A DNA stretch of 64,000 nucleotides, taken from the NCBI GenBank assembly GCA_002380425.1, contig DFUR01000035.1:27668-91667 (forward strand). The letters are read 5' to 3'. Both the position numbers and the translations under genes were made by a program. The first letter of the stretch is position 1. Every line of letters begins with the position of its first letter. This stretch comes from Bacteroidales bacterium UBA4181. Lineage in GTDB: Bacteria > Bacteroidota > Bacteroidia > Bacteroidales > UBA4181. Under the pieces are notes generated by a model that ran no database searches, was not told the origin of the DNA, and saw only the letters and a program-made list of their open reading frames with translations. This document shows positions 1-64,000 of the stretch, in pieces.

Positions 1-1254
1 TTCTATCAGATAGCCTCCTACATCAAGGATAACGGGTATGATTTTGATTATGTTTCTGACCGCCAGATTCAGTCTGCCCAGGTGACCGAGGGGCAGGTAG
101 CCACCGGGGATACCCGGTACAAGGCCATCATCGTTCCGGATGTGCGCACGATGCCGGTGGAGACCTTCGGGAAACTCATTGAGTTGATCAAATCGGGGGC
201 AAAGGTAGTGTTCGTCAACCGTTTGCCGACTGAGATTCCGGGTGTTCACGATAGGGAAGCCCGGATTGCTCAGGTGACAGAATTGTACAAGGTGATTGGA
301 TATACGCCCACCAATCTGCTCCCCAGAGTGAATCCTCTGGGTCAGGGTGAGTTGATTACAGGGAGCGCCTTTGACTATCCCGGAATGTTCGAGTTGATCG
401 AAGTACGCAGTGAGCCTATGAAACTCATAGGGCTCAACTATCTGAGGCGGAAACACTCCGAAGGGTATCTCTATTTTCTGGCCAATCAAAAAAGCGCTGA
501 TGTTTTTGGATGGGTGACATTGTCTGTTCAGGCGCAGAGTGCGGTGTGGTTTGATCCGCTTGATGGAGCTTCCGGGGTGGCCCAGATCCGTCAAAAGGAT
601 GGGAATACCCAAGTGCTTGTTCAGATGAAACCGAATCGCTCGCTGTTTCTGAAAACCTTTACTTCCCGTGAAGTGAAGGGTGCTGCCTGGCCCTATTTTT
701 CTGCCGAAAAGCCTGTTGCCCTCGAAGGTACCTGGAAGGTAACCCTGCAGGGACATCCTGCCGTGGCCCGGACCTTTGAACAAAATCCGCTTACTTCCTG
801 GACGGAGTGGGGGGATTCTCTGGACGTTTTTTCGGGCACCGGACGTTACACCCTTACCTTTGACTGGGCAGGGGATGATGCTTCGGATTATCTGCTGAGC
901 CTGGGTAAGGTGGCCGAGAGCGCCCGCGTGAAACTTAACGGGGAAGATCTGGGTATATGGTGGAGTGTCCCCTTCCAGGCTTCTGTAGGTGCCGCGCTGC
1001 GTAAGGGAACCAATACTCTGGAGGTGGAGGTGACCAATCTGGATGCCAACCGTATTGCGGCTCTGGATCGGAAAGGGGTTCCCTGGAGGATTTTTGAAGA
1101 GATCAATTTTGTGAATGTCAATTACCAGGTGTTCGATGCCTCTGGATGGGAGCCCATGCCTTCGGGTTTGTTGGGACCGGTGACGATTTCGCCCCTGTAT
1201 TCGCTCAAGCTGGAGCTTGCCCCTGAGTACCCTGCCTGGGATTATGAAGATTAG
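1..1254 (+). CDS. Glycoside hydrolase, GH106-like (putative alpha-L-rhamnosidase), C-terminal part. The 5' end is cut off by the window edge.
   Basis: Frame 1 is open from nt 1, so the listed ORF start at 82 is only the first in-frame start codon. The residues FYQIASYIKDNGYDFDYVSD...RYKAIIVPDVRTMPVETFGKLIELIKSGAKVVF align with residues ~560-620 of the downstream 965-aa paralog. The C-terminal galactose-binding-like module (KLNGEDLG...NTLEVEVTNL..NR) is shared. Confidence 0.75.
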   Translation, partial: FYQIASYIKDNGYDFDYVSDRQIQSAQVTEGQVATGDTRYKAIIVPDVRTMPVETFGKLIELIKSGAKVVFVNRLPTEIPGVHDREARIAQVTELYKVIGYTPTNLLPRVNPLGQGELITGSAFDYPGMFELIEVRSEPMKLIGLNYLRRKHSEGYLYFLANQKSADVFGWVTLSVQAQSAVWFDPLDGASGVAQIRQKDGNTQVLVQMKPNRSLFLKTFTSREVKGAAWPYFSAEKPVALEGTWKVTLQGHPAVARTFEQNPLTSWTEWGDSLDVFSGTGRYTLTFDWAGDDASDYLLSLGKVAESARVKLNGEDLGIWWSVPFQASVGAALRKGTNTLEVEVTNLDANRIAALDRKGVPWRIFEEINFVNVNYQVFDASGWEPMPSGLLGPVTISPLYSLKLELAPEYPAWDYED

Positions 1255-1273
1255 ACTTAATACCACGATACCG

Positions 1274-4114
1274 ATGAAAAAGTGCTTATTGATTGCGTGT
1301 TTGTGCCTTTGTTGGGCGGGTTCATCTCTTGCTCAGCCCGTTGTGGAACCCAAGTGGCCTGAGATTACCCGGGAGGCAAAGCCCTGGGCCCGCTGGTGGT
1401 GGGAGGGGAGTGCTGTGCGGCCCGTGGATATCGCTGCTTCCCTGGACCGATACAGTAAGGTAAATATCGGGGGGTTGGAGATTACCCCCATTTACGGGGT
1501 AAAAGGGTATGAAGATCGGTTCCTCGATTTCTTGTCCCCCCGGTGGATGGAGATGCTTCAATACACGCTCACAGAGGCAAAAAAGCGTGGTGTGGGCATC
1601 GACCTGGCCAACGCATCCGGATGGCCCTTCGGAGGACCATGGGTCGGTCCGGAGGACGCCTGTAAGAATATCGCTTATAAATATTACACCCTCAAAGCAG
1701 GACAAAGGCTGGAGGAGAAAGTGGCAGCCATACAGACGCCTATGTCGCGGAGTATTGGAACCAGGATTGCCCCAGAAGACCTTAAGGAGCCACTCTCGGC
1801 CAATGGGAATCTGCAGGAGATTGCCTTTGAGCAGGTTCGTTTCGCCAAACCCCTGCCCTTGGTTGCCCTGATGGCTTTTGACCAGAACGGCCGTTCGGTG
1901 GATCTTTCTTCTAGGGTAGATGCTCAGGGAACACTCAACTGGGTGGCCCCCGAGGGAGAGTGGGGCCTGTATGCCCTGTTTATGGGCTGGCACGGTAAAA
2001 TGGTGGAACGAGCTGCACCCGGTGGGGAAGGGAATGTGATAGACCATTTTTCGGCGGGGGCAATTGACCGGTATCTGGCCTATTTTGACAAGGCTGCCCG
2101 CGGGTATGACCTGAGTTATCTGCGCTACTACTTTAACGACTCTTACGAGGTGGATGATGCCCAGGGAGAGTCCAACTGGACACCGGATCTTTTTGAGCAG
2201 TTCCGTACCCGTCGTGGGTATGATTTGAGACTGCATCTCCCGGCCCTGCTGTCCAGGGACGAACCCGGCAAGAATGCCCGGGTGCTTCATGATTTCCGTC
2301 AGACCATCAATGACCTTTTGATTGATGAGTACTCCAAACACTGGCAAAGTTGGGCGGCCGCCCAGGGCAAGGGAATCCGCAATCAGGCCCATGGTTCTCC
2401 GGCAAATATTCTGGATGTCTATGCTGTGAGCGATGTTCCTGAGATTGAGGGGAATGACCTGCTTCGCATCAAATCGGCTCCATCGGCCTCGCATGTTACG
2501 GGCAAGAAATTGACTTCGTCCGAGTCCGCAACCTGGTTGGGTGAGCACTTCCATTCCACTCTGGGAGATGTCAAGGGTGCCATGGACTTATTCCTGCTGG
2601 GTGGAGTGAATCACACTTTCTATCATGGAGCCAATTTTTCTCCTGAGGATGCTCCTTTCCCGGGATGGTTGTTTTATGCTGCAGTGCATTTCACCCACCA
2701 CAATCCCTTCTGGAATGATTTCGGGAAGTTCAACCAATATATTGCCCGGTGTCAGTCCTTCCTGCAGAGCGGGAAGCCGGATAATGACATTCTGCTCTAT
2801 TTCCCGGCGAGCGATGTCTGGTCCACCCCCGGAAATGCCATGCTGGAGCATTTTGACGGACTCAATGCCCGCTTTAACGGCACCTCTACCCGCATTAGTG
2901 CTGACTCCCTGCTTAAGAGGGGATATGCGTGGGATTATGTGTCGGACAAGATGATTCTCAACAATCTTTCTTTCCGCGACGGAGCCATCCACACAGGGGG
3001 AACTACCTATCAGGTAATCTATGTCCCGGAATGCCGGTATATGCCCTCCGAAACGGTTGACCGGCTTATGGAGCTGGCGGCACAGGGGGCTACTGTTGTG
3101 GTTCATCGTGCGCTTCCTGCACAGGTGGCAGGATTCCATAACTGGGAGGCCCGGACAGAGGCATACGCTGCCCAGAAAGCCCAGCTCAGGTTCGTCCGTA
3201 CGGCTTTGGGCGTGCAGCGTGCTCCGCTGGGCAAGGGGGCTTTCCTGTTGGGCAATGATATCGAATTGCTGATGAAGGAAGCCCGGGTTCGTCGTGAATC
3301 CCTTTATGACTCTGGTTTACAGTGTATCCGCCGTCGGCTGGACAACAGTACGGTGTACTTTATCAAGAATACCTCCACTGAAACTATCCGCACCTGGGTT
3401 CCTCTGGCAAGCGGATTTCAGTCAGCTGCCCTCTTTGACCCGATGACTGAAACCAAGGGTTATGCCTATGTGCGCGGCAATGCAGACAAACAGGTTTACC
3501 TGCAGTTGCTTCCCGGGGAGACGGTGCTTGTGGAGGCCTATCGGCAGGCCCGTACCGGAGCCCGGTTTGACTACTATGAGTCTGCGGGTGCTCCCGTGGC
3601 GCTGCAAGGCTCCTGGAAACTCTCCTTTGCTTCCGGAGGCCCGCAGCTGCCTGCGGCAACGCAGCTTTCCCGACTGGGCTCCTGGGCCGATGCCTATCCT
3701 TTCTTTTCAGGAATGGGAGTTTATTCGCTCAGTTTTGCCCTTCCTCAGGGGAATGCACAGGCATGGATGCTCGACCTGGGTTCGGTGGGAGAGAGCGCTT
3801 CGGTGTGGGTGAACGGTACCAACGTCGGAACCGTATTCCGCGCTCCTTACAAGACAGTGGTCCCTGCTTCCCTTCTGAAGGCCCAGAATACGCTTGAGGT
3901 CCGCGTGTCCAATTCCATGCTCAACAGGGTTATCGGGATGGATCGCAACAACGAGAATTACCGCATTTTCTACAACACGAACTTCCCTGCCCGCGTGGGG
4001 ACCAATCGTGGGACAGACGGGTTGTTCAATGCCTCCAAGCTGGAGCCGCGTCCTTCGGGCCTGATGGGTCCGGTGTCGCTTTCTCCGCTGCGGAAGGTGG
4101 TGCCACAGGATTAA
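1274..4114 (+). CDS. Secreted glycoside hydrolase, GH106-like (putative alpha-L-rhamnosidase), with a C-terminal sugar-binding beta-sandwich.
   Basis: The ORF is 1217..4114. I place the start at ATG 1274, which gives a signal peptide MKKCLLIACLCLCWAGSSLAQ. The N-terminal KPWARWWWEGSAV...IGGLEITPIYG pattern is typical of the GH106-type family. The C-terminal VWVNGTNVG...NTLEVRVSNSMLNR module is also present. The family call is from memory of the motif pattern, not a search. Confidence 0.7.
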   Translation: MKKCLLIACLCLCWAGSSLAQPVVEPKWPEITREAKPWARWWWEGSAVRPVDIAASLDRYSKVNIGGLEITPIYGVKGYEDRFLDFLSPRWMEMLQYTLTEAKKRGVGIDLANASGWPFGGPWVGPEDACKNIAYKYYTLKAGQRLEEKVAAIQTPMSRSIGTRIAPEDLKEPLSANGNLQEIAFEQVRFAKPLPLVALMAFDQNGRSVDLSSRVDAQGTLNWVAPEGEWGLYALFMGWHGKMVERAAPGGEGNVIDHFSAGAIDRYLAYFDKAARGYDLSYLRYYFNDSYEVDDAQGESNWTPDLFEQFRTRRGYDLRLHLPALLSRDEPGKNARVLHDFRQTINDLLIDEYSKHWQSWAAAQGKGIRNQAHGSPANILDVYAVSDVPEIEGNDLLRIKSAPSASHVTGKKLTSSESATWLGEHFHSTLGDVKGAMDLFLLGGVNHTFYHGANFSPEDAPFPGWLFYAAVHFTHHNPFWNDFGKFNQYIARCQSFLQSGKPDNDILLYFPASDVWSTPGNAMLEHFDGLNARFNGTSTRISADSLLKRGYAWDYVSDKMILNNLSFRDGAIHTGGTTYQVIYVPECRYMPSETVDRLMELAAQGATVVVHRALPAQVAGFHNWEARTEAYAAQKAQLRFVRTALGVQRAPLGKGAFLLGNDIELLMKEARVRRESLYDSGLQCIRRRLDNSTVYFIKNTSTETIRTWVPLASGFQSAALFDPMTETKGYAYVRGNADKQVYLQLLPGETVLVEAYRQARTGARFDYYESAGAPVALQGSWKLSFASGGPQLPAATQLSRLGSWADAYPFFSGMGVYSLSFALPQGNAQAWMLDLGSVGESASVWVNGTNVGTVFRAPYKTVVPASLLKAQNTLEVRVSNSMLNRVIGMDRNNENYRIFYNTNFPARVGTNRGTDGLFNASKLEPRPSGLMGPVSLSPLRKVVPQD

Positions 4115-4122
4115 AAATTCAT

Positions 4123-4130
4123 TAACTTTG
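4123..4130 (+). promoter_or_regulatory. Bacteroidota-type -7 promoter box (TAACTTTG) for the aminotransferase gene.
   Basis: Exact match to TAnnTTTG, 41 nt upstream of ATG 4171. A 7-bp stem (GCTGCTT 4131-4137 / AAGCAGC 4164-4170) lies between the box and the start codon. Confidence 0.45.
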
Positions 4131-4170
4131 CTGCTTCATACGTTTTGATACAATCCGTAATTTAAGCAGC

Positions 4171-5376
4171 ATGCCCGTTACGTCGCAAAGAGGAACCCTG
4201 ATGCCAGCTTCCCCCATCCGGAAGCTGGTACCCCTGTCTGATAGCGCAAAGGCCAGGGGGATCAAGGTGTATCACCTCAACATCGGTCAGCCCGATCTGC
4301 CTACTCCTCAGATTGCTCTGGACGCCCTTCACCGTATTGACCGGCGGGTGCTGGAGTATAGCCCCAGCGAGGGGAACCTCAGCCTGAGAGAAAAACTGGC
4401 GCAGTATTATGCCACCTTCGATATTCATGTGTCGGCGGAGGATATTCTGGTTACCACCGGGGGGTCCGAGGCGGTTCTGTTTGCGTTTATGTCCTGTCTG
4501 GACCCGGGCGATGAGATCATTATCCCGGAGCCCTCGTATGCCAATTATATGGCGTTTGCGGTGTCTGCCGGAGCGGTGATTCGTACGGTCCCCAGCTCCA
4601 TTGATGATGGCTTCCCGCTGCCCAGGGTGGAGGAGTTTGAAGCTCTTATTACCCCCAGGACCAAGGGCATCCTGATATGCAACCCCAACAATCCTACAGG
4701 GTATCTCTATTCTCAGAGAGAGATGCTCCAGATTCGCGACCTGGTTAAGAAATATGATTTGTTTCTGTTCTCCGATGAGGTTTACCGGGAGTTTTGCTAC
4801 ACGGGTTCGCCCTATGTCTCAGCGTTTCACCTCAAAGGGATTGAGAATCATGTGGTGCTTGTGGATTCTGTATCCAAGCGCTACAGTGAGTGTGGTATCC
4901 GCATCGGAGCACTGGTAACCAAGAATAAGGAGGTGCGTCAGAAGGTGATGAAATTCTGCCAGGCCCGGCTGAGTCCGCCCCTTTTGGGGCAACTTGTGGC
5001 TGAAGCCTCCATTGATGCGCCACGGGATTATATGCAGGAAGTGTATGAGGAATACCTCGGCCGGCGCAACTTTTTGGTGGATGGCATCAACAAAATCCCC
5101 GGCTGTTATTCTCCCATTCCCATGGGGGCATTCTACACTCTGGCTCGTCTGCCAATTGACGATGCAGACAAATTCTGTGCATGGTGTCTGGAGAGTTTTG
5201 AGTATGACCGGCAGACGGTGTTCATGGCTCCGGCATCAGGTTTCTACACCACTCCGGGCCTGGGCAAGGACGAGGTCCGCATTGCTTATGTGCTCAACCG
5301 GCATGATCTTGCCAAAGCATTGCTGGTGTTGCGCAAGGCCCTCGAAGCCTATCCGGGACGCACCCTGCCAGGGTAA
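4171..5376 (+). CDS. Pyridoxal-phosphate-dependent aminotransferase, class I/II (aspartate/aromatic aminotransferase family).
   Basis: 401 aa. Motifs seen: SPIRKL near the N-terminus, NPNNPTG, and the PLP-lysine motif SVSKRYSECGIRIGA. Confidence 0.85.
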   Translation: MPVTSQRGTLMPASPIRKLVPLSDSAKARGIKVYHLNIGQPDLPTPQIALDALHRIDRRVLEYSPSEGNLSLREKLAQYYATFDIHVSAEDILVTTGGSEAVLFAFMSCLDPGDEIIIPEPSYANYMAFAVSAGAVIRTVPSSIDDGFPLPRVEEFEALITPRTKGILICNPNNPTGYLYSQREMLQIRDLVKKYDLFLFSDEVYREFCYTGSPYVSAFHLKGIENHVVLVDSVSKRYSECGIRIGALVTKNKEVRQKVMKFCQARLSPPLLGQLVAEASIDAPRDYMQEVYEEYLGRRNFLVDGINKIPGCYSPIPMGAFYTLARLPIDDADKFCAWCLESFEYDRQTVFMAPASGFYTTPGLGKDEVRIAYVLNRHDLAKALLVLRKALEAYPGRTLPG

Positions 5377-5384
5377 TTCCATAT

Positions 5385-5423
5385 AGAGGGTGTCTCAAAA
5401 ATCTGAGGCACCCTCTGTTTTTT
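5385..5423. terminator. Bidirectional intrinsic terminator between convergent genes.
   Basis: Stem AGAGGGTGTCTCA (5385-5397), loop AAAATC, stem TGAGGCACCCTCT (5404-5416); 12 of 13 bp pair. A T-run (5418-5423) follows on the + strand. It sits between the aminotransferase stop (5376) and the PL11 stop (5422). Confidence 0.6.
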
Positions 5424-7320
5424 ATCTCTCCGCTTTTTTTAGCTTGATATTGGGCCTGGGAGCTTTCTCAGTGCCTGCACCCAGCCAGAAGCCCAGATGG
5501 GGCGGCTGGTTGTATCCGGCATTCTGCCAGGCGATGGACAGCCGGTACTGGGGGTCGTGCATCAGGGTGTACATCCGGTGCTGTGTCGGAATCGTTGTGG
5601 AATAGATGCGAAGTTCCTTGTTGTCCTGTGACCGGAGTACCAGTTCCTCCCGCCAGTCCCCGAGCAGATCTGCACTCAGGGCAGGGTTTGATTTGGACCC
5701 ATTGTTGGCCTGGCTTCCGGTGGCGGTGAAAATTTCCTCACCCTTGTAGGAACTGATTCTGTTCCCGTTGAGCAATTGACGGTTCAACTCGCCGTTCCAC
5801 CAGATGAGGAAGTTGGTGGAAGGAGGAGTATTCCCGACGACTTCACCCTTCATATTCAACAATCCTCCGGAACCGGAGAACCACATCTCAGAGCCAAAAT
5901 TGTCCGGATTCACGTCCTCGGCAACCCCACGGCCTGTGTCCTTGCCGAACACTCCTTTCCAGTACACCTCACCGCTGCGGGCATTGTACACGGCTGCTCC
6001 CGGCCCATCGAAAGTGTCTTCAATCTCATGCACCCCGAACACCTCCAGACCGGGACGTGAGGGATCGAGATCTCCGACATGCAGGGCATCTCCATGCCGG
6101 AATCCGGTGGAGAAAAGGCCTTGGCCCTGATGGTCCACGACCATGGAGCCGTAAATGATCTCATCCTTCCCGTCTTCATCCACATCGGCAACAGTCAGGT
6201 TGTGGTTCCCCTGGCCTTCGTATGTTTTGAGAGCATCCTTGCCTTGGGTATCAAAAAGCCAGCGCAGGGAAAGTTTTCCTTTTCGGAAGTCCCAGGCGGC
6301 AAGGGCAGTCCGGCCATAATAGCCGCGGCACATGACCACGCTGGGAAGTTTCCCGTCGAGGTAGGCGACACAGGCCAGATATCGCTCTGAACGGTTGGCG
6401 TAGGCATCTCCCCACGAAGAGATGTCCCCCAGAGCAGGTACATAGTTCACTGTGCTCAGGGCCTTTCCGGTAGTGCCTTCAAAAACTGTCAAATATTCCG
6501 GGCCACTCATAATGCGACCGTCGGTGGCGGCAACCATGCGCCCTTCGGCGTCCCGGGAGCTTCCCGTCCGGTCATTGGTCGGAACGGACTTCCCTCCCTT
6601 TTCTCTCCAGTCGGCATTGGGGTCTCCAAGAATATTGCCCAGCCCATCGCGGGTGCCGTCAGCGGTTTTGCATACCATTTCGGCTTTGCCGTCCCCGTCC
6701 AGGTCGTACACAATAAAGGGAGTGTAGTGTGCTCCGTCACGGATATTTCGTCCCAGGTTGATCTCCCAGAGCATCGTTCCGTCCAGCTTATAGGCTTGAA
6801 ATACCGCATCGGAACTGTTCCCGGAGAAGGCATTGTCCACGCCCCGTCCTATCATGTGCACTACCAGTTCATAGCTCCCGTCTCCGTCCAGATCTGCTGC
6901 AGAACAGTCGTTGGGGCTGTATCCTTCGGGTGTCTTGAGGGGAACAGACAAATAATTCTTGTCGTAGCCGGCAGGCAATGTGAAGGAGCCTTCGGTTTCG
7001 AGCTCTTTGTTGTTCAGTACCGGGCGTACCGAGTAGGTCAATTCTTTGGTGACGTCCGCACCCTCATCTACAAAGTTTGTAGGCCCGGAAATGGGCTCCT
7101 TGTTGATTTTTTCGGCGTTTCCTCCGGCTGTGGTGCGGTACAGATTGAAGGAGACAGCAGCCGGGTCGGTACCTAAAAGACGCCAACTGAGAAAGACCGA
7201 CCCAGGTGCTTTAGGTAGGGCTATCAGGCCCCGGTCCAGCCACTCCATGTTGCGTTGGGCATACAGAAAGGATGAGCCCGTCAGAGCTATCCACAGAGAT
7301 AAGAATAGAATCCGGTTCAT
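5422..7320 (-). CDS. Rhamnogalacturonan lyase, polysaccharide lyase family 11 (YesW/YesX-like), secreted.
   Basis: The ORF is 5422..7548. The start is placed at ATG 7320, giving signal peptide MNRILFLSLWIALTGSSFLYAQ and removing the overlap with the upstream gene. Beta-propeller/FG-GAP-like repeats are present: DLDGDGSYELVVH, GAHYTPFIVYDLDGDGKAEMVCKTADGT, VADVDEDGKDEIIYGS. Confidence 0.75.
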   Translation of the reverse strand: MNRILFLSLWIALTGSSFLYAQRNMEWLDRGLIALPKAPGSVFLSWRLLGTDPAAVSFNLYRTTAGGNAEKINKEPISGPTNFVDEGADVTKELTYSVRPVLNNKELETEGSFTLPAGYDKNYLSVPLKTPEGYSPNDCSAADLDGDGSYELVVHMIGRGVDNAFSGNSSDAVFQAYKLDGTMLWEINLGRNIRDGAHYTPFIVYDLDGDGKAEMVCKTADGTRDGLGNILGDPNADWREKGGKSVPTNDRTGSSRDAEGRMVAATDGRIMSGPEYLTVFEGTTGKALSTVNYVPALGDISSWGDAYANRSERYLACVAYLDGKLPSVVMCRGYYGRTALAAWDFRKGKLSLRWLFDTQGKDALKTYEGQGNHNLTVADVDEDGKDEIIYGSMVVDHQGQGLFSTGFRHGDALHVGDLDPSRPGLEVFGVHEIEDTFDGPGAAVYNARSGEVYWKGVFGKDTGRGVAEDVNPDNFGSEMWFSGSGGLLNMKGEVVGNTPPSTNFLIWWNGELNRQLLNGNRISSYKGEEIFTATGSQANNGSKSNPALSADLLGDWREELVLRSQDNKELRIYSTTIPTQHRMYTLMHDPQYRLSIAWQNAGYNQPPHLGFWLGAGTEKAPRPNIKLKKAER

Positions 7321-7334
7321 AAATGGGGGAGGAG

Positions 7335-10300
7335 TTATATCCAACGTACAATGCTGAAGTCCTGGCGATGGGGAAGCCCTGCGTGTTTGGGAAAGATGCG
7401 GATGCCCAGATCGAACACCCCGGCACTCTGGGGTTTTAACCCTGCCTGATACACGGCTGTTTTTCCCAGAATCGAGGTAAGTGAAAGTTCCTGAGTGTGT
7501 ACGCTCTGGGCTGGCTGATGCCTGGATGCCACACCTACCAGAACACATTCTACACCGATGTCCTCAGGGGAGAGTTCGTTGAGGTCCAGAACTACTTCGC
7601 TGGGGTACACCTTGCCGGCCACAATGGGTTCCCTGGTGATGTCCGGGGTTTTGACGGAGAGCACCTCGATGCTGTCCCAGGACCGGCTGATCTTCTTTTT
7701 CCAGGCGGAGAGTTCCTTGGCAAGGGCGTAATCTTCGGCAATAATCTTGTTCCTGCGCTCAAACAGCGGGGTGTAGTACTGGTCCATGTAGTCGCGGAAC
7801 ATACGGGTCGTGGTGAATCGGGAGGCCACCAGGGCAATAGAGTTCTTGATGTATTTCACCCACCCTTCAGGTACGCCCTCTTTGTTGCGGTTGTAGAACA
7901 AGGGTGCGATTTCCGATTCAATAATGCTGTAGATCTGCTCGGAATCCAGCTCATTCTGGACATCCTCGTTGTCATAGGTGTTTTCTTCGGGAAGCATCCA
8001 CCCGGCATCTTCCCGGTAGCCTTCGGCCCACCATCCGTCCAGAACGCTGAAATGCAACCCTCCGTTCATCACCACTTTTTCCCCGCTGGTGCCCGAGGCC
8101 TCCAAAGGCCGGGTAGGGGTGTTGAGCCATACGTCCACGCCCGACACCAGTTGGTGGGCCAGGTTCATGTTGTAGTTCTGCAGGAACAGGATTTTGCCGC
8201 GAAACTCGGGTTTTTTGGAGATCTCCACAATCATTTTGATCAGGTCCTGACCTGCTTTATCTGCGGGGTGTGCCTTTCCGGCAAACAGGAACTGTACCGG
8301 CATTTCCGGATTGTTGACCAGCTCACTGAGCCTGTCCAGGTTGCGGAAAAGCAGGTGAGCCCTTTTGTAGGTGGCAAAACGGCGGGCAAAGCCGATGGTG
8401 AGGATCTTTGGGTTGAGTTGCTCGGAGATCTCAATCAGGTACCGGGGACGCTCATGCCGGATTTCGCTGGAACTCCGTATGGCCCTCTTGATATAATTGA
8501 TGAGTTCATGGCGTAGCTGGTTTCGTAAAGACCATATCTCCCCATCCGGCACGTCGAAGATACGGTTCCAGAGGTTCTGATCCAGTTGGTGTGTCAGGAA
8601 GCCTTCTCCCATGTACTTGGTATAGAGAGCTCTCCAGCTTTTGCTTGTCCAGGTCGGGAAGTGGACCCCGTTGGTGACGTATCCCACATGGTTCTCCTGC
8701 GGCAGATATCCGGGCCACATGGGTGCCAGAATTTCCTGGCTTACCCGGCCGTGCAGACGGCTGACACCATTGACTTCCTGAGACAGGTTGGCGGCCAGGA
8801 AGCTCATAGAGAAGCGTTCGTGGGGATTGTTGGTGCCTACCCGCCCGAGGGACATAAACTGAGCCCAGCTGATCTTGAGTTTTTGGGGATAATGCGAGAG
8901 GTACATCCGGAGCATGTTTTCCTCAAAGGAGTCATGGCCTGCGGGAACAGGGGTATGGGTGGTGAAGAGTGAGGAGGCCCGGACAATCTCAAGGGCTTCG
9001 CTGAACGTCAGGTTCCGCTGGCGGATGTACTCGTACAGCCGCTCCAGCCCAATAAAGGCCGCATGCCCCTCATTGCAGTGGTACACATCTGCACGGACAC
9101 CCATCACGCGCAAGGCCCGGATACCACCGATGCCCAGCAGCATCTCCTGTTTGAACCGGTTTTCCTCTCCACCGCCATACAGATGGTGTGTGATGGAGCG
9201 GTCTGCTTCGGTGTTGTCTTCAAAATCGGTATCCAGCAGGTACAGGTCCACCCGGCCTACTTCCACTTTCCAAACACGGGCTTTGAGGGTGCGGCCCGGA
9301 AACACGATGCCGATGGTGGTCCAGTTTCCGTCCTTGTCGCGCATGGGAATAGCCGGAATCTTGGCAAAGTCCTGGGCATCGTGCACGGCAACCTGCTCCC
9401 CGTTGGCCGAGATCAGCTGCCTGAAATATCCAAACCGGTAGAGCAGCCCTACGGCCGACATCCGCACATTGAGGTCACTGGCTTCCTTAAGGTAGTCACC
9501 GGCCAGAATGCCCAACCCACCCGAGTATATCTTCAGGGAGTTGTGCAGCCCGTATTCCATGCTGAAATAAGCAATCTGGGGACCCTCTTGCTTTTGTTTT
9601 CCGGCCATGTAATCCTGAAACTTGTCATAGACCTGCTTAAGCCTGGAGGTGTAGGCGGCGTCCTTTTCAAGCGTGACCAGCCTGTCATAGGGAATCTGGT
9701 CCAGAAAGCGCAGTGGATTGACGGTTTGTTCCCAGAGTCCGGGGTCAATGGAGGCAAAGAGCTCTTCGGCCTCGGGGTTCCAGCACCACCATAGATTGTT
9801 GGCCAGTTCCTCCAAAGCCTTGAGATTCTCGGGGATATTTTTGTCCACCAACAGCCGTTTCCATTTGGGGGTGACATCGGTGGCGGGTTTCTCAACCGAC
9901 GGAAGCACCTCGGCAGGGGTTTCCCGGGTAGCCATCTGCTGAAGAGCCGGTTCGATATTAGCCACAGCCTTCGAGAAGGCTTCGAAGTAGTAGGTGATGA
10001 TGTTTTTCCAGAGGGCGGTACGCGAAACCTCAAAGGCTTTTTGCCTCCACTGGCTGATCTCTGCTTCCTGTGCATGCGACATCTGGAGGATGCCGGCCTC
10101 GATGGCATCCACACATTCCCGATCATTCGTGTCGGTACGCGGGATAACAATGGTAGCCTCACCGGCTTCGGGACATTTCTGCTCCACCCACAAGCCGAAA
10201 CCAGCCAGAGAGGTCGTGACCGTGGGAATGTGGAAGGCAACGCTCTCAAGCGGGGTGTATCCCCATGGCTCATAGTATGAAGGGAATACGGTGAGGTCCA

Positions 10301-11579
10301 TCCCGATGAGCAGATCGTAATAACTCATATCGAAGATGCCGTCCTTGCCGTTGAGGTAACAGGGAACAAACATCACCTTCACCCTTGACCCAGAGCCGTT
10401 CGACAGCCCTGCATCGTGAATGGCCTTAAGAATGGGGTCAAAGTCAGCATCATGAAGGTCGTGGGTGAGCACATGCCCGTCCTGATGACTCTCAGCAACT
10501 CCTGAGAGGATTTGCTGCAAATCCTTGCGCGGCCCGTAGTGGTTGGCGGGGATCAGTACCAGTGCAACGATATCCCTGGTTAGGTCCTCTCTTTGAGAGA
10601 GTTTACCCAGGGCCTGAATGAACAGGTCAATCCCTTTGTTTTTGAACTCATATCGTCCGCTGTTGGCAACGAACAGCGGGTTTTGAGGAGCGGAGCCAAA
10701 CAGGGCATGTGCCACAGCGGTGAGTTTGTTCCGGGCCGCTTCGCGTTTCTGGCCAAAGAGTTCACCCTGAGGGACAAAGGAGTCCTCAAATCCATTTGGA
10801 GTGACCACATCCACCTTCTTGTCCAGGAAATGCGCGCATTCCCGGGCTGTGATTTCACTCACCGTCGTGAAGGCATCCGCATGACGTGCCGACAATTTCT
10901 CCAGAGAGAACTTGGCTGTGACGCCAAACTCAGCAGCTCTGACGTCGGGGTTGAATTGTTCCATCTCGCTGTACAGCGGCAGGTGGTTCCCGGCCAGGCA
11001 ACGGCCCAGCACAGTGGCGTGGGTCGTGAAGATGGTCCCGATATGGGGCATCTCGGATTTCAGATACAACAAACCGGTACCGGTCATCCACTCGTGGAAT
11101 TGTGCAACAACCTTGTCCCGGATACTGAGATGGAAACGCACGAAGCTTTCAATCACTTTAGCTGCAGCGTATCCGAACAGGGCGGGTTCGATGTAGTCCC
11201 AGTGCCCCGAAAGAGAGTCCAGTTTGTACTGCTCCCAAAAGCGGGCAAAAATGGCATCCTTTTGTGGGGTGAAGGACTGGAAGTCCACAATCACGGCTAC
11301 GGGATTCCCGGCGATATTCCAGCGTCCGATGTGTATGTGCAGCCCCTCCTCGGAGGCCCTTGCCTTCCAGGAACGAAAGAGCTGGGGGTCCTCCATAAAC
11401 TCGGGGTTCTCTGAGGTGTCCCGCCAGACATCGGGTCCAATCAGGATATAATTGCTTCTGAACTGGTTGACCAGAGTGAGGGCTTTGGTGGAGATTACAG
11501 TGTGTATGCCACCAACCTTGTTGCACACTTCCCAGCTGGTTTCAAAAATATAATCGGGGGCAAGAAGATGCTGATTCAT
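7335..11579 (-). CDS. Fusion protein: GT3-type glycogen (starch) synthase (N-terminal ~540 aa) joined to a GT35 alpha-glucan phosphorylase (C-terminal ~840 aa).
   Basis: A single uninterrupted 1414-aa ORF. The N-terminal part carries ETSWEVCNKVGGIHTV and YYEPWGYTPLES. The C-terminal part carries the DUF3417-like LWWCWNPEAEELF, GGLGILAGDYLKEASD, and the PLP-lysine region FAGKAHPADKAGQDLIK. The linker is roughly aa 540-575 (nt 9857-9962). Confidence 0.85.
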   Translation of the reverse strand: MNQHLLAPDYIFETSWEVCNKVGGIHTVISTKALTLVNQFRSNYILIGPDVWRDTSENPEFMEDPQLFRSWKARASEEGLHIHIGRWNIAGNPVAVIVDFQSFTPQKDAIFARFWEQYKLDSLSGHWDYIEPALFGYAAAKVIESFVRFHLSIRDKVVAQFHEWMTGTGLLYLKSEMPHIGTIFTTHATVLGRCLAGNHLPLYSEMEQFNPDVRAAEFGVTAKFSLEKLSARHADAFTTVSEITARECAHFLDKKVDVVTPNGFEDSFVPQGELFGQKREAARNKLTAVAHALFGSAPQNPLFVANSGRYEFKNKGIDLFIQALGKLSQREDLTRDIVALVLIPANHYGPRKDLQQILSGVAESHQDGHVLTHDLHDADFDPILKAIHDAGLSNGSGSRVKVMFVPCYLNGKDGIFDMSYYDLLIGMDLTVFPSYYEPWGYTPLESVAFHIPTVTTSLAGFGLWVEQKCPEAGEATIVIPRTDTNDRECVDAIEAGILQMSHAQEAEISQWRQKAFEVSRTALWKNIITYYFEAFSKAVANIEPALQQMATRETPAEVLPSVEKPATDVTPKWKRLLVDKNIPENLKALEELANNLWWCWNPEAEELFASIDPGLWEQTVNPLRFLDQIPYDRLVTLEKDAAYTSRLKQVYDKFQDYMAGKQKQEGPQIAYFSMEYGLHNSLKIYSGGLGILAGDYLKEASDLNVRMSAVGLLYRFGYFRQLISANGEQVAVHDAQDFAKIPAIPMRDKDGNWTTIGIVFPGRTLKARVWKVEVGRVDLYLLDTDFEDNTEADRSITHHLYGGGEENRFKQEMLLGIGGIRALRVMGVRADVYHCNEGHAAFIGLERLYEYIRQRNLTFSEALEIVRASSLFTTHTPVPAGHDSFEENMLRMYLSHYPQKLKISWAQFMSLGRVGTNNPHERFSMSFLAANLSQEVNGVSRLHGRVSQEILAPMWPGYLPQENHVGYVTNGVHFPTWTSKSWRALYTKYMGEGFLTHQLDQNLWNRIFDVPDGEIWSLRNQLRHELINYIKRAIRSSSEIRHERPRYLIEISEQLNPKILTIGFARRFATYKRAHLLFRNLDRLSELVNNPEMPVQFLFAGKAHPADKAGQDLIKMIVEISKKPEFRGKILFLQNYNMNLAHQLVSGVDVWLNTPTRPLEASGTSGEKVVMNGGLHFSVLDGWWAEGYREDAGWMLPEENTYDNEDVQNELDSEQIYSIIESEIAPLFYNRNKEGVPEGWVKYIKNSIALVASRFTTTRMFRDYMDQYYTPLFERRNKIIAEDYALAKELSAWKKKISRSWDSIEVLSVKTPDITREPIVAGKVYPSEVVLDLNELSPEDIGVECVLVGVASRHQPAQSVHTQELSLTSILGKTAVYQAGLKPQSAGVFDLGIRIFPKHAGLPHRQDFSIVRWI

Positions 11580-11744
11580 AGAGGAGATATTAAGTTCCGG
11601 GCCCCGGCACGCTCCGCAGATCTCTCGACACTAAACCGTTCCGCACGATATCCAGGCAGGGCCCGGGGGTAAAGGTACAACATTTTGTTTTTATTCAAAA
11701 TCAGGAGCAACCTGAGCTGGTAGTGTTCCAATGTTATCTTTTGT

Positions 11745-11752
11745 TATCTTTG
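11745..11752 (+). promoter_or_regulatory. -7 promoter box (TATCTTTG) for the DUF2271-like gene.
   Basis: Exact TAnnTTTG match 28 nt upstream of ATG 11780. It lies within a tandem duplication GTTATCTTTT/GTTATCTTTG (11733-11752). Confidence 0.45.
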
Positions 11753-11779
11753 GCCAAAACCCTCTTAAAAAATTGGCAT

Positions 11780-12340
11780 ATGAAATCCATTATTTCGCTT
11801 CTGCTCACGCTTGCCTGTACTCTGGTTTTCGCGGGAAATCTCCAGGCTCAGACTGCACCCGAAGGGAAAAAAGTTACGGTGACCTACCAGTGGGTCAGAA
11901 TCCCCGGGCCTGGCAGCAACCAGGTGGCCATATGGGTTGAGGATGTGCGCGGCAGTTATGTCCGCACCTTGTTCGCTACCCGCTACACCGCACAGGGAGG
12001 CTATGTGCGCCGTCCTGTTTCCCTGAGTGAGTGGGTGCAGAAATCCGACTGGAAGAACGCTCCTAAGGAAGAGGTAGATGCGGTTTCGGGCAGTACCCCG
12101 GCTGCTGGTTTGCAGACAGTGACCTGGGATGGCCGCGACCGTACAGGGAAGGTGATGCCTGCAGGTACCTATGTGATTCGCATGGAGGCCAACATTCTGA
12201 ACGAGAAAAAAATGTTCTTCCGTGGCGAGATCTCTGTCGGGGGGGGCAATCAGAAAACCAACGGGAATATCACCTACTCTGAACCAGGCCTGGAGAGCGG
12301 AAATGTGCTGTTCCGGGATGTTGTTGTGGAGTACAAGTAA
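11780..12340 (+). CDS. Secreted protein, DUF2271-like, with a FlgD-Ig-like C-terminal beta-sandwich.
   Basis: The ORF is 11723..12340. The start is placed at ATG 11780, giving signal peptide MKSIISLLLTLACTLVFAGNLQAQ. Also seen: QVAIWVEDVRGSYVRTLF and DAVSGSTPAAG...TWDGRDRTGKVMPAGTYVIRMEA. The family assignment is tentative. Confidence 0.55.
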   Translation: MKSIISLLLTLACTLVFAGNLQAQTAPEGKKVTVTYQWVRIPGPGSNQVAIWVEDVRGSYVRTLFATRYTAQGGYVRRPVSLSEWVQKSDWKNAPKEEVDAVSGSTPAAGLQTVTWDGRDRTGKVMPAGTYVIRMEANILNEKKMFFRGEISVGGGNQKTNGNITYSEPGLESGNVLFRDVVVEYK

Positions 12341-12364
12341 CTTCAACAGGACAGATATATTTTG

Positions 12365-12372
12365 TATCTTTG
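12365..12372 (+). promoter_or_regulatory. -7 promoter box (TATCTTTG) for asnS-rpoN.
   Basis: Exact TAnnTTTG match 35 nt upstream of ATG 12407. Confidence 0.45.
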
Positions 12373-12406
12373 CCCGTAGTTTAAAAGGTTAAAGACAGGT
12401 ACATTT

Positions 12407-13807
12407 ATGGAACAGCCTCAGATTAGGACAAAGATTAGTGAGTTGGTGTATTCCGATGCTTTCGGACAGAATTTTCTGGTAAAAGGGTGGGTCCGGACCA
12501 AGAGAGGCAACAAACATGTTGCCTTTATTGCTCTCAACGATGGCTCCTGTATTCACAATCTGCAGGTGGTCGCTGATGTGGCCGCTTTTGATGAGGAATT
12601 GCTCCGGAATGTCACCACCGGGGCTTGTGTGGCGGTTTGTGGCAAGTTGGTTCCCTCCCAGGGACAGGGGCAGTCGGTGGAGTTGCAGGCAACGTCTATC
12701 TATCTTTACGGCAAGGCCGATCCGGATGTCTATCCGCTCCAGAAGAAGGGACATTCTCTGGAATTCCTCCGTGAGATTGCACATCTCAGGCCCCGAACCC
12801 AGACCTTTGGTGCCATTCTCCGTATCCGGCATGCCATGGCTTTTGCCATCCATAAGTACTTCAACGATCACGGTTTTTTCTATCTGCATACCCCAATTAT
12901 TACGGCTTCGGACTGTGAAGGGGCTGGAGCTATGTTCCAGGTTACCACCCTGAATCTCAGCGAACCCCCCAGAACAGAGTCAGGGGAAGTGGATTATGCA
13001 CAGGATTTTTTCGGAAAGCCTGCCAACCTGACGGTTTCAGGGCAACTCGAAGGCGAGCTGGGGGCTATGGCCCTCGGGGCCATTTACACCTTCGGGCCCA
13101 CGTTCCGGGCCGAGAATTCCAATACCCCCCGTCACCTGTCGGAGTTTTGGATGATTGAGCCGGAGATGGCTTTCTATGAGATTCAGGACAATATGGATCT
13201 GGCTGAGGATTTTTTGAAGTTCCTTATTGCCTACGCTCTGGAGCATTGTGCCGACGACCTGGCATTTCTGGAGAAAATGTATGATGCAGAACTCACGGAC
13301 CGGCTTCGTTTTGTGCTTGACAACCGTTTTGTCCGGCTGTCCTACACCGAGGGGGTGGAGATCCTGCTCCGGTCCGGGGCAAAGTTTGAGTTTCCTGTGT
13401 CCTGGGGTATGGATTTGCAGTCCGAACATGAGCGCTATCTTGTGGAGCAGCACTTTCGGTGTCCGGTGATTCTCACCGATTATCCAAAGGAGATCAAGGC
13501 ATTTTACATGAAGCAGAATACGGACGGGAAAACGGTTCGGGCTATGGATGTGTTGTTCCCCAAGATCGGGGAGATTATCGGAGGTTCCCAGCGGGAGGAG
13601 GATCTGGAAGTGCTGCAGAGGCGCGTTGAAGAGCTTGACTTGCCCCAGAAAGACCTTTGGTGGTATCTGGATACCCGTCGTTTTGGATCGGCCCCGCACA
13701 GCGGGTTCGGTCTGGGATTTGAGCGTTTGTTGCTCTTTGTTACCGGTATGGTCAATATCCGTGATGTGATACCCTTTCCCAGGACCCCAAAAAACGCTGA
13801 CTTCTAA
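12407..13807 (+). CDS. asnS: Asparagine--tRNA ligase.
   Basis: 466 aa, class IIb aaRS. Motifs seen: [55 protein letters not shown]. Confidence 0.95.
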
Positions 13808-13809
13808 CC

Positions 13810-15252
13810 ATGCTGCACCAGAGTCTGCAACAACGGCTGATTCAAAAACTTTCTCCCCAGCAGATTCAACTCATCAAATTGCTGGAGATCCCTGCTATGC
13901 AGCTGGAGCAACGTATCAAGGAGGAACTGGAGGAGAATCCAGCTTTGGAGGAGGGAGCTGAACCGGACCCCGATGCTTCTCCTGAAGAACAGGAAACAGC
14001 CAAGGCCGAGGGGGAGGATTTCTCCATTGATGCCTACCTGAATAGTGACATCCCTTCGTACAAGCTGAATGTCAAGAACTACAGTCAGGACGACCAAAAG
14101 ACCGAGATGCCCTTTTCTGCAGGCTCTTCCTTTCACGAAACCCTGTTGTCGCAGTTGGGACTAAGGCCTCTGGAGAAAAGGATTGATCAGCTGGCCAGAT
14201 ACCTTATCGGGAATATTGATGATGATGGTTACCTCAGGCGGAGTCTCGAAGCGGTCGCTGACGATCTGGCGTTCTCCATGGGAATCACCACCAGTGAACA
14301 GGAACTTGAGCGGATTCTGTCGGTCATCCAGGAGTTTGATCCGCCCGGTGTGGGGGCCAGAAACCTTAAGGAGTGTCTGTTGCTTCAGCTTAGAGGACGC
14401 GATGATGTGACCTCCGTTACGGATGCCCGTAGAATCCTGGAGTTGTATTTTGACGAATTCTCCAAGAAGCACTATGATAAAATTCTGGCCCGGATGAACA
14501 TCACCGAGGCCCGGCTCAAGGAGGCCATGGACGAGATCCTTCGGCTGAATCCCAAGCCTGGCGGATCTTTCAGTGATCAGCACCTCAAATCGAGCGAGCA
14601 CATCATCGCTGATTTTATTCTCGAAAACAAGGACGGGGAACTGCAGCTTTCCCTCAATTCCCGGAGTATTCCCGAGTTGAAGGTGAGCCGGATGTACAGC
14701 GAGATGCTCGAGTCGTATCAGTCTAACCGGCGTAATGCCAGCCGACAGGATAGGGAGGCTGTGAGTTTTGTGAAACAAAAACTCGATTCGGCCAAGTGGT
14801 TCATTGATGCCATCAGACAGCGGCAACAAACCCTGACCCTCACCATGAGTGCCATCATTGACTATCAGCGCAAATACTTCCTCAGCGGGGGGGATGAATC
14901 CTTCCTGGTCCCAATGATCCTCAAGGATATTGCTGATAAAACCGGGCTGGATATTTCCACCATTTCGCGGGTGGCCAACAGCAAATACATTCAGACCTAT
15001 TTTGGCCTTTTCCCCCTGAAGTTTTTCTTTTCCGAAGGCCTACAGACCGACTCGGGAGAGGAGGTCTCCACCCGTGAGATCAAAAAGATTCTGCAGGAGT
15101 GTATCGATGCCGAGTCCAAGAGGCGGCCCCTGACCGATGATCAGCTTGCAGAGATATTGCAGGAAAAGGGCTACCTGATAGCCCGTCGTACGGTTGCCAA
15201 ATACAGGGAACAACTGAACATCCCGGTAGCCCGTCTTCGTAAAGAACTCTGA
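13810..15252 (+). CDS. rpoN: RNA polymerase sigma-54 factor.
   Basis: 480 aa. N-terminal region I LQQRLIQKLSPQQIQLIKLLEIP, an acidic region II, and a C-terminal RpoN box ARRTVAKYREQLNIP. The start is 2 nt after the asnS stop. Confidence 0.95.
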   Translation: MLHQSLQQRLIQKLSPQQIQLIKLLEIPAMQLEQRIKEELEENPALEEGAEPDPDASPEEQETAKAEGEDFSIDAYLNSDIPSYKLNVKNYSQDDQKTEMPFSAGSSFHETLLSQLGLRPLEKRIDQLARYLIGNIDDDGYLRRSLEAVADDLAFSMGITTSEQELERILSVIQEFDPPGVGARNLKECLLLQLRGRDDVTSVTDARRILELYFDEFSKKHYDKILARMNITEARLKEAMDEILRLNPKPGGSFSDQHLKSSEHIIADFILENKDGELQLSLNSRSIPELKVSRMYSEMLESYQSNRRNASRQDREAVSFVKQKLDSAKWFIDAIRQRQQTLTLTMSAIIDYQRKYFLSGGDESFLVPMILKDIADKTGLDISTISRVANSKYIQTYFGLFPLKFFFSEGLQTDSGEEVSTREIKKILQECIDAESKRRPLTDDQLAEILQEKGYLIARRTVAKYREQLNIPVARLRKEL

Positions 15253-15282
15253 GAACTACCGGGATGAACAGCAGAGAGAGGG

Positions 15283-16638
15283 TTACACATGCACCCGCTG
15301 CTCCTGCGGAATGATGTCTGTGAGGTCCGCAATCCGGATGGCTTCACCGGTGTCGCAGCTTTTACGGGCTGCAATGCCAATGAGAATGGAGAGTGCCCCG
15401 TCACGTGTGCTGGCGGCCTGACACAGAGGGTCTTCTTTCTTTTTGAGGAAGATTTTGTCGCGCAGCAGCGTATCCCCTCCGCCATGGCCTTCCGCCTGAG
15501 GAACCTTTATGAATTGACGCTCCCCAAAGCAGGGGAACAACACCAGTTCATCGTAGTCCTTTTTCTCCATCGGTTTGCTTTCCTCAATCCAGGCATCGAG
15601 CCGTCCCTTGGTGCCGTTGAAGGCAATCCGGTATCCCTCGTAGGGAGAGTAGGCGGTGCAGGAATAACTCACCTGGACGCCGTTAGCATATTTGATGGTG
15701 GCCGCCATTTTGTCGAAGATGTCAATGTCTTCCTTGAAGACGCAGCCGTCCCGAAGGTAGCCGTCGTATTTCTCATTGTTCACGTACAAATCAACAAGAC
15801 GTTGGTTCTTGGTGATGTCCCAGAAGAAATTGCAGTTGGCGGTTTGGGGGCAACTCCTGCAATTGTTGGCCCGGAAGGGCCCCTTTTTGCCGTAAAAATC
15901 CAGAGAGCCGGCGGCAAATACCTCGGTAGGATCGCTGTCAATCCACCAGTTCAACAGGTCAAAATGGTGGGTGGCTTTGTGGACCCACAGCGATCCGCCC
16001 TGAGAGCGAAGCCTGTGCCAGCGTCGGAAGTAATCTGCACCGTGGCTGGTATCCAGATACCAGTGAAAATCTACGGAGGTAAGTTCCCCGATAGCTCCCT
16101 CGCGCAGCAACTCCCACATTTTGGCGCGGTGGGGAGAATAACGATAGTTGAAGGTGACAATCACTTTCTTCTTGTACTTTTTCTCGGCATCGAGAATGGC
16201 CTGACATTTCACCTCATCGGTGGTCATGGGTTTCTCGGTCAGGATATCGGCACCCATTTCCATGCCCTTGATGATAAACTGATCGTGGGTGGCATCAACC
16301 GTTGTGACAATCAGCAAATCGGGCTGGGTCTCGCGCATCATCTGCTCGAAATCCGTGAAGGTAGGACAAGTGACATTCATGGTTTTCAGGGCCAGCTCCA
16401 AACGACCAGGGTTGATGTCACACAGGCCGACGAACTCAATTTGTTCGCTGTAATCACGCACGATATCGCTGCCCCACATGCTGGTTCCCCGGATTCCGGT
16501 ACCCACCATGGCCACTTTGGTCTTTCCACCCAGCACAGCGCAGGAGACGGGAATGGAACTCAGGGCTACGGTTCCGGCAACAGCGGTGCCCGTGGTGGTC
16601 AGGAACTCGCGGCGGCTAACTGATGATTGTTCTTCCAT
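15283..16638 (-). CDS. TAT-exported Gfo/Idh/MocA-family NAD(P)-dependent oxidoreductase.
   Basis: 451 aa. A twin-arginine signal SRREFLTTTGTAVAG is followed by a Rossmann motif VAMVGTGIRG. A cysteine cluster CRSCPQTANC is present. Confidence 0.8.
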   Translation of the reverse strand: MEEQSSVSRREFLTTTGTAVAGTVALSSIPVSCAVLGGKTKVAMVGTGIRGTSMWGSDIVRDYSEQIEFVGLCDINPGRLELALKTMNVTCPTFTDFEQMMRETQPDLLIVTTVDATHDQFIIKGMEMGADILTEKPMTTDEVKCQAILDAEKKYKKKVIVTFNYRYSPHRAKMWELLREGAIGELTSVDFHWYLDTSHGADYFRRWHRLRSQGGSLWVHKATHHFDLLNWWIDSDPTEVFAAGSLDFYGKKGPFRANNCRSCPQTANCNFFWDITKNQRLVDLYVNNEKYDGYLRDGCVFKEDIDIFDKMAATIKYANGVQVSYSCTAYSPYEGYRIAFNGTKGRLDAWIEESKPMEKKDYDELVLFPCFGERQFIKVPQAEGHGGGDTLLRDKIFLKKKEDPLCQAASTRDGALSILIGIAARKSCDTGEAIRIADLTDIIPQEQRVHV

Positions 16639-16678
16639 AATGATGATGTTAGGTTGAGTGAAGTAATGTGTCTGGATT

Positions 16679-19561
16679 TCAGGGTTTTGTGGCTTGCTGT
16701 TTCAGCTCGTCAGGACTGTCCGTAGTGAATGTTCGGATTTTCTCGCCCTCCTTGAGAAACAGGTTTCGGATGACCGAAATGTCCACGGACTGTCCCGGGG
16801 CAAATTTAGCCGAGTTCATATAGGAGAGCAAGCTGTACCGGAGTTGCCTTGCAACAATCCGGGTATCCGGTTCGCTGGTGATATCGGCACTGCACACCAT
16901 AATTTTCCCCTTGCCGACCTGTGCTTCGAACAACAGGCCTAATTTTCGGTTGAGGAACCAAGTGTCAATGGGTTGGACCAGGGGCTGGAATCCTTTGGGG
17001 AAATCAGTCAGTTGCATACATTGCTGGCGGTTGATCAACTCCCACCACTGGATGTTTCCCCAGAAGTCGGTTGGGAAACGTTCAAAAGCAGGGTGTTCCG
17101 ACTGGATGAGAACCCCGGTGGTGTGGGGTGCTCTCATCTTGAACCACGAGGTATTCCAGAACACAGGGGTGAACTGCTGAGCCACCTCTTTACCGTACTC
17201 CACCTTCCCGGCAGCAAGCAGGAGGACCTTGCCGCCTTTACGGAGAGCCTGCTCGGCAGCTTCATCCAGAGATGAGGTAATCAGCACCTCAGAGTCAGTT
17301 TCCGGAAGGGCACGGGGATACACCCATATCTCCCAGTCATTCAGGGCTTCAGTCCCTTCGATGCTGACCTCAATCCTGAGTTTTACAGGAGTGCTCAGGC
17401 CTTTGAGCGGAATCTCAATGGAGCCGAGAGGGATGCAGTTGCCAACGGGAATATCCCGGGCAGGCAGCGTGCCCTGTCGGATTGCCTTCCCCCTTTCGTC
17501 CAGCAACCTCCATCGCGGACGGGCGCCCGTGATGGGTTTTGCACCGAAGTGGGCCACTTCGGCCGTGGCGGCAAATGTTTCATCGTCGGTGTACACAAAT
17601 TTGGATGTCCGCATCAGGGGAACTGTGGGGCTGCAGAATTTTCGGAACTCCTCGGCCCGGATATAACCTTTTTCGTCCCAGAAAGCGTCAACGACTCCGA
17701 CAATGGCTGAGCCCTGTCCGGAATAGTCGTTCAGGCACAGCAACTGGAAGCCGGCGTAACGAGCGGTGCGCAGCCCTTTCTCAATCTCGTGCTTGTAGCA
17801 CAGGGCCTGCAACTTGCCCGATGCCATCAGGAAGTCGGCTCCCAGAGCACCCATATCGCTGTCCGAGAGATCCTCCTGAAATAGTTCGAAGTTGCGGGCG
17901 CGCATGACCCCTGTGTATTTGGGTATCTCCCTGAAATTGGGGAATGCGCACCATTGGCCCATCTCGTGGGTAACAAAAGGAATACTGATGGTGTCAATCT
18001 GACGGAGGAAATCGGAGTTGGTCTCAGGTCTTGCACCCCACGCCAACCCCCGGACTCCGGCCCGGACGTGGTACTCGTTTCCGATTTGCCACGGCCAGCT
18101 TCCACCGACGGAGGCGCCAGCATACACCCTGCGGGAATCCCTTTCTTTCCAGAACTTCACAAACTGTGTCATCCAGGCCACGCCGCCTCTGGGCTCGTTT
18201 CCGGCGGTGAGCATACAGAAGGAGGGTGAGTTGCCATAATAACGTTCCATTCTTTGGGTCTCATCGTAGAGGTACTGGTCGATGGGAAGTCTTGATCCCA
18301 GAGAGGTGCTGTGGTTGGGCCACGAGGGCCCTTCGGGTTGGAGGTAGAAGCCCACCAGGTCGGCCGCAAGGAAGGCAGCTTCGGGCGGGCAGTAGGAGTG
18401 GAACCTCATGTGGTTCAGGCCAAAGCTTCGGCAGACACGGAACACTCTTTCCCAGTCGGAAATGGTCACAGGGGGATATCCGGTGCGGGGGAAGACACAG
18501 TTTTCAACGGTGCCTCTCAGGAAAGTTTCCCGTCCATTGATGAAAAATCGAGTGCCAATAATCTTGAATTCACGCATCCCAAACTGGACCATGCATGTGT
18601 CGGATTCACCCGAAGGCAGGGTAAGCACGGCCTGCAGACGGTACAGGGCGGGGTCAAACTCGTCCCAGGTAAGGAAGTCATTTCCCATAGGTATGGCCAG
18701 AGCACACTCGTTGTTCCCTTCCTTAAAGGTGAAGGCGGCCGAAACCGGGGCAGGAGCATGGGTGCGCGAGGAGTTGAAACTGGTGGCTGACAAGGTCAGG
18801 GTTCCCTTTCCGGGTAGAGCACCGGGTGCATGCACCGTGGCGACAACCCGGGCGGACTTCCCGGCCAGGTCAGGATACACCTGAACCTGATCCAGATACA
18901 CCTGGTTCCGTGCCACAAGGGCCATCTTTCCTACCACTCCGTTCCAGTTGCCCTGTGTCTGATCGGAGACACTGTGAGAGTTGAGGCCCACATCGATCAC
19001 CTTCAGGCGGTTGTCAATGCGCAGAGCCAGAGTGTGTTCCCCAGAAGAGAGCTTTCCCGTGAGGTCGTATTCGTGCGGGGTGCTCAGGCTGTACTGCCTG
19101 CCCAGTTCCACTCCGTCCAGAAACAGGCGCGATTCAGTGTGAACCCGTTCCAGAAAGAGGCTTACCGAAAGCCCCTTCCAGTCAGCAGGGATGTTGATCT
19201 TCCGGACATACCATGCCACCCCGACATAATGCTTCTCAGGGGTGAGCATAAACGGGATTTTGATATTGCCCGGTTCCCGGAATTTTGCCAGACGGGGGGT
19301 GTAATAAAAGGAACTGTCGTACACACTCCCGGTCCAGGGGGTCTTCAGGGTGATGTCCAAACCCTTGCCCCGCTCGGGCATAGAGCCCGGGAGATACATG
19401 GTTTCCGAAAAGGATCCGCGGGACCAACCCTCGGTGATGCCCACATCTTCGGGATCCATACGAAATTGCCAGGGGCCGTTGAGTGGGATGGCTGCCGGGC
19501 GGGCAGCGACAAAAAGAGTGCTTGCAGCGAGTGCAAGGGCAAGAAAAGAGGTTCTGTTCAT
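16679..19561 (-). CDS. Glycoside hydrolase family 2 protein (beta-galactosidase/beta-mannosidase-like), secreted.
   Basis: The ORF is 16679..19585. The start is placed at ATG 19561, giving signal peptide MNRTSFLALALAASTLFVA. The GH2 N-terminal sugar-binding pattern is seen (LNGPWQFR..., YVGVAWYVRK, LFLDGVELG). The TIM-barrel region shows FFINGRETFLRG, NHMRFHSYCPPEAAF, LTAGNEP. Confidence 0.8.
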   Translation of the reverse strand: MNRTSFLALALAASTLFVAARPAAIPLNGPWQFRMDPEDVGITEGWSRGSFSETMYLPGSMPERGKGLDITLKTPWTGSVYDSSFYYTPRLAKFREPGNIKIPFMLTPEKHYVGVAWYVRKINIPADWKGLSVSLFLERVHTESRLFLDGVELGRQYSLSTPHEYDLTGKLSSGEHTLALRIDNRLKVIDVGLNSHSVSDQTQGNWNGVVGKMALVARNQVYLDQVQVYPDLAGKSARVVATVHAPGALPGKGTLTLSATSFNSSRTHAPAPVSAAFTFKEGNNECALAIPMGNDFLTWDEFDPALYRLQAVLTLPSGESDTCMVQFGMREFKIIGTRFFINGRETFLRGTVENCVFPRTGYPPVTISDWERVFRVCRSFGLNHMRFHSYCPPEAAFLAADLVGFYLQPEGPSWPNHSTSLGSRLPIDQYLYDETQRMERYYGNSPSFCMLTAGNEPRGGVAWMTQFVKFWKERDSRRVYAGASVGGSWPWQIGNEYHVRAGVRGLAWGARPETNSDFLRQIDTISIPFVTHEMGQWCAFPNFREIPKYTGVMRARNFELFQEDLSDSDMGALGADFLMASGKLQALCYKHEIEKGLRTARYAGFQLLCLNDYSGQGSAIVGVVDAFWDEKGYIRAEEFRKFCSPTVPLMRTSKFVYTDDETFAATAEVAHFGAKPITGARPRWRLLDERGKAIRQGTLPARDIPVGNCIPLGSIEIPLKGLSTPVKLRIEVSIEGTEALNDWEIWVYPRALPETDSEVLITSSLDEAAEQALRKGGKVLLLAAGKVEYGKEVAQQFTPVFWNTSWFKMRAPHTTGVLIQSEHPAFERFPTDFWGNIQWWELINRQQCMQLTDFPKGFQPLVQPIDTWFLNRKLGLLFEAQVGKGKIMVCSADITSEPDTRIVARQLRYSLLSYMNSAKFAPGQSVDISVIRNLFLKEGEKIRTFTTDSPDELKQQATKP

Positions 19562-19621
19562 AAGGCGTTGTAAACGAACCTCCAATCTAGTGAGTTTTTT
19601 TTAAACCAGCAAGGATTTGGG

Positions 19622-20893
19622 CTAAAAATTGAATGACAAGGTCAGTTGAAAACGGGCATTGGTGACAGCGTGTTCGTTGGTGATGGTCCCCCGGGTTCCG
19701 GGAACTACCTCTCCGAACCATGCGGTGGAGATTTCAGCCTCGGCGCCGAACTGGAACTGATTGAGGGTGTGCAGGATGTGCGGGGCAAACCGGGTCATTT
19801 GCTTCATGCCGGGCTCTCTCCCGAAGAATCCGGAAGCTCCGGCGGGGACGGTCCTGGTAGTTCCCAGATTGCGGATGTATCCGGCAAACAGTCCGGCCCT
19901 CCAGCGCTTCCCGTAGGTGATGTTGATCCAGTTGGAAAGGTGTTGGGTGGGGGTGTAGCGTTCCCGTCCGGTTGTGGGGTCCGTTGCGTGAATACCATAC
20001 CCGCCGAACATGAAGGATTCGTACATGTTCTGTCCGTAGAGGGATTCGGCTTTGAGCTGAAATTTGTCGCGGGTGTAGGAAATCCATCCCTGCCCCGAGA
20101 AAGTGGTCAGCTTCGTGGAAGTCTTGTACTTGAGGTTGCCCGCCCCGGTGGTGAAGTTTCTGGGCTGAATGGTTTTGGTTTCACCGGCAAGCCCAATTTG
20201 GAAGTTTTTTCCATAGCGGACGGACAGTGTCATCTCGGGCAGCAGGGTGTTCCTTTGGTATTCGGAACTTTTCACAGCAGCAAGCGGTCCGGGCGAGGCA
20301 TAGTCCGCCTGATAGACATGGGCCAGGGTGAACAGAAAGTTCCCGGCACGGTGCTCCAGTCTGAGTTGGGGGCTCCGGTTGAAGGCCCAGAAAGGGGCCC
20401 CGGTATTGAGGCCAATGACGGTGGGCGTCAGGTTGGACGACAGCGGATGCCACGCCTGTCCCACCAGAAGCCGGGTTTTTTCCCAGTCCAGTTGCATATA
20501 GGCCTGACGCAGTCGGACCCCGCTGGTCCCGCTGAGTACGCTGGTGAAGTCAAACTCAATGTAGGCCTGGGTTGCGGCTCCGATGAACTGTGGTCCGAAA
20601 AACCGTGTTGTGAGCCGGGATGCCAGGGCGGCATATCCCACTTTCCCGTTGGCATTGATGTCTTTCCCGGCGGCATCGTAGGATGGTGCCAGAGGGTAGA
20701 ACGTAAACAAGCCTTCGGCGGCTTCGCTGGTTTGGCGGGAGTCCATCAGGAAGTCTGTTCTCAGGAACCCTCCGACGGTAAGGGACAGGTCTTTACCCAG
20801 GGTGAGCGATCCGGTGTTCTGGGCGTTTGCGGTGCTGTTGAGCAAAAAAATGGCAAGCAGCAGGGTCAGTGGCAAAAAGCAGCTTCGGTTCAT
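19622..20893 (-). CDS. Outer-membrane beta-barrel, porin-like protein.
   Basis: The ORF is 19622..20923. The start is placed at ATG 20893, giving signal peptide MNRSCFLPLTLLLAIFLLNSTANAQ. Amphipathic beta-strands alternate throughout, and the protein ends with a C-terminal aromatic residue (LTLSFNF). No specific porin family was recognised. Confidence 0.6.
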   Translation of the reverse strand: MNRSCFLPLTLLLAIFLLNSTANAQNTGSLTLGKDLSLTVGGFLRTDFLMDSRQTSEAAEGLFTFYPLAPSYDAAGKDINANGKVGYAALASRLTTRFFGPQFIGAATQAYIEFDFTSVLSGTSGVRLRQAYMQLDWEKTRLLVGQAWHPLSSNLTPTVIGLNTGAPFWAFNRSPQLRLEHRAGNFLFTLAHVYQADYASPGPLAAVKSSEYQRNTLLPEMTLSVRYGKNFQIGLAGETKTIQPRNFTTGAGNLKYKTSTKLTTFSGQGWISYTRDKFQLKAESLYGQNMYESFMFGGYGIHATDPTTGRERYTPTQHLSNWINITYGKRWRAGLFAGYIRNLGTTRTVPAGASGFFGREPGMKQMTRFAPHILHTLNQFQFGAEAEISTAWFGEVVPGTRGTITNEHAVTNARFQLTLSFNF

Positions 20894-20921
20894 CGTTATG
20901 TATTTGTTGGGGTAGGTACAC

Positions 20922-20953
20922 AAAAAAAACTGCCCTCTGTTTGGGAAGGCAGT
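20922..20953 (-). terminator. Intrinsic terminator after the small lipoprotein gene.
   Basis: The minus strand reads ACTGCCTTC-CCAAACA-GAGGGCAGT followed by TTTTTTTT (the plus-strand A-run at 20922-20929). It lies 37 nt downstream of the stop at 20990. Confidence 0.6.
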
Positions 20954-20989
20954 CCATTCTTTGTTTTGGCAGTCGCCTGGAACTGTAAC

Positions 20990-21181
20990 TTACTGAGCTA
21001 CAACGGGAGCAACAACAGCAGAGGAGTCAACAGCGGTGGTGTCTACAGCGTTGGTGTCCACAGGAACAACAACGGTAGAATCAACAGCCAAAGTGTCAGC
21101 ACTCTCAGCAGGTTGGTTACTGGATCCGCAGGCAGCAAGGAAAGCCAACGCGAAAAGACCGGCTAAAATTTTTGCTTTCAT
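20990..21181 (-). CDS. Small lipoprotein (63 aa) with a Val/Asp/Thr-rich repetitive tail.
   Basis: Lipobox MKAKILAGLFALAFLAAC|GSS. The tail carries VDST/VDTN/VDTT/VDSS repeats. The gene has its own -7 box upstream and its own terminator downstream. Confidence 0.6.
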   Translation of the reverse strand: MKAKILAGLFALAFLAACGSSNQPAESADTLAVDSTVVVPVDTNAVDTTAVDSSAVVAPVVAQ

Positions 21182-21221
21182 GGTGGTTCAAAGATTTAAT
21201 CAGGTTTGAAATATGAGTCCG

Positions 21222-21229
21222 CAAATATA
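21222..21229 (-). promoter_or_regulatory. -7 promoter box (TATATTTG on the minus strand) for the small lipoprotein gene.
   Basis: The plus strand reads CAAATATA, which is an exact TAnnTTTG on the minus strand, 41 nt upstream of start 21181. Confidence 0.4.
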
Positions 21230-21287
21230 TGAAGTTTCAAAGCATCAAACACAATTTTTTGGATTTTTTTTGAAAAAAATTCGTTTT

Positions 21288-21992
21288 TCAGGATTCGTCG
21301 GAAGTTTTTTCGGATTTTCGGTCTCTTCCGGAGACCATAAGGACCATTTCTCCCTTCAATGCATCCCTCTGCTGGAGGATGTCTTTGATTTCCTGAAGTG
21401 TACCCCGGATGGTCTCTTCAAACTTCTTGGACAGTTCCCTGCAGAGGCATGCCTTTCTGTCAGGTCCCATGATTCCGATCATTTCTTCCAGAGTCCGGAT
21501 TACCCGGAAAGGAGACTCAAAAAGGATGAGGGTGCGGGTTTCGGCAGCCAGTTCCTGGAGTCTTTTTTGCCTTCCTTTCTTGACAGGCAGGAACCCTTCA
21601 AAGCAAAACCGCTCACAGGGCAGGCCCGATTGAACCAGAGCGGGGACAAATGACGTTGGCCCGGGCAGACATTCCACCGGGATGTCTGCATCCACGCAGG
21701 CCCTGACCAGCAGGAATCCCGGGTCGGAGATGGACGGAGTGCCTGCATCGGAGACCAGTGCCAGGGTTTCTCCGAGCCGAAGCCGTTCCACCAATTGTTC
21801 CAGAGCCTTGTGTTCATTGAATTTGTGAAATGGCTGCATCTTTTTTTCGATGCCCAGATGCCGCAACAAAAAACCGCTGGTACGGGTGTCTTCGGCCAGG
21901 ACACTGTCCACTTCCTTCAGGACCCTGATGGCCCTAAGGGTGATGTCTTCCAGATTGCCTACGGGGGTAGGCACTACATATAATTTACCCAT
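21288..21992 (-). CDS. rsmI: 16S rRNA (cytidine1402-2'-O)-methyltransferase.
   Basis: The ORF is 21288..22055. The start is placed at ATG 21992 (MGKLYVVPTPVGNLEDITLRAIRVLKEVDSVLAEDTR), which is the canonical RsmI N-terminus and lies 4 nt after the upstream gene's stop. Confidence 0.9.
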   Translation of the reverse strand: MGKLYVVPTPVGNLEDITLRAIRVLKEVDSVLAEDTRTSGFLLRHLGIEKKMQPFHKFNEHKALEQLVERLRLGETLALVSDAGTPSISDPGFLLVRACVDADIPVECLPGPTSFVPALVQSGLPCERFCFEGFLPVKKGRQKRLQELAAETRTLILFESPFRVIRTLEEMIGIMGPDRKACLCRELSKKFEETIRGTLQEIKDILQQRDALKGEMVLMVSGRDRKSEKTSDES

Positions 21993-21996
21993 AGCT

Positions 21997-24414
21997 TCAG
22001 GAATGTCGGCGTTTGACGAGGTCCAGAAATTTTTGTACTGCAGGCAAGGATTCATCCCACTGAAACCGGGAATGCAGCCACTCCAGGGCTTCTTCGAGAT
22101 TCCGGGATTGATTTATTCGGGCCACGGTCTGTTGATAGAGCGAGGGGTTGCTCTTGAAGAGCTCCCGGGTGAACAGGAATTTGTCGTTCAGGCCGATGCC
22201 TGCGGCAAGGTCTCTTAAGGGCGCTTGCTGCAAGGCCTGAGCCATATCTACCCCGGAATGATGTTCGGCCAGCAGGTCGTTGACGCACGCTTTGGTGACA
22301 GACGCAGGCTCATGCACCGGAGGCTGATGGCTCTGAGGCACCTCATGGATGGGTTGTGCCGGTTCGGGAACGGGTTCGGGAACGGGTTCGGGAACGGGTT
22401 CGGGTGCAGGTACAGGTTCGCTTGCGGATGGATGCAGGAGCATGCGGGCCTGTTCCAGACGTTCGGAGAATTCCTGACACAGCTGACAAAAGAACGGGTT
22501 GCCTCCAGCGTCCCCACGGACCTGTTCGAAATCTTCTTTCCGGATGTTTTCGCTGCCGTCAATACCATAGCCGATAGAGGCTGTCCCCGCAAATTCCCGA
22601 ACAGCATCTGCCCGGACCATCTGCTCCCAGAGTTTCTCCGCTTCCTCCCATCGTTTCAGAATAGCTTTCAGGTCGCTCAGGCCTCCGGGCATGGCCTCAC
22701 AGTGGTTTCGGATGAGGGGCGCCAAAGCCGCCCTGCCCCGGGTGTTAAAGATGCTGCCGGCTTCGCGGAGTGCCTCTTCAAGTGCGGGAAGACTGTTAAT
22801 CCGTCTTTCCTCCAGTTCTTTGCAGAGGTGTTCCATGGTTTGCCGGGGGGCAAACATTCCGGCCACATCAATCCATGGTTCGGGGGCACTATCGGTGGGG
22901 ATATGGTCCCACAATCCTTCGGGGGTGACCGGGGGAGCCCCGGATGTGGTGTCCCGGGTGGAAGTTGACCGATTCAGCCACAGGGAGATTTCCATCCCTG
23001 TGAGCCGGTCCATATAGGTCGAGTACACCTTGATGCCCCTTTCGAGGGAAGTTTTTTTCATCCGGACTCCCTGAAAGTCGATGTACTCCTTTCCTTGGCA
23101 ATCTTTGCAGAAAGCGTTCAGTACTTCCAGGCCGTGGGCCACCGAACCTGCCAGATAAGGGCTGAACAGATCGTTGTGAACGATATCTCTGAGGTCCGTC
23201 CCGGACCGGCGATCTCTGGTGGCCCATTTGTACAAGTCCCTGAGCGTTCCGGTGTTCATCAGGTTGGCACCTGGACTGAGGAAAGAGATGCCATCCTTTT
23301 CGGCAATAACCGAGAAGGGAAAATCCCGGGTGTCGAAGTGGCCGTGATGATGTCCCTTGACCAGAGTAAACGGAGCGGTCCGGCAAGGCCACATGAGATA
23401 GGTGTCGCTACCGGTTTTGGAGCCTCGGCCTAATATGCCCTGATGAACGGGTCCGAGCCGGTACATATGGTTGCTCTGGTTGGTCCCGCTTCCTGCGTTG
23501 AAGAAGGAGTAGTAACCGGCAATCAGCAGAGTGGATTTATGGTGGGTGACGGTATAGGGCCCCGCGAAGACCGAGCAGGCCTCCCCGTGAAAGGCTTCGC
23601 AATTGGCGAAGAAGAGGGAATTGGTCGCGGAAAACTGTGCCCCGATCTGGCAGCCCTGTCCCACAAAACAACGCTTGAGGATGGCACCGTCTGTAACCGT
23701 CGCACCGGAACACAGGATGAACTCGTCCAGAATGGTGCCATCGCCCACCATTGTGGGGACTTCGGCACTGCTAAGGATCGTTCCCTCAGTGGCCCGGATT
23801 ACCCCCTGAAGGGTCGCATGGGCGCCGATGCGTAGATTCATGAGTCGTCCGCAATGCAACAGCCGGGCTCCTTCGCCGACAGTGCCTGTGGCAGAGGCAA
23901 CGCTACGCGCGTGTTGTTCGATGATATCTGAGAGTGCGGTCAGGGTGCCCGGTCTGTGCCGGTACATGGCCAGAAGATAGGCTATCTGGGCCGTGAGCCT
24001 GTCGGAAAGGGGAACCTCCCTGCCTCCGGCTTCGTTCAGCACCGGAACCCGGATCCCGTTTCCGAAACGGCTCAGTCCCCGTGTAGAGAGCTGGGCTACA
24101 TTCTCAATAATGGCATTGTCCCCGATGGTGTATCGGTTGATGCCTCCCGGGACATCAGCAATGTAGACATTGTCTCCGATGGTACATTCGCACAGGGTGG
24201 TGCGGTACACTCCGGAATGAATTGGAATCCCCTCCGGTTCGGCCATTAATTGCTGGGTCCCGATGCGAACCTGGCCGACAAAATGAACCCCCCGGATGTA
24301 CTCCGGGGAAAAATCCGGAGCAACCTGCACCAGGCTCCAGTCAGCGCAGGTGCATGCCTGGCCGGTGAGTTGCATGATTTCTTGGGGATTCAGGGCTCTG
24401 TAGATAGGTTCCAT
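21997..24414 (-). CDS. DUF4954-like left-handed beta-helix protein with a Pro-rich PEPV linker and an extra C-terminal helical domain.
   Basis: The ORF is 21997..24474. The start is placed at ATG 24414 (MEPIYRALNPQEIMQL...ADWSLVQV), 11 nt after the upstream stop. Hexapeptide-like turns are seen (IGDNVYI, IGDNAII, VGDGTIL, VTDGAIL, IGAQFSA). The linker reads SEPVPAPEPVPEPVPEPVPEPAQP, and a ~110-aa tail follows (GIGLNDKFLFTRELFKSNPSLYQQ...). The family call is from memory and the function is unknown. Confidence 0.6.
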   Translation of the reverse strand: MEPIYRALNPQEIMQLTGQACTCADWSLVQVAPDFSPEYIRGVHFVGQVRIGTQQLMAEPEGIPIHSGVYRTTLCECTIGDNVYIADVPGGINRYTIGDNAIIENVAQLSTRGLSRFGNGIRVPVLNEAGGREVPLSDRLTAQIAYLLAMYRHRPGTLTALSDIIEQHARSVASATGTVGEGARLLHCGRLMNLRIGAHATLQGVIRATEGTILSSAEVPTMVGDGTILDEFILCSGATVTDGAILKRCFVGQGCQIGAQFSATNSLFFANCEAFHGEACSVFAGPYTVTHHKSTLLIAGYYSFFNAGSGTNQSNHMYRLGPVHQGILGRGSKTGSDTYLMWPCRTAPFTLVKGHHHGHFDTRDFPFSVIAEKDGISFLSPGANLMNTGTLRDLYKWATRDRRSGTDLRDIVHNDLFSPYLAGSVAHGLEVLNAFCKDCQGKEYIDFQGVRMKKTSLERGIKVYSTYMDRLTGMEISLWLNRSTSTRDTTSGAPPVTPEGLWDHIPTDSAPEPWIDVAGMFAPRQTMEHLCKELEERRINSLPALEEALREAGSIFNTRGRAALAPLIRNHCEAMPGGLSDLKAILKRWEEAEKLWEQMVRADAVREFAGTASIGYGIDGSENIRKEDFEQVRGDAGGNPFFCQLCQEFSERLEQARMLLHPSASEPVPAPEPVPEPVPEPVPEPAQPIHEVPQSHQPPVHEPASVTKACVNDLLAEHHSGVDMAQALQQAPLRDLAAGIGLNDKFLFTRELFKSNPSLYQQTVARINQSRNLEEALEWLHSRFQWDESLPAVQKFLDLVKRRHS
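22359..22420. repeat. Tandem 12-nt repeat, about 5 units of GGTTCGGGAACG (the last two degenerate), coding the PEPV linker of the DUF4954-like protein.
   Basis: Read directly: ccGGTTCGGGAACGGGTTCGGGAACGGGTTCGGGAACGGGTTCGGGTGCAGGTACAGGTTCG. The unit is in frame (a multiple of 3). Confidence 0.9.
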
Positions 24415-24425
24415 CTTCTGCACAG

Positions 24426-25631
24426 TTAAAAACGTTTGAAGAATTTGTGGACCGGGTACCAGGTGGTGAACCACCCGGTAATGCCCACCGCCATGAGGGT
24501 GTAGAACAAGTCCATTGCCCGGAGTCTCACCGGGTAGGCGCTGATGATAAAGTTGCCGTCACCCTGAAGTTTCAGCAACCCATATTGTTGTTGCAGCCAG
24601 CACAGCAGAACCCCCAGCAGGATGCCTCCGAGCGCACCAGCCAGGGAGATCAGCATGCCCTCCCAGAGGAACACCTTTCGGATGAGGGTGTCTGTGGCGC
24701 CGAGATTCCTCAGGGTGTGCATGTCTCGTTCTTTTTCGAGGATGAGCATGGAGAGCGTTCCGGTAACATTGAAGGAGGCTACCAGCAGGATAAACACCAG
24801 AATCATGAATCCGGCCCATTTTTCGTAATTCATGATCTTGTAAAACAACTCCTTTTGCTGGAACCGGTTCTTAACGGCAAAGCGGTCTCCGGCAATTTGT
24901 GCAATCTTTTGCCGGGCAGCTTCCGCATCCGCTTCGGGCCGGAGCCGGATTTCAATGGCGTCGGCAACGGAATCCTTTCCTGTGAGCTGGCGAAGCGTTT
25001 CGATGGGTAGCAGCACATATTGGTTGGCTTCTTCCTCAAGGGCAAAGACACCCGCGACCGGTAGCGTGATGCGGTGAAAATACTCTGATGGGTCCAGAGG
25101 GAGGCCAGAGCCTCCGCGGAGCAGGAAGAACTCAACCGGGAGTGCATTGTCAGGATCGGCCTGCAGATTGATCGCAACCGTCTGCCCAAGCAAGGCATAG
25201 GGCATTCCGTTCTGTTCCAGTGATGAGGTGCCCCGGGACATATACCGATGGAGTTCGGTCCCCCGGATGTAGTTTTCGTCCACCCCCTTGAGCAGCGGAA
25301 GGTCCTGATAATCCCTGTGTCGCGCCAGAGCGTGCTCCTGAAGCGTCACCGATACCGATGAGATTTCCGGGTCGGAATGCAGTTGCTGCACAAGAGCAGC
25401 CGGAGGGGTGAAGTTCTTGCCCTGAGCCAGCACGATCTTGAGGTCTGGGTCAAACGCATGGTACATACTCCTGATAAGGTCGTCGAATCCGTTGAATACC
25501 GAAAGGACGACGACCAGGGACATCGTGGTAACCATCACCCCCGCCACCGAGATGGCAGAAATCACGTTGATGGCATGGTACGACTTTTTGGCGAACAAAT
25601 ACCTGAACGCAATCTGGAGGGCGAGCTTCAT
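24426..25631 (-). CDS. FtsX-like ABC transporter permease (LolC/LolE family).
   Basis: 401 aa. N-terminus MKLALQIAFRYLFAKKSYHAINVISAISVAGVMVTTMSLVVVLSVFNGF, a large periplasmic loop, and three C-terminal TM helices. Confidence 0.8.
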   Translation of the reverse strand: MKLALQIAFRYLFAKKSYHAINVISAISVAGVMVTTMSLVVVLSVFNGFDDLIRSMYHAFDPDLKIVLAQGKNFTPPAALVQQLHSDPEISSVSVTLQEHALARHRDYQDLPLLKGVDENYIRGTELHRYMSRGTSSLEQNGMPYALLGQTVAINLQADPDNALPVEFFLLRGGSGLPLDPSEYFHRITLPVAGVFALEEEANQYVLLPIETLRQLTGKDSVADAIEIRLRPEADAEAARQKIAQIAGDRFAVKNRFQQKELFYKIMNYEKWAGFMILVFILLVASFNVTGTLSMLILEKERDMHTLRNLGATDTLIRKVFLWEGMLISLAGALGGILLGVLLCWLQQQYGLLKLQGDGNFIISAYPVRLRAMDLFYTLMAVGITGWFTTWYPVHKFFKRF

Positions 25632-25637
25632 GTATGT

Positions 25638-26444
25638 TTATTTTCGGGCGACCACAACCAACCCGGTTCCGGACCGGTGCCTGAACCGGGTGTCAAACCA
25701 GTTCAGTATCAGTATGAAAACACCCATTGCTGCAAAATATGGAACCAGCACTACGCACAGAACCCGGCTAATGCTAAGGAGCAACATGGGGAATTTGATG
25801 GAAAGTACCCAGGAAAGATGTCCCGGAAAGCCGTAAGAGTATTTGGAGTCAATTTCCTTAAAGCCCGCAGCCTGAAGTTTTCGGGTGATGTCCACCCGGC
25901 TGTACCCATTGCGCACATGCTCCCCGATGAAGGACTCCCCGCCGGGATGGCCTGCATCCGAACCGCCTTGGTCCGATGGAGTGGAGAGCACAAGAAATCC
26001 TCTGTCTGTAAGGGCATCGTACAGGTTCCTGAAAACAGCCTCATCTTCTTCAATATGTTCCATCACATCCACAGAGAGAATCAGGTCATAGGAGCGGGGC
26101 TCCGAAAACCGTGTGAGATCGGCTACTTCAAACTGAACATGGTTGCGTCCGGCTCGTGGGAAGAAGTCAGTGCAGTCGGCGATTTGCTCCTCCTTTACAT
26201 CGACCCCCTTCAGGATCCAGCGGCGGGATAACCCGGAGAGATAAAACAAGTACTGTCCAAACCCTGACCCGGCATCAAGGATTCGGGCTGTCTCGGGAAG
26301 CAGGGGACGAATGGCCCTGATCTCCCTCTTGATGTGCCAGGTGCGAAGCAACACCAAATCCAGCAGCAGGTACAGAAGCTTACGGAACCATGGATGACGG
26401 CGTCCCCATTTTCCTACCTCATGTTTCAGCGGATCGTACTTCAT
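25638..26444 (-). CDS. Class I SAM-dependent methyltransferase with a C-terminal membrane anchor.
   Basis: 268 aa. SAM motif I ILDAGSGFGQY is present. The C-terminal hydrophobic segments are SWVLSIKFPMLLLSI and VLVPYFAAMGVFILILNWF. Confidence 0.75.
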   Translation of the reverse strand: MKYDPLKHEVGKWGRRHPWFRKLLYLLLDLVLLRTWHIKREIRAIRPLLPETARILDAGSGFGQYLFYLSGLSRRWILKGVDVKEEQIADCTDFFPRAGRNHVQFEVADLTRFSEPRSYDLILSVDVMEHIEEDEAVFRNLYDALTDRGFLVLSTPSDQGGSDAGHPGGESFIGEHVRNGYSRVDITRKLQAAGFKEIDSKYSYGFPGHLSWVLSIKFPMLLLSISRVLCVVLVPYFAAMGVFILILNWFDTRFRHRSGTGLVVVARK

Positions 26445-26445
26445 A

Positions 26446-26784
26446 TCAGTGCTTTAAAAGGTCGTCAATTCTTTCGGCGTAGTCAAGGCTGTCATCCAGG
26501 AAAAACACAAGTTCCGGAATAATCCGCAACTGATGCCGCACCCGGTTGCCCAGAATCATGCGGATGTTTTTGGCGTTTTGCCGGATGGCTTCGAGGGTTT
26601 GTTCGCGCTGTGCGGCCGGGAAAATGCTGACATACACCCTGGCCACGCTGAGGTCGGGGCTGATGCGAACAACGGTAACCGTGATGAGTTGGCCCGGTGC
26701 CAGGGTGGCATTCATTTTTTGCAGGATGTCGCTGAGGTCTTTCAGCAACAGCCGGGCTACTTTATTTTGGCGAGTTGTCTCCAT
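26446..26784 (-). CDS. rbfA: Ribosome-binding factor A.
   Basis: 112 aa. Motifs seen: RQNKVARLLLKDLSDIL...ITVTVVRISPDLSVARVYVS, IRMILGNRVRHQLRIIPEL.F..D. Confidence 0.9.
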   Translation of the reverse strand: METTRQNKVARLLLKDLSDILQKMNATLAPGQLITVTVVRISPDLSVARVYVSIFPAAQREQTLEAIRQNAKNIRMILGNRVRHQLRIIPELVFFLDDSLDYAERIDDLLKH

Positions 26785-26800
26785 TTGTGGGAACTATTTC

Positions 26801-26808
26801 TAATTTTG
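26801..26808 (+). promoter_or_regulatory. -7 promoter box (TAATTTTG) for trpS.
   Basis: Exact TAnnTTTG match 39 nt upstream of ATG 26847. It overlaps the palindrome TTTGCAAA. Confidence 0.45.
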
Positions 26809-26846
26809 CAAATTTGGTGATTCTTTGTCAATATATTGCAATCTAT

Positions 26847-27833
26847 ATGGAAACAGTTTTAAGCGGTATTCGTTCCACAGGCAACCTGCACATCGGGAAT
26901 TATCTGGGAGCCCTGCGCAATTTTGTGCGGATGCAGCACGACTACCGTTGCTTTTTTTTCATCGCTGACCTGCATTCTCTCACGACCCATCCTCACCCCG
27001 ACGATTTTCACGGAAACGTGCGCCGGATTCTGGCCCAATACCTGGCTGCGGGCATTGATCCTGAGGCTTCTACCCTGTATGTACAGAGTGATGTCCCTGA
27101 GATCACTGAGTTGTATTTGCTGCTGAATATGATTGCCTATACCGGCGAACTGGAACGCACGACCACCTTCAAGGACAAAATCAGGCTTCAGCCGGGAAAC
27201 ATCAATGCCGGGCTGCTTACCTATCCGGTGCTGATGGCCGCGGACATTCTCATTCACAGGTCTCATAAGGTGCCTGTGGGAAAGGATCAGGAACAGCATC
27301 TGGAGTTGACCCGGGTATTTGCCCGGCGGTTCAATAATCTGTATCAATGTGAAGTATTCCCCGAGCCTGTCGCCTTCAACTTTGGCGAAGAGCTGATCAA
27401 AGTTCCGGGTTTGGACGGGAGTGGCAAAATGGGCAAGAGCGAAGGCAACGGCATATACCTGGTGGAGGATCCCAAGTCCATCCGCAAAAAGGTGATGAGC
27501 GCTGTCACCGATTCCGGTCCGGTGCCCGGCCAGCCTATGAGTGAGCCCATCAGCAATCTTTTCACCATTCTTTCGTTGGTGGCTGCTCCCGAAACAGTGC
27601 GCTTCTTTGAAGAACAGTACGCAGCGGGCACTATCCGCTACGGTGATCTCAAGAAACAACTCTCTGAGGACATCATTGGTTTCCTAACGCCCATACGGGA
27701 AAGATACCTGAGCATTGAGTCGGACAGCGACTATCTGAGGAAGGTGGCCGCCCTCGGGAAGGATAAGGCGCGTGAGAGTGCCCGTGCCACGCTCGACCTG
27801 GTTCGGAGTGCTGTTGGGTTTAAATCATTCTAA
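26847..27833 (+). CDS. trpS: Tryptophan--tRNA ligase.
   Basis: The ORF is 26775..27833. The start is placed at ATG 26847 (METVLSGIRSTGNLHIGNYLGAL), downstream of the -7 box. A HIGH-like HIGN and a KMSKS-like KMGKS are present. Confidence 0.93.
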   Translation: METVLSGIRSTGNLHIGNYLGALRNFVRMQHDYRCFFFIADLHSLTTHPHPDDFHGNVRRILAQYLAAGIDPEASTLYVQSDVPEITELYLLLNMIAYTGELERTTTFKDKIRLQPGNINAGLLTYPVLMAADILIHRSHKVPVGKDQEQHLELTRVFARRFNNLYQCEVFPEPVAFNFGEELIKVPGLDGSGKMGKSEGNGIYLVEDPKSIRKKVMSAVTDSGPVPGQPMSEPISNLFTILSLVAAPETVRFFEEQYAAGTIRYGDLKKQLSEDIIGFLTPIRERYLSIESDSDYLRKVAALGKDKARESARATLDLVRSAVGFKSF

Positions 27834-27844
27834 GTTTTTATATC

Positions 27845-28450
27845 ATGAGTTTTAGCCGTCTTTCAAGCAGGATCTTTCAGGAGGCCACCGAGGCTTACCA
27901 TCGTACTGACCATGTGGATGCTCCGATGCCCCGACCCTATGCTGACCGTACCATCGAGCATTTTCTGTTTCTGAAGAACTGGATTGATGCGGTTCAATGG
28001 CACCTGGAGGACATCATCCGGAATCCCGCCATTGACCCTGTGGAAGCTCTGGCCATCAAACGCCGCATTGATGCTTCGAATCAGGATCGGACCGACCTGG
28101 TGGAACTCATTGATAGTTATTTTCTGGATCAGTACAAGGAGGTCCGCTCCCTGCCGGAGGCTGCCATCAATACCGAAACCCCGGCCTGGGCCGTGGACAG
28201 GCTATCCATTCTGACCTTGAAGATATACCACATGAGGGAGGAATCCACCCGTGCAGAGGCTTCGGAGGAACATCGCCAGCGTTGTCAGGATAAACTCCGG
28301 GTGCTGCTCACCCAGCAGGAGGATCTTTCCCGTGCCATTGACCAGTTGCTTGAGGATATTGCCTCGGGCCGAAAGTATATGAAGTTGTACAAGCAGATGA
28401 AGATGTACAACGATCCTTCCCTGAACCCTGTTTTGTACGCTAAAAAGTAA
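27845..28450 (+). CDS. DUF4254 domain protein, which commonly accompanies Bacteroidota heptosyltransferase genes.
   Basis: 201 aa, soluble and helical. The stop is 3 nt before the GT9 gene. The family call is from memory of this conserved pairing, and the function is unknown. Confidence 0.6.
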   Translation: MSFSRLSSRIFQEATEAYHRTDHVDAPMPRPYADRTIEHFLFLKNWIDAVQWHLEDIIRNPAIDPVEALAIKRRIDASNQDRTDLVELIDSYFLDQYKEVRSLPEAAINTETPAWAVDRLSILTLKIYHMREESTRAEASEEHRQRCQDKLRVLLTQQEDLSRAIDQLLEDIASGRKYMKLYKQMKMYNDPSLNPVLYAKK

Positions 28451-28453
28451 CCG

Positions 28454-29497
28454 ATGGCCCGGATTCTGCTGTTGCGCTTCTCTGCCCTGGGTGATGTGGC
28501 CATGACGGTTCCGGTCATCCATTCGGTGGCAGTACAGTATCCCCAGCATGAATTTTTTGTTCTGAGCAGGGAAAAGTTCTTCCCCCTGTTTGAGCGGCTT
28601 CCGTCCAATGTGCGGTTTCTGGGGGTCAATTTCAAGCAGCAATACCGTGGGATTCGGGGCCTGAACCGGCTGTACGGGGAATTGAAGGCCTTTCACTTTG
28701 ATCGGGTGGCCGATCTGCACGGGGTGTTACGCACCTGGTATCTGGGGATTCTCTTTCGACTCTCCGGGGCAGCGGTGGTGACCATTGACAAGGGCAGGGT
28801 AGAAAAATACAATCTGGTTCGCAGAGAGGGGAAGGTATTCTGCCAGCTGAAGTCTTCATTTCAGAGGTATGCAGATGTTCTGGATCGCCTGGGCCTTCCG
28901 GTGGAATGGAACTTTACATCGGTGTTCGGCTCTGGAAGGGGCCCCCTCGAGGGACTGGAGCGATTTACCGGACCCAGAAACAGCGGACTGTGGATTGGGA
29001 TTGCTCCCTTTGCCCGTCATCCGGGCAAGGAATATCCGTTGCGGTTGCAAGAACAAGTCGTTGCCACCTTTGCGCGCGACCCCAGGGTGAAGGTCTTTCT
29101 CTTTGGGGGAGGCGACAGGGAAAAGCGTATTCTTGACGACTGGACTCAGAAGTATCCCGGTGTAGTTTCTGTGTTGGGGCTGCTCAATATGCGTGAGGAG
29201 CTCATTCTGATGAGTCATCTGGACTTGATGCTCACTATGGATTCGGCCAATATGCACCTGGCGTCCCTGGTGCGCACTCCCGTTGTCTCTGTCTGGGGTG
29301 CCACCCATCCTTTTGCGGGGTTCATGGGCTGGAACCAGACAGCCGAAAAATCCATTCAGGCCGATCTGGAATGTCGTCCATGCTCCATTTTTGGAGACAA
29401 ACCATGCTTTCGAAAGGATTATGCTTGTATGAACCGTATTGCTCCCGAGCGCATCATCCGTACCATTGAGAAAATCCTTTTCACAGCACCCCGATGA
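28454..29497 (+). CDS. Glycosyltransferase family 9 (LPS heptosyltransferase-like).
   Basis: 347 aa. N-terminus MARILLLRFSALGDVAMTVPVI. Also seen: GIAPFARHPGKEYP, DSANMHLASL. Confidence 0.85.
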   Translation: MARILLLRFSALGDVAMTVPVIHSVAVQYPQHEFFVLSREKFFPLFERLPSNVRFLGVNFKQQYRGIRGLNRLYGELKAFHFDRVADLHGVLRTWYLGILFRLSGAAVVTIDKGRVEKYNLVRREGKVFCQLKSSFQRYADVLDRLGLPVEWNFTSVFGSGRGPLEGLERFTGPRNSGLWIGIAPFARHPGKEYPLRLQEQVVATFARDPRVKVFLFGGGDREKRILDDWTQKYPGVVSVLGLLNMREELILMSHLDLMLTMDSANMHLASLVRTPVVSVWGATHPFAGFMGWNQTAEKSIQADLECRPCSIFGDKPCFRKDYACMNRIAPERIIRTIEKILFTAPR

Positions 29498-30444
29498 TCC
29501 GGATGGTGCTGCATCCGGACTTTGAACCGCTCAGAGATTTTGTGGAGCACCTCTGTACTGGTTTTCACGTTTCCGGCCAGGTGTTGTACCGGGGCCGGAA
29601 TGAACTCCGGATCTTTGAAACCCAGTCAGGACCTGTGGTTGTGAAACGGTTTCGAACGCCCCATATCATCAACAGAATTGCCTATACCTTCCTGCGTCCC
29701 TCCAAGGCAAGACGTTCCTATGAGTATGCCCGGGTGCTGTTGCACCGGGGTATCTCTACCCCTCATCCTGTGGGATATCTGGAAGAGTATGCGGGGGGGG
29801 TGCTTGCGCGGAGTTTTTATGTTTCCCGGTATGCCTCTGAGGCACGGAGCCTGCGTCCCTATCTGGACGGTACCCAAACCGATCCGGATATCCTGCGGGA
29901 ACTTGCCGGATTTATTGCTGAAATGCACGCACAGGGGGTGTTGCACCTGGACCTGTCGCCCGGAAACATCCTGATGGAATCCCTGCCCTCAGGGGTACAG
30001 TTTTCTCTGGTGGATATCAACAGGATGCGTTTCGCGCGTGACATTCCTTTTGGGGCTGCCTGCGCAAATTTCCAGGCTCTGGCTTGTTCCTCCGAAGCCT
30101 CTGCCCTGCTGGCGGAATGCTATGCTGCTTGCCGGGGGTGGGATCCTGTTGAGGTGCGGTCTGCGATAGATGCTGCATCGGACCGTTTTTTTGGAGGCAA
30201 GGCCGGACGTTTTGCCCGCAAGGCAGTGCGGCGTGAAAAGGGCTGGCTGTGTTCTGTTTTGGGCCCGGTGCAGGGCTACTATCTGTGCCGCACGGCGCGT
30301 AAGGTCATGCATCTTGCCGCATTGCGGGGAGCTCTGGCCATTCGGTGCCGCGAACTCGAAACAGCTCTGTATTACCGTTGGATGCTTCCCGGAGATCTGC
30401 GCCGGGTGCTGGAGCGACGAAACGGATATCGCAGAAGCCCATAA
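29494..30444 (+). CDS. Lipopolysaccharide kinase family protein (Kdo/WaaP/InaA-type).
   Basis: 316 aa. It overlaps the GT9 gene by the 4-nt ATGA. VVVKRF supplies the lysine, the catalytic loop is GVLHLDLSPGNIL, and a DIN(R) metal-binding segment is present. Confidence 0.75.
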   Translation: MIRMVLHPDFEPLRDFVEHLCTGFHVSGQVLYRGRNELRIFETQSGPVVVKRFRTPHIINRIAYTFLRPSKARRSYEYARVLLHRGISTPHPVGYLEEYAGGVLARSFYVSRYASEARSLRPYLDGTQTDPDILRELAGFIAEMHAQGVLHLDLSPGNILMESLPSGVQFSLVDINRMRFARDIPFGAACANFQALACSSEASALLAECYAACRGWDPVEVRSAIDAASDRFFGGKAGRFARKAVRREKGWLCSVLGPVQGYYLCRTARKVMHLAALRGALAIRCRELETALYYRWMLPGDLRRVLERRNGYRRSP

Positions 30445-30504
30445 GTCTCCCGTGGCGTTCCGGGATGTCTCCGTCCGAAAAGGGGGCCACCTTCAGGTCC
30501 ATGG

Positions 30505-31365
30505 TCAGTCCTTGACTGCCCGGATCAGGGCTCTGCGCAGATAGGGTGGGGAGAGTTTCTGCCGGTTGTAGTAAAACAGCATGTATCCCCGGGAGAATTC
30601 GGTTTTGAATCCGTGTCCATTCAACAGTTCCATGAATTCCTGGTCGTCTCCCTGCCGGTGATAGGTGCACAGGGCCAGGCGCATGGGGTGGGCTTCCCGG
30701 AGGGTGTTTGTGGCTCCTGCAAGCAACTCCCGTTCAGCTCCGTCCACATCGATCTTCACGAAATTAATCTCCGGGTCGTCTTCCATCAGGGTGTCCAGAG
30801 TGATGCAATCCTGATCGTCGTGGTCCGAAACAAATTTGTGCAGAATGGTCACCTTGTCCCGCCAGGGAGCAAAGGTGGCGCGCAATGCCTCAATCCACTC
30901 ACCGTCAGCCTCTATCAGGTAGATTCTTTTAACTTTATCCACGACTGAAAGGGCGAAGTTGCCTTCAGCGGCACCGATGTCCACCAGTACGTCCCCTGCT
31001 TCAACCCGGAATTGGTCAGTAAGGTAACGGTGGGGGGATGTGGGGTCCTGCTCCAGCCGCAAAGCATTGTATTTTCTGCGGATTTTGCTCCCTTTCCAGC
31101 TTTTTTTGAGGTAGATACGATGGCCGTCCTGCAAGGTATAAGGCAGGGCGCAGGCTGTGTCGTAGAACACCGGGACATCCTGTGGCCGGTAGTGTTCACA
31201 GAATGAGTATGGGAAGATCCAGGCGGGGTGGTTGCGCAGATACGCGACGACCTCCACTTGTTCCTCGTTGCATGTGCCGGAAGGCAGAGCATCGTAATAG
31301 GCCACAACGGCCCGGCTTAGTCGCCATTGTTTGTTCAGAAAACGCAGGAAGCGGGGTGTGTTCAT
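30505..31365 (-). CDS. FkbM-family SAM-dependent methyltransferase.
   Basis: The ORF is 30505..31809. The start is placed at ATG 31365 (MNTPRFLRFL...), which gives an ATGA overlap with the upstream gene. Motifs seen: VLVDIGAAEGNFALS, FVKIDVDGAERELLAG. Confidence 0.8.
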   Translation of the reverse strand: MNTPRFLRFLNKQWRLSRAVVAYYDALPSGTCNEEQVEVVAYLRNHPAWIFPYSFCEHYRPQDVPVFYDTACALPYTLQDGHRIYLKKSWKGSKIRRKYNALRLEQDPTSPHRYLTDQFRVEAGDVLVDIGAAEGNFALSVVDKVKRIYLIEADGEWIEALRATFAPWRDKVTILHKFVSDHDDQDCITLDTLMEDDPEINFVKIDVDGAERELLAGATNTLREAHPMRLALCTYHRQGDDQEFMELLNGHGFKTEFSRGYMLFYYNRQKLSPPYLRRALIRAVKD

Positions 31366-32183
31366 GATGTGGTGGGAAGGGTTTGCTTGAGGATCAGAGG
31401 GAACCAGAATCTTTTCATTTTGCGTCCGTACCACGAGTGGCAGCCAAAGGGGAGCTGATTGCCGTTGAGCCGGAAACACAGTGCAGGATACTTGTCGAAC
31501 GAAAACTTCAGGGCTTCCATGTAGTGGGGATAATGGAATCCCATTTGATGCCGGTTGACTTCCACGGCGAAGAAGACATCTTCGTGAAAGATGTGGTTGT
31601 GCTTGTGCGCCAGATAGAATTCGATCACTTTCGATAAATCCCGGGTGGCTTTCAGGTGGCTGCTCACTTTGCGCAGGGAGAATCCTCCATTGCCCACCCG
31701 GTAACGGGTAATCTGTCCGTTGGGTGTCCCCGTTGCAAGACAGTATTGTTTTTTGAGCCAGGAAGCCAGTCGGAACAGCGGGAACCGGTACACCGGACGT
31801 ACCAGCCAAGGGGCTCCGATATAGTCATAACCTTGGGCACACCAGTACTCGAGTTCATCCCGGAAAACATAGGCATCCAGCTGATGGATCAGGATATAGG
31901 TGCTGTCAGCAAACCGCTCGTAGAAGCAGGGGGAAAGCATCAGCGCGTTGTATCCGCTGATGCCGGCAAAATATCTATCCTCAAAGGCTTCGAACCTGGT
32001 CGTTGGCAAGGTTGTCTTCAGTCCTGACACATCCAGACTGCGGGGATGAATCACAGCCATGGGATACCGGCCAAGCACTGCACATGCCTGAGAGAGCGAT
32101 ATCTGTTCAAAGTCGCTCAGGGTGGGGCGGTATATGGGGACTACGACACTTACGTTGTTCATCAGGGGCCTTGCAGCTGACAC
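31362..32183 (-). CDS. DUF5672-like protein (putative glycosyltransferase-related, LPS/glycan modification).
   Basis: 273 aa. Motifs seen: VSVVVPIYRP and YILIHQLDAYVFRDELEYWCAQGYDYIGAPW. An alternative start at ATG 32162 (MNNVSV...) is favoured if the near-consensus -7 box TACTTTCG (minus strand, 32188-32195) is used. Confidence 0.6.
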   Translation of the reverse strand: MSAARPLMNNVSVVVPIYRPTLSDFEQISLSQACAVLGRYPMAVIHPRSLDVSGLKTTLPTTRFEAFEDRYFAGISGYNALMLSPCFYERFADSTYILIHQLDAYVFRDELEYWCAQGYDYIGAPWLVRPVYRFPLFRLASWLKKQYCLATGTPNGQITRYRVGNGGFSLRKVSSHLKATRDLSKVIEFYLAHKHNHIFHEDVFFAVEVNRHQMGFHYPHYMEALKFSFDKYPALCFRLNGNQLPFGCHSWYGRKMKRFWFPLILKQTLPTTS

Positions 32184-32232
32184 CCTGCGAAAGTACGAAT
32201 TTTTCCTTCAGGATAATCCGTGTATATTTTGG

Positions 32233-32240
32233 TATCTTTG
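32233..32240 (+). promoter_or_regulatory. -7 promoter box (TATCTTTG) for mrp-leuS.
   Basis: Exact TAnnTTTG match 34 nt upstream of ATG 32274. Confidence 0.45.
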
Positions 32241-32273
32241 CCCCCGATACAGACAACCATAAAAGGCACCATT

Positions 32274-33329
32274 ATGACACCGAATCAGGAACAAATCCTG
32301 GCAGCTCTCAAGCATGTGAAGCATCCAGGCATGGAGCAGAATATTGTGGACGCCGGGATGGTTTCAGACGTGCGGGCAGAGGGTTCTCAGGTATTTTTCT
32401 CGCTCACGTTCCCCAAAACCAATGATCCCCTTTCCTCCGCAGTGGTCAAGGCCTGTACCAAGGCACTCAAAGTCTATGTGCACCCTGATGCAGAGGCTCA
32501 TGTGACCCTCAAGGTGCATCGTGCCGCAGAGCCTCCTGTCGCTACTGAGTTGCAGGCCAGGCATACCATAGCTGTTGCATCGGGTAAGGGGGGTGTGGGA
32601 AAATCCACCGTTGCCGTGAATCTGGCTGTGGCTCTGGCCGGGGCCGGGTACCGGGTAGGGCTTCTGGATGCCGACGTGTACGGTCCGTCTGTGCCCAAGA
32701 TGTTTCGGGCTGAAGATGCGGTGCCCGTTGCCATCAGCCGGGACGGGAAGGACTGGATTCAGCCTGTGGAAAAGTACGGGGTGAAGATGTTGTCCATTGG
32801 ATTCTTTGTCAAACCAGAGCAAGCTGTGGTATGGCGGGGGCCTATGGCTACCAGTGCTCTCAAGCAATTGGTAAACCAGGGAGACTGGGGTGAGCTGGAT
32901 TTTCTGCTCATTGATATGCCCCCTGGTACCGGAGATGTCCACATCACCATTGCTCAGGAGCTCAAACTGACCGGTGCTGTGATTGTCAGTACCCCTCAGG
33001 AAGTGGCTCTCTCTGATGTCATCAAGGGGATTGCTATGTTCCGGGCGGAGCATGTGGAAGTGGAGGTCCTGGGGCTGATTGAGAATATGTCCTGGTTTAC
33101 CCCTGCGGAACTTCCGGATCACAGGTATTTCATCTTTGGCAAGGAGGGCTGTAAACGGCTTGCCGATGAAATGGAACTCCCTCTGCTGGGGCAGATTCCT
33201 CTGGTTCAGAGCATATGTGAAGGCGGAGATATTGGCGTGCCCCCGGCCCTGGATCTGGAGAGTGTTACCGGGGCGGCTTTCCGGCAGTTGGCCGGAAGGT
33301 TGGTGGACGTGTTGAACAAGCAAGCATAA
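32274..33329 (+). CDS. Mrp/NBP35-family iron-sulfur cluster carrier ATPase (ApbC-like).
   Basis: The ORF is 32220..33329. The start is placed at ATG 32274, downstream of the -7 box. An N-terminal DUF59-like segment is present ([23 protein letters not shown]). Deviant Walker [11 protein letters not shown] and DMPPGTGD are seen. Confidence 0.9.
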
Positions 33330-33345
33330 AAGTCAGACTGAGTAT

Positions 33346-36105
33346 ATGGAGTACCAATTTTCGGAGATTGAGGCTAAATGGCAGAAGGCATGGGAGGAGC
33401 AGGGCACCTACAAGGTGACCGAGGACCCTTCCCTTCCTAAGTTCTATGTTTTGGACATGTTCCCGTACCCATCCGGGGCGGGTTTGCATGTGGGGCATCC
33501 CCTGGGATACATTGCCTCGGATATCTATGCCCGTTTCAAGCGGCTCAAGGGGTACAATGTATTGCACCCCATGGGGTATGATGCTTTTGGCCTTCCGGCC
33601 GAGCAATATGCCATACAGACGGGGCAGCATCCCTCTGAGACTACCCGGAAGAATGCCGCACGATATCGGGAGCAACTCGATAAAATCGGGTTTTCCTTTG
33701 ACTGGTCCAGGGAAGTGCGGACCTGTGACCCGGCGTATTACCGGTGGACCCAGTGGGCCTTCATTCAGATGTTTCATTCCTGGTATAACAAGGAAACCGA
33801 CAGGGCAGAACCGGTGGCGCAACTCGTTGCACTGTTCGAAAAGCAGGGAAACCGGGAGGTGCCTGCCGCACATTCCTGTCCCGTGGTGTTCACGGCAAAG
33901 GAGTGGAAGGCTATGGATGAACCACAACGCATGAAGATACTGCTGGATTATCGGCTGGCGTATCTGGCCGACACCATGGTGAACTGGTGTCCGGGTCTGG
34001 GTACGGTGCTGGCTAATGACGAAGTCAAAGATGGGGTGTCGGTTCGTGGCGGCCATGTGGTACTCCAGAAACAGATGAAGCAGTGGTCGCTCCGAATCTC
34101 TGCCTATGCGCAGCGGTTGCTTGATGGGCTGGACCAGGTGGAATGGACCGAGTCCCTCAAGGACATTCAGCGACACTGGATTGGCCGGAGCGAGGGCGCC
34201 GAGGTGTTCTTCCCCGTTCGCGGGCTCAAGGAGTCCATGCTGATTTACACCACCCGTGCCGACACCATGTTCGGGGTGACCTTCATGGTGCTGGCCCCCG
34301 AGAGTGAATGGGTGCAAAAGGTAACTTCACCCGAACAAAAAGCTGCCGTTCAGGAATACCTGGAACAGGTCAGCCACCGCAATGAGCGCGAACGTCAGGC
34401 GGAAACCCGGACTATGACCGGGGTCTTCACCGGGGGGTATGCCCTCAATCCTTTCTCCGGCAAGGAGGTTCCCATCTGGGTCAGTGATTATGTTCTGGCG
34501 GGATACGGCACCGGGGCGATTATGGCTGTTCCGGCCCATGACAGCCGCGACTATGTCTTTGCCAAAACCTTCGGTCTCCCCATCGTCCCCCTCATCGAAG
34601 GGTGCGATGTCTCCACGGAGAGTCTGGATGCCAAGGAAGGGATTATGATGAACTCGGGCTTTCTCAACGGGAAGACGGTAAAGGAGGCCATCCCGATAGC
34701 CATACGTGAGGTGGAAGCCCGCGGAATCGGACGCCGCAAGGTCAATTACCGGCTGCGCGATGCCATTTTCAGCCGCCAGCGGTACTGGGGCGAACCCTTC
34801 CCCGTCTATTACCGGGAGGGGATTCCATATACTGTGGAGGAGAAGGATCTCCCGGTAGTGCTGCCTGAGGTGGATGTTTATCTCCCCACTGAGGCCGGGG
34901 ATCCGCCTCTGGGCCGGGCAAAGGACTGGACATACAAGGGCTATCCCATGGAGCTCAGTACCATGCCAGGGTTTGCAGGCTCTTCGGCCTATTATTTCCA
35001 TTACATGGATCCGGGGAACCCCCACCGTCTGGTTTCAGAGGATGCTGTCCGCTATTGGAAGAGTGTTGATTTGTATGTGGGAGGTACCGAGCATGCCACA
35101 GGACACCTCATTTACAGCCGGTTCTGGTGTAAATTCTTGTATGATATCGGAGTTGTCCCCGAGGACGAGCCTTTCAGGAAGTTGATCAATCAGGGCATGA
35201 TACAGGGGCGTTCAAATTTTGTGTATCGCGTTCGGGGCACCAACCAGTTTGTTTCGTTGCATCTCAAGGACCAGTACGACACTACGGAGCTCCATGTGGA
35301 TATTTCACTGGTGCAGAACGATGTGCTGGACATCGAACGCTTCAGGGCGTGGTCCCCTGACTATGCCGATGCGGAGTTCATTCTGGAGGACGGTAAGTAT
35401 GTCTGCGGATGGGCGGTGGAGAAGATGTCCAAGTCTATGTACAATGTGGTCAACCCCGACGAAGTCGTGTCCCGGTATGGTGCCGATACCCTGAGAATGT
35501 ACGAGATGTTCCTGGGCCCCGTGGAACAGTCCAAACCCTGGGATACATCCGGGATAGAGGGAGTGCACAGGTTTCTGAAGAAATTTTGGAATCTGTTCCG
35601 GGACCGAAGCGGCGCGTGGTGTGTGGAGGATGTGGCCCCCACAGAGAAGGAACTGAAGATTCTGCATCGCACTATGGCCAGGATAGAGAACAATATTGAG
35701 CAGTTTTCTATGAATACCGCTGTGAGCAGTTTCATGATTTGTGTCAACGAACTTCAGGAACTGCGTTGCTGCAAACGACAAATCCTGGAACCCCTGCTGG
35801 TGACCCTGGCTCCCTTTGCTCCTCACATCACCGAGGAACTCTGGCACAGGCTGGGACACACCGCAAGCATTCACCAGGCCACGTTCCCTGTGGCCGATGT
35901 AAAATATCTGGTGGAGAATGAGTTTGCATACCCGGTGTCGTTCAACGGGAAGACCCGCTTTACCCTCACCCTGGGATTGGATCTGGACCGTGATGCGGTG
36001 GAGCAAGCCGTTTTAACTGATGCCAACACGCTGAAATACCTTGACGGAAAACCCGTCAGGAAGGTGGTCGTGGTTCCGGGAAGGATCGTGAATATTGTAT
36101 TTTAG
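33346..36105 (+). CDS. leuS: Leucine--tRNA ligase.
   Basis: 919 aa. HIGH motif ([10 protein letters not shown]), the CP1 editing domain, and KMSKS (EKMSKSMYN). Confidence 0.95.
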
Positions 36106-36992
36106 CCCCTTAGCGCCGCAGCGCCACTGACGATTTCGGAAATCTCGTTGGTGATTGCTGCCTGGCGTGCCTTGTTGTATTGCAGGGTAAGGTCGCTGAT
36201 GAGCTGGGTGGCGTTGTCGGTGGCTTGTGTCATGGCCGTCATCCGCGCACCATGTTCTGATGCGGCTGAGTCAATCAGTGCTTTGTATATCTGCAACTTA
36301 AGGGTTTGAGGAATCAACTCTCCCAGAATGATGGCCGAGTCTGGTTCAAAGAGGTAATCGGGCCGGATGCCACTCTGGTCCTTGGTGCTTGCTGCTGAGG
36401 GTTTCATCTTCAGAGGCAGAAACTGTTCAGAGGTCACCCGGTGCAACGAGGCGTTTTGGAATTGGCTGTAAACCAAATCAATGCGTGAGTATTCCCCGGT
36501 GGAAAATGCTTCCATAAGCTGGGCAGCCAATGCCACAGCCTGTTCAAAGGAAGGGGTGTCGGTACATTGCACGCTTGCTTTTGCCAGGGGGAAGCCTTTC
36601 TTGCGCAACAGGTCGGACCCTTTCTTTCCGATGGCCAGGAAGTCAGTCTTTTGGTGCTGGGGCTGCCCGGCGAAGGTTCCGGCGAGCTCAATAGCCTTAC
36701 GCACGATATTCCCGTTCAGGGCTCCGCACAGGCCCCGCTGCGAAGTGATGGTCACGATCAGAACCCGTTCGGGAGCTCTCTCGGTGAGCAGCGGATGTTC
36801 CAGAGACTCGCCCAGATTTTCCGTTACCCGGCCCAGAATCTGCTGCATCCGGTTGGCGTAAGGGCGTAAGCGGATTACCCGGTCCTGAACCTTCCGAAGT
36901 TTGGCGGCAGCCACCATTTTCATGGCCGAAGTAATCTGGCGGGTGGACCGGACTGAGACGATGCGCTGTTTGATCTCCTTTTGGCTGGCCAT
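36102..36992 (-). CDS. atpG: F0F1 ATP synthase subunit gamma.
   Basis: 296 aa. N-terminus [34 protein letters not shown], and C-terminus [24 protein letters not shown]. Confidence 0.93.
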
Positions 36993-36994
36993 GG

Positions 36995-38572
36995 TTACTT
37001 GTATTTTTCAGCGATCTGGAGGGCAACGCGTTCCAGGGTGTCTGCCAGCTCATCATTCCAGTTTCCCTTGCGGAGTTCGCCAAGGACTTCCCTGTGGCTG
37101 TTTTCGAGGTATCCCAGAAAGTCATCCTGAAACTCCCGCACTTTGTTTTCAGGAACCGATTTGAGCAGGCCCCGGGTACCGCAGAAGATGATGGCCACCT
37201 GATGCTCGACGCTCATGGGGGCATGGAGCCCCTGTTTGAGAATCTGCACATTCTTCCGGCCCTTATCGAGAATGGACATGGTAGCGGCATCAAGGTCTGA
37301 TCCAAATTTGGAGAAAGCCTCTAGTTCCCGGAATTGGGCCTGGTCGAGCTTGAGGGTCCCTGCCACCTTTTTCATGCACTTAATCTGGGCATTTCCACCC
37401 ACCCGGGACACCGAAATCCCCACGTTGATGGCAGGTCGGATACCGGCATTGAACAGGCTCGATTCGAGGTATATCTGCCCGTCCGTGATGGAGATAACAT
37501 TGGTGGGAATGTAGGCGGACACGTCCGAGGCCTGGGTTTCGATGATGGGTAGCGCGGTGAGGGAACCCCCGCCTTTGACTTTGTCGCGCAGGGCATCGGG
37601 CAGGTCATTCATCTGGGCCGCCAGTTCATCAGACTCAATAATCTTTGCCGCTCTTTCGAGCAGGCGGGAATGCAGGTAAAAGACGTCTCCCGGGTAGGCT
37701 TCCCTTCCGGGCGGGCGGCGCAGCAACAGAGACACTTCCCGGTAGGCAACGGCCTGCTTGGAGAGGTCGTCGTAAATCACCAGAGCCGGACGGCCTGTGT
37801 CGCGGAAGTATTCCCCGATGGTGGCCCCGGCAAAAGGAGCAAAATACTGAAGAGCGGCGGGATCAGAGGCCGTGGCTGAGATAATCACGGTGTAGGGCAT
37901 GGCCCCGTATTCCTCCAGAGTCCTGGCGATGCCTGCAACCGTGGAACCCTTCTGTCCCACAGCTACATAAATGCAGTACACCGGTTTGCCCTGCTCGTAG
38001 AATTCTTTCTGGTTGATGATGGTGTCCACCGCAATGGACGTTTTCCCGGTTTGCCGGTCCCCGATGATGAGTTCCCGCTGGCCGCGGCCGATGGGAATCA
38101 TGGCGTCGATGGCCTTGATCCCGGTCTGCAGGGGCTCCTTCACCGGCTGCCGGTAAATTACCCCGGGGGCTTTCCGTTCCAGGGGAAGCTCCATGCGTTG
38201 TCCTCCGATCGGACCTTTTCCGTCCAGAGGGTCCCCGATGGTGTTGATCACCCTACCCAGCAGGCCTTCGCCAACTTCGATAGAGGCAATCCTCCGGAGT
38301 CTTTTCACCTGGTCCCCTTCGCGCACTTTTTCGGAAGAACCCAACAGTACGGCTCCGACATTGTCTTCTTCGAGGTTCAGCACAATTCCCTTGATGCCGC
38401 TCTCGAATTCAATCATCTCGTTCGATTCCACATTCATCAGCCCATATATACGGGCAATACCGTCACCCACCGTGAGGACGGTTCCGACCTCTTCGAGTTC
38501 TGCTTCGGTTTTGAATCCTTCTATCTGCTGCCTGAGGATTTCGGATACTTCTGAGGGTTTGATATTGATCAT
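36995..38572 (-). CDS. atpA: F0F1 ATP synthase subunit alpha.
   Basis: 525 aa. Walker [10 protein letters not shown], plus [22 protein letters not shown]. Confidence 0.96.
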
Positions 38573-38595
38573 GACATTCTTGGTTTTCCTGAGAT

Positions 38596-39144
38596 TTAGG
38601 ATAGGTTGCGGCGGGTGAGGGCCTGCTGGATTTTCTTGAGTCCGGAGGCAATGCTGGTGTCGTAGCGGTCGTCGCCCACCCTGAGGACGTATCCGCCCAT
38701 CAGCTCCGGATCCTGGCGGAATTCCATGTCCACGATGGACTGGTAACTTGCTTCGACCGCAGTCCGGATGGCCTGCGCCAGTTCGTCTGTGACGGGGACA
38801 GCCGTGGTGCAGACGGCCGAGCGGATGCCCCGGGTTTCACGGGCCATGCGCAGGAAACTGCGGGCAATATCGGGGAGCAACGCTTCGCGTCGGTTTCTGG
38901 CCAGCAGGGAGAGGAATCCCATGGAGGCCGCGGAGATGCGGGAGCCGAAGATAAGTTGCAGGGCACGGGCCTTACCGGAGGAACGCACGACAGGGTTGCC
39001 CAGTAGCAGGCTGAGTTCCCCTGAAGCGGCTATTACTCCGGAAATCAGCTCCATATCCTGCTCCAGTGGCTCCAGTTGTTCCTGAGCCTTGCCGATACTC
39101 AGCAAGGCCCGGGCATATCTCACCGCGATGATGCTTTCGTTCAT
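38596..39144 (-). CDS. atpH: F0F1 ATP synthase subunit delta (OSCP).
   Basis: 182 aa. [11 protein letters not shown] at the N-terminus and [23 protein letters not shown] at the C-terminus. Its position between atpF and atpA fits. Confidence 0.9.
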
Positions 39145-39147
39145 GGA

Positions 39148-39642
39148 TTAGCTCTTGTGGATGTCTGAAAGGGAGTCCTCAATCAGTTTCTTCTGTGCCT
39201 CATCCGACTGCAGTTCCCTGCGGAGCAGCCGGCTGGCGATACTCACGGAGTATTCGGCTGCAATGTTGCGGATATCCTGCAGGGCATCGGCGCGTTCCTT
39301 GAGGATGACCTTTCGGGCGTCCTCGATGATGGAGGCTTTCTCTTCCCGGGCCTGCTCTCTGGATTCCGAGAGGATCTGCTCTTTGAGTTCGCGGGCTTCC
39401 TTCAGAATTTGTTCTTTTTGGCGTCGGGCCTCGGCCATCATGCGCTCATTCTCCTGGCTCAGTTTGTCCAGGGCTTCCTGTGCATTCCTGGCGTTCACCA
39501 GAGCTTTACTGATAGAATCTTCCCGTTCCCGGAGCATATTCAGGATAGGCTTCCAGGCCAGATGTTTCAGAAGGAAGAACACGATCAGGAACGTAAGCAG
39601 CATCCAGAACAATGTTCCCCAGTCGGGAGTGACAATACCCAT
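39148..39642 (-). CDS. atpF: F0F1 ATP synthase subunit b.
   Basis: 164 aa. A single N-terminal TM helix (LFWMLLTFLIVFFLL) is followed by a long charged coiled coil. Confidence 0.9.
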   Translation of the reverse strand: MGIVTPDWGTLFWMLLTFLIVFFLLKHLAWKPILNMLREREDSISKALVNARNAQEALDKLSQENERMMAEARRQKEQILKEARELKEQILSESREQAREEKASIIEDARKVILKERADALQDIRNIAAEYSVSIASRLLRRELQSDEAQKKLIEDSLSDIHKS

Positions 39643-39718
39643 ATCTGTGACGGTTAATGATGTTCAAAAAAGCTTTGCAGGGGGCCAACCGCCCGGCCTG
39701 CAAAGCATAGTTCCATGC

Positions 39719-40009
<291 letters not shown>

Positions 40010-41149
40010 CTAATGAACAGATTCATGCACTTCGTGCTCCTCCACAGCCATCCCGAAGTACAAAGCGGAAAGCAGGGTGAAGACATAAGCCTGGATAATC
40101 CCCACCAGCAGTTCAAGCAAGGTCATGAAGATGGCAAAGGCCAGCGATACTGGAGAGGCAACCATGCCCAGCATGGGGCTGATGGCTCCAAACACGAAGA
40201 TCAGGCTGAAGAAGCCGAGCATCACGATATGCCCCGCGGTGATGTTGGCAAAAAGCCGGATCATCAGTACGATGGGCTTGGTGAAAACCCCCACGATTTC
40301 CACGATGGGCATCAGAGGTACCGGAATTTTGAGCCACCAGGGAACTCCCGGAGTATTGAAGATGTGTCCCCAATAGGACTTGTTCCCGCTGAACAGGGTG
40401 ATCCCGAAAGTGATCAGCGCCAGGGCCATCGTTACAGCAATGTTCCCGGTGACATTCGCTCCGCCCGGAAACAGGGGAATGAGTCCCATGATGTTGTTGA
40501 TCCAGATAAAGAAAAACACCGTGAGCAGGTAGGGCATGTAACGGGCGTAGTGCTTGCCGATGAGGGGCCGGGCAATGTCATCCCGCACAAAAAGGATAAA
40601 CACCTCCAAGGCGTTCTGCATCCCCGAGGGCGCTCCGTCAGGGTATCGGCGGTAGCGGCGGGCAAGCCAGAGAAACAGGGATACCAGCAGGATCATGCTG
40701 ATAAACATGGCCATCACCGTTTTGGTGATGGACAGGTCCACAGGTCTGGACACTCCTTGGGGAGTGTCTTCCACAATTTCTCCCTCGTACTGCTCCTCAG
40801 TTGCAAGCCGAAAACCCTCAAACGTGTGGCCATGCGCCAGGCGGGCGGAAGAGAATACATGGAGGCCGGAGTGGCTGCTGAACAGGATGACGGGCAGCGG
40901 AATGCTGATGTGGTGGGCGTGGACGGTAAGGATGTGCCAGCTGTAGGCGTCTTCAACATGCTCAAAGATAAAGGCACCGGCATCGAACCCTTTTTCCGGA
41001 GCCTCTGAGGAAGTCTCAGTAGCGGATGCAGACAATAAAACCGGGCACAGCAGGAGCCACCCCAGCAGTGTCAGCTTCAGAAGACTCCATGACCATTCAG
41101 ACCTTCCCTTAATCATTCGGAATGAAATAAAACCCCCGAATATACTCAT
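40010..41149 (-). CDS. atpB: F0F1 ATP synthase subunit a, with a long N-terminal extension.
   Basis: 379 aa. The C-terminal region shows LMIRLFANITAGHIV (the essential Arg) and LLVGIIQAYVFTLLSALYF. An alternative start is ATG 41116. Confidence 0.9.
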   Translation of the reverse strand: MSIFGGFISFRMIKGRSEWSWSLLKLTLLGWLLLCPVLLSASATETSSEAPEKGFDAGAFIFEHVEDAYSWHILTVHAHHISIPLPVILFSSHSGLHVFSSARLAHGHTFEGFRLATEEQYEGEIVEDTPQGVSRPVDLSITKTVMAMFISMILLVSLFLWLARRYRRYPDGAPSGMQNALEVFILFVRDDIARPLIGKHYARYMPYLLTVFFFIWINNIMGLIPLFPGGANVTGNIAVTMALALITFGITLFSGNKSYWGHIFNTPGVPWWLKIPVPLMPIVEIVGVFTKPIVLMIRLFANITAGHIVMLGFFSLIFVFGAISPMLGMVASPVSLAFAIFMTLLELLVGIIQAYVFTLLSALYFGMAVEEHEVHESVH

Positions 41150-41154
41150 TTCTC

Positions 41155-41562
41155 TTACTGGTTGGAATTTGGTTTTTCGTTTTTTAGAAAAATTAACGTA
41201 CTGACCACGTCAAAGATTCCGAAGAGGAAGTAAGCTGACACAAAGGTGAGCAGGAAGGGCACGGCATACTCCCGGTAGAACCACAGATAGCCCACCATAT
41301 AGGCCAGATAGAGGAACAGCTTCACCGTGGTGCTGACCATGAAGGTCCGGGTAAAATTCCCTGGATTTTTTGCCAGGGTCCGCCTCAGGGCGATGTGTCC
41401 TGCCAGAGTGGTGAGCCACATGAGCAGCAGCGGAATCGCCAGCCCGGGGAAGGAATAGGCCTTGAGCCATATCATATAAAGCAATTCCAGACAAATTACC
41501 AGGGTGAAGGTGAAGAGCATCAGGATGCGGGCATACTTCCGCAGGGTAATGGATTTATTCAT
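41155..41562 (-). CDS. Small 4-TM membrane protein, AtpI-like (ATP synthase protein I-like).
   Basis: The ORF is 41155..41688. The start is placed at ATG 41562 (MNKSITLRKYARILMLFTF...). Four hydrophobic helices sit immediately upstream of atpB. The family call rests on position and topology only. Confidence 0.55.
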   Translation of the reverse strand: MNKSITLRKYARILMLFTFTLVICLELLYMIWLKAYSFPGLAIPLLLMWLTTLAGHIALRRTLAKNPGNFTRTFMVSTTVKLFLYLAYMVGYLWFYREYAVPFLLTFVSAYFLFGIFDVVSTLIFLKNEKPNSNQ

Positions 41563-41773
41563 GAGGATGGTTTTTGTCGGGAGTGCGTACCGCAATGTAG
41601 ATGGCCAGTGCGATGGCTCCTGCGGAAAGGAGTATGGTACAGACCGGGATGGTCCATCCCAGCCATCGGTCGAGTTTGACGCCGCCAACTACCCCGGCGA
41701 GGATGACCACCAGCATCTGAATGGCCAATCCGGAGTATCGTTCGTAGGGATTTCTATGCGGGGAGGAGTTCAT
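41555..41773 (-). CDS. AtpZ/AtpI-family small membrane protein (putative F0F1-ATPase accessory subunit).
   Basis: 72 aa from ATG 41773: MNSSPHRNPYERYSGLAIQMLVVILAGVVGGVKLDRWLG...ILLSAGAIALAIYIAV, giving two TM helices. It overlaps the downstream gene by 8 nt and the upstream bactofilin gene by 20 nt. Confidence 0.6.
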   Translation of the reverse strand: MNSSPHRNPYERYSGLAIQMLVVILAGVVGGVKLDRWLGWTIPVCTILLSAGAIALAIYIAVRTPDKNHPHE

Positions 41774-42134
41774 CGGCAGGAACAGCCGTCTGCTGTTCTT
41801 CCATATTGCACTGGCCATTGAACTGGCAGCCCGGCTCAATCTGTATTTTCTGCACAAATACATTGCCTTTGAGGACCGCGCTGGCCCGCATGGTGAGTTC
41901 GGAGGCAAAGATCTTTCCCTCCACTTTGCCGAATACATCCGCATGCCGGCAACGGATGACCCCGTAGATCTGGCTGGACGGGCCGAGGACAACGCGGGCC
42001 TCGGTGTCCAGATTCCCATGGAGAATTCCGTCAAAACGGATGTTCGCACCCGAACGGATGTCCCCTTTGATTTCTGTTCCTGCAATGATGTTACTCAGCG
42101 AATTGGGGCTTTCAGCCACTTCTGTTTTTGCCAT
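41754..42134 (-). CDS. Bactofilin (polymer-forming cytoskeletal protein, DUF583).
   Basis: The ORF is 41754..42158. The start is placed at ATG 42134 (MAKTEVAES...), downstream of the -7 box. Beta-helical repeats are typical of the family: IIAGTEIKGDIRSGANIRFDGILHGNLDTEARVVLGPSSQIYGVIRCRHADVFGKVEGKI. Confidence 0.8.
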   Translation of the reverse strand: MAKTEVAESPNSLSNIIAGTEIKGDIRSGANIRFDGILHGNLDTEARVVLGPSSQIYGVIRCRHADVFGKVEGKIFASELTMRASAVLKGNVFVQKIQIEPGCQFNGQCNMEEQQTAVPADELLPA

Positions 42135-42155
42135 ACCCTGTGAAATTTCGGATAA

Positions 42156-42163
42156 CAAACCTA
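42156..42163 (-). promoter_or_regulatory. -7 promoter box (TAGGTTTG on the minus strand) for the bactofilin-atpZ-atpI-atpBEFHAG operon.
   Basis: The plus strand reads CAAACCTA, an exact TAnnTTTG on the minus strand, 22 nt upstream of ATG 42134. Confidence 0.5.
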
Positions 42164-42220
42164 CAAGTTTTTTTTAGATTCCCGAAACAGCTCGCAGGCT
42201 TTTTTCTATCTTTCGGGCTT

Positions 42221-42260
42221 ATATAAAGAAAAACAGGGAAGCATCACTGCTGCCCTGTTT
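42221..42260 (-). terminator. Orphan intrinsic terminator on the minus strand, in the intergenic region upstream of the atp operon.
   Basis: The minus strand reads AAACAGGGCAGCA-GTGA-TGCTTCCCTGTTT, where 12 of 13 bp pair, followed by TTCTTTATAT. No minus-strand CDS lies upstream of it; the next gene (sensor kinase) is on the + strand. Confidence 0.55.
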
Positions 42261-42318
42261 CGGAAAATAACTAACTACCAACTAAAACTTAAACCTATGA
42301 AAATTTAATTAAGATGAT
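42222..42318 (-). ncRNA. Candidate small RNA or leader transcript (~95 nt), defined only by the orphan promoter and orphan terminator.
   Basis: A -7 box TACTTTTG (42325-42332, minus strand) is followed ~60 nt later by the terminator hairpin and U-tract. There is no plausible ORF (the longest is 12 codons, inside the hairpin). No Rfam family was recognised. Confidence 0.25.
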
Positions 42319-42324
42319 GTACTG

Positions 42325-42332
42325 CAAAAGTA
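42325..42332 (-). promoter_or_regulatory. Orphan -7 promoter box (TACTTTTG on the minus strand).
   Basis: The plus strand reads CAAAAGTA, an exact TAnnTTTG on the minus strand. It lies 190 nt upstream of the bactofilin start and upstream of the orphan terminator. Confidence 0.35.
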
Positions 42333-42408
42333 ACTATTTAATCGTTTCAGCGAACACTTTCTTCGTTAAAGTTTGTTAAATGAATTTTTTGCCCCACGGT
42401 GCATTTCT

Positions 42409-42416
42409 TATCTTTG
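42409..42416 (+). promoter_or_regulatory. -7 promoter box (TATCTTTG) for the two-component operon.
   Basis: Exact TAnnTTTG match. It lies inside the maximal ORF (GTG 42399), which argues for a downstream start codon. Confidence 0.45.
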
Positions 42417-42440
42417 AACCGGACGGAAATTTTTGATAAG

Positions 42441-43943
42441 TTGCAGAGAGCCAGAAATAAATGGATATACGTGATGGCGGTGGTGATGAGCCTTGCGCTG
42501 GGAGGGCTGATTGTGGTTCAGTCCCTCTGGATTCAGAATGCCTACGAATCGGGCGAGGCTCAGTTCAATCTGGCCGTTTCCTCCGCCCAGCGCCATATTA
42601 TTGACGATGTCCTGGAGTTTGAACTGCTTGCTCTTCAGCGACAGGCCGATCAGCCCTTTCCCTATCTTCCCAACAGTGCCCTGCGAACTACCAGGGCGGA
42701 GCTTGACTCGATTATTCACATGGGCCGGACGCATCCGGCACCGGGGGCAGACACGCTTTCACGTAACGTTTCTGCTGGTTCTACCGGCCCGAGGTCGGGG
42801 AGAATCACTGATGTTGCCCCACTCCCCGGGGTGAACCAGTTTCGGGAACAGTACGGCTCGGCTATTGATCGCTATTATCTGAGGGCCTCCCGTGGGGAGT
42901 TGTCTCTCCAGGAACGGATCGGTAAGGAGTCCTTTGAGTATTTCATCCAGTCTGAGTTGCTCAAATCAGGGATCGATGTGCCCTATGAATATGCCGTCCT
43001 TGACTTCAGGGGCGGGGCCGTGTATCGTTCCCCGGGCTATGCGCGGGATGCTCCCTTTCGTACCTTTGAACTGCCATTGTTTGCTGGAGACCGATATGTG
43101 TTTACCCTGTATTTTCCCCACAAGGGATCCCATCTTCTGCAATCTGTTGTGCTGATTGCAGCCCTCTCCATCCTGCTGATTCTTGTCTTGGTGACCATAT
43201 TCATTGTGTCCATCTATACAATTGTGCACCAAAAGAAACTCTCTGAGATGCGGACCGACTTCATGAACAATGTTACCCATGAACTCAAGACTCCCATCTC
43301 CACCATATCGCTGGCATCCCAGATGCTTGGAGATTCTTCTATTCCCGACTCGTCCAAGAATCTGGGGCGTCTGGCCTCGGTAATCAGCCACGAGAGCAAA
43401 CGGCTGGGCAACCAGGTGGAAAAGGTGTTGCAAATGGCCATCTTTGAGAATGGTCGCATGAATCTCAGGTGGACCGTCATTGATGTAAACCAGCTTCTGG
43501 AGACGGTAGTAGAGAACGTTGCCATACAGGTCACAGACCGGAAGGGTACCATTGATTTGTATCTTGATGCTTCCCAGGCTGATATCCGGGCCGATGAGAT
43601 CCATTTTACCAATGTTTTGTTCAATCTGGTGGATAACGCCATGAAATACAGCCAGGGAGCCCCGTGTATCGAGATATTCACCCGGAACGTGGGGAAATGG
43701 TTGAGCATTTCGGTCAAGGATCGAGGCATTGGCATCCCCAAATCCGATCAGAAGCGCATTTTTGACCAGTTCTACCGGGTTCACACGGGCAACGTACACA
43801 ATGTTAAAGGATTTGGTCTGGGATTGAGTTATGTCCAGAGAATGATAGCCGCCCACAAGGGCCGGATTGAACTGGAGAGTGAGGTGGGGGTGGGAACCAC
43901 TTTTACCTTATATTTGCCATTGGTTTGCAGAACTGATAATTAA
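42441..43943 (+). CDS. Two-component sensor histidine kinase (RprX-like).
   Basis: The ORF is open from GTG 42399. I favour TTG 42441 (MQRARNKWIYVMAVVMSLALGGLIVV...), with ATG 42474 as the alternative, because the -7 box lies at 42409-42416. There are two TM segments. The H-box is HELKTPIS and the ATPase region shows DNAMKYS, DRGIGIP, GFGLGLSYV. Confidence 0.85.
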   Translation: MQRARNKWIYVMAVVMSLALGGLIVVQSLWIQNAYESGEAQFNLAVSSAQRHIIDDVLEFELLALQRQADQPFPYLPNSALRTTRAELDSIIHMGRTHPAPGADTLSRNVSAGSTGPRSGRITDVAPLPGVNQFREQYGSAIDRYYLRASRGELSLQERIGKESFEYFIQSELLKSGIDVPYEYAVLDFRGGAVYRSPGYARDAPFRTFELPLFAGDRYVFTLYFPHKGSHLLQSVVLIAALSILLILVLVTIFIVSIYTIVHQKKLSEMRTDFMNNVTHELKTPISTISLASQMLGDSSIPDSSKNLGRLASVISHESKRLGNQVEKVLQMAIFENGRMNLRWTVIDVNQLLETVVENVAIQVTDRKGTIDLYLDASQADIRADEIHFTNVLFNLVDNAMKYSQGAPCIEIFTRNVGKWLSISVKDRGIGIPKSDQKRIFDQFYRVHTGNVHNVKGFGLGLSYVQRMIAAHKGRIELESEVGVGTTFTLYLPLVCRTDN

Positions 43944-43949
43944 AGGGAT

Positions 43950-44627
43950 ATGAACAGGATTTTACTGGCTGAAGACGACTCAAACCTGGGGCTCCTGCTC
44001 AAGGAGTACCTGGAGGCGAAAGATTATGTTGTGGAATTGTTTCCCGACGGAGAGGCTGCCCTTGAGGGTTATCATCAACAAACTTTCGATCTGTGCATCC
44101 TGGATGTGATGATGCCCCGTAAGGACGGTTTTGCCGTCGCCAGGGAAATTCGCGCGCACAATCAGGAAATACCTCTGTTGTTTTTAACCGCCCGCTCTAT
44201 GAAGGACGATGTGCTCGAAGGGTTCCGCATCGGGGCTGACGATTATCTCACCAAGCCCTTCAGTATGGAAGAGCTCTTGTTCCGCATAGAGGCTATTCTG
44301 AGACGTACCCGGCAGGGCGGAGCCGAGCAGGGCTCACCCTATCGGCTGGGTAAGTACACTTTTGAATCCCAAAAGCAGGAGCTTGTATGCGGGGAGGTCC
44401 ACTACAAGCTCACTACCAAGGAGTCTGAATTGCTCCGGTTGCTTTGTGACAACGCCAACCAGGTGCTGGAGCGGAACTTCGCCCTGAAATCCATCTGGGA
44501 GGATGACAACTACTTCAATGCCCGAAGCATGGATGTGTACATCACCAAGTTGCGCAAGTACCTCAGGGATGAACCCTCCGTTGAGATACTGAATGTGCAC
44601 GGAAAGGGATTCAAACTAATCCGTTAA
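43950..44627 (+). CDS. OmpR-family response regulator (RprY-like).
   Basis: 225 aa. The receiver domain shows ILLAEDD...LCILDVMMPRKDG...KPF. A winged-helix output domain follows (LTTKESELLRLL...DVYITKLRKYL). Confidence 0.92.
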   Translation: MNRILLAEDDSNLGLLLKEYLEAKDYVVELFPDGEAALEGYHQQTFDLCILDVMMPRKDGFAVAREIRAHNQEIPLLFLTARSMKDDVLEGFRIGADDYLTKPFSMEELLFRIEAILRRTRQGGAEQGSPYRLGKYTFESQKQELVCGEVHYKLTTKESELLRLLCDNANQVLERNFALKSIWEDDNYFNARSMDVYITKLRKYLRDEPSVEILNVHGKGFKLIR

Positions 44628-44639
44628 TCCGGCCCGGTC

Positions 44640-46022
44640 TTAGTCCACTACGTCAAAATAGGAATTGTTCTCCCTGATTTTCACGCTGTTGTTCTCTCCA
44701 GGATGCAGTGCCAGCCCTGATTTCTCGGCTTCTCTTCCCGGCTCCTCCTGAGTTTTCTGCTTTCTTATGTAGGCTGGGGTATTCTCCAGATCATCAATGT
44801 CAAACAGTTCCTGCCGGCCTTGGGATCTGGCCCGGAGCGTGCCATCTTGCCCATATTCCGGACGTGGCTGCTGCTCAATAACGTCGTCCAGAGAATAGCC
44901 CTTCTCCACTACCGTGAAGTTGATGGTTCCCTGAGTCACCTCCATCGGCACCCTGTCCGCAGCCTTCATGCTGGCAGCTCTTTCAGCCCTTGGAATGTCC
45001 AGTACGGTGCGGATGGGCTCTCGGGCCGGGCTCAGGTCCAGTTCGGGAAAACTGTTCCCGGTGAAACTGGTAGCCACGACGGTCACCCGCAGCTCATTGC
45101 CCATACGTTCGTCGTTTCCTGCCCCCCAGATGACCGAGGCATCTCTGGCAACGGACTGGGTCACAAAGTCGGTGATTTCACCCAATTCGTCCATCGTAAC
45201 CTCGTTCTCGTCGGTTCCCGAAGTGATGTTCAGCAGTATGTTCCGGGCGCCCGAGATCTCGTTGTTGTTGAGCAGGGGAGAGGTCAGGGCTTCCTCGACC
45301 GCTCTGCGGGCACGTCCTTCGCCACTCGCGGCAGCCGAACCCATCACGGTGATGCCCCCGTTTTTCATGGTGGTCTTAACATCAGCAAAGTCCACATTGA
45401 CTTTTCCTGGGATGGTCACCAACTCGGCTATGCCTTTGGCAGCCGTGGTGAGGATGTCATCAGCGTGAGAGAATGCCTGGGACACGGGCAGGTTTCCGTA
45501 CATCTCCCTGAGTTTCTCATTGTTGATAATCAGCAAAGAGTCCACGTGGTTGCGCAGTTCCCGGATGCCGTCCAATGCCTGCCGGAATCGGATGGTGCCC
45601 TCAAACCGGAAGGGTATGGTGACAATGGCTACTGTGAGGATGTCCATCTCCCTGGCAATCTGGGCGATGACCGGGGTGGCTCCGGTTCCGGTGCCACCGC
45701 CCATCCCGGCTGTGAGGAACACCATCCGGGTATTTCCATCCAGAGCACTCCGTATGGCCTCCTGCGAGTCCATGGCGGCATCCCGCCCCACCTCGGGTTT
45801 GTTCCCTGCCCCAAGTCCTTCAGTCTGTTTGCCCAGTTTGATCTGGTTGCGCACCGGACTTTTTTGCAAGGCTTGAGCATCTGTGTTGCAGATGATGAAA
45901 TCCACATCGTGAATTCCTTGCTGATACATATAATTGACGGCGTTTCCTCCTCCGCCTCCGACCCCGATTACTTTGATGATGGGAGTGGGGTTTTCGCTCC
46001 AGCCTATGTTCAAATCGTCCAT
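44640..46022 (-). CDS. ftsZ: Cell division protein FtsZ.
   Basis: 460 aa. The tubulin signature GGGTGTGATPVIA and VIGVGGGGGNAVN are present. A long disordered linker and a C-terminal peptide follow. Confidence 0.97.
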   Translation of the reverse strand: MDDLNIGWSENPTPIIKVIGVGGGGGNAVNYMYQQGIHDVDFIICNTDAQALQKSPVRNQIKLGKQTEGLGAGNKPEVGRDAAMDSQEAIRSALDGNTRMVFLTAGMGGGTGTGATPVIAQIAREMDILTVAIVTIPFRFEGTIRFRQALDGIRELRNHVDSLLIINNEKLREMYGNLPVSQAFSHADDILTTAAKGIAELVTIPGKVNVDFADVKTTMKNGGITVMGSAAASGEGRARRAVEEALTSPLLNNNEISGARNILLNITSGTDENEVTMDELGEITDFVTQSVARDASVIWGAGNDERMGNELRVTVVATSFTGNSFPELDLSPAREPIRTVLDIPRAERAASMKAADRVPMEVTQGTINFTVVEKGYSLDDVIEQQPRPEYGQDGTLRARSQGRQELFDIDDLENTPAYIRKQKTQEEPGREAEKSGLALHPGENNSVKIRENNSYFDVVD

Positions 46023-46039
46023 ATTCTCAATAATTAATG

Positions 46040-47446
46040 TTATTCAAGTGTTGGGTCTTCTTTTTCCGAAAAGATGTCTCCCAGCAAGTTTTGGGCAGTT
46101 TGCAGAAAACTGGTTTTTCTGGGGGCTTTCTTCCTCTTGCTCAGGTCGGTGATGCCCTGAGTGCGTGGAGCAGGTTCTGTTTCCCGGGCTGCCTGCTCAA
46201 CTGCTGGAGCAGACTCGGCCGTGTCGCACTGGGGATGCTCGTCCAGATAGTCGAATCCTTTCTTGAGCAGACCGATGACCGTGGCGAACAGGGGTTCGTT
46301 CATATCCCCTGCTTCTCCTACCAGATGCTGGCCGGGGAACCCGATATTCACTTCCAAGCCTGTCTGGAAGGTGAAGAGTTGCTTGAGATGGCGCAGCATG
46401 GAGCCGCCTCCGGTGAGCACAATACCGGCCCCCAGATTGCCTTCGCATTCGGAGTTGCGGAGGTGAAAACCTACCATGTCGATGATTTCCTCCATACGTG
46501 CCTGGATGATACCGGCCAGGTGGGTCAGGGAGACTTCTCTCTCGGCGCGTCCCGGGATTTCACTCGGGATGACAATCACCTTGTTGCCCTCGGCTTGTTC
46601 CGCCAGGGCTTCGCCATGGATGATTTTCAGTTGTTCTGCGGTGTTTTCCAGCAGTCCGCAGGCAGTCCGGATGTCCTGGGTGATGATGTTCCCGCCAAAG
46701 GGAATCACTGCCGAGTAACGCAGGGTATTCTCATAGAAAACCGCCACATCGGTGGTGCCGCCCCCGATATCCACCAGAGCCACACCCACCTCTTTCTCCT
46801 CGGAGTACAGCACGGCCTCGGATGAGGCCAGAGGTTCCAGGATGATGTCCAGGATGTTGAGCCCGGCATGTTCCACGCACCGGCGTATTCTCCGGATGGA
46901 GTCAACGCTCCCCACGATGATGTTGAAGTTTGCCTCCAGGCGTTTCCCCATCATGCCCACAGGATTGAGGATGTTTGTCTCGTTGTCCAGAGTGTAACTC
47001 TGGGGGATGACATGCAGAATTTCCTTGCCCGCCTCGAGCCCGATGTGGGCCGCGTCCTCGTGTAGGCGCCGGACATCGGCAATGCTGACCGTTTCATCGG
47101 CTCCCGAAAGATGGGTGTGGGTCCGGTTCTTGATCAGCCGAATATGTTCTCCGGCAATGCCGGTGAAGACATTCCGGATGGTGTATCCGGTTTTCTTCTC
47201 CAGATCGGATATTACCTGCCGGATTACCCTCGATGCCTCCTCAGGATTCAGGATCTCCCCGCGCCGGATGCCTTTCGAAACCGACTTGCTGTACCCCAGA
47301 ATCTCCAGCCGGCCGTTATCGTTCCTGCGTCCCAGAGCGGCCACAATCTTTGTGGTGCCCACATCCAGTGCGGCAACCAGACGTTCATTCCCGGTACGGA
47401 CCGGTGCTCCTGATGCGGGGCTTTGTTCGGATTTGTTATTGATCAT
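46040..47446 (-). CDS. ftsA: Cell division protein FtsA.
   Basis: The ORF is 46040..47497. The start is placed at ATG 47446, after the ftsQ stop at 47458. Actin-fold motifs are LDVGTTKIVA and VDIGGGTTDVAV. A C-terminal amphipathic helix is present (FLQTAQNLLGDIF). Confidence 0.93.
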   Translation of the reverse strand: MINNKSEQSPASGAPVRTGNERLVAALDVGTTKIVAALGRRNDNGRLEILGYSKSVSKGIRRGEILNPEEASRVIRQVISDLEKKTGYTIRNVFTGIAGEHIRLIKNRTHTHLSGADETVSIADVRRLHEDAAHIGLEAGKEILHVIPQSYTLDNETNILNPVGMMGKRLEANFNIIVGSVDSIRRIRRCVEHAGLNILDIILEPLASSEAVLYSEEKEVGVALVDIGGGTTDVAVFYENTLRYSAVIPFGGNIITQDIRTACGLLENTAEQLKIIHGEALAEQAEGNKVIVIPSEIPGRAEREVSLTHLAGIIQARMEEIIDMVGFHLRNSECEGNLGAGIVLTGGGSMLRHLKQLFTFQTGLEVNIGFPGQHLVGEAGDMNEPLFATVIGLLKKGFDYLDEHPQCDTAESAPAVEQAARETEPAPRTQGITDLSKRKKAPRKTSFLQTAQNLLGDIFSEKEDPTLE

Positions 47447-47457
47447 ATTCTTTCGTG

Positions 47458-48228
47458 TTACAGTGAATGATTCATCAGAGTATCCCTGCGCGTGCATACA
47501 ATCTGGTTCCGGTACTGCACATTGATGGTGCTGTAAGTATCCCAGCCCTGGATGTTCAGGGCGTTTCGGTACAATGCCTCCAGACGTTCGAATTTGTCCT
47601 CATCATCCCCGGGAGGGCCCCAGAGGATGGTATGGTTGCCTGCACGGGGAATCAGTTCCAGTTGCTGCTGTTCGTTTACGTATATCTGTTGTATCTGGGC
47701 ATTCCAGAAGGGATGGTTGCGAATGTAGGTGCCCAGCCGGAACAAGGCGGGGAGCATTTCCTGTTCCCGCGCCTTTTCGTCAATGTAGCCGCTCGCTACC
47801 GGTACGTGCGGGGTGTAACGTGCTACTGGTGTGAGGATTTTGCCCTCACTATCCAGAAAGAAACTTTCCTGAAAGCGGTTGATGACTCTGAGTATCGGGA
47901 TGCGTTGCCGGACTTCCACACAGAGCGTTCCATCGGCAGTGGTATAGGTCTCAGCCCCGGCCACGGGAGGATAACGCCTGACCACCTGCTCCAGTTCCCG
48001 GGTGTTGATCTCGTGCAGGGGTCGTCCCAGCAGCCTGTCCTCAAAGGGAGAAACCAGCGGATAGATGTCCGCAGTCCGGATAAAGCCGTATGCGGCACTG
48101 TCGGTGACCACAATCCTGATTTGGGTGCAGAGGCTTTCCTCCGTTTTCTTCACGGTGAAAGCCACTGCGAAGAACAGATATCCGGCCAGCAGGACCCAAA
48201 AAAGTATGATGAGCACCTTTTTCAGCAT
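47458..48228 (-). CDS. ftsQ: Cell division protein FtsQ.
   Basis: The ORF is 47458..48258. The start is placed at ATG 48228 (MLKKVLIILFWVLLAGYLFF), giving a single TM helix followed by POTRA-like and FtsQ domains. Its position between murC and ftsA fits. Confidence 0.8.
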   Translation of the reverse strand: MLKKVLIILFWVLLAGYLFFAVAFTVKKTEESLCTQIRIVVTDSAAYGFIRTADIYPLVSPFEDRLLGRPLHEINTRELEQVVRRYPPVAGAETYTTADGTLCVEVRQRIPILRVINRFQESFFLDSEGKILTPVARYTPHVPVASGYIDEKAREQEMLPALFRLGTYIRNHPFWNAQIQQIYVNEQQQLELIPRAGNHTILWGPPGDDEDKFERLEALYRNALNIQGWDTYSTINVQYRNQIVCTRRDTLMNHSL

Positions 48229-49613
48229 TTGTGTGGGATGATTGATTGTTCGCACCATTGTGTAATGACAGGTACCAGCTGGTCAATGTCCCCGGCACCC
48301 ATGGTCAGGAGAATGTCCGGAGTGCACTGCCTGAGCAGGGGAATCAAACCCTCTCTGAAACACAGGAAGCGCTCAGGAGAGGTTATGTCCTTCAAAATCA
48401 GCTCGGAAGTCACGCCCGGGATGGGTTGTTCCCGGGCTGGGTAGATGTCCAGCAGGATGGCTCTGTCCAGCATACTCAGGCTACGTGCAAATTCTTCATG
48501 CAGGTCGCGGGTTCGGGTGAACAGGTGGGGCTGGAAGATACCGGTGATGTGCCGCCCCGGGTAGAGTTCCCGGACAGAGCGAATGGTAAAACTCAGTTCC
48601 TCGGGATGGTGTCCGTAGTCATCAATGTATAAACGGGTTTCTGAGCGAAAGCGGACATCAAATCGTCGCTGCACCCCCTGGAACGTTTCCATGGCATCGC
48701 GGATGCCATGCTCCGGACATCCCGTCAGCACGGCAACGGCCATGGCAGCCACTGCGTTTTCCACATTCAAAAGCCCCGGAACGCCGATGCGGATGTTGCT
48801 GATGGTTCCCTGTGGGGTGGACAGGTCAATGACATAGGCCCCTTCACGGATGGTGACGGAAGTGGCGCAGAAATCGGCCGGACCCCGAAGCGCGTAAGAG
48901 TGTGCCCGTACACCGGAAGGCAGCCGGAGCGAAACCCCTTGCTTGATCAGGATGTTTCCCCCCGGATTGGTCCGGGCCACAAACTGTTCAAAGGCTTCTT
49001 TCACAGCCTGATGGGTTCCGTAAATGTCCAGATGGTCTGCATCGGTTGCTGTGACTACTGCAATGAACGGATTCAGGTGAAGGAACGAGCGGTCGTATTC
49101 ATCTGCTTCTGCCACAAGGTAGGTGCTGTCAGGATGGAGTAGCAGGTTTGTCCGGTAGTTTTTTGAGATTCCTCCCATGAAGGCATCACAGGGCACCCCA
49201 CACTGGGTGAGCAGGTGCGCGGTCATGGTGGTGATGCTTGTCTTTCCGTGGGTCCCGGATATGCCTATGGTTCTTCGGGAGCGCGAAATGGCTCCCAGTA
49301 CTTCGGCCCTTTTTACTATTTCAAACCCTTGCTCCCGAAACCAGACCAACTCTGCATGGTTGCCCGGAACCGCAGGGGTGTAAATAACCAGGGTGCTTGC
49401 CGGGTCCCTGAATGACTTGGGGATGAGTTCGGGGTCTTCGGTGAAATGTATGTCCATGCCTTCCTCTTGCAAGGCATCGGTCAGTGGGGTAGGCACCCGG
49501 TCATAACCTGCCACGGGGAGCCCACGTGTGCCGAAATACCTTGCCAGGGCGCTGACACCGATGCCCCCTATCCCCAGACAGTACACCTGCTTTATCTTAT
49601 CTATCGGACGCAT
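48222..49613 (-). CDS. murC: UDP-N-acetylmuramate--L-alanine ligase.
   Basis: The ORF is 48222..49715. The start is placed at ATG 49613 (MRPIDKIKQVYCLGIGGIGVSALA). The P-loop is GISGTHGKTS. Confidence 0.93.
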   Translation of the reverse strand: MRPIDKIKQVYCLGIGGIGVSALARYFGTRGLPVAGYDRVPTPLTDALQEEGMDIHFTEDPELIPKSFRDPASTLVIYTPAVPGNHAELVWFREQGFEIVKRAEVLGAISRSRRTIGISGTHGKTSITTMTAHLLTQCGVPCDAFMGGISKNYRTNLLLHPDSTYLVAEADEYDRSFLHLNPFIAVVTATDADHLDIYGTHQAVKEAFEQFVARTNPGGNILIKQGVSLRLPSGVRAHSYALRGPADFCATSVTIREGAYVIDLSTPQGTISNIRIGVPGLLNVENAVAAMAVAVLTGCPEHGIRDAMETFQGVQRRFDVRFRSETRLYIDDYGHHPEELSFTIRSVRELYPGRHITGIFQPHLFTRTRDLHEEFARSLSMLDRAILLDIYPAREQPIPGVTSELILKDITSPERFLCFREGLIPLLRQCTPDILLTMGAGDIDQLVPVITQWCEQSIIPHKC

Positions 49614-50713
49614 AGTTCTAAAACCTTTTTGGCAATTATTTCTGAAGCTCCGGGATGGGCAAACTGCCGTATTGCTGCAGCCAGAGCTAAACAGGCCTGT
49701 TCGTCCCGGATACACTGGATGGCCTTGGGGAACAGCTGTTCCCGGGCGGAGGCATCGGAGATCATCAGGGCCGCACCGTGTTTGGCCAGCACTTCGGCAT
49801 TGCGTGTCTGATGATCTTCGGCCACATTCGGCGAAGGAACCAGGATGCAGGGCTTCCCCAGGATGCTGAGCTCCGAGATGGTCCCGGCACCGGCTCTGGA
49901 GATAACCATATCGGCTGCGGAGAAGGCCATCTCCATCCTTTGGATAAAAGCATGCACCTGCACGCCCGGATGTTCCTTGGATAGGGCTGCGGCACGTTCA
50001 TAATATCCGGGACCCGTCTGCCAGAGCAGTTGGATGTCCTCCGGAAGCCGGCACACTCCTGCTGCCAGGCTTTCGTTGATGGTGCGTGCCCCCAGGCTGC
50101 CTCCAAGGGAGAGCAATACCTTACGGGCGGGATCCAGTCCGAAGAACCGGCAGGCCTCCTCCCTCGGGGGCAGGGGCTGCTCCAGGACCGTGCGTACAGG
50201 ATTGCCCGTCACTTGAATCTTCCCGGCCGGGAAGAATCGCTCCATACCGGGGTAGGCTACGCATATGCTCTTTGCACGGCGTGCCAGCCATTTGTTGGCC
50301 ACTCCGGCGTAGGAGTTTTGTTCCTGAATCAGGGTTGGCACTCCTGCCCATCCGGCTGCCAGCAGAACGGGAGCACTGGCATATCCGCCCACACCCACAG
50401 CCACGTTGGGGCGAAACTCCCGGATAATCTTCCGGGCTTGTCGTACACTTTGAAACAGGTGAAACAGCACCTGAAAGTTGCGTAGCAGGTTGTGCCGGTC
50501 GAAGCCGCTGACAGGCAATCCCTTAATAGGGAACCCGGCTGCAGGCACTTTCTCCATTTCCATCCGGCCCAAAGCTCCGACAAAAAGAATATCGGCTCCG
50601 GGGTTTAGCTCCAGAAGTTTCCCGGCAATGGAAACGGCCGGGAAGATGTGGCCTCCGGTGCCGCCTCCGCTCACGATGATTCTCAGGGCAGTTGTGTTTG
50701 GGGATGTGTTCAT
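49601..50713 (-). CDS. murG: UDP-N-acetylglucosamine--N-acetylmuramyl-(pentapeptide) pyrophosphoryl-undecaprenol GlcNAc transferase.
   Basis: 370 aa. Motifs seen: SGGGTGGHIFPA, ISRAGAGTISE. Confidence 0.95.
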   Translation of the reverse strand: MNTSPNTTALRIIVSGGGTGGHIFPAVSIAGKLLELNPGADILFVGALGRMEMEKVPAAGFPIKGLPVSGFDRHNLLRNFQVLFHLFQSVRQARKIIREFRPNVAVGVGGYASAPVLLAAGWAGVPTLIQEQNSYAGVANKWLARRAKSICVAYPGMERFFPAGKIQVTGNPVRTVLEQPLPPREEACRFFGLDPARKVLLSLGGSLGARTINESLAAGVCRLPEDIQLLWQTGPGYYERAAALSKEHPGVQVHAFIQRMEMAFSAADMVISRAGAGTISELSILGKPCILVPSPNVAEDHQTRNAEVLAKHGAALMISDASAREQLFPKAIQCIRDEQACLALAAAIRQFAHPGASEIIAKKVLELCVR

Positions 50714-52035
50714 TTTGTTTGGGGATGAGTCGGTGTGGGATCCTGAAGGTCGTCTGCCGAGACCTTTTCGCTCGAATGATCAGCAGCCTCTGATGTACTT
50801 GCGCTTTCCTGTGCACCGGCCAGAGTTGCCTTCTCGGATTCCTGAGCTCTTTTCCGGGTTTCCCGGCTGATTCCCAAGATGATTCCCAGCGAAACCCCGG
50901 TGGAGATGATGGACGACCCCCCCATGCTGATCATGGGCAGGGGCTGTCCGGTCACCGGGGCCAGCCCTGTCCCCACGGCCATGTGGATAATCGCCTGGAA
51001 AACAATAATCAGGCACAGCCCGATGGCCAGGAAGGCAGGGAAGGAGCGGTCACTCATCCGCACAATCAAACCGACACGGAACAGCAGGGCCACGTACAGC
51101 AACAGAACCAGGAATCCTCCGGCGATGCCGTACTCTTCAATGATGATGGCATAGATGTAATCCGAGTAGGGATGTGGCAAAAAGTTTCTCTGGGTACTCT
51201 GCCCCGGCCCCTTGCCAAAGATTCCTCCCGTGCCTACCGCGATACGCGCCTGTTCTGCCTGGTAGTCTTCGGCCAGCTTTCGGTCCTGTTCTGCTTCACT
51301 GTGGATGTTGGCCGACCCCCAGTCCTGAAACAGGGAGAAGTTGCTGATCCGGTTGACCCATGTGATGCCCCTTCCGGTTACGGACGTGTGTACTCCGTGC
51401 TTTTCCAGTTGGTACGAGGCCATCAGGTACACGGAGAAGGCCAGGGCGCAGCCTGTGATAAACAGCAGGATGTTTTTCGTGGGGACCTGGCCAATGAATA
51501 TCAGGCACATGGCCGCTCCCAGGGACAATGCAGCCGTGCTGAAGTTGGCCGGGAGGATGAACGCAAACACCAGGGAAATGGCCACAAATATCAAAGGAAC
51601 TCCCTTGGTGGTTTCGGTGTCTTTCTCCTTGAGGTTTGCCAGTTTGCGTGCCAGAAACATCATCAGGGTGATTTTGGCGATGTCCGAAGTTTGAAAGGTC
51701 ATCCCGAATATTTCGAGACGTCGTACCGCATCGTTTTCGGTGACCCCCATGAATAAGGTCATCACCAGCAGGACCACGGAACCCCAGAAAACAAGAGGGG
51801 CCGCGTACCAGTAGGTTTTGTAGGGCAGCCTGCTGAACAACAGGATGCATGCCAGGCCAATCAGCAGGTGTCTGATATGCCTGATGATGTACACCGAGGT
51901 GTCTCCGCCCTGCCACTGGTATGCCAGGGTCCCTGAGGCGCTGTACACGCTCAAGACCGACATCAGGACCATCATGATGACAATCCCCCAGATGAAGCGA
52001 TCTCCCTGAAACCAATGTTTGAACTGAACAGGCAT
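50710..52035 (-). CDS. ftsW: FtsW/RodA/SpoVE-family peptidoglycan glycosyltransferase (FtsW by context).
   Basis: The ORF is 50710..52062. I favour ATG 52035 (MPVQFKHWF...), which lies after the murD stop at 52044. The protein is polytopic. The conserved segment TGQPLPMISMGGSSII is present, and an acidic C-terminal tail follows. Confidence 0.9.
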   Translation of the reverse strand: MPVQFKHWFQGDRFIWGIVIMMVLMSVLSVYSASGTLAYQWQGGDTSVYIIRHIRHLLIGLACILLFSRLPYKTYWYAAPLVFWGSVVLLVMTLFMGVTENDAVRRLEIFGMTFQTSDIAKITLMMFLARKLANLKEKDTETTKGVPLIFVAISLVFAFILPANFSTAALSLGAAMCLIFIGQVPTKNILLFITGCALAFSVYLMASYQLEKHGVHTSVTGRGITWVNRISNFSLFQDWGSANIHSEAEQDRKLAEDYQAEQARIAVGTGGIFGKGPGQSTQRNFLPHPYSDYIYAIIIEEYGIAGGFLVLLLYVALLFRVGLIVRMSDRSFPAFLAIGLCLIIVFQAIIHMAVGTGLAPVTGQPLPMISMGGSSIISTGVSLGIILGISRETRKRAQESEKATLAGAQESASTSEAADHSSEKVSADDLQDPTPTHPQTK

Positions 52036-52043
52036 CCTAGTTG

Positions 52044-53381
52044 TTATAGGTTTCTCACGCACTCTTTAAACTGACGTCCCCGGTCCTCGTAATTCTGGAA
52101 CAAGTCAAAACTGGCGCAGGCTGGGGACAGCAATACGGTGTCTCCGGGCGATGCCAGATGGTAACATGCTGCGACAGCATCTTTCATGGAACGGGTTTCC
52201 ACAATCTGGGGTACGATGTCCCCGAAGGAGGCCACCAGTTTGCTGTTGTCCTTACCCAGGCAAACCAGTGCCTTCACCTTGCTGCGGGCCAGTTCGGACA
52301 ATTCGCTGTAATCGTTGCCTTTGTCTGTCCCTCCGGCAATCCAGACTACGGGGGTGGTCATGCTTTCCAGGGCGTACCAGCTTGAATTGATGTTGGTGGC
52401 CTTGGAATCATTGATGAAATGGATGCCCCGTATCTGCAGGACATACTCCAGACGGTGTTCCACCCCCGGGAAGGTGCACAGGGCCTCGCGGATGTTTTCC
52501 TTGCGGATGCGCAGAGCCTGTCCGGTGATGCCTGCCGAGAGGGAATTGTACAGGTTGTGCTTGCCCTTCAGAGCCAGGTCGGTTACCGGGAGGGTAAAAT
52601 CGTTGCCTTTCAGGGACATATGCAGCAGGTTGTCCTCAATCCAGCCCCCCGGATCCTCTTTTTGTTTGAGCGACACCGGGAGCATCTGGGCTTTGAGGAC
52701 AATCTTTTCCAGTTCCCGGATGGTCACATCGTCATCGGAACAGAAGATGAAATACTCATCTTCCGAAAGGTTGCGCACAATGCGCATTTTGGCATCAATG
52801 TATTTCTGGTAATCATGGTCGTACCGGTCCAGGTGATCGGGGGTGATGTTCAGCAGGATGGCGATATCGGCTTTGAACTGGTACATGCCCTCAAGCTGGA
52901 AGCTGCTGAGCTCCAAAACGTAGTAATCAAAGTTCTGCTCAGCCACCTGCAGGGCGAAACTCTGCCCGACATTTCCGGCAAGTCCCACATTCATTCCCGC
53001 CTTGCCCATCATATAATATATGAGGGTGGTTGTGGTCGTTTTTCCGTTGCTACCGGTGATGCAAATCTTGTAAGCGTCGGTGTAGCGGCCCGCAAATTCA
53101 ATCTCGGAGATCACCGGGATTTCCTTTTCCAGAACCGCTTGCATGATGGTGGTCCGGTCCGGGATGCCTGGGCTTTTGATAATCTCATCGGCTTCGAGGA
53201 TGCGTTCCAGGGTATGTTTTCCTTCTTCGTATTCGATGCCATAGCGATCCAGACGCTCCTTGTATGCAGGACGGATGGGTCCGGAATCGGAAACGAATAC
53301 ATCACACCCCTTCACCTTCGCAAGGACTGCTGCCCCCGACCCGCTTTCTCCTCCTCCCAGAACTACAATTTTGTTGCTCAT
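52044..53381 (-). CDS. murD: UDP-N-acetylmuramoylalanine--D-glutamate ligase.
   Basis: The ORF is 52044..54011. The start is placed at ATG 53381 (MSNKIVVLGGGESGSGAA), 2 nt after the mraY stop. The P-loop is ITGSNGKTTTT. Confidence 0.93.
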   Translation of the reverse strand: MSNKIVVLGGGESGSGAAVLAKVKGCDVFVSDSGPIRPAYKERLDRYGIEYEEGKHTLERILEADEIIKSPGIPDRTTIMQAVLEKEIPVISEIEFAGRYTDAYKICITGSNGKTTTTTLIYYMMGKAGMNVGLAGNVGQSFALQVAEQNFDYYVLELSSFQLEGMYQFKADIAILLNITPDHLDRYDHDYQKYIDAKMRIVRNLSEDEYFIFCSDDDVTIRELEKIVLKAQMLPVSLKQKEDPGGWIEDNLLHMSLKGNDFTLPVTDLALKGKHNLYNSLSAGITGQALRIRKENIREALCTFPGVEHRLEYVLQIRGIHFINDSKATNINSSWYALESMTTPVVWIAGGTDKGNDYSELSELARSKVKALVCLGKDNSKLVASFGDIVPQIVETRSMKDAVAACYHLASPGDTVLLSPACASFDLFQNYEDRGRQFKECVRNL

Positions 53382-53383
53382 TT

Positions 53384-54613
53384 CTATCGGATTTTCAACG
53401 TTACCAATGTTATTACAGCCAGAATAAGGGATACAATCCAGAACCTTACCACGATTTTGGCCTCCGGATATCCTTTTTTCTGATAATGGTGATGCAGCGG
53501 CGACATCAGGAAGATGCGCCTCCCTTCCCCGTATTTTTTCCGGGTGTGCTTGAACCAGGCAACCTGAATCATCACCGAAAGATTCTCGGCCAGGAATACA
53601 CCGCACAGGATGGGAATCAGCAATTCTTTCCGGATCAGAATGGCAAAGACGGCAATGATGCCACCCAGGGTCAGGCTGCCTGTGTCGCCCATGAAAACTT
53701 GTGCCGGATAGGTGTTGTACCATAGAAAACCTACAATAGCCCCTGTGAAGGCGCTGATAAAAACCACCAACTCTCCCGTGTACGGTAGATACATAATATT
53801 TAGGTAGTTGGCGTATATCAGGTTGCCCGACACATAGGCCAGGATGCCCAGGGTTCCCCCGATGATGCCCGAGGTTCCCGCAGCCAGCCCGTCCAGTCCG
53901 TCGGTCATGTTGGCTCCGTTGGACACGGCTGTGATGATCAGGATGAATGCCAGCACCATCACCAGCCACACCCATTGTTCGGAATGCCCTCCGAGGAATG
54001 ATATGAACCATTTGTAGTCCAACTCATTATTCTTGACAAATGGGATGTTGGTCCGGGTGGATTTCACATCCTTGGACAGCGTTCCGTGGTCCATCACCGT
54101 TTCCACCACCTGGTCTGAGGTGTGGGAAGCTGGTTCGCGCACCACGATATTATCCGAGAATATCACCGTTAAAGCTATCAGAAGCGCGAGGCTTACCTGC
54201 CCCAGAATCTTGAACTTGCCTTGCAGCCCGGCCTTATCCTTGAGAAACACCTTGATATAGTCATCCGCACCGCCCAGCAGGCCCAGCCAGATGGTTGTTG
54301 CAATCATCAGCAGCACATAGGTATTGGTGAGGTCACAAAACAGAAGTACCGGAACCAACAGGGAGATGATAATGATGATCCCGCCCATGGTGGGCACGCC
54401 CTGCTTGATGTTTTGTCCTTCGAGGCCGAGGTCCCGTATGGTTTCCCCTATTTGTTTCTTTTTCAGGAATATAATGATGTGCTTGCCGATGAACAGGCCA
54501 ATGGCAAGGGCGGTAATAACGGCCATAGCGGACCGGAAAGAAATATACCGGAACATACCGGCGCCCGGGATGTCAAAGTTTTGTTCCAAATATTGAAATA
54601 GATGGTACAGCAT
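53384..54613 (-). CDS. mraY: Phospho-N-acetylmuramoyl-pentapeptide transferase.
   Basis: 409 aa, polytopic. Motifs seen: [32 protein letters not shown]. Confidence 0.95.
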
Positions 54614-54625
54614 GGTCTTTCCTGT

Positions 54626-56095
54626 TTATGATGAACGTGAACTTAAGGCTGCTGAGGCTTCTTCCATGTCATCAAAGTGGGATTTGACCCCCTTGACGAT
54701 CTGATAGTTCTCGTGCCCTTTGCCTGCTATCAGGACGATATCCCCCGCACCGGCCATCCGGCAGGCCGTGCGTATGGCCTGGCGCCTGTCGGTGATGCGC
54801 AGGGTTTTCGCCAGGTCGGCTTGGGACAATCCTGCCTGCATATCGTCGAGGATGGTTTCCGGATCCTCGCTGCGTGGATTGTCTGAGGTGAGAATCAGGG
54901 TGTGGCTTCCTGTGGCGGCAATCCGGGCCATCTTGGGCCTCTTGGTTTTGTCCCGGTCCCCTCCGCAGCCTATGACGGTGATGACTTTGTGGCCCTCCCC
55001 CGGAACAATCTGATGGATGGCTTTGAGCACATTTTCCACGGCATCCGGGGTGTGGGCATAGTCCACAACCGCAGTGACCCCATCTGCGGACGATATATAC
55101 TGAAACCGTCCGGCAACTGGGGTAAGTAAGCTCAGGCAGCGCAGAATGTCTTCCTCTGCCAGACCCAGCAACATGGCAGCCCCGTACACGGCCAGCAGGT
55201 TGTAGGCATTGAAATCTCCAATGAATTGAACCCACACCTCCCGGCCGTTGATGGTCAGTTGCATCCCTCCAAGATGCTTTTCGAGCACCCTTGCCCGGAA
55301 ATCGGCCATGGAACGGAGGGCATAAGTGCTGACTTTTGCCCGGGTATTTTGCACCATCACCATCCCGTTTCGGTCGTCCTTGTTGGTGAGCGCAAATGCA
55401 CCGGGGGGCAGCAGGTCGAAGAATTTTTTCTTTGCCTGCAAATACCCGGCAAAGGTGTGGTGGAAATCCAGATGATCCTGAGTCAGATTGGTAAAGACCC
55501 CCCCGGCGAAGTGTAGTCCGGTCACCCGCTCCTGCACGATACTGTGTGAACTCACCTCCATAAAGCAGTGGGTACATCCGGCCTGAACCATTCCGGCGAG
55601 CAGCCTCTGCAGGGATACTGCGTCCGGTGTGGTGTGTGTGGCCTCGATTTCCTGGTCGTTCACATAGTTGACTACTGTGGAGAGTAGTCCGCATGAGTAG
55701 CCCAGGTTTCGGAACATGCGGTACAACAGGGTAGCTGTTGTGGTCTTCCCGTTGGTCCCGGTTACCCCGGTCAGCGTCAGCTTTTGTGAGGGATGGTCGT
55801 AAAAGGCAGCACTCACCAGGCCCAGAGCATGGGTTGAGTCGGAGACAACGACGCATGTGGCGTCCTCAGGAGTGTCTTCGGGGATGGTTTCGCACAGTAC
55901 AGCAGCGGCACCCTTCCTGAATGATTCCGAGATAAACCCGTGTCCGTCTGACTGGGTTCCCCGCAGGGCTACAAACAAGCACCCCGGTGAGACCGCCCGT
56001 GAGTCAATGCAGATCTCCGGAATCTCTGTGTCGGGGTTGCCCGTGGTGCGCAACACGGGTATCTCCCTGATGATATCGCTCAGTTTCTTCTTCAT
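54626..56095 (-). CDS. murE: UDP-N-acetylmuramoyl-L-alanyl-D-glutamate--2,6-diaminopimelate ligase.
   Basis: 489 aa. The P-loop is GVTGTNGKTTT. A DNPR motif (TSDNPRSEDP) is consistent with meso-DAP specificity. Confidence 0.93.
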   Translation of the reverse strand: MKKKLSDIIREIPVLRTTGNPDTEIPEICIDSRAVSPGCLFVALRGTQSDGHGFISESFRKGAAAVLCETIPEDTPEDATCVVVSDSTHALGLVSAAFYDHPSQKLTLTGVTGTNGKTTTATLLYRMFRNLGYSCGLLSTVVNYVNDQEIEATHTTPDAVSLQRLLAGMVQAGCTHCFMEVSSHSIVQERVTGLHFAGGVFTNLTQDHLDFHHTFAGYLQAKKKFFDLLPPGAFALTNKDDRNGMVMVQNTRAKVSTYALRSMADFRARVLEKHLGGMQLTINGREVWVQFIGDFNAYNLLAVYGAAMLLGLAEEDILRCLSLLTPVAGRFQYISSADGVTAVVDYAHTPDAVENVLKAIHQIVPGEGHKVITVIGCGGDRDKTKRPKMARIAATGSHTLILTSDNPRSEDPETILDDMQAGLSQADLAKTLRITDRRQAIRTACRMAGAGDIVLIAGKGHENYQIVKGVKSHFDDMEEASAALSSRSS

Positions 56096-58218
56096 CCCAT
56101 GGAGAGTTCAATGGTTATTTTCTGTTGGTTTTCCAGCGGGCTTCCGGGAGTCAGGGACTGGGTGCTTACCGTACCCCGTCCCTTTACTTCCACTTCCAGG
56201 CCGCTGTTTTCGAGCAAATACAAAGCGTCTTTGAGACCCATGTGCAGCACATCGGGCACGAAGCCCCGGCCGGGTTCCGGACGGGCCCGCAGTTGCCATG
56301 CTCCGGGGATGGAATCGCGTTCCACCCACCGGGCTCTCTGTCCGCTTATGGTTGCCGAGATTCCCAGTGCCTTGCCCAGCACCAGAGCATCAGCAGAATT
56401 CCCTGGAGTCAGTACGGGAATTGGGGACGGTACTGTCGTTCCGGATTGGACGACCGGGAACATGTCCGGGAGGGTGGCATATATTCTGTCTGCAACCTCC
56501 CGGAATACGGGGGCGGCCACCACACCTCCTCCGGTGCCGTTGATTGTCGGGGCATAGACGGTGACAATGCCCGAGTATTTGGGCTGGTCGGCCGGAAAAT
56601 AGCCAACGAAGGAGGCATAATGTCGCTTGTCCCGATATCCAAAACGGGCGTTGGCAATCTGGGCCGTTCCCGTTTTCCCGGCGATGCTGTACCGCTCTGT
56701 CCTGATGTTTTTTGCTGTTCCCGAATCCACTACCGTGCGCAGCATCTGATGAGCCTTGTCGAGGGTGGCCTGTGTGCAAATGGGGTCCTTGATGACTTCG
56801 GGTTCAAATTGCTTTTCCACGATGCTCTGTTTGCGCAACGCCCGGATCAGCCGGGGCCTGACCATACGGCCATTGTTTGCGACAGCGTTGTAGAAGGCCA
56901 GGGTGTGGATGGGTGCCAGCATCATTTCGTAACCGTAAGCTATCTGTGTGAGCGAGAGGCGGGACCATCCGTCCTCGCGGGTAGGGAACTTGATGTAGGG
57001 GCGGGCTTCACCCTTAATGTCCATGCCCAGCCTGTTTCCCAGCCCGAAGCTGTGGATCCGTTCGATAAATTTTGCTTCCTGATGCCTGTAGTAGTGATCA
57101 ATGACCTTGGTAACAGACACATTGGACGAAAGAGCAAAGGCTTTCTCGATAGTCAGTATTCCCTTGGTAGAGACACGCCCATCATCGTGTACCCGTTTGC
57201 CGTAGTAGAACACTTCGCCTTCTCCGTTGTCCACAATGTCGTTGAGGCCGATGTACCCGTCCTCAAAGGCGGCCATGTACGAAGCCAGTTTGAAGGTGGA
57301 ACCCGGGTCCACTGCCTCTGCCAGGGCATAGTTGAAGGTTTCGTGGAACACCCCGGTGGTCCTGTTCCGACCCAGATTCACGATGGCCTTGATCTCTCCG
57401 GTGGCTACCTCCATGATGACAACAGTGCCGTGGTCGGCCTCATGCTTGATCAGGGCTTTCCGGAGGGCTGTTTCGGCGACATCCTGTATGTCAATGTCTA
57501 TTGAGGTTACCACATCGCCGCCGTTTTCGGGGAGTACCGTATTGCTGCTGCTGATTTCCACCAGATTGTTGTGTGGAAGTTTCTGCATCACGCTCAGGCC
57601 CTCCTTCCCCCTGAGGTATTCGTCAAAGGCGCCTTCAATCCCGGGAAAGTTGCCGTCAGGATTCCGGGCCATGAAATATCCGATGGTACGTGCAGCCAGA
57701 TCTCCATGTGGTAGCTCTCTTTCCTGCCGGTGCTCCAGGATCAGTCCGCCCCTGTTCTTGCCCTTGCGTAATATCGGGTAGCTGCAAACCATTTTCATTT
57801 CGGGATATTTCAAGTTGCGTGCCAGTGCCAGATATCGCTTCCCCGACTGGCGTGCGCGCACAAGCTCATTGTAGTAAGCGGTGGCGCTCTTCTTCCCTGG
57901 GAATACTGCTAAAGCACGAGCCAGTGCCTGAGCGTTGTTTTGGAATGTGTCCGGATGGATTCCTTCGGCCAGCGGGTCCATGTAAATGTCGTACGAAGGA
58001 ATGGAGGTGGCCAGAATCCGCCCGTCTGAGGCCAGAATGTTGCCTCGTTCGGGAGGCACGGTGATGTCCTTGAGGCTGATTTTTTTGGCTTTTTCGCGCA
58101 GTTCCTCTCCCTGACTCAATTGGGTATAGAGTGCCTTGCTGAGGATGGCTAGTCCCAGCAGGGTTACCATAATGTAGAGCAACCCCAGTCGTGCCAGTAT
58201 GTTTTTTTTTGCGGACAT
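56092..58218 (-). CDS. ftsI: Penicillin-binding protein 3 / FtsI-type transpeptidase.
   Basis: 708 aa with an N-terminal TM helix. The SxxK motif is (G)STFK, SxN is SSN, and KTG is KTGTA. A C-terminal PASTA-like extension is present. It overlaps murE by ATGA. Confidence 0.93.
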   Translation of the reverse strand: MSAKKNILARLGLLYIMVTLLGLAILSKALYTQLSQGEELREKAKKISLKDITVPPERGNILASDGRILATSIPSYDIYMDPLAEGIHPDTFQNNAQALARALAVFPGKKSATAYYNELVRARQSGKRYLALARNLKYPEMKMVCSYPILRKGKNRGGLILEHRQERELPHGDLAARTIGYFMARNPDGNFPGIEGAFDEYLRGKEGLSVMQKLPHNNLVEISSSNTVLPENGGDVVTSIDIDIQDVAETALRKALIKHEADHGTVVIMEVATGEIKAIVNLGRNRTTGVFHETFNYALAEAVDPGSTFKLASYMAAFEDGYIGLNDIVDNGEGEVFYYGKRVHDDGRVSTKGILTIEKAFALSSNVSVTKVIDHYYRHQEAKFIERIHSFGLGNRLGMDIKGEARPYIKFPTREDGWSRLSLTQIAYGYEMMLAPIHTLAFYNAVANNGRMVRPRLIRALRKQSIVEKQFEPEVIKDPICTQATLDKAHQMLRTVVDSGTAKNIRTERYSIAGKTGTAQIANARFGYRDKRHYASFVGYFPADQPKYSGIVTVYAPTINGTGGGVVAAPVFREVADRIYATLPDMFPVVQSGTTVPSPIPVLTPGNSADALVLGKALGISATISGQRARWVERDSIPGAWQLRARPEPGRGFVPDVLHMGLKDALYLLENSGLEVEVKGRGTVSTQSLTPGSPLENQQKITIELSMG

Positions 58219-58586
58219 TATCTCTCAAGACTATAGGGAGGGGTGACAGCCTCCTGAAGCTCCATTCCCCTCTGACGGATCATTTCGGTAACCACAGACT
58301 GGCGGCTCACATACATCAGGCGAGCCTCCATGGTGACAGCCTCGGCCCGGAGCTCTTCGACCTCTGCTTTGAGCCGGAATATCTTCAGGGCTACACCCTG
58401 AGCGTGGTAATTGTTGGCTATGTAGAGGAAGCCAAGAAACACGATCCAAACCAGGAAACGCAGATTGGGAAGCATGCCCTTGAGGAAGATATTGCCGCTG
58501 AGCAGATCCCTGAATGCAGGCAACTTCCTCTCGGGAGTTTCCTCCCCGGGATGAATGAATTCCAAAAGTTTTTTGCGCGGGCTCAT
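58218..58586 (-). CDS. ftsL: FtsL-like cell division protein.
   Basis: The ORF is 58218..58622. The start is placed at ATG 58586, after the rsmH stop at 58591. It has a single TM helix (LRFLVWIVFLGFLYIANNY) followed by a coiled coil. Its stop overlaps the ftsI start as TAATG. Confidence 0.7.
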   Translation of the reverse strand: MSPRKKLLEFIHPGEETPERKLPAFRDLLSGNIFLKGMLPNLRFLVWIVFLGFLYIANNYHAQGVALKIFRLKAEVEELRAEAVTMEARLMYVSRQSVVTEMIRQRGMELQEAVTPPYSLER

Positions 58587-58590
58587 TGGC

Positions 58591-59502
58591 CTATCCCTCC
58601 TTTGATTCGTTTCTTTCTGCAATCCTCATGCGGGCGCTTCGCGCCCTGCTGTTCTTTTCCGTCTCATCCGCCCCGGGGATGATCACTCCCGAATGCAGTT
58701 GGCGGAAGGGTACCCGGGTGCGGCCGTAGATGTCTTTCACTGCCTCCCCCTCAATCATCCCGTTGCGGATGAAATTCTTCACCATCCGGTCTTCAAGGGA
58801 GTGGTACGAAATAACCACCAGCCTTCCTCCAGGGCGGATCAGTGCCGGACTTTGCTCCAACAGGGAACGGAGGCTTTCCGTTTCCTGATTGACCTCAATC
58901 CTCAGGGCCTGAAAAACCCTTGCGAGGAATTTGCTGGGCTGATCGCGCGGGGTAACTTCCGCGAGGGCTTCCAGCAGGTCGGCATTGGAGCGGAACGGTT
59001 GCTGAGCACGTCGTTGCACCACCAGCCGGGCCAGACGGCGAGCATTGTTGATCTCTCCATACTGCCTGAAGATGCTGCTGAGTTGCTCCTCAGGGTAATC
59101 ATTCAGAATGCCTCCGGCCGTTCTGGGAGATGACGCATTCATCCGCATATCGAGCGGGGCGTTTTCCCTGAAGGTGAACCCTCTTTGGGAGGCGTCAAAG
59201 TGGTGGGACGATACCCCCAGATCGGCCAGGATGCCGTCCACCTGTGCGTAGCCCAGATATTTCAGGTACTGGCCCAGAAACCTGAAATTGCCCCGGACCA
59301 GCCGGAAACCGGGATGATCGGGAGCGTTGAATTCCGCATCGGCGTCCTGATCAAAAGCAATCAGCTTCCCGGTAGTCAGTTGCCCGAGTATGGCCCGGGA
59401 ATGCCCCCCGCCTCCGAATGTGGCATCCACATACACACCATCCGGGCGTATTTCCAATCCGGCAACGCTTTCGGACAGCAGTACTGGTACATGATAGGTC
59501 AT
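58591..59502 (-). CDS. rsmH: 16S rRNA (cytosine1402-N4)-methyltransferase.
   Basis: 303 aa. Motifs seen: YHVPVLLSE, DATFGGGGHS, SYHSLEDRMVK. Confidence 0.95.
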   Translation of the reverse strand: MTYHVPVLLSESVAGLEIRPDGVYVDATFGGGGHSRAILGQLTTGKLIAFDQDADAEFNAPDHPGFRLVRGNFRFLGQYLKYLGYAQVDGILADLGVSSHHFDASQRGFTFRENAPLDMRMNASSPRTAGGILNDYPEEQLSSIFRQYGEINNARRLARLVVQRRAQQPFRSNADLLEALAEVTPRDQPSKFLARVFQALRIEVNQETESLRSLLEQSPALIRPGGRLVVISYHSLEDRMVKNFIRNGMIEGEAVKDIYGRTRVPFRQLHSGVIIPGADETEKNSRARSARMRIAERNESKEG

Positions 59503-59969
59503 ATCTCATTGGGATTGTAAGAGGCATTCTTCATGATTCTTATGGCCCTTTCGCTTTTGCTGAGGGCATCCCCGCCGGCGTTTTCGTACAGCCCCGGGCT
59601 CCAGATCTCTATTTTGCCCACGTGCCCCACCAGAACAACCTCTTTGTCAATCTGTGCCGCTCTGAGTAGCCGGGCAGGAAGCAGGAAGCGGTTGGCAGCA
59701 TCGAGTTCCACCTCGAGGGCCCCTGAGCGAAAGTCGCGGATGAGTTGCCGGTGTTCCGGATCATAGGGATTTACATTCCTGAGCAGCATTCGGTTTTGCA
59801 CCTCCCACTCGGACAGGGTGAACATCTCCAGGCACGGTTCGTACAGATCCTTCTTGACCACAAAGACAACGGGGTCTCCGGCTGGCATCTTTCGCTTGAA
59901 AGCGGCCGGCAGGACGATGCGCCCCTTGGCATCCGTTTTGCACACATATTCGCCTATGAATGTTGTCAT
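59499..59969 (-). CDS. mraZ: Transcriptional regulator MraZ.
   Basis: 156 aa with duplicated SpoVT/AbrB-like halves (DAKGRIVLPAAFKR and DAANRFLLPARLLR). It is the first gene of the dcw cluster. Confidence 0.93.
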   Translation of the reverse strand: MTTFIGEYVCKTDAKGRIVLPAAFKRKMPAGDPVVFVVKKDLYEPCLEMFTLSEWEVQNRMLLRNVNPYDPEHRQLIRDFRSGALEVELDAANRFLLPARLLRAAQIDKEVVLVGHVGKIEIWSPGLYENAGGDALSKSERAIRIMKNASYNPNEI

Positions 59970-60010
59970 TGCAGATTCTGGTAATCTGGAGTAAAATTAT
60001 ACAATGTTTC

Positions 60011-60040
60011 CTACTTTCTCCCACTTTCCCCCACTTTTTG
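60011..60040 (-). promoter_or_regulatory. Predicted MraZ operator: three direct repeats at 10-bp spacing.
   Basis: The minus strand reads AAAGTGGGGG / AAAGTGGGAG / AAAGTAGGAA. The repeats sit immediately upstream of a near-consensus -7 element (TAATTTTA) and ~40-70 nt upstream of the mraZ ATG. Published MraZ sites are triple direct repeats (TGGGN in E. coli, AAAGTG[T/G] in Mollicutes). Confidence 0.55.
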
Positions 60041-60065
60041 GGGCATTGTTGATAACTTTTTTGGT

Positions 60066-60073
60066 TACCTTTG
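60066..60073 (+). promoter_or_regulatory. -7 promoter box (TACCTTTG) for the glsA-like gene.
   Basis: Exact TAnnTTTG match 13 nt upstream of ATG 60086. It overlaps the alternative TTG 60071, which argues against that start. Confidence 0.4.
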
Positions 60074-60085
60074 TTTTTTTCGCCG

Positions 60086-60898
60086 ATGGAATCGCTCCCA
60101 CTGATTGATATTCAAAAGGTCTTTAGCAAGAAAAACCCCAAACTTGCCCATATGTTTCCGGGTTTTGCGTGGCATGCCCTCGAACATTTGATTCACCAGG
60201 AGGAAATCAACGGTGTGATTACCCGGTATGCCCATTGCGATCCGGCGGGCTTTATCCGCGGGGCACTCTCGGATATGCAGATAAGCTACACGGCTCATGG
60301 TTTTGAGCGCATTCCGGAAGGGGGACGGTATGTCTTTGTCTCCAATCATCCTCTGGGCGGTTTGGATGGCCTGATTTTGATGGATGTGATGGCCTCCCGA
60401 TTTGGGAACTTCCGCTTTGTGGTCAATGATGTTCTGATGAATCTTCCTGTCGTTCAAAAGGTTTTCGTTCCTGTGAATAAGTTTGGGCGCCAAAAGTCTG
60501 GCTATGTAACTGCTTTGGATGATCTCTTTGCCTCTGACGCCCAGGTGTTGTTTTTCCCCGCAGGGCTGTGTTCCCGCAAGATTAGAGGTGACATCTCGGA
60601 TCTTCCCTGGAACAAAACTTTTTTGACCAAGGCCATTCAGCATCAGCGGGAGGTTGTTCCGGTGTACTTCTCAGCCAGAAATTCAGCCTTATTTTATCAT
60701 TTGGCAAATATTCGCAAGTTTCTGGGAATCAAAATGAATATTGAGATGTTCTTGCTTCCGCGTGAGATGTTCCGTCAAAAAGGCAGGAGCCTTTCGCTGG
60801 TGTTCGGGGATCCGATTCCCTGGCAACAGTTTGATGCTTCGAGGTCTGTTCCCGACTGGGTGGAATTTGTCCGCTCCAGAGTGTATGCGATGGCTTGA
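60086..60898 (+). CDS. glsA: Lysophospholipid (PlsC-type) O-acyltransferase, GlsA/OlsA-like.
   Basis: The ORF is 60071..60898. The start is placed at ATG 60086 (MESLPLIDIQKVF). The H(X)4D acyltransferase motif is SNHPLGGLDG, and FPAG(L)CSR is also present. It is paired with a GlsB-like gene 42 nt downstream. The gene symbol is by analogy to the Bacteroides thetaiotaomicron glycine-lipid genes. Confidence 0.7.
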   Translation: MESLPLIDIQKVFSKKNPKLAHMFPGFAWHALEHLIHQEEINGVITRYAHCDPAGFIRGALSDMQISYTAHGFERIPEGGRYVFVSNHPLGGLDGLILMDVMASRFGNFRFVVNDVLMNLPVVQKVFVPVNKFGRQKSGYVTALDDLFASDAQVLFFPAGLCSRKIRGDISDLPWNKTFLTKAIQHQREVVPVYFSARNSALFYHLANIRKFLGIKMNIEMFLLPREMFRQKGRSLSLVFGDPIPWQQFDASRSVPDWVEFVRSRVYAMA

Positions 60899-60904
60899 TT
60901 TGAT

Positions 60905-60912
60905 TACTTTTG
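60905..60912 (+). promoter_or_regulatory. -7 promoter box (TACTTTTG) for the glsB-like gene.
   Basis: Exact TAnnTTTG match 29 nt upstream of ATG 60941. Confidence 0.4.
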
Positions 60913-60940
60913 TGTGTACACATCCCATAGATTGCGTTTT

Positions 60941-61876
60941 ATGCAAGATATCATCCCTCCGGTTGACAAAAGCCTAATAAACAGCGAGTTGAGTAACGGT
61001 AAGTTTGTTCGTAAGACAAACCGTCTTGACAATGAGTTGTATGTAATCACTGCCCACGATTCTCCCCACACCATGCGCGAGATTGGTCGCCTCAGGGAAT
61101 TGTCCTTCAGATATGCCGGTGGCGGAACGGGCAACGAGTTGGATATTGACCATTATGACTTGTGCGAGAATCCCTATAAACAGTTGATTGTGTGGGATCC
61201 CCAGGAAGAGGAAATTCTGGGAGGGTATCGTTTCCATGTGTGTGATGAGTCTTTTGTGGGCCCCGACGGGGAAATCAATCTGGCCACAGCCGAGTTGTTT
61301 CATTTTAGTGAGCACTTTATCCGGGAGTATCTGCCCTACACCATAGAGTTGGGCCGATCCTTTGTACAGCCCGCTTTTCAGTCCACCAATCGCTTCGGAA
61401 AGAGTATTTATTCGCTCGACAATCTTTGGGACGGACTGGGAGCACTGGTGGTCCGCAACCCCGGGAAAAAGTACTTCTGCGGCAAGGTCACCATGTACAC
61501 TTCGTATAACACTCAGGCCAGGAATATGATTTTGTTTTTTCTGGACAAATATTTCAGGGATCGCGACCGGCTGATATTCCCCCGCGAAGAACTGGAGTTG
61601 AACGTTGAGATGGATATGGATCAGATGAACGCTATTTTCTGCGGTCCCACCTACGAAGATGATTACCGGGCCCTCTTCCACCGGGTGCGTTCCTACGGGG
61701 AAAACATCCCTCCGTTAATCAACTCGTATATGAACCTTTCACCATCCATGCGCACCTTTGGTACTGCTACCAATCCATACTTCGGAGGAGTGGAGGAAAC
61801 GGGGATTCTGATCACAATTGCCGATCTCTACGGAAACAAGGTTAAAAGGCATATTGAAACGTTCGATTTACAATGA
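60941..61876 (+). CDS. glsB: GNAT/hemolysin-like N-acyltransferase (N-acyl amino acid synthase), GlsB/OlsB-like.
   Basis: The ORF is 60914..61876. The start is placed at ATG 60941 (MQDIIPPVDKSL...). REIGRLRELSFRYAGGGTG is typical of the OlsB/N-acyl-amino-acid-synthase family. It is adjacent to the PlsC-type partner. Confidence 0.7.
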   Translation: MQDIIPPVDKSLINSELSNGKFVRKTNRLDNELYVITAHDSPHTMREIGRLRELSFRYAGGGTGNELDIDHYDLCENPYKQLIVWDPQEEEILGGYRFHVCDESFVGPDGEINLATAELFHFSEHFIREYLPYTIELGRSFVQPAFQSTNRFGKSIYSLDNLWDGLGALVVRNPGKKYFCGKVTMYTSYNTQARNMILFFLDKYFRDRDRLIFPREELELNVEMDMDQMNAIFCGPTYEDDYRALFHRVRSYGENIPPLINSYMNLSPSMRTFGTATNPYFGGVEETGILITIADLYGNKVKRHIETFDLQ

Positions 61877-61883
61877 TTTTTTG

Positions 61884-61891
61884 TACCTTTG
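61884..61891 (+). promoter_or_regulatory. -7 promoter box (TACCTTTG) for the small lipoprotein gene.
   Basis: Exact TAnnTTTG match 50 nt upstream of ATG 61941. Confidence 0.4.
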
Positions 61892-61940
61892 AACGATGGG
61901 TCAGGGGGTTATGCCCCGGAACCGTCAGGGAGGTTTATAG

Positions 61941-62354
61941 ATGAAGCATTATCTGCATATTCTGATTGTTTTGGCTTTCTCACTTGCGTTCGTTTCCTGT
62001 GGCGGAGGCGGAGACGAGGAGGTTCCCCCCGTCAAAAGCAGTGAGTGTGACATCAAGACTTTTTCCCTGAAGACGGCCACCAATCTGGTCGCATTCCCCG
62101 GCGGATGGGTCTCCGTACAGTTCAATGCTTCACGTCAGGCTAATGTGGAGGTGGAGAAACCGGAGATTAACCTAGCTTCCATTCAGGCCAGGTTTACCAT
62201 TTCTGCCGGGGCAACCATCAAGGTGGGCAATACCCCGCAGGTGAGTGAGGTGACGGCAAACAATTATACCAGTCCTGTTACCTTTCGGGTCACTGCTGAG
62301 GACGGGGTGACCCGTAAAGACTACACGGTCCGGGTAACCCGTGTGGTTCCTTAG
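61941..62354 (+). CDS. Small lipoprotein with a single Ig-like/cadherin-like beta-sandwich domain.
   Basis: 137 aa. Lipobox LAFSLAFVSC|GGGG. The C-terminus NYTSPVTFRVTAEDGVTRKDYTVRVTRV is typical of surface beta-sandwich modules. A strong terminator follows. Confidence 0.6.
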   Translation: MKHYLHILIVLAFSLAFVSCGGGGDEEVPPVKSSECDIKTFSLKTATNLVAFPGGWVSVQFNASRQANVEVEKPEINLASIQARFTISAGATIKVGNTPQVSEVTANNYTSPVTFRVTAEDGVTRKDYTVRVTRVVP

Positions 62355-62392
62355 GAGGTCCGGGTCAGTTCTGTGAACACGGCAATCGCACC

Positions 62393-62426
62393 GGAAGCCC
62401 TCCGTCAGGTTGGCTTCCTTTTTTTT
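62393..62426 (+). terminator. Intrinsic terminator after the lipoprotein gene.
   Basis: GGAAGCC (62393-62399), a 12-nt loop, GGCTTCC (62412-62418), then T8 (62419-62426). Confidence 0.7.
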
Positions 62427-62454
62427 AGAAAGTTGAATCGTTAACGAAGTGATT

Positions 62455-63477
62455 ATGAGTAATCTGTTAGATTGGGCAAACCTGCCTTTCGGCTACATGA
62501 GGACCGACTACAATGTGCGGTGTATCTGGAAGGATGGTGCCTGGGGCAAGTTGGAGGTGACGTCCTCCGAGTATTTGATGATGCATATGGCAGCCACTTG
62601 TCTGCACTATGGTCAGGAGGCCTTTGAGGGGCTGAAGGCTTTTCGCGGCAGGGATGGGAAGATCAGGATATTCCGGATTCGTGCCAATGCTCGTCGTATG
62701 AAAACATCGGGTGAGTACATCAAGATGAAGTCTCCCGATGAGGAGTTGTTTGTGGAAGCTATTCGCTTGGCGGTGAAACTCAATGAGCGTTTTGTTCCTC
62801 CCTGCGAGTCGGGTGCCTCTCTGTATATCCGTCCGTTGCTGATCGGAACCGGAGCCCAGGTGGGGGTGAGCCCTGCCCAGGAGTACACCTTTCTGGTCTT
62901 TGTAACGCCCGTGGGTCCCTATTTTAAGTCCGGGTTCAAGCCTGTGGATGTGATCATCACCCGCGACACAGATCGTGCGGCGCCTCTGGGTACCGGACAT
63001 ATCAAGGTGGGAGGCAATTATGCCGCCAGCCTGCCGGCACTCGATGTGGCCCATCATCAGGGTTACGCGACATGCCTGTATCTGGACGCACGTGAAAAAA
63101 AATACATTGATGAGTGTGGACCTGCCAATTTCTTTGGAATCAAGGGAAATTCCTACGTTACTCCCGATTCGCATAGTGTTTTGCCCTCCATTACCAACGA
63201 CAGCCTGATGACGCTGGCTGCTGATATGGGGATGAAGGTGGAGCGCAGGCACATTCCTGTTGAGGAACTGGCCGATTTTTCCGAAGCCGGACAGTGCGGG
63301 ACTGCTGCTGTCATCAGCCCTCTGGGCAAGGTGTTTGACCCCGGAACCAACAAGGTGTACGAGTTTCCCGACAGCCGCAAGGCTGGAAATGTCTGTGAGG
63401 TGTTGTACAACAAACTTAGGGCCATCCAGTTTGGAGATGCTCCCGATACATACGGGTGGGTGGATATTATTGACTAG
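62455..63477 (+). CDS. ilvE: Branched-chain amino acid aminotransferase.
   Basis: The ORF is 62449..63477 and begins at a GTG. I favour ATG 62455 (MSNLLDWANLPFGY). Motifs seen: HYGQEAFEGLKAF, and the PLP lysine in GTGHIKVGGNYAASL. Confidence 0.92.
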   Translation: MSNLLDWANLPFGYMRTDYNVRCIWKDGAWGKLEVTSSEYLMMHMAATCLHYGQEAFEGLKAFRGRDGKIRIFRIRANARRMKTSGEYIKMKSPDEELFVEAIRLAVKLNERFVPPCESGASLYIRPLLIGTGAQVGVSPAQEYTFLVFVTPVGPYFKSGFKPVDVIITRDTDRAAPLGTGHIKVGGNYAASLPALDVAHHQGYATCLYLDAREKKYIDECGPANFFGIKGNSYVTPDSHSVLPSITNDSLMTLAADMGMKVERRHIPVEELADFSEAGQCGTAAVISPLGKVFDPGTNKVYEFPDSRKAGNVCEVLYNKLRAIQFGDAPDTYGWVDIID

Positions 63478-63488
63478 TTGCGTTTCGT

Positions 63489-63851
63489 ATGGCCATCCAG
63501 CAGTTGCGGGGCAGGCAGGGAGAGGATATTGCGGCACAGTATCTGCTGGAGCGGGGATATAGGGTCCTGGAGCGCAACTGGCGTTCGCATCACCGGGAGA
63601 TTGACCTGATTGCCACGAGGGATGGACAGGTAGTTTTTGTGGAAGTTAAATGCCGTTCTCCCAGAAGCTGGACGGAGCCCTGGGAGGCCGTGGGAAAAGC
63701 CAAACAAAGAAGGCTCATTGCAGCGGCACATGCCTATGTGATGCAGCATCATTTGGATGGGGAAGTCCGGTTCGACATCATTTCGGTGATCCTGGGAGAC
63801 CCGGTGCAGCTGGACCATATGGAATATGCTTTTTACCCATTATTACGCTGA
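63489..63851 (+). CDS. yraN: YraN-family (UPF0102) endonuclease-like protein.
   Basis: 120 aa. Motifs seen: GRQGEDIAAQYLLERGYRVLERNWRSHHREIDLIA...VVFVEVKCR. Confidence 0.85.
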   Translation: MAIQQLRGRQGEDIAAQYLLERGYRVLERNWRSHHREIDLIATRDGQVVFVEVKCRSPRSWTEPWEAVGKAKQRRLIAAAHAYVMQHHLDGEVRFDIISVILGDPVQLDHMEYAFYPLLR

Positions 63852-63855
63852 CAGC

Positions 63856-64000
63856 TATGCTTTTCAAAAAAATGTTCGGTTTTGTGGCTTCTTCACTGCG
63901 GACTGTGTCCCGCGGGCTCTTCAACCACTTCGTTCAGGGGCTTCTGCTGATTGTGCCTATCGGGCTTTCCTTCCTGCTGGTGTTTATGTTTTTTGGCTGG
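63856..64000 (+). CDS. N-terminal fragment of a membrane protein (DUF502-like), running off the window.
   Basis: ATG 63856 opens MLFKKMFGFVASSLRTVSRGLFNHFVQGLLLIVPIGLSFLLVFMFFGW, which stays open to nt 64000. The TM helix with a PIG motif resembles DUF502 N-termini. The call is tentative. Confidence 0.4.

Follow-up and report, generated by a model that had tools for sequence, protein, structure and literature searches.

The noncoding DNA between an rprX-like sensor kinase gene and the bactofilin-ATP synthase operon in the 64-kb window (the whole stretch of DNA that was analyzed) likely contains a stand-alone gene for a small RNA (sRNA), which, with the divergent rprX-rprY (rprXY) operon, makes up a single unit and is separate from the bactofilin-ATP synthase operon. 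From the arrangement of the shared control region, the sRNA is probably under the control of the response regulator RprY. The features on which this proposal rests are collected in Table 1; other loci used for comparison are designated by L numbers.

Table 1. Features of the rprXY-sRNA region (positions in the window)
Feature	Position	Strand	Remarks
Predicted sRNA transcript	42222..42320	-	~98 nt; 31% GC; no ORF >8 codons
sRNA promoter -7 box TACTTTTG	42325..42332	-	Bacteroidota primary-sigma type, TAnnTTTG
Invariant 37-nt core UUUUCAUAGGUUUAAGUUUUAGUUGGUAGUUAGUUAU	42267..42303	-	G/U-rich; identical in window, L084, and L106
Intrinsic terminator stem-loop	42231..42260	-	Arms 42231-42243 and 42248-42260; GUGA loop
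Terminator U-tract	42222-42230	-	Tail UUUUUCUUU
-7 box TAGGTTTG of bactofilin-atpZ-orf135-atpBEFHAG	42156..42163	-	Separate operon, past the sRNA terminator
Tandem direct repeat TTTAAC-AAAC-TTTAAC	42365..42380	-	10-bp period; inside conserved block 42360-42385
rprX-rprY operon -7 box TATCTTTG	42409..42416	+	Conserved in L084; equivalents in L102 and L107
rprX-like sensor histidine kinase	42474..43943	+	Pfam HisKA and HATPase_c; divergent from sRNA
rprY-like OmpR-family response regulator	43950..44627	+	After rprX; presumed regulator of the shared region

The kinase gene starts at the ATG at 42474, as called by JGI, rather than at the GTG at 42399 of the maximal ORF, which encloses the -7 box of the kinase itself (42409-42416). 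The rprX-bactofilin gap is therefore 339 nt long (42135-42473): the noncoding gap described in the original prediction is present, but not at the size of 300 bp given there. That it is the largest gap of the window is plausible, although not rigorous; with crude maximal ORFs it ranks second, and the larger stretch is probably coding. Both minus-strand -7 boxes were placed correctly, TACTTTTG at 42325-42332 and TAGGTTTG at 42156-42163; the latter does lie just before the bactofilin ATG (42134), at a spacing of 21 nt instead of 22 nt. The second inverted repeat, CCCGAAA/TTTCGGG, was also found as claimed (42181-42217), and the alternative pairing exists in the window as a 9- to 12-nt complement (42179-42190 with 42255-42266). 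By itself, TAnnTTTG shows no enrichment in the window (23 observed versus 19.2 expected), and the fold of the 196-nt stretch from the promoter box to the bactofilin start (42135-42330) is unremarkable (z = -1.2). The decisive evidence for the putative sRNA is conservation rather than motifs.

In the 8-kb locus common to the window and L084, the sRNA block is the most conserved stretch, with 97% identity over 96 nt and a 74-nt exact run (42320-42247), compared with 80% identity in atpE, 78% in atpA, and 40 to 65% in flanking intergenic DNA. At third codon positions in the atp genes, identity between the two loci is 44%, and at second codon positions of atpA it is 94.5%; the putative sRNA block is more constrained than the latter. 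The -7 box is kept, while the sequence on either side of it (4 nt after, 25 to 30 nt before) has diverged, and identity with L084 begins at 42320 and stops after the terminator. This pattern outlines a gene, with a predicted 5' end at 42320 ± 2, 4 nt past the -7 box, and a predicted 3' end in the U-tract. Three readings had been offered originally, namely, an independent sRNA (about 95 nt, with ends near 42318 and 42222), a regulatory leader of the ATP synthase operon, and a relic terminator; the boundary at 42320 and the 97% identity favor the first.

All five lineages have an exact TAnnTTTG at the equivalent position, and the 4 nt separating it from the conserved transcript vary from lineage to lineage. 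The nhmmer searches with the sRNA recovered L084 (1e-21), L106 (2e-10), and L001 (2e-7). The L106 locus, whose kinase is only 45% identical, retains the core exactly, whereas its 5' end differs and its terminator is altered by compensatory substitutions. The core carries five AG(G)UU repeats spaced 4 to 7 nt apart (5 to 6 copies of the motif versus 0.7 expected, P <= 0.0004) and is predicted to be unpaired in L106; it likely provides the functional surface, as a seed or as a platform for protein binding. The GC content of the sRNA is 31%, against 54% for the window, and the 99-nt transcript is predicted to fold at -23.3 kcal/mol (z = -4.2). No conserved ORF is common to the lineages, and stop codons occur in all frames of the sRNA; as for a small protein, a 21-codon ORF in L102 and a 10-codon ORF in L106 were considered and rejected, neither being conserved in the window. 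The element occurs once in the window, and it is likewise single-copy across about 1 Mb of loci. All copies from the species of the window are identical, so that strain polymorphism is uninformative, and an apparent indel in L098 turned out to be a scaffold gap of Ns. We also observed that ORF calls overrun the element in places, as do the radical-SAM gene calls in L102.

The hairpin at the end of the block has the position and the U-tract originally described, but it pairs at 12 of 13 positions, with one conserved C·U mismatch, because of which a simple terminator scan missed it. With a predicted ΔG of -17.6 kcal/mol, it is among the approximately five best compact terminators in the 64 kb and is the only one of these away from a gene 3' end. 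A role in stopping read-through from ftsZ is unlikely, another strong hairpin (44416-44375) being much closer to ftsZ. Across four sequences, one from each of four of the five lineages, both sides have changed in 3 of the 12 pairs and 97.9% of cells remain paired, compared with 42 to 59% in a slid-partner control. These compensatory changes point to selection at the RNA level. Of the two stems for which a check of covariation had been proposed, the terminator shows covariation in these four sequences; the second hairpin is absent from L084, L001, and L106.

The divergent two-component system is RprXY-like. The regulator of the window scores 364.8 bits against the NCBIfam RprY model NF051850 (cutoff, 370), the next model being PhoB at 176, and the regulators of L102, L106, and L107 gave the same RprY-like outcome. 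The shared control region contains a conserved direct repeat (42365-42380) which, together with the relation to the two-component system, the original prediction had overlooked. In all five lineages, the same layout runs divergently from rprX-rprY: TTTAAC-N4-TTTAAC, a spacer of 32 to 33 nt up to TAnnTTTG, 4 nt, a predicted RNA, and a terminator. The predicted RNA is 97 to 126 nt long and ORF-less, and an intrinsic terminator follows it in each of the five. The distance from the repeat to the rprX -7 box is 27 to 28 nt in four of the five lineages, and that to the rprX start codon is variable (64 to 102 nt). The repeat matches once in the window (0.02 expected with one mismatch or less). As in promoters of the OmpR/PhoB type, tandem repeats about one helical turn apart are held in fixed phase with the promoter. 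The repeat is a candidate RprY (OmpR/PhoB-type) site that would serve both divergent promoters; in Porphyromonas gingivalis, RprY has been reported to bind its own promoter (PMC5706477).

The putative sRNA gene is linked to the RprX/RprY system and not to the ATP synthase genes. In two of the five lineages, the layout has neighbors other than bactofilin-atp, a radical-SAM gene in L102 and a convergent gene in L107, a Williamwhitmania metagenome-assembled genome (MAG). Conversely, the composite of repeat and -7 box is absent from 88 loci without rprX, and the sRNA element is absent from about 45 bactofilin-atp loci without rprXY. L102 is tied in only by position, promoter layout, and terminator similarity; its independent HMM match has an E value of 0.11 and is the best nonmember match in 1 Mb. 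For the L107 RNA, sequence similarity to the other members was undetectable and the AG(G)UU motif is absent, so this RNA is possibly an analogue and not a homologue. A covariance model built from four lineages retrieved its own members alone in 370 kb, and L107 was missed.

Broader searches added no members. Two RprY-like loci from a peptide scan of IMG/VR (L111 and L112) have no clear sRNA element, an IMG/VR scan with a 20-mer of the core gave no matches, and one with the layout pattern gave 120 random AT-rich matches, none with rprXY nearby. A scan of GTDB with AtpB yielded 80 loci, all at <=61% identity and none like the intergenic region of the window; bactofilin-atp synteny is common among them, and the terminators found there belong to upstream genes. 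A metagenome scan with bactofilin peptides gave no matches, and one with an sRNA 20-mer, which overran the core by 3 nt and was blind to L106, gave two chance matches.

We propose the following mechanism. The primary-sigma promoter with TACTTTTG would start transcription about 4 nt downstream, at A 42320, and yield an RNA of about 98 nt composed of an AU-rich 5' part, the 37-nt G/U-rich core, and the intrinsic terminator. The repeat, central between two -7 boxes at fixed distances, would most likely be bound by phosphorylated RprY, and RprY would in this way govern the sRNA as well as its own operon. The sRNA would then work in trans, with its single-stranded core contacting either mRNAs or an RNA-binding protein. 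The bactofilin-ATP synthase operon would be transcribed separately, from a promoter of its own, and would be a neighbor of the sRNA gene in some lineages only. A target search over 109 start regions in the window and the rprX/rprY leaders of the five lineages gave results no better than with shuffled RNA.

Two alternatives concern the level at which the conserved block acts, and we consider each of them quite improbable. (i) The block may act at the level of DNA, as an insulator or as an extended operator or nucleoprotein site that serves the divergent rprXY promoter, with the hairpin just stopping stray transcription. It does adjoin the conserved repeat and two promoters, and terminators are able to insulate between units, but the compensatory changes that preserve the pairing of the hairpin point to selection on the RNA. 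Furthermore, the block starts at the predicted transcription start and is parted from the repeat by diverged spacer; a 90-nt operator 50 to 150 bp away, beyond another promoter, would be unusual, and an insulator would have no need of an invariant 37-nt core. (ii) The RNA may be made but matter locally, in cis, either through promoter occlusion or transcriptional interference, by which rprXY and the downstream gene would be kept in balance, or through occasional read-through that couples RprY activity to that gene. The unit does always sit tightly between rprX and the promoter of the next gene, but the transcript body hardly varies among the window, L084, and L106, which interference would not require, and the strong terminators speak against designed read-through. 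The L107 locus, where the RNA sequence differs and the layout is kept, is as expected if transcription itself matters more.

It is also doubtful that the element is a 5' leader of the bactofilin-ATP synthase operon, an attenuator in which pairing with CUGUUUCGG would set the choice between stop and read-through; on comparative grounds, we regard this reading as largely refuted, and its probability as low. Its appeal lies in the window, L084, and L106, where the element immediately precedes the operon and is codirectional with it, and in the 12-nt complement of the terminator 5' arm at 42179-42190, which is used in the minimum free energy fold of 42135-42330. This competing segment sits 3' of the terminator and is therefore unable to block termination during transcription. 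Neither the segment nor the second hairpin, both stressed in the original prediction, is conserved in L084, L001, and L106, and we found no evidence for read-through control. Past the terminator, the operon has a -7 box of its own that is conserved in L084 and L001, with TATCTTTG at the equivalent place in L106; an attenuator would call for a conserved antiterminator pairing and for no separate promoter of the operon. Co-occurrence with the operon fails as well: the element follows rprXY to the other neighbors of L102 and L107, and in the approximately 45 bactofilin-atp loci that lack it, any terminators are those of preceding codirectional genes, plsX-fabH or gpx. The orphan terminator upstream of this ATP synthase operon is uninformative on the regulation of ATP synthase.

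Finally, it is very improbable that the element is a relic or product of chance, in which the terminator of an upstream gene since lost stands beside a fortuitous TAnnTTTG in an AT-rich spacer: in distant relatives the terminators upstream of bactofilin are indeed those of preceding codirectional genes, the promoter motif is not enriched in the window, and composites of repeat and box arise by chance in AT-rich phage DNA, but 97% identity where neutral sites are saturated, a core identical in L106 despite the divergence of the kinase, and the same layout at five of five rprX loci all argue otherwise, and a constraint exceeding that on atpA second codon positions excludes the relic terminator as originally put forward.

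The predicted sRNA would represent a new sRNA family. A scan of the whole 64-kb window against Rfam 15, one of the checks proposed at the outset, gave no family match at gathering thresholds, and relaxed searches with four lineages gave only subthreshold and inconsistent matches (DapZ, L20 leader, BTnc231, and FopS). BTnc231 (RF04180; coordinates 5366995-5367200 in Bacteroides thetaiotaomicron) reached 16.8 bits in a search of 801 nt of the window (E = 0.89; threshold, 80.4); the match consists mostly of the terminator and UUUUCAUAG and did not recur in L106, L102, or L107. FopS (RF04319), a multicopy paralogous family, reached 19 bits in L106 only (threshold, 56) and was not among the families listed for the window. 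The best of these weak scores, 14.6 to 26.1 bits, were those of the ribosomal protein L20 leader (RF00558) and models like it, which likewise have an AU-rich stretch and then a terminator; all were below the threshold of 58.7, the matches are driven by composition, and the region downstream does not contain infC-rpmI-rplT.

Canonical intergenic sRNAs of Bacteroides have been defined as intergenic, 30 to 500 nt long, and noncoding, with a Rho-independent terminator and a mapped start and expression (Ryan et al. 2020, PMC7366714). The predicted RNA lies between rprX (42474) and bactofilin (42134), is noncoding and about 98 nt long, and has a Rho-independent terminator with a 12-bp stem (-17.6 kcal/mol) and a U-tract. 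Validated intergenic sRNAs of Bacteroides have their own promoter and terminator, a GC content of about 35%, and long unstructured regions (PMC7366714); for comparison we took GibS, the FopS family, and BTnc231 (PMC7366714; RbpB preprint, 10.1101/2023.12.22.572801). The predicted sRNA resembles these in its TAnnTTTG-type promoter, Rho-independent terminator, length of about 100 nt, and low GC content (31% versus about 35%), as well as in a single-stranded 5' or central stretch, conserved in sequence, that precedes the terminator hairpin. It differs from them in that it has no sequence or structure match, is single-copy and not a multicopy family, and is defined by its fixed linkage to rprXY; moreover, the organisms that carry it are not Bacteroides but uncultured Bacteroidales from digesters and that of the Williamwhitmania MAG.

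sRNA genes next to the two-component system or response regulator in control of them are known elsewhere, e.g., the divergent luxO-qrr1 of Vibrio, cbrB-crcZ of Pseudomonas, and cpxRA-cpxP/CpxQ of Escherichia coli, which is divergent and has CpxR boxes. In these cases as in ours, the sRNA gene adjoins the regulator operon with a candidate regulator site in the shared region, which implies a feed-forward or feedback arm of signaling. Qrr and CrcZ use sigma-54/NtrC-type activators, and CpxQ is an mRNA 3' end, whereas the gene described here would be free-standing, with a primary-sigma promoter and presumptive control by an OmpR-type regulator.

Protein-sequestering sRNAs with repeated short motifs include CsrB/RsmY (GGA) and CrcZ (A-rich). 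The 5 to 6 AG(G)UU motifs at 4- to 7-nt spacing in an unstructured stretch are a resemblance only, as is conservation along the whole sRNA body, beyond a seed of 7 to 10 nt; the sRNA is much shorter and has fewer sites, L107 lacks the motif, and we know of no Bacteroidota protein that recognizes AG(G)UU. As a tentative and rather unlikely extension of the sRNA proposal, the RNA could be the posttranscriptional output arm of RprXY that works as a decoy rather than by seed pairing, its AG(G)UU repeats titrating a single-strand RNA-binding protein. If this were true, RprY activity would reset how well many mRNAs are translated, or how stable they are, throughout the Bacteroidales, and in gut and oral Bacteroidota unrecognized equivalents would be expected beside rprX.

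RprXY is widely conserved in Bacteroidota. In a transposon screen of Bacteroides fragilis, it was reported to be the only essential two-component system (PMC4072883), and in P. gingivalis it is linked to the sodium-pumping NADH:quinone oxidoreductase (NQR) and to stress responses (PMC5706477, PMC7002350). An sRNA gene in the RprXY control region would add a posttranscriptional branch to this system, and our analysis yields two objects open to direct testing: the candidate RprY box and the RNA surface formed by the invariant 37 nt.

The elements named in the original prediction were all found in the gap between the bactofilin-atp operon and a divergent histidine kinase gene, at minus-strand sites. 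The gap, put at about 300 bp, exists and is 339 nt long, because the kinase begins at ATG 42474, a start that agrees with the JGI gene call; bactofilin starts at ATG 42134. The maximal kinase ORF, from GTG 42399 (plus strand), would take in the -7 box (42409-42416) of the kinase gene itself. The hairpin, present with its U-tract, falls one pair short of the 13 claimed; it has a dG of -17.6 kcal/mol, is among the few compact terminators of the 64-kb window, and is the sole one not behind a gene. By themselves, the motifs are weak evidence: TAnnTTTG, the Bacteroidota primary-sigma -7 box, occurs 23 times in the window versus 19.2 expected, and the fold of the 196 nt from promoter box to bactofilin start (42135-42330) is not unusual (z = -1.2).

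Features of the gap and identity between the window and L084, a relative's locus
Feature	Position	Strand	Remark
sRNA promoter -7 box TACTTTTG	42332-42325	minus	motif match
AU-rich stretch	between TACTTTTG box and hairpin	minus	
Terminator hairpin	42260-42231	minus	12/13 pairs, one C.U mismatch, GUGA loop, UUUUUCUUU tail
7-nt inverted repeat CCCGAAA/TTTCGGG (second hairpin)	3' of terminator	minus	
Second -7 box TAGGTTTG	42163-42156	minus	own promoter box of bactofilin-atp operon
9-12-nt complement (alternative pairing)	42266-42255 with 42190-42179	minus	
sRNA block	42317-42222	minus	97% identity
atpE			80% identity
atpA			78% identity
Bactofilin			56% identity
Flanking intergenic DNA			40-65% identity
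Third codon positions, five atp genes			44% identity (saturated)
Second codon positions, atpA			94.5% identity

Downstream, the F-type ATP synthase operon (36102-42134, minus strand) is opened by bactofilin and tightly packed, in the order bactofilin, atpZ (ATG at 41773, overlapping the bactofilin 3' end), a gene for a 135-aa membrane protein, and atpB-E-F-H-A-G. In about 45 of the 80 Bacteroidia loci from GTDB (L004-L083), a bactofilin gene lies ahead of atpB. Within the operon, atpE (for the c subunit) and atpF are separated by a very strong hairpin with TTTTTT 3' of it (39672-39706, minus; dG -24.2 kcal/mol), probably an attenuator that sets subunit stoichiometry from inside the operon. The AtpB a subunit (40010-41149, minus) is extended at its N terminus by some 140 aa, annotated DUF8433 (PF28541) and kept across the Bacteroidia homologues listed. 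On the other side of the gap, the plus strand encodes the kinase and an OmpR-family regulator, convergent with ftsZ, the last gene of a dcw cluster. Because the regulator scores far higher with the NCBI RprY model (364.8 bits; cut-off, 370) than with the next model (176), the pair is regarded as rprX-rprY-like; the kinase gene comes first, an order typical of rprX-rprY systems (PMC6032018). Only 12 nt separate the convergent stop codons of ftsZ and rprY (window 44375-44640), which leaves no space for a terminator there; a strong hairpin with TTTT on the ftsZ strand (44416-44375; dG -23.2 kcal/mol) lies within the rprY coding region, where, antisense to rprY, it may serve as a terminator for ftsZ.

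The lineage is thinly sampled: in GTDB, sampled at one genome per species, the nearest AtpB has 61% identity, and relatives in the protein index come only from the same species and from one group at about 75% identity. Same-species copies from many digester metagenomes are identical throughout the region and therefore uninformative. The informative relatives were L084 (a 21.8-kb Logan contig reached via a cluster member) and the truncated L001; three more distant rprXY loci (L106, L102, and L107) were obtained via kinase homologues. L084 matches the window in layout (kinase, gap, bactofilin), and the gap block, compared over 96 nt and containing an unbroken 74-nt match (42320-42247), is the best-conserved segment of the 8 kb common to both. 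Identity starts at A 42320 and continues through the terminator, with one change, in the loop. The sRNA -7 box is kept, the 4 nt 3' of it differ (CAGT versus TGAA), and some 25 to 30 nt 5' of it have diverged. As read from the alignment, this pattern outlines a putative gene. Also conserved are an A-tract and the -7 box of the operon itself.

A covariation check had been proposed for both stems. Across four lineages, both sides have changed in 3 of the 12 terminator pairs, 97.9% of terminator cells are paired versus 42 to 59% with slid partners, and the non-pair (C.U or U.U) keeps its position in all four. The terminator thus covaries, whereas the second hairpin, like the alternative pairing stressed with it, is not conserved in the compared relatives. 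In L106, the 37-nt core UUUUCAUAGGUUUAAGUUUUAGUUGGUAGUUAGUUAU is unchanged, the 5' end is altered, and the terminator has compensatory changes; the 5' hairpin predicted for the window is not kept and the core is predicted to be unpaired, which argues that the core is probably single-stranded. The core carries five or six copies of AG(G)UU at 4- to 7-nt spacing, versus 0.7 expected (P <= 0.0004); the count is three in L102 (P = 0.025) and zero in L107. By nhmmer, the window, L084, L001, and L106 form one sequence family (E, 1e-21 to 2e-7). The L102 RNA, which is no more than the top nonmember match in 1 Mb to an independent HMM (E = 0.11) and lies at the expected place, is a probable homologue; that of L107, with no sequence similarity detectable by family searches, is treated as a positional equivalent.

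L106 (kinase 45% identical) has the synteny of the window (ftsZ, rprY-rprX, gap, bactofilin). In L102 (kinase 45% identical) and L107 (a Williamwhitmania MAG; kinase 39% identical), the neighbour is a radical-SAM gene and a convergent gene, respectively, and the unit of repeat, box, RNA, and terminator is divergent from rprX. All three regulators are RprY-like. Five of five lineages (the window, L084, L106, L102, and L107) share the order [T/G]TTAAC-N4-TTTAAC, 32 to 33 nt, TAnnTTTG, 4 nt, an ORF-less RNA of 97 to 126 nt, and an intrinsic terminator. From the TTTAAC repeat, the distance to the rprX-strand -7 box is 27 to 28 nt in four of the five, and the rprX start codon lies at a variable distance of 64 to 102 nt. 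The composite of repeat and box matches all rprX loci of the five lineages and 0 of 88 other loci; two matches of the bare repeat in unrelated sequence, one within an ORF, look like chance. No similar element is present in about 45 bactofilin-atp loci that lack rprXY, and any terminators they contain belong to preceding plsX-fabH or gpx genes. Judged from this distribution, the predicted sRNA element belongs to rprXY and not to the ATP synthase operon.

Two further RprY-like loci, on IMG/VR contigs L111 and L112, have no clear copy of the unit. In L111 (2170-2440, minus; regulator 66% identical to the window RprY), the region 5' of the kinase contains TTAAC half-sites separated by about two helical turns and a hairpin with a T-tract; an exact -7 box is missing at the spacing expected. 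The region may derive from the rprX-linked unit by divergence or be unrelated to it. The radical-SAM ORF is called at 326 aa (L102 3135-3294) or 318 aa (L104 3135-3269) versus 273 aa in L103; the extension crosses the sRNA terminator and part of the sRNA body and is likely an annotation artefact, which would hide the sRNA gene.

A role mainly in cis or by interference is possible, especially in view of L107. An untranscribed DNA element fits poorly with compensatory changes in the terminator and a conservation boundary that falls at the predicted start. While the sRNA reading of the original prediction stands, its alternative, a leader or attenuator acting on the atp operon by read-through and alternative pairing, is contradicted: that pairing is unconserved, the operon has its own promoter, and the element follows rprXY, also to loci away from the operon. 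A relic terminator, also proposed, or a chance arrangement is excluded by the conservation of the block. We consider it likely that the element is an RNA gene in its own right, functional and linked to rprXY, and the finding is best centred on the divergent rprXY-sRNA unit (42222-42416).

The Rfam check suggested earlier identified no family: none in Rfam 15 matches the element in the window or the searched relatives, and a weak BTnc231 match in the window does not recur in other lineages. In the literature on RprY or RprX together with sRNA, nothing relevant was found. Within the scope of these searches and of the five lineages compared, we classify the element as an sRNA gene that is coupled to a two-component system and belongs to a new family; an already annotated equivalent in Bacteroides, Prevotella, or Porphyromonas is possible. 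Validated Bacteroides sRNAs have in common with the predicted sRNA a TAnnTTTG promoter and a terminator, and are of like build, their GC content being about 35% and their seeds long and unstructured (PMC7366714); the RRM protein RbpB binds several of them in single-stranded regions (bioRxiv 10.1101/2023.12.22.572801). The sRNA may act in trans via its single-stranded core; a search of the small amount of sequence at hand found no target.

What the comparison shows is a strongly constrained ORF-less unit with promoter and terminator, which keeps a fixed divergent placement relative to rprXY around a central tandem repeat. OmpR/PhoB-type regulators bind tandem repeats spaced one helical turn apart, and the TTTAAC repeat would be an RprY site. 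Binding of RprY to its own promoter has been reported in P. gingivalis (PMC5706477). Via the repeat, RprY would control both rprXY and the sRNA, and we give its control of the sRNA gene about an even chance.
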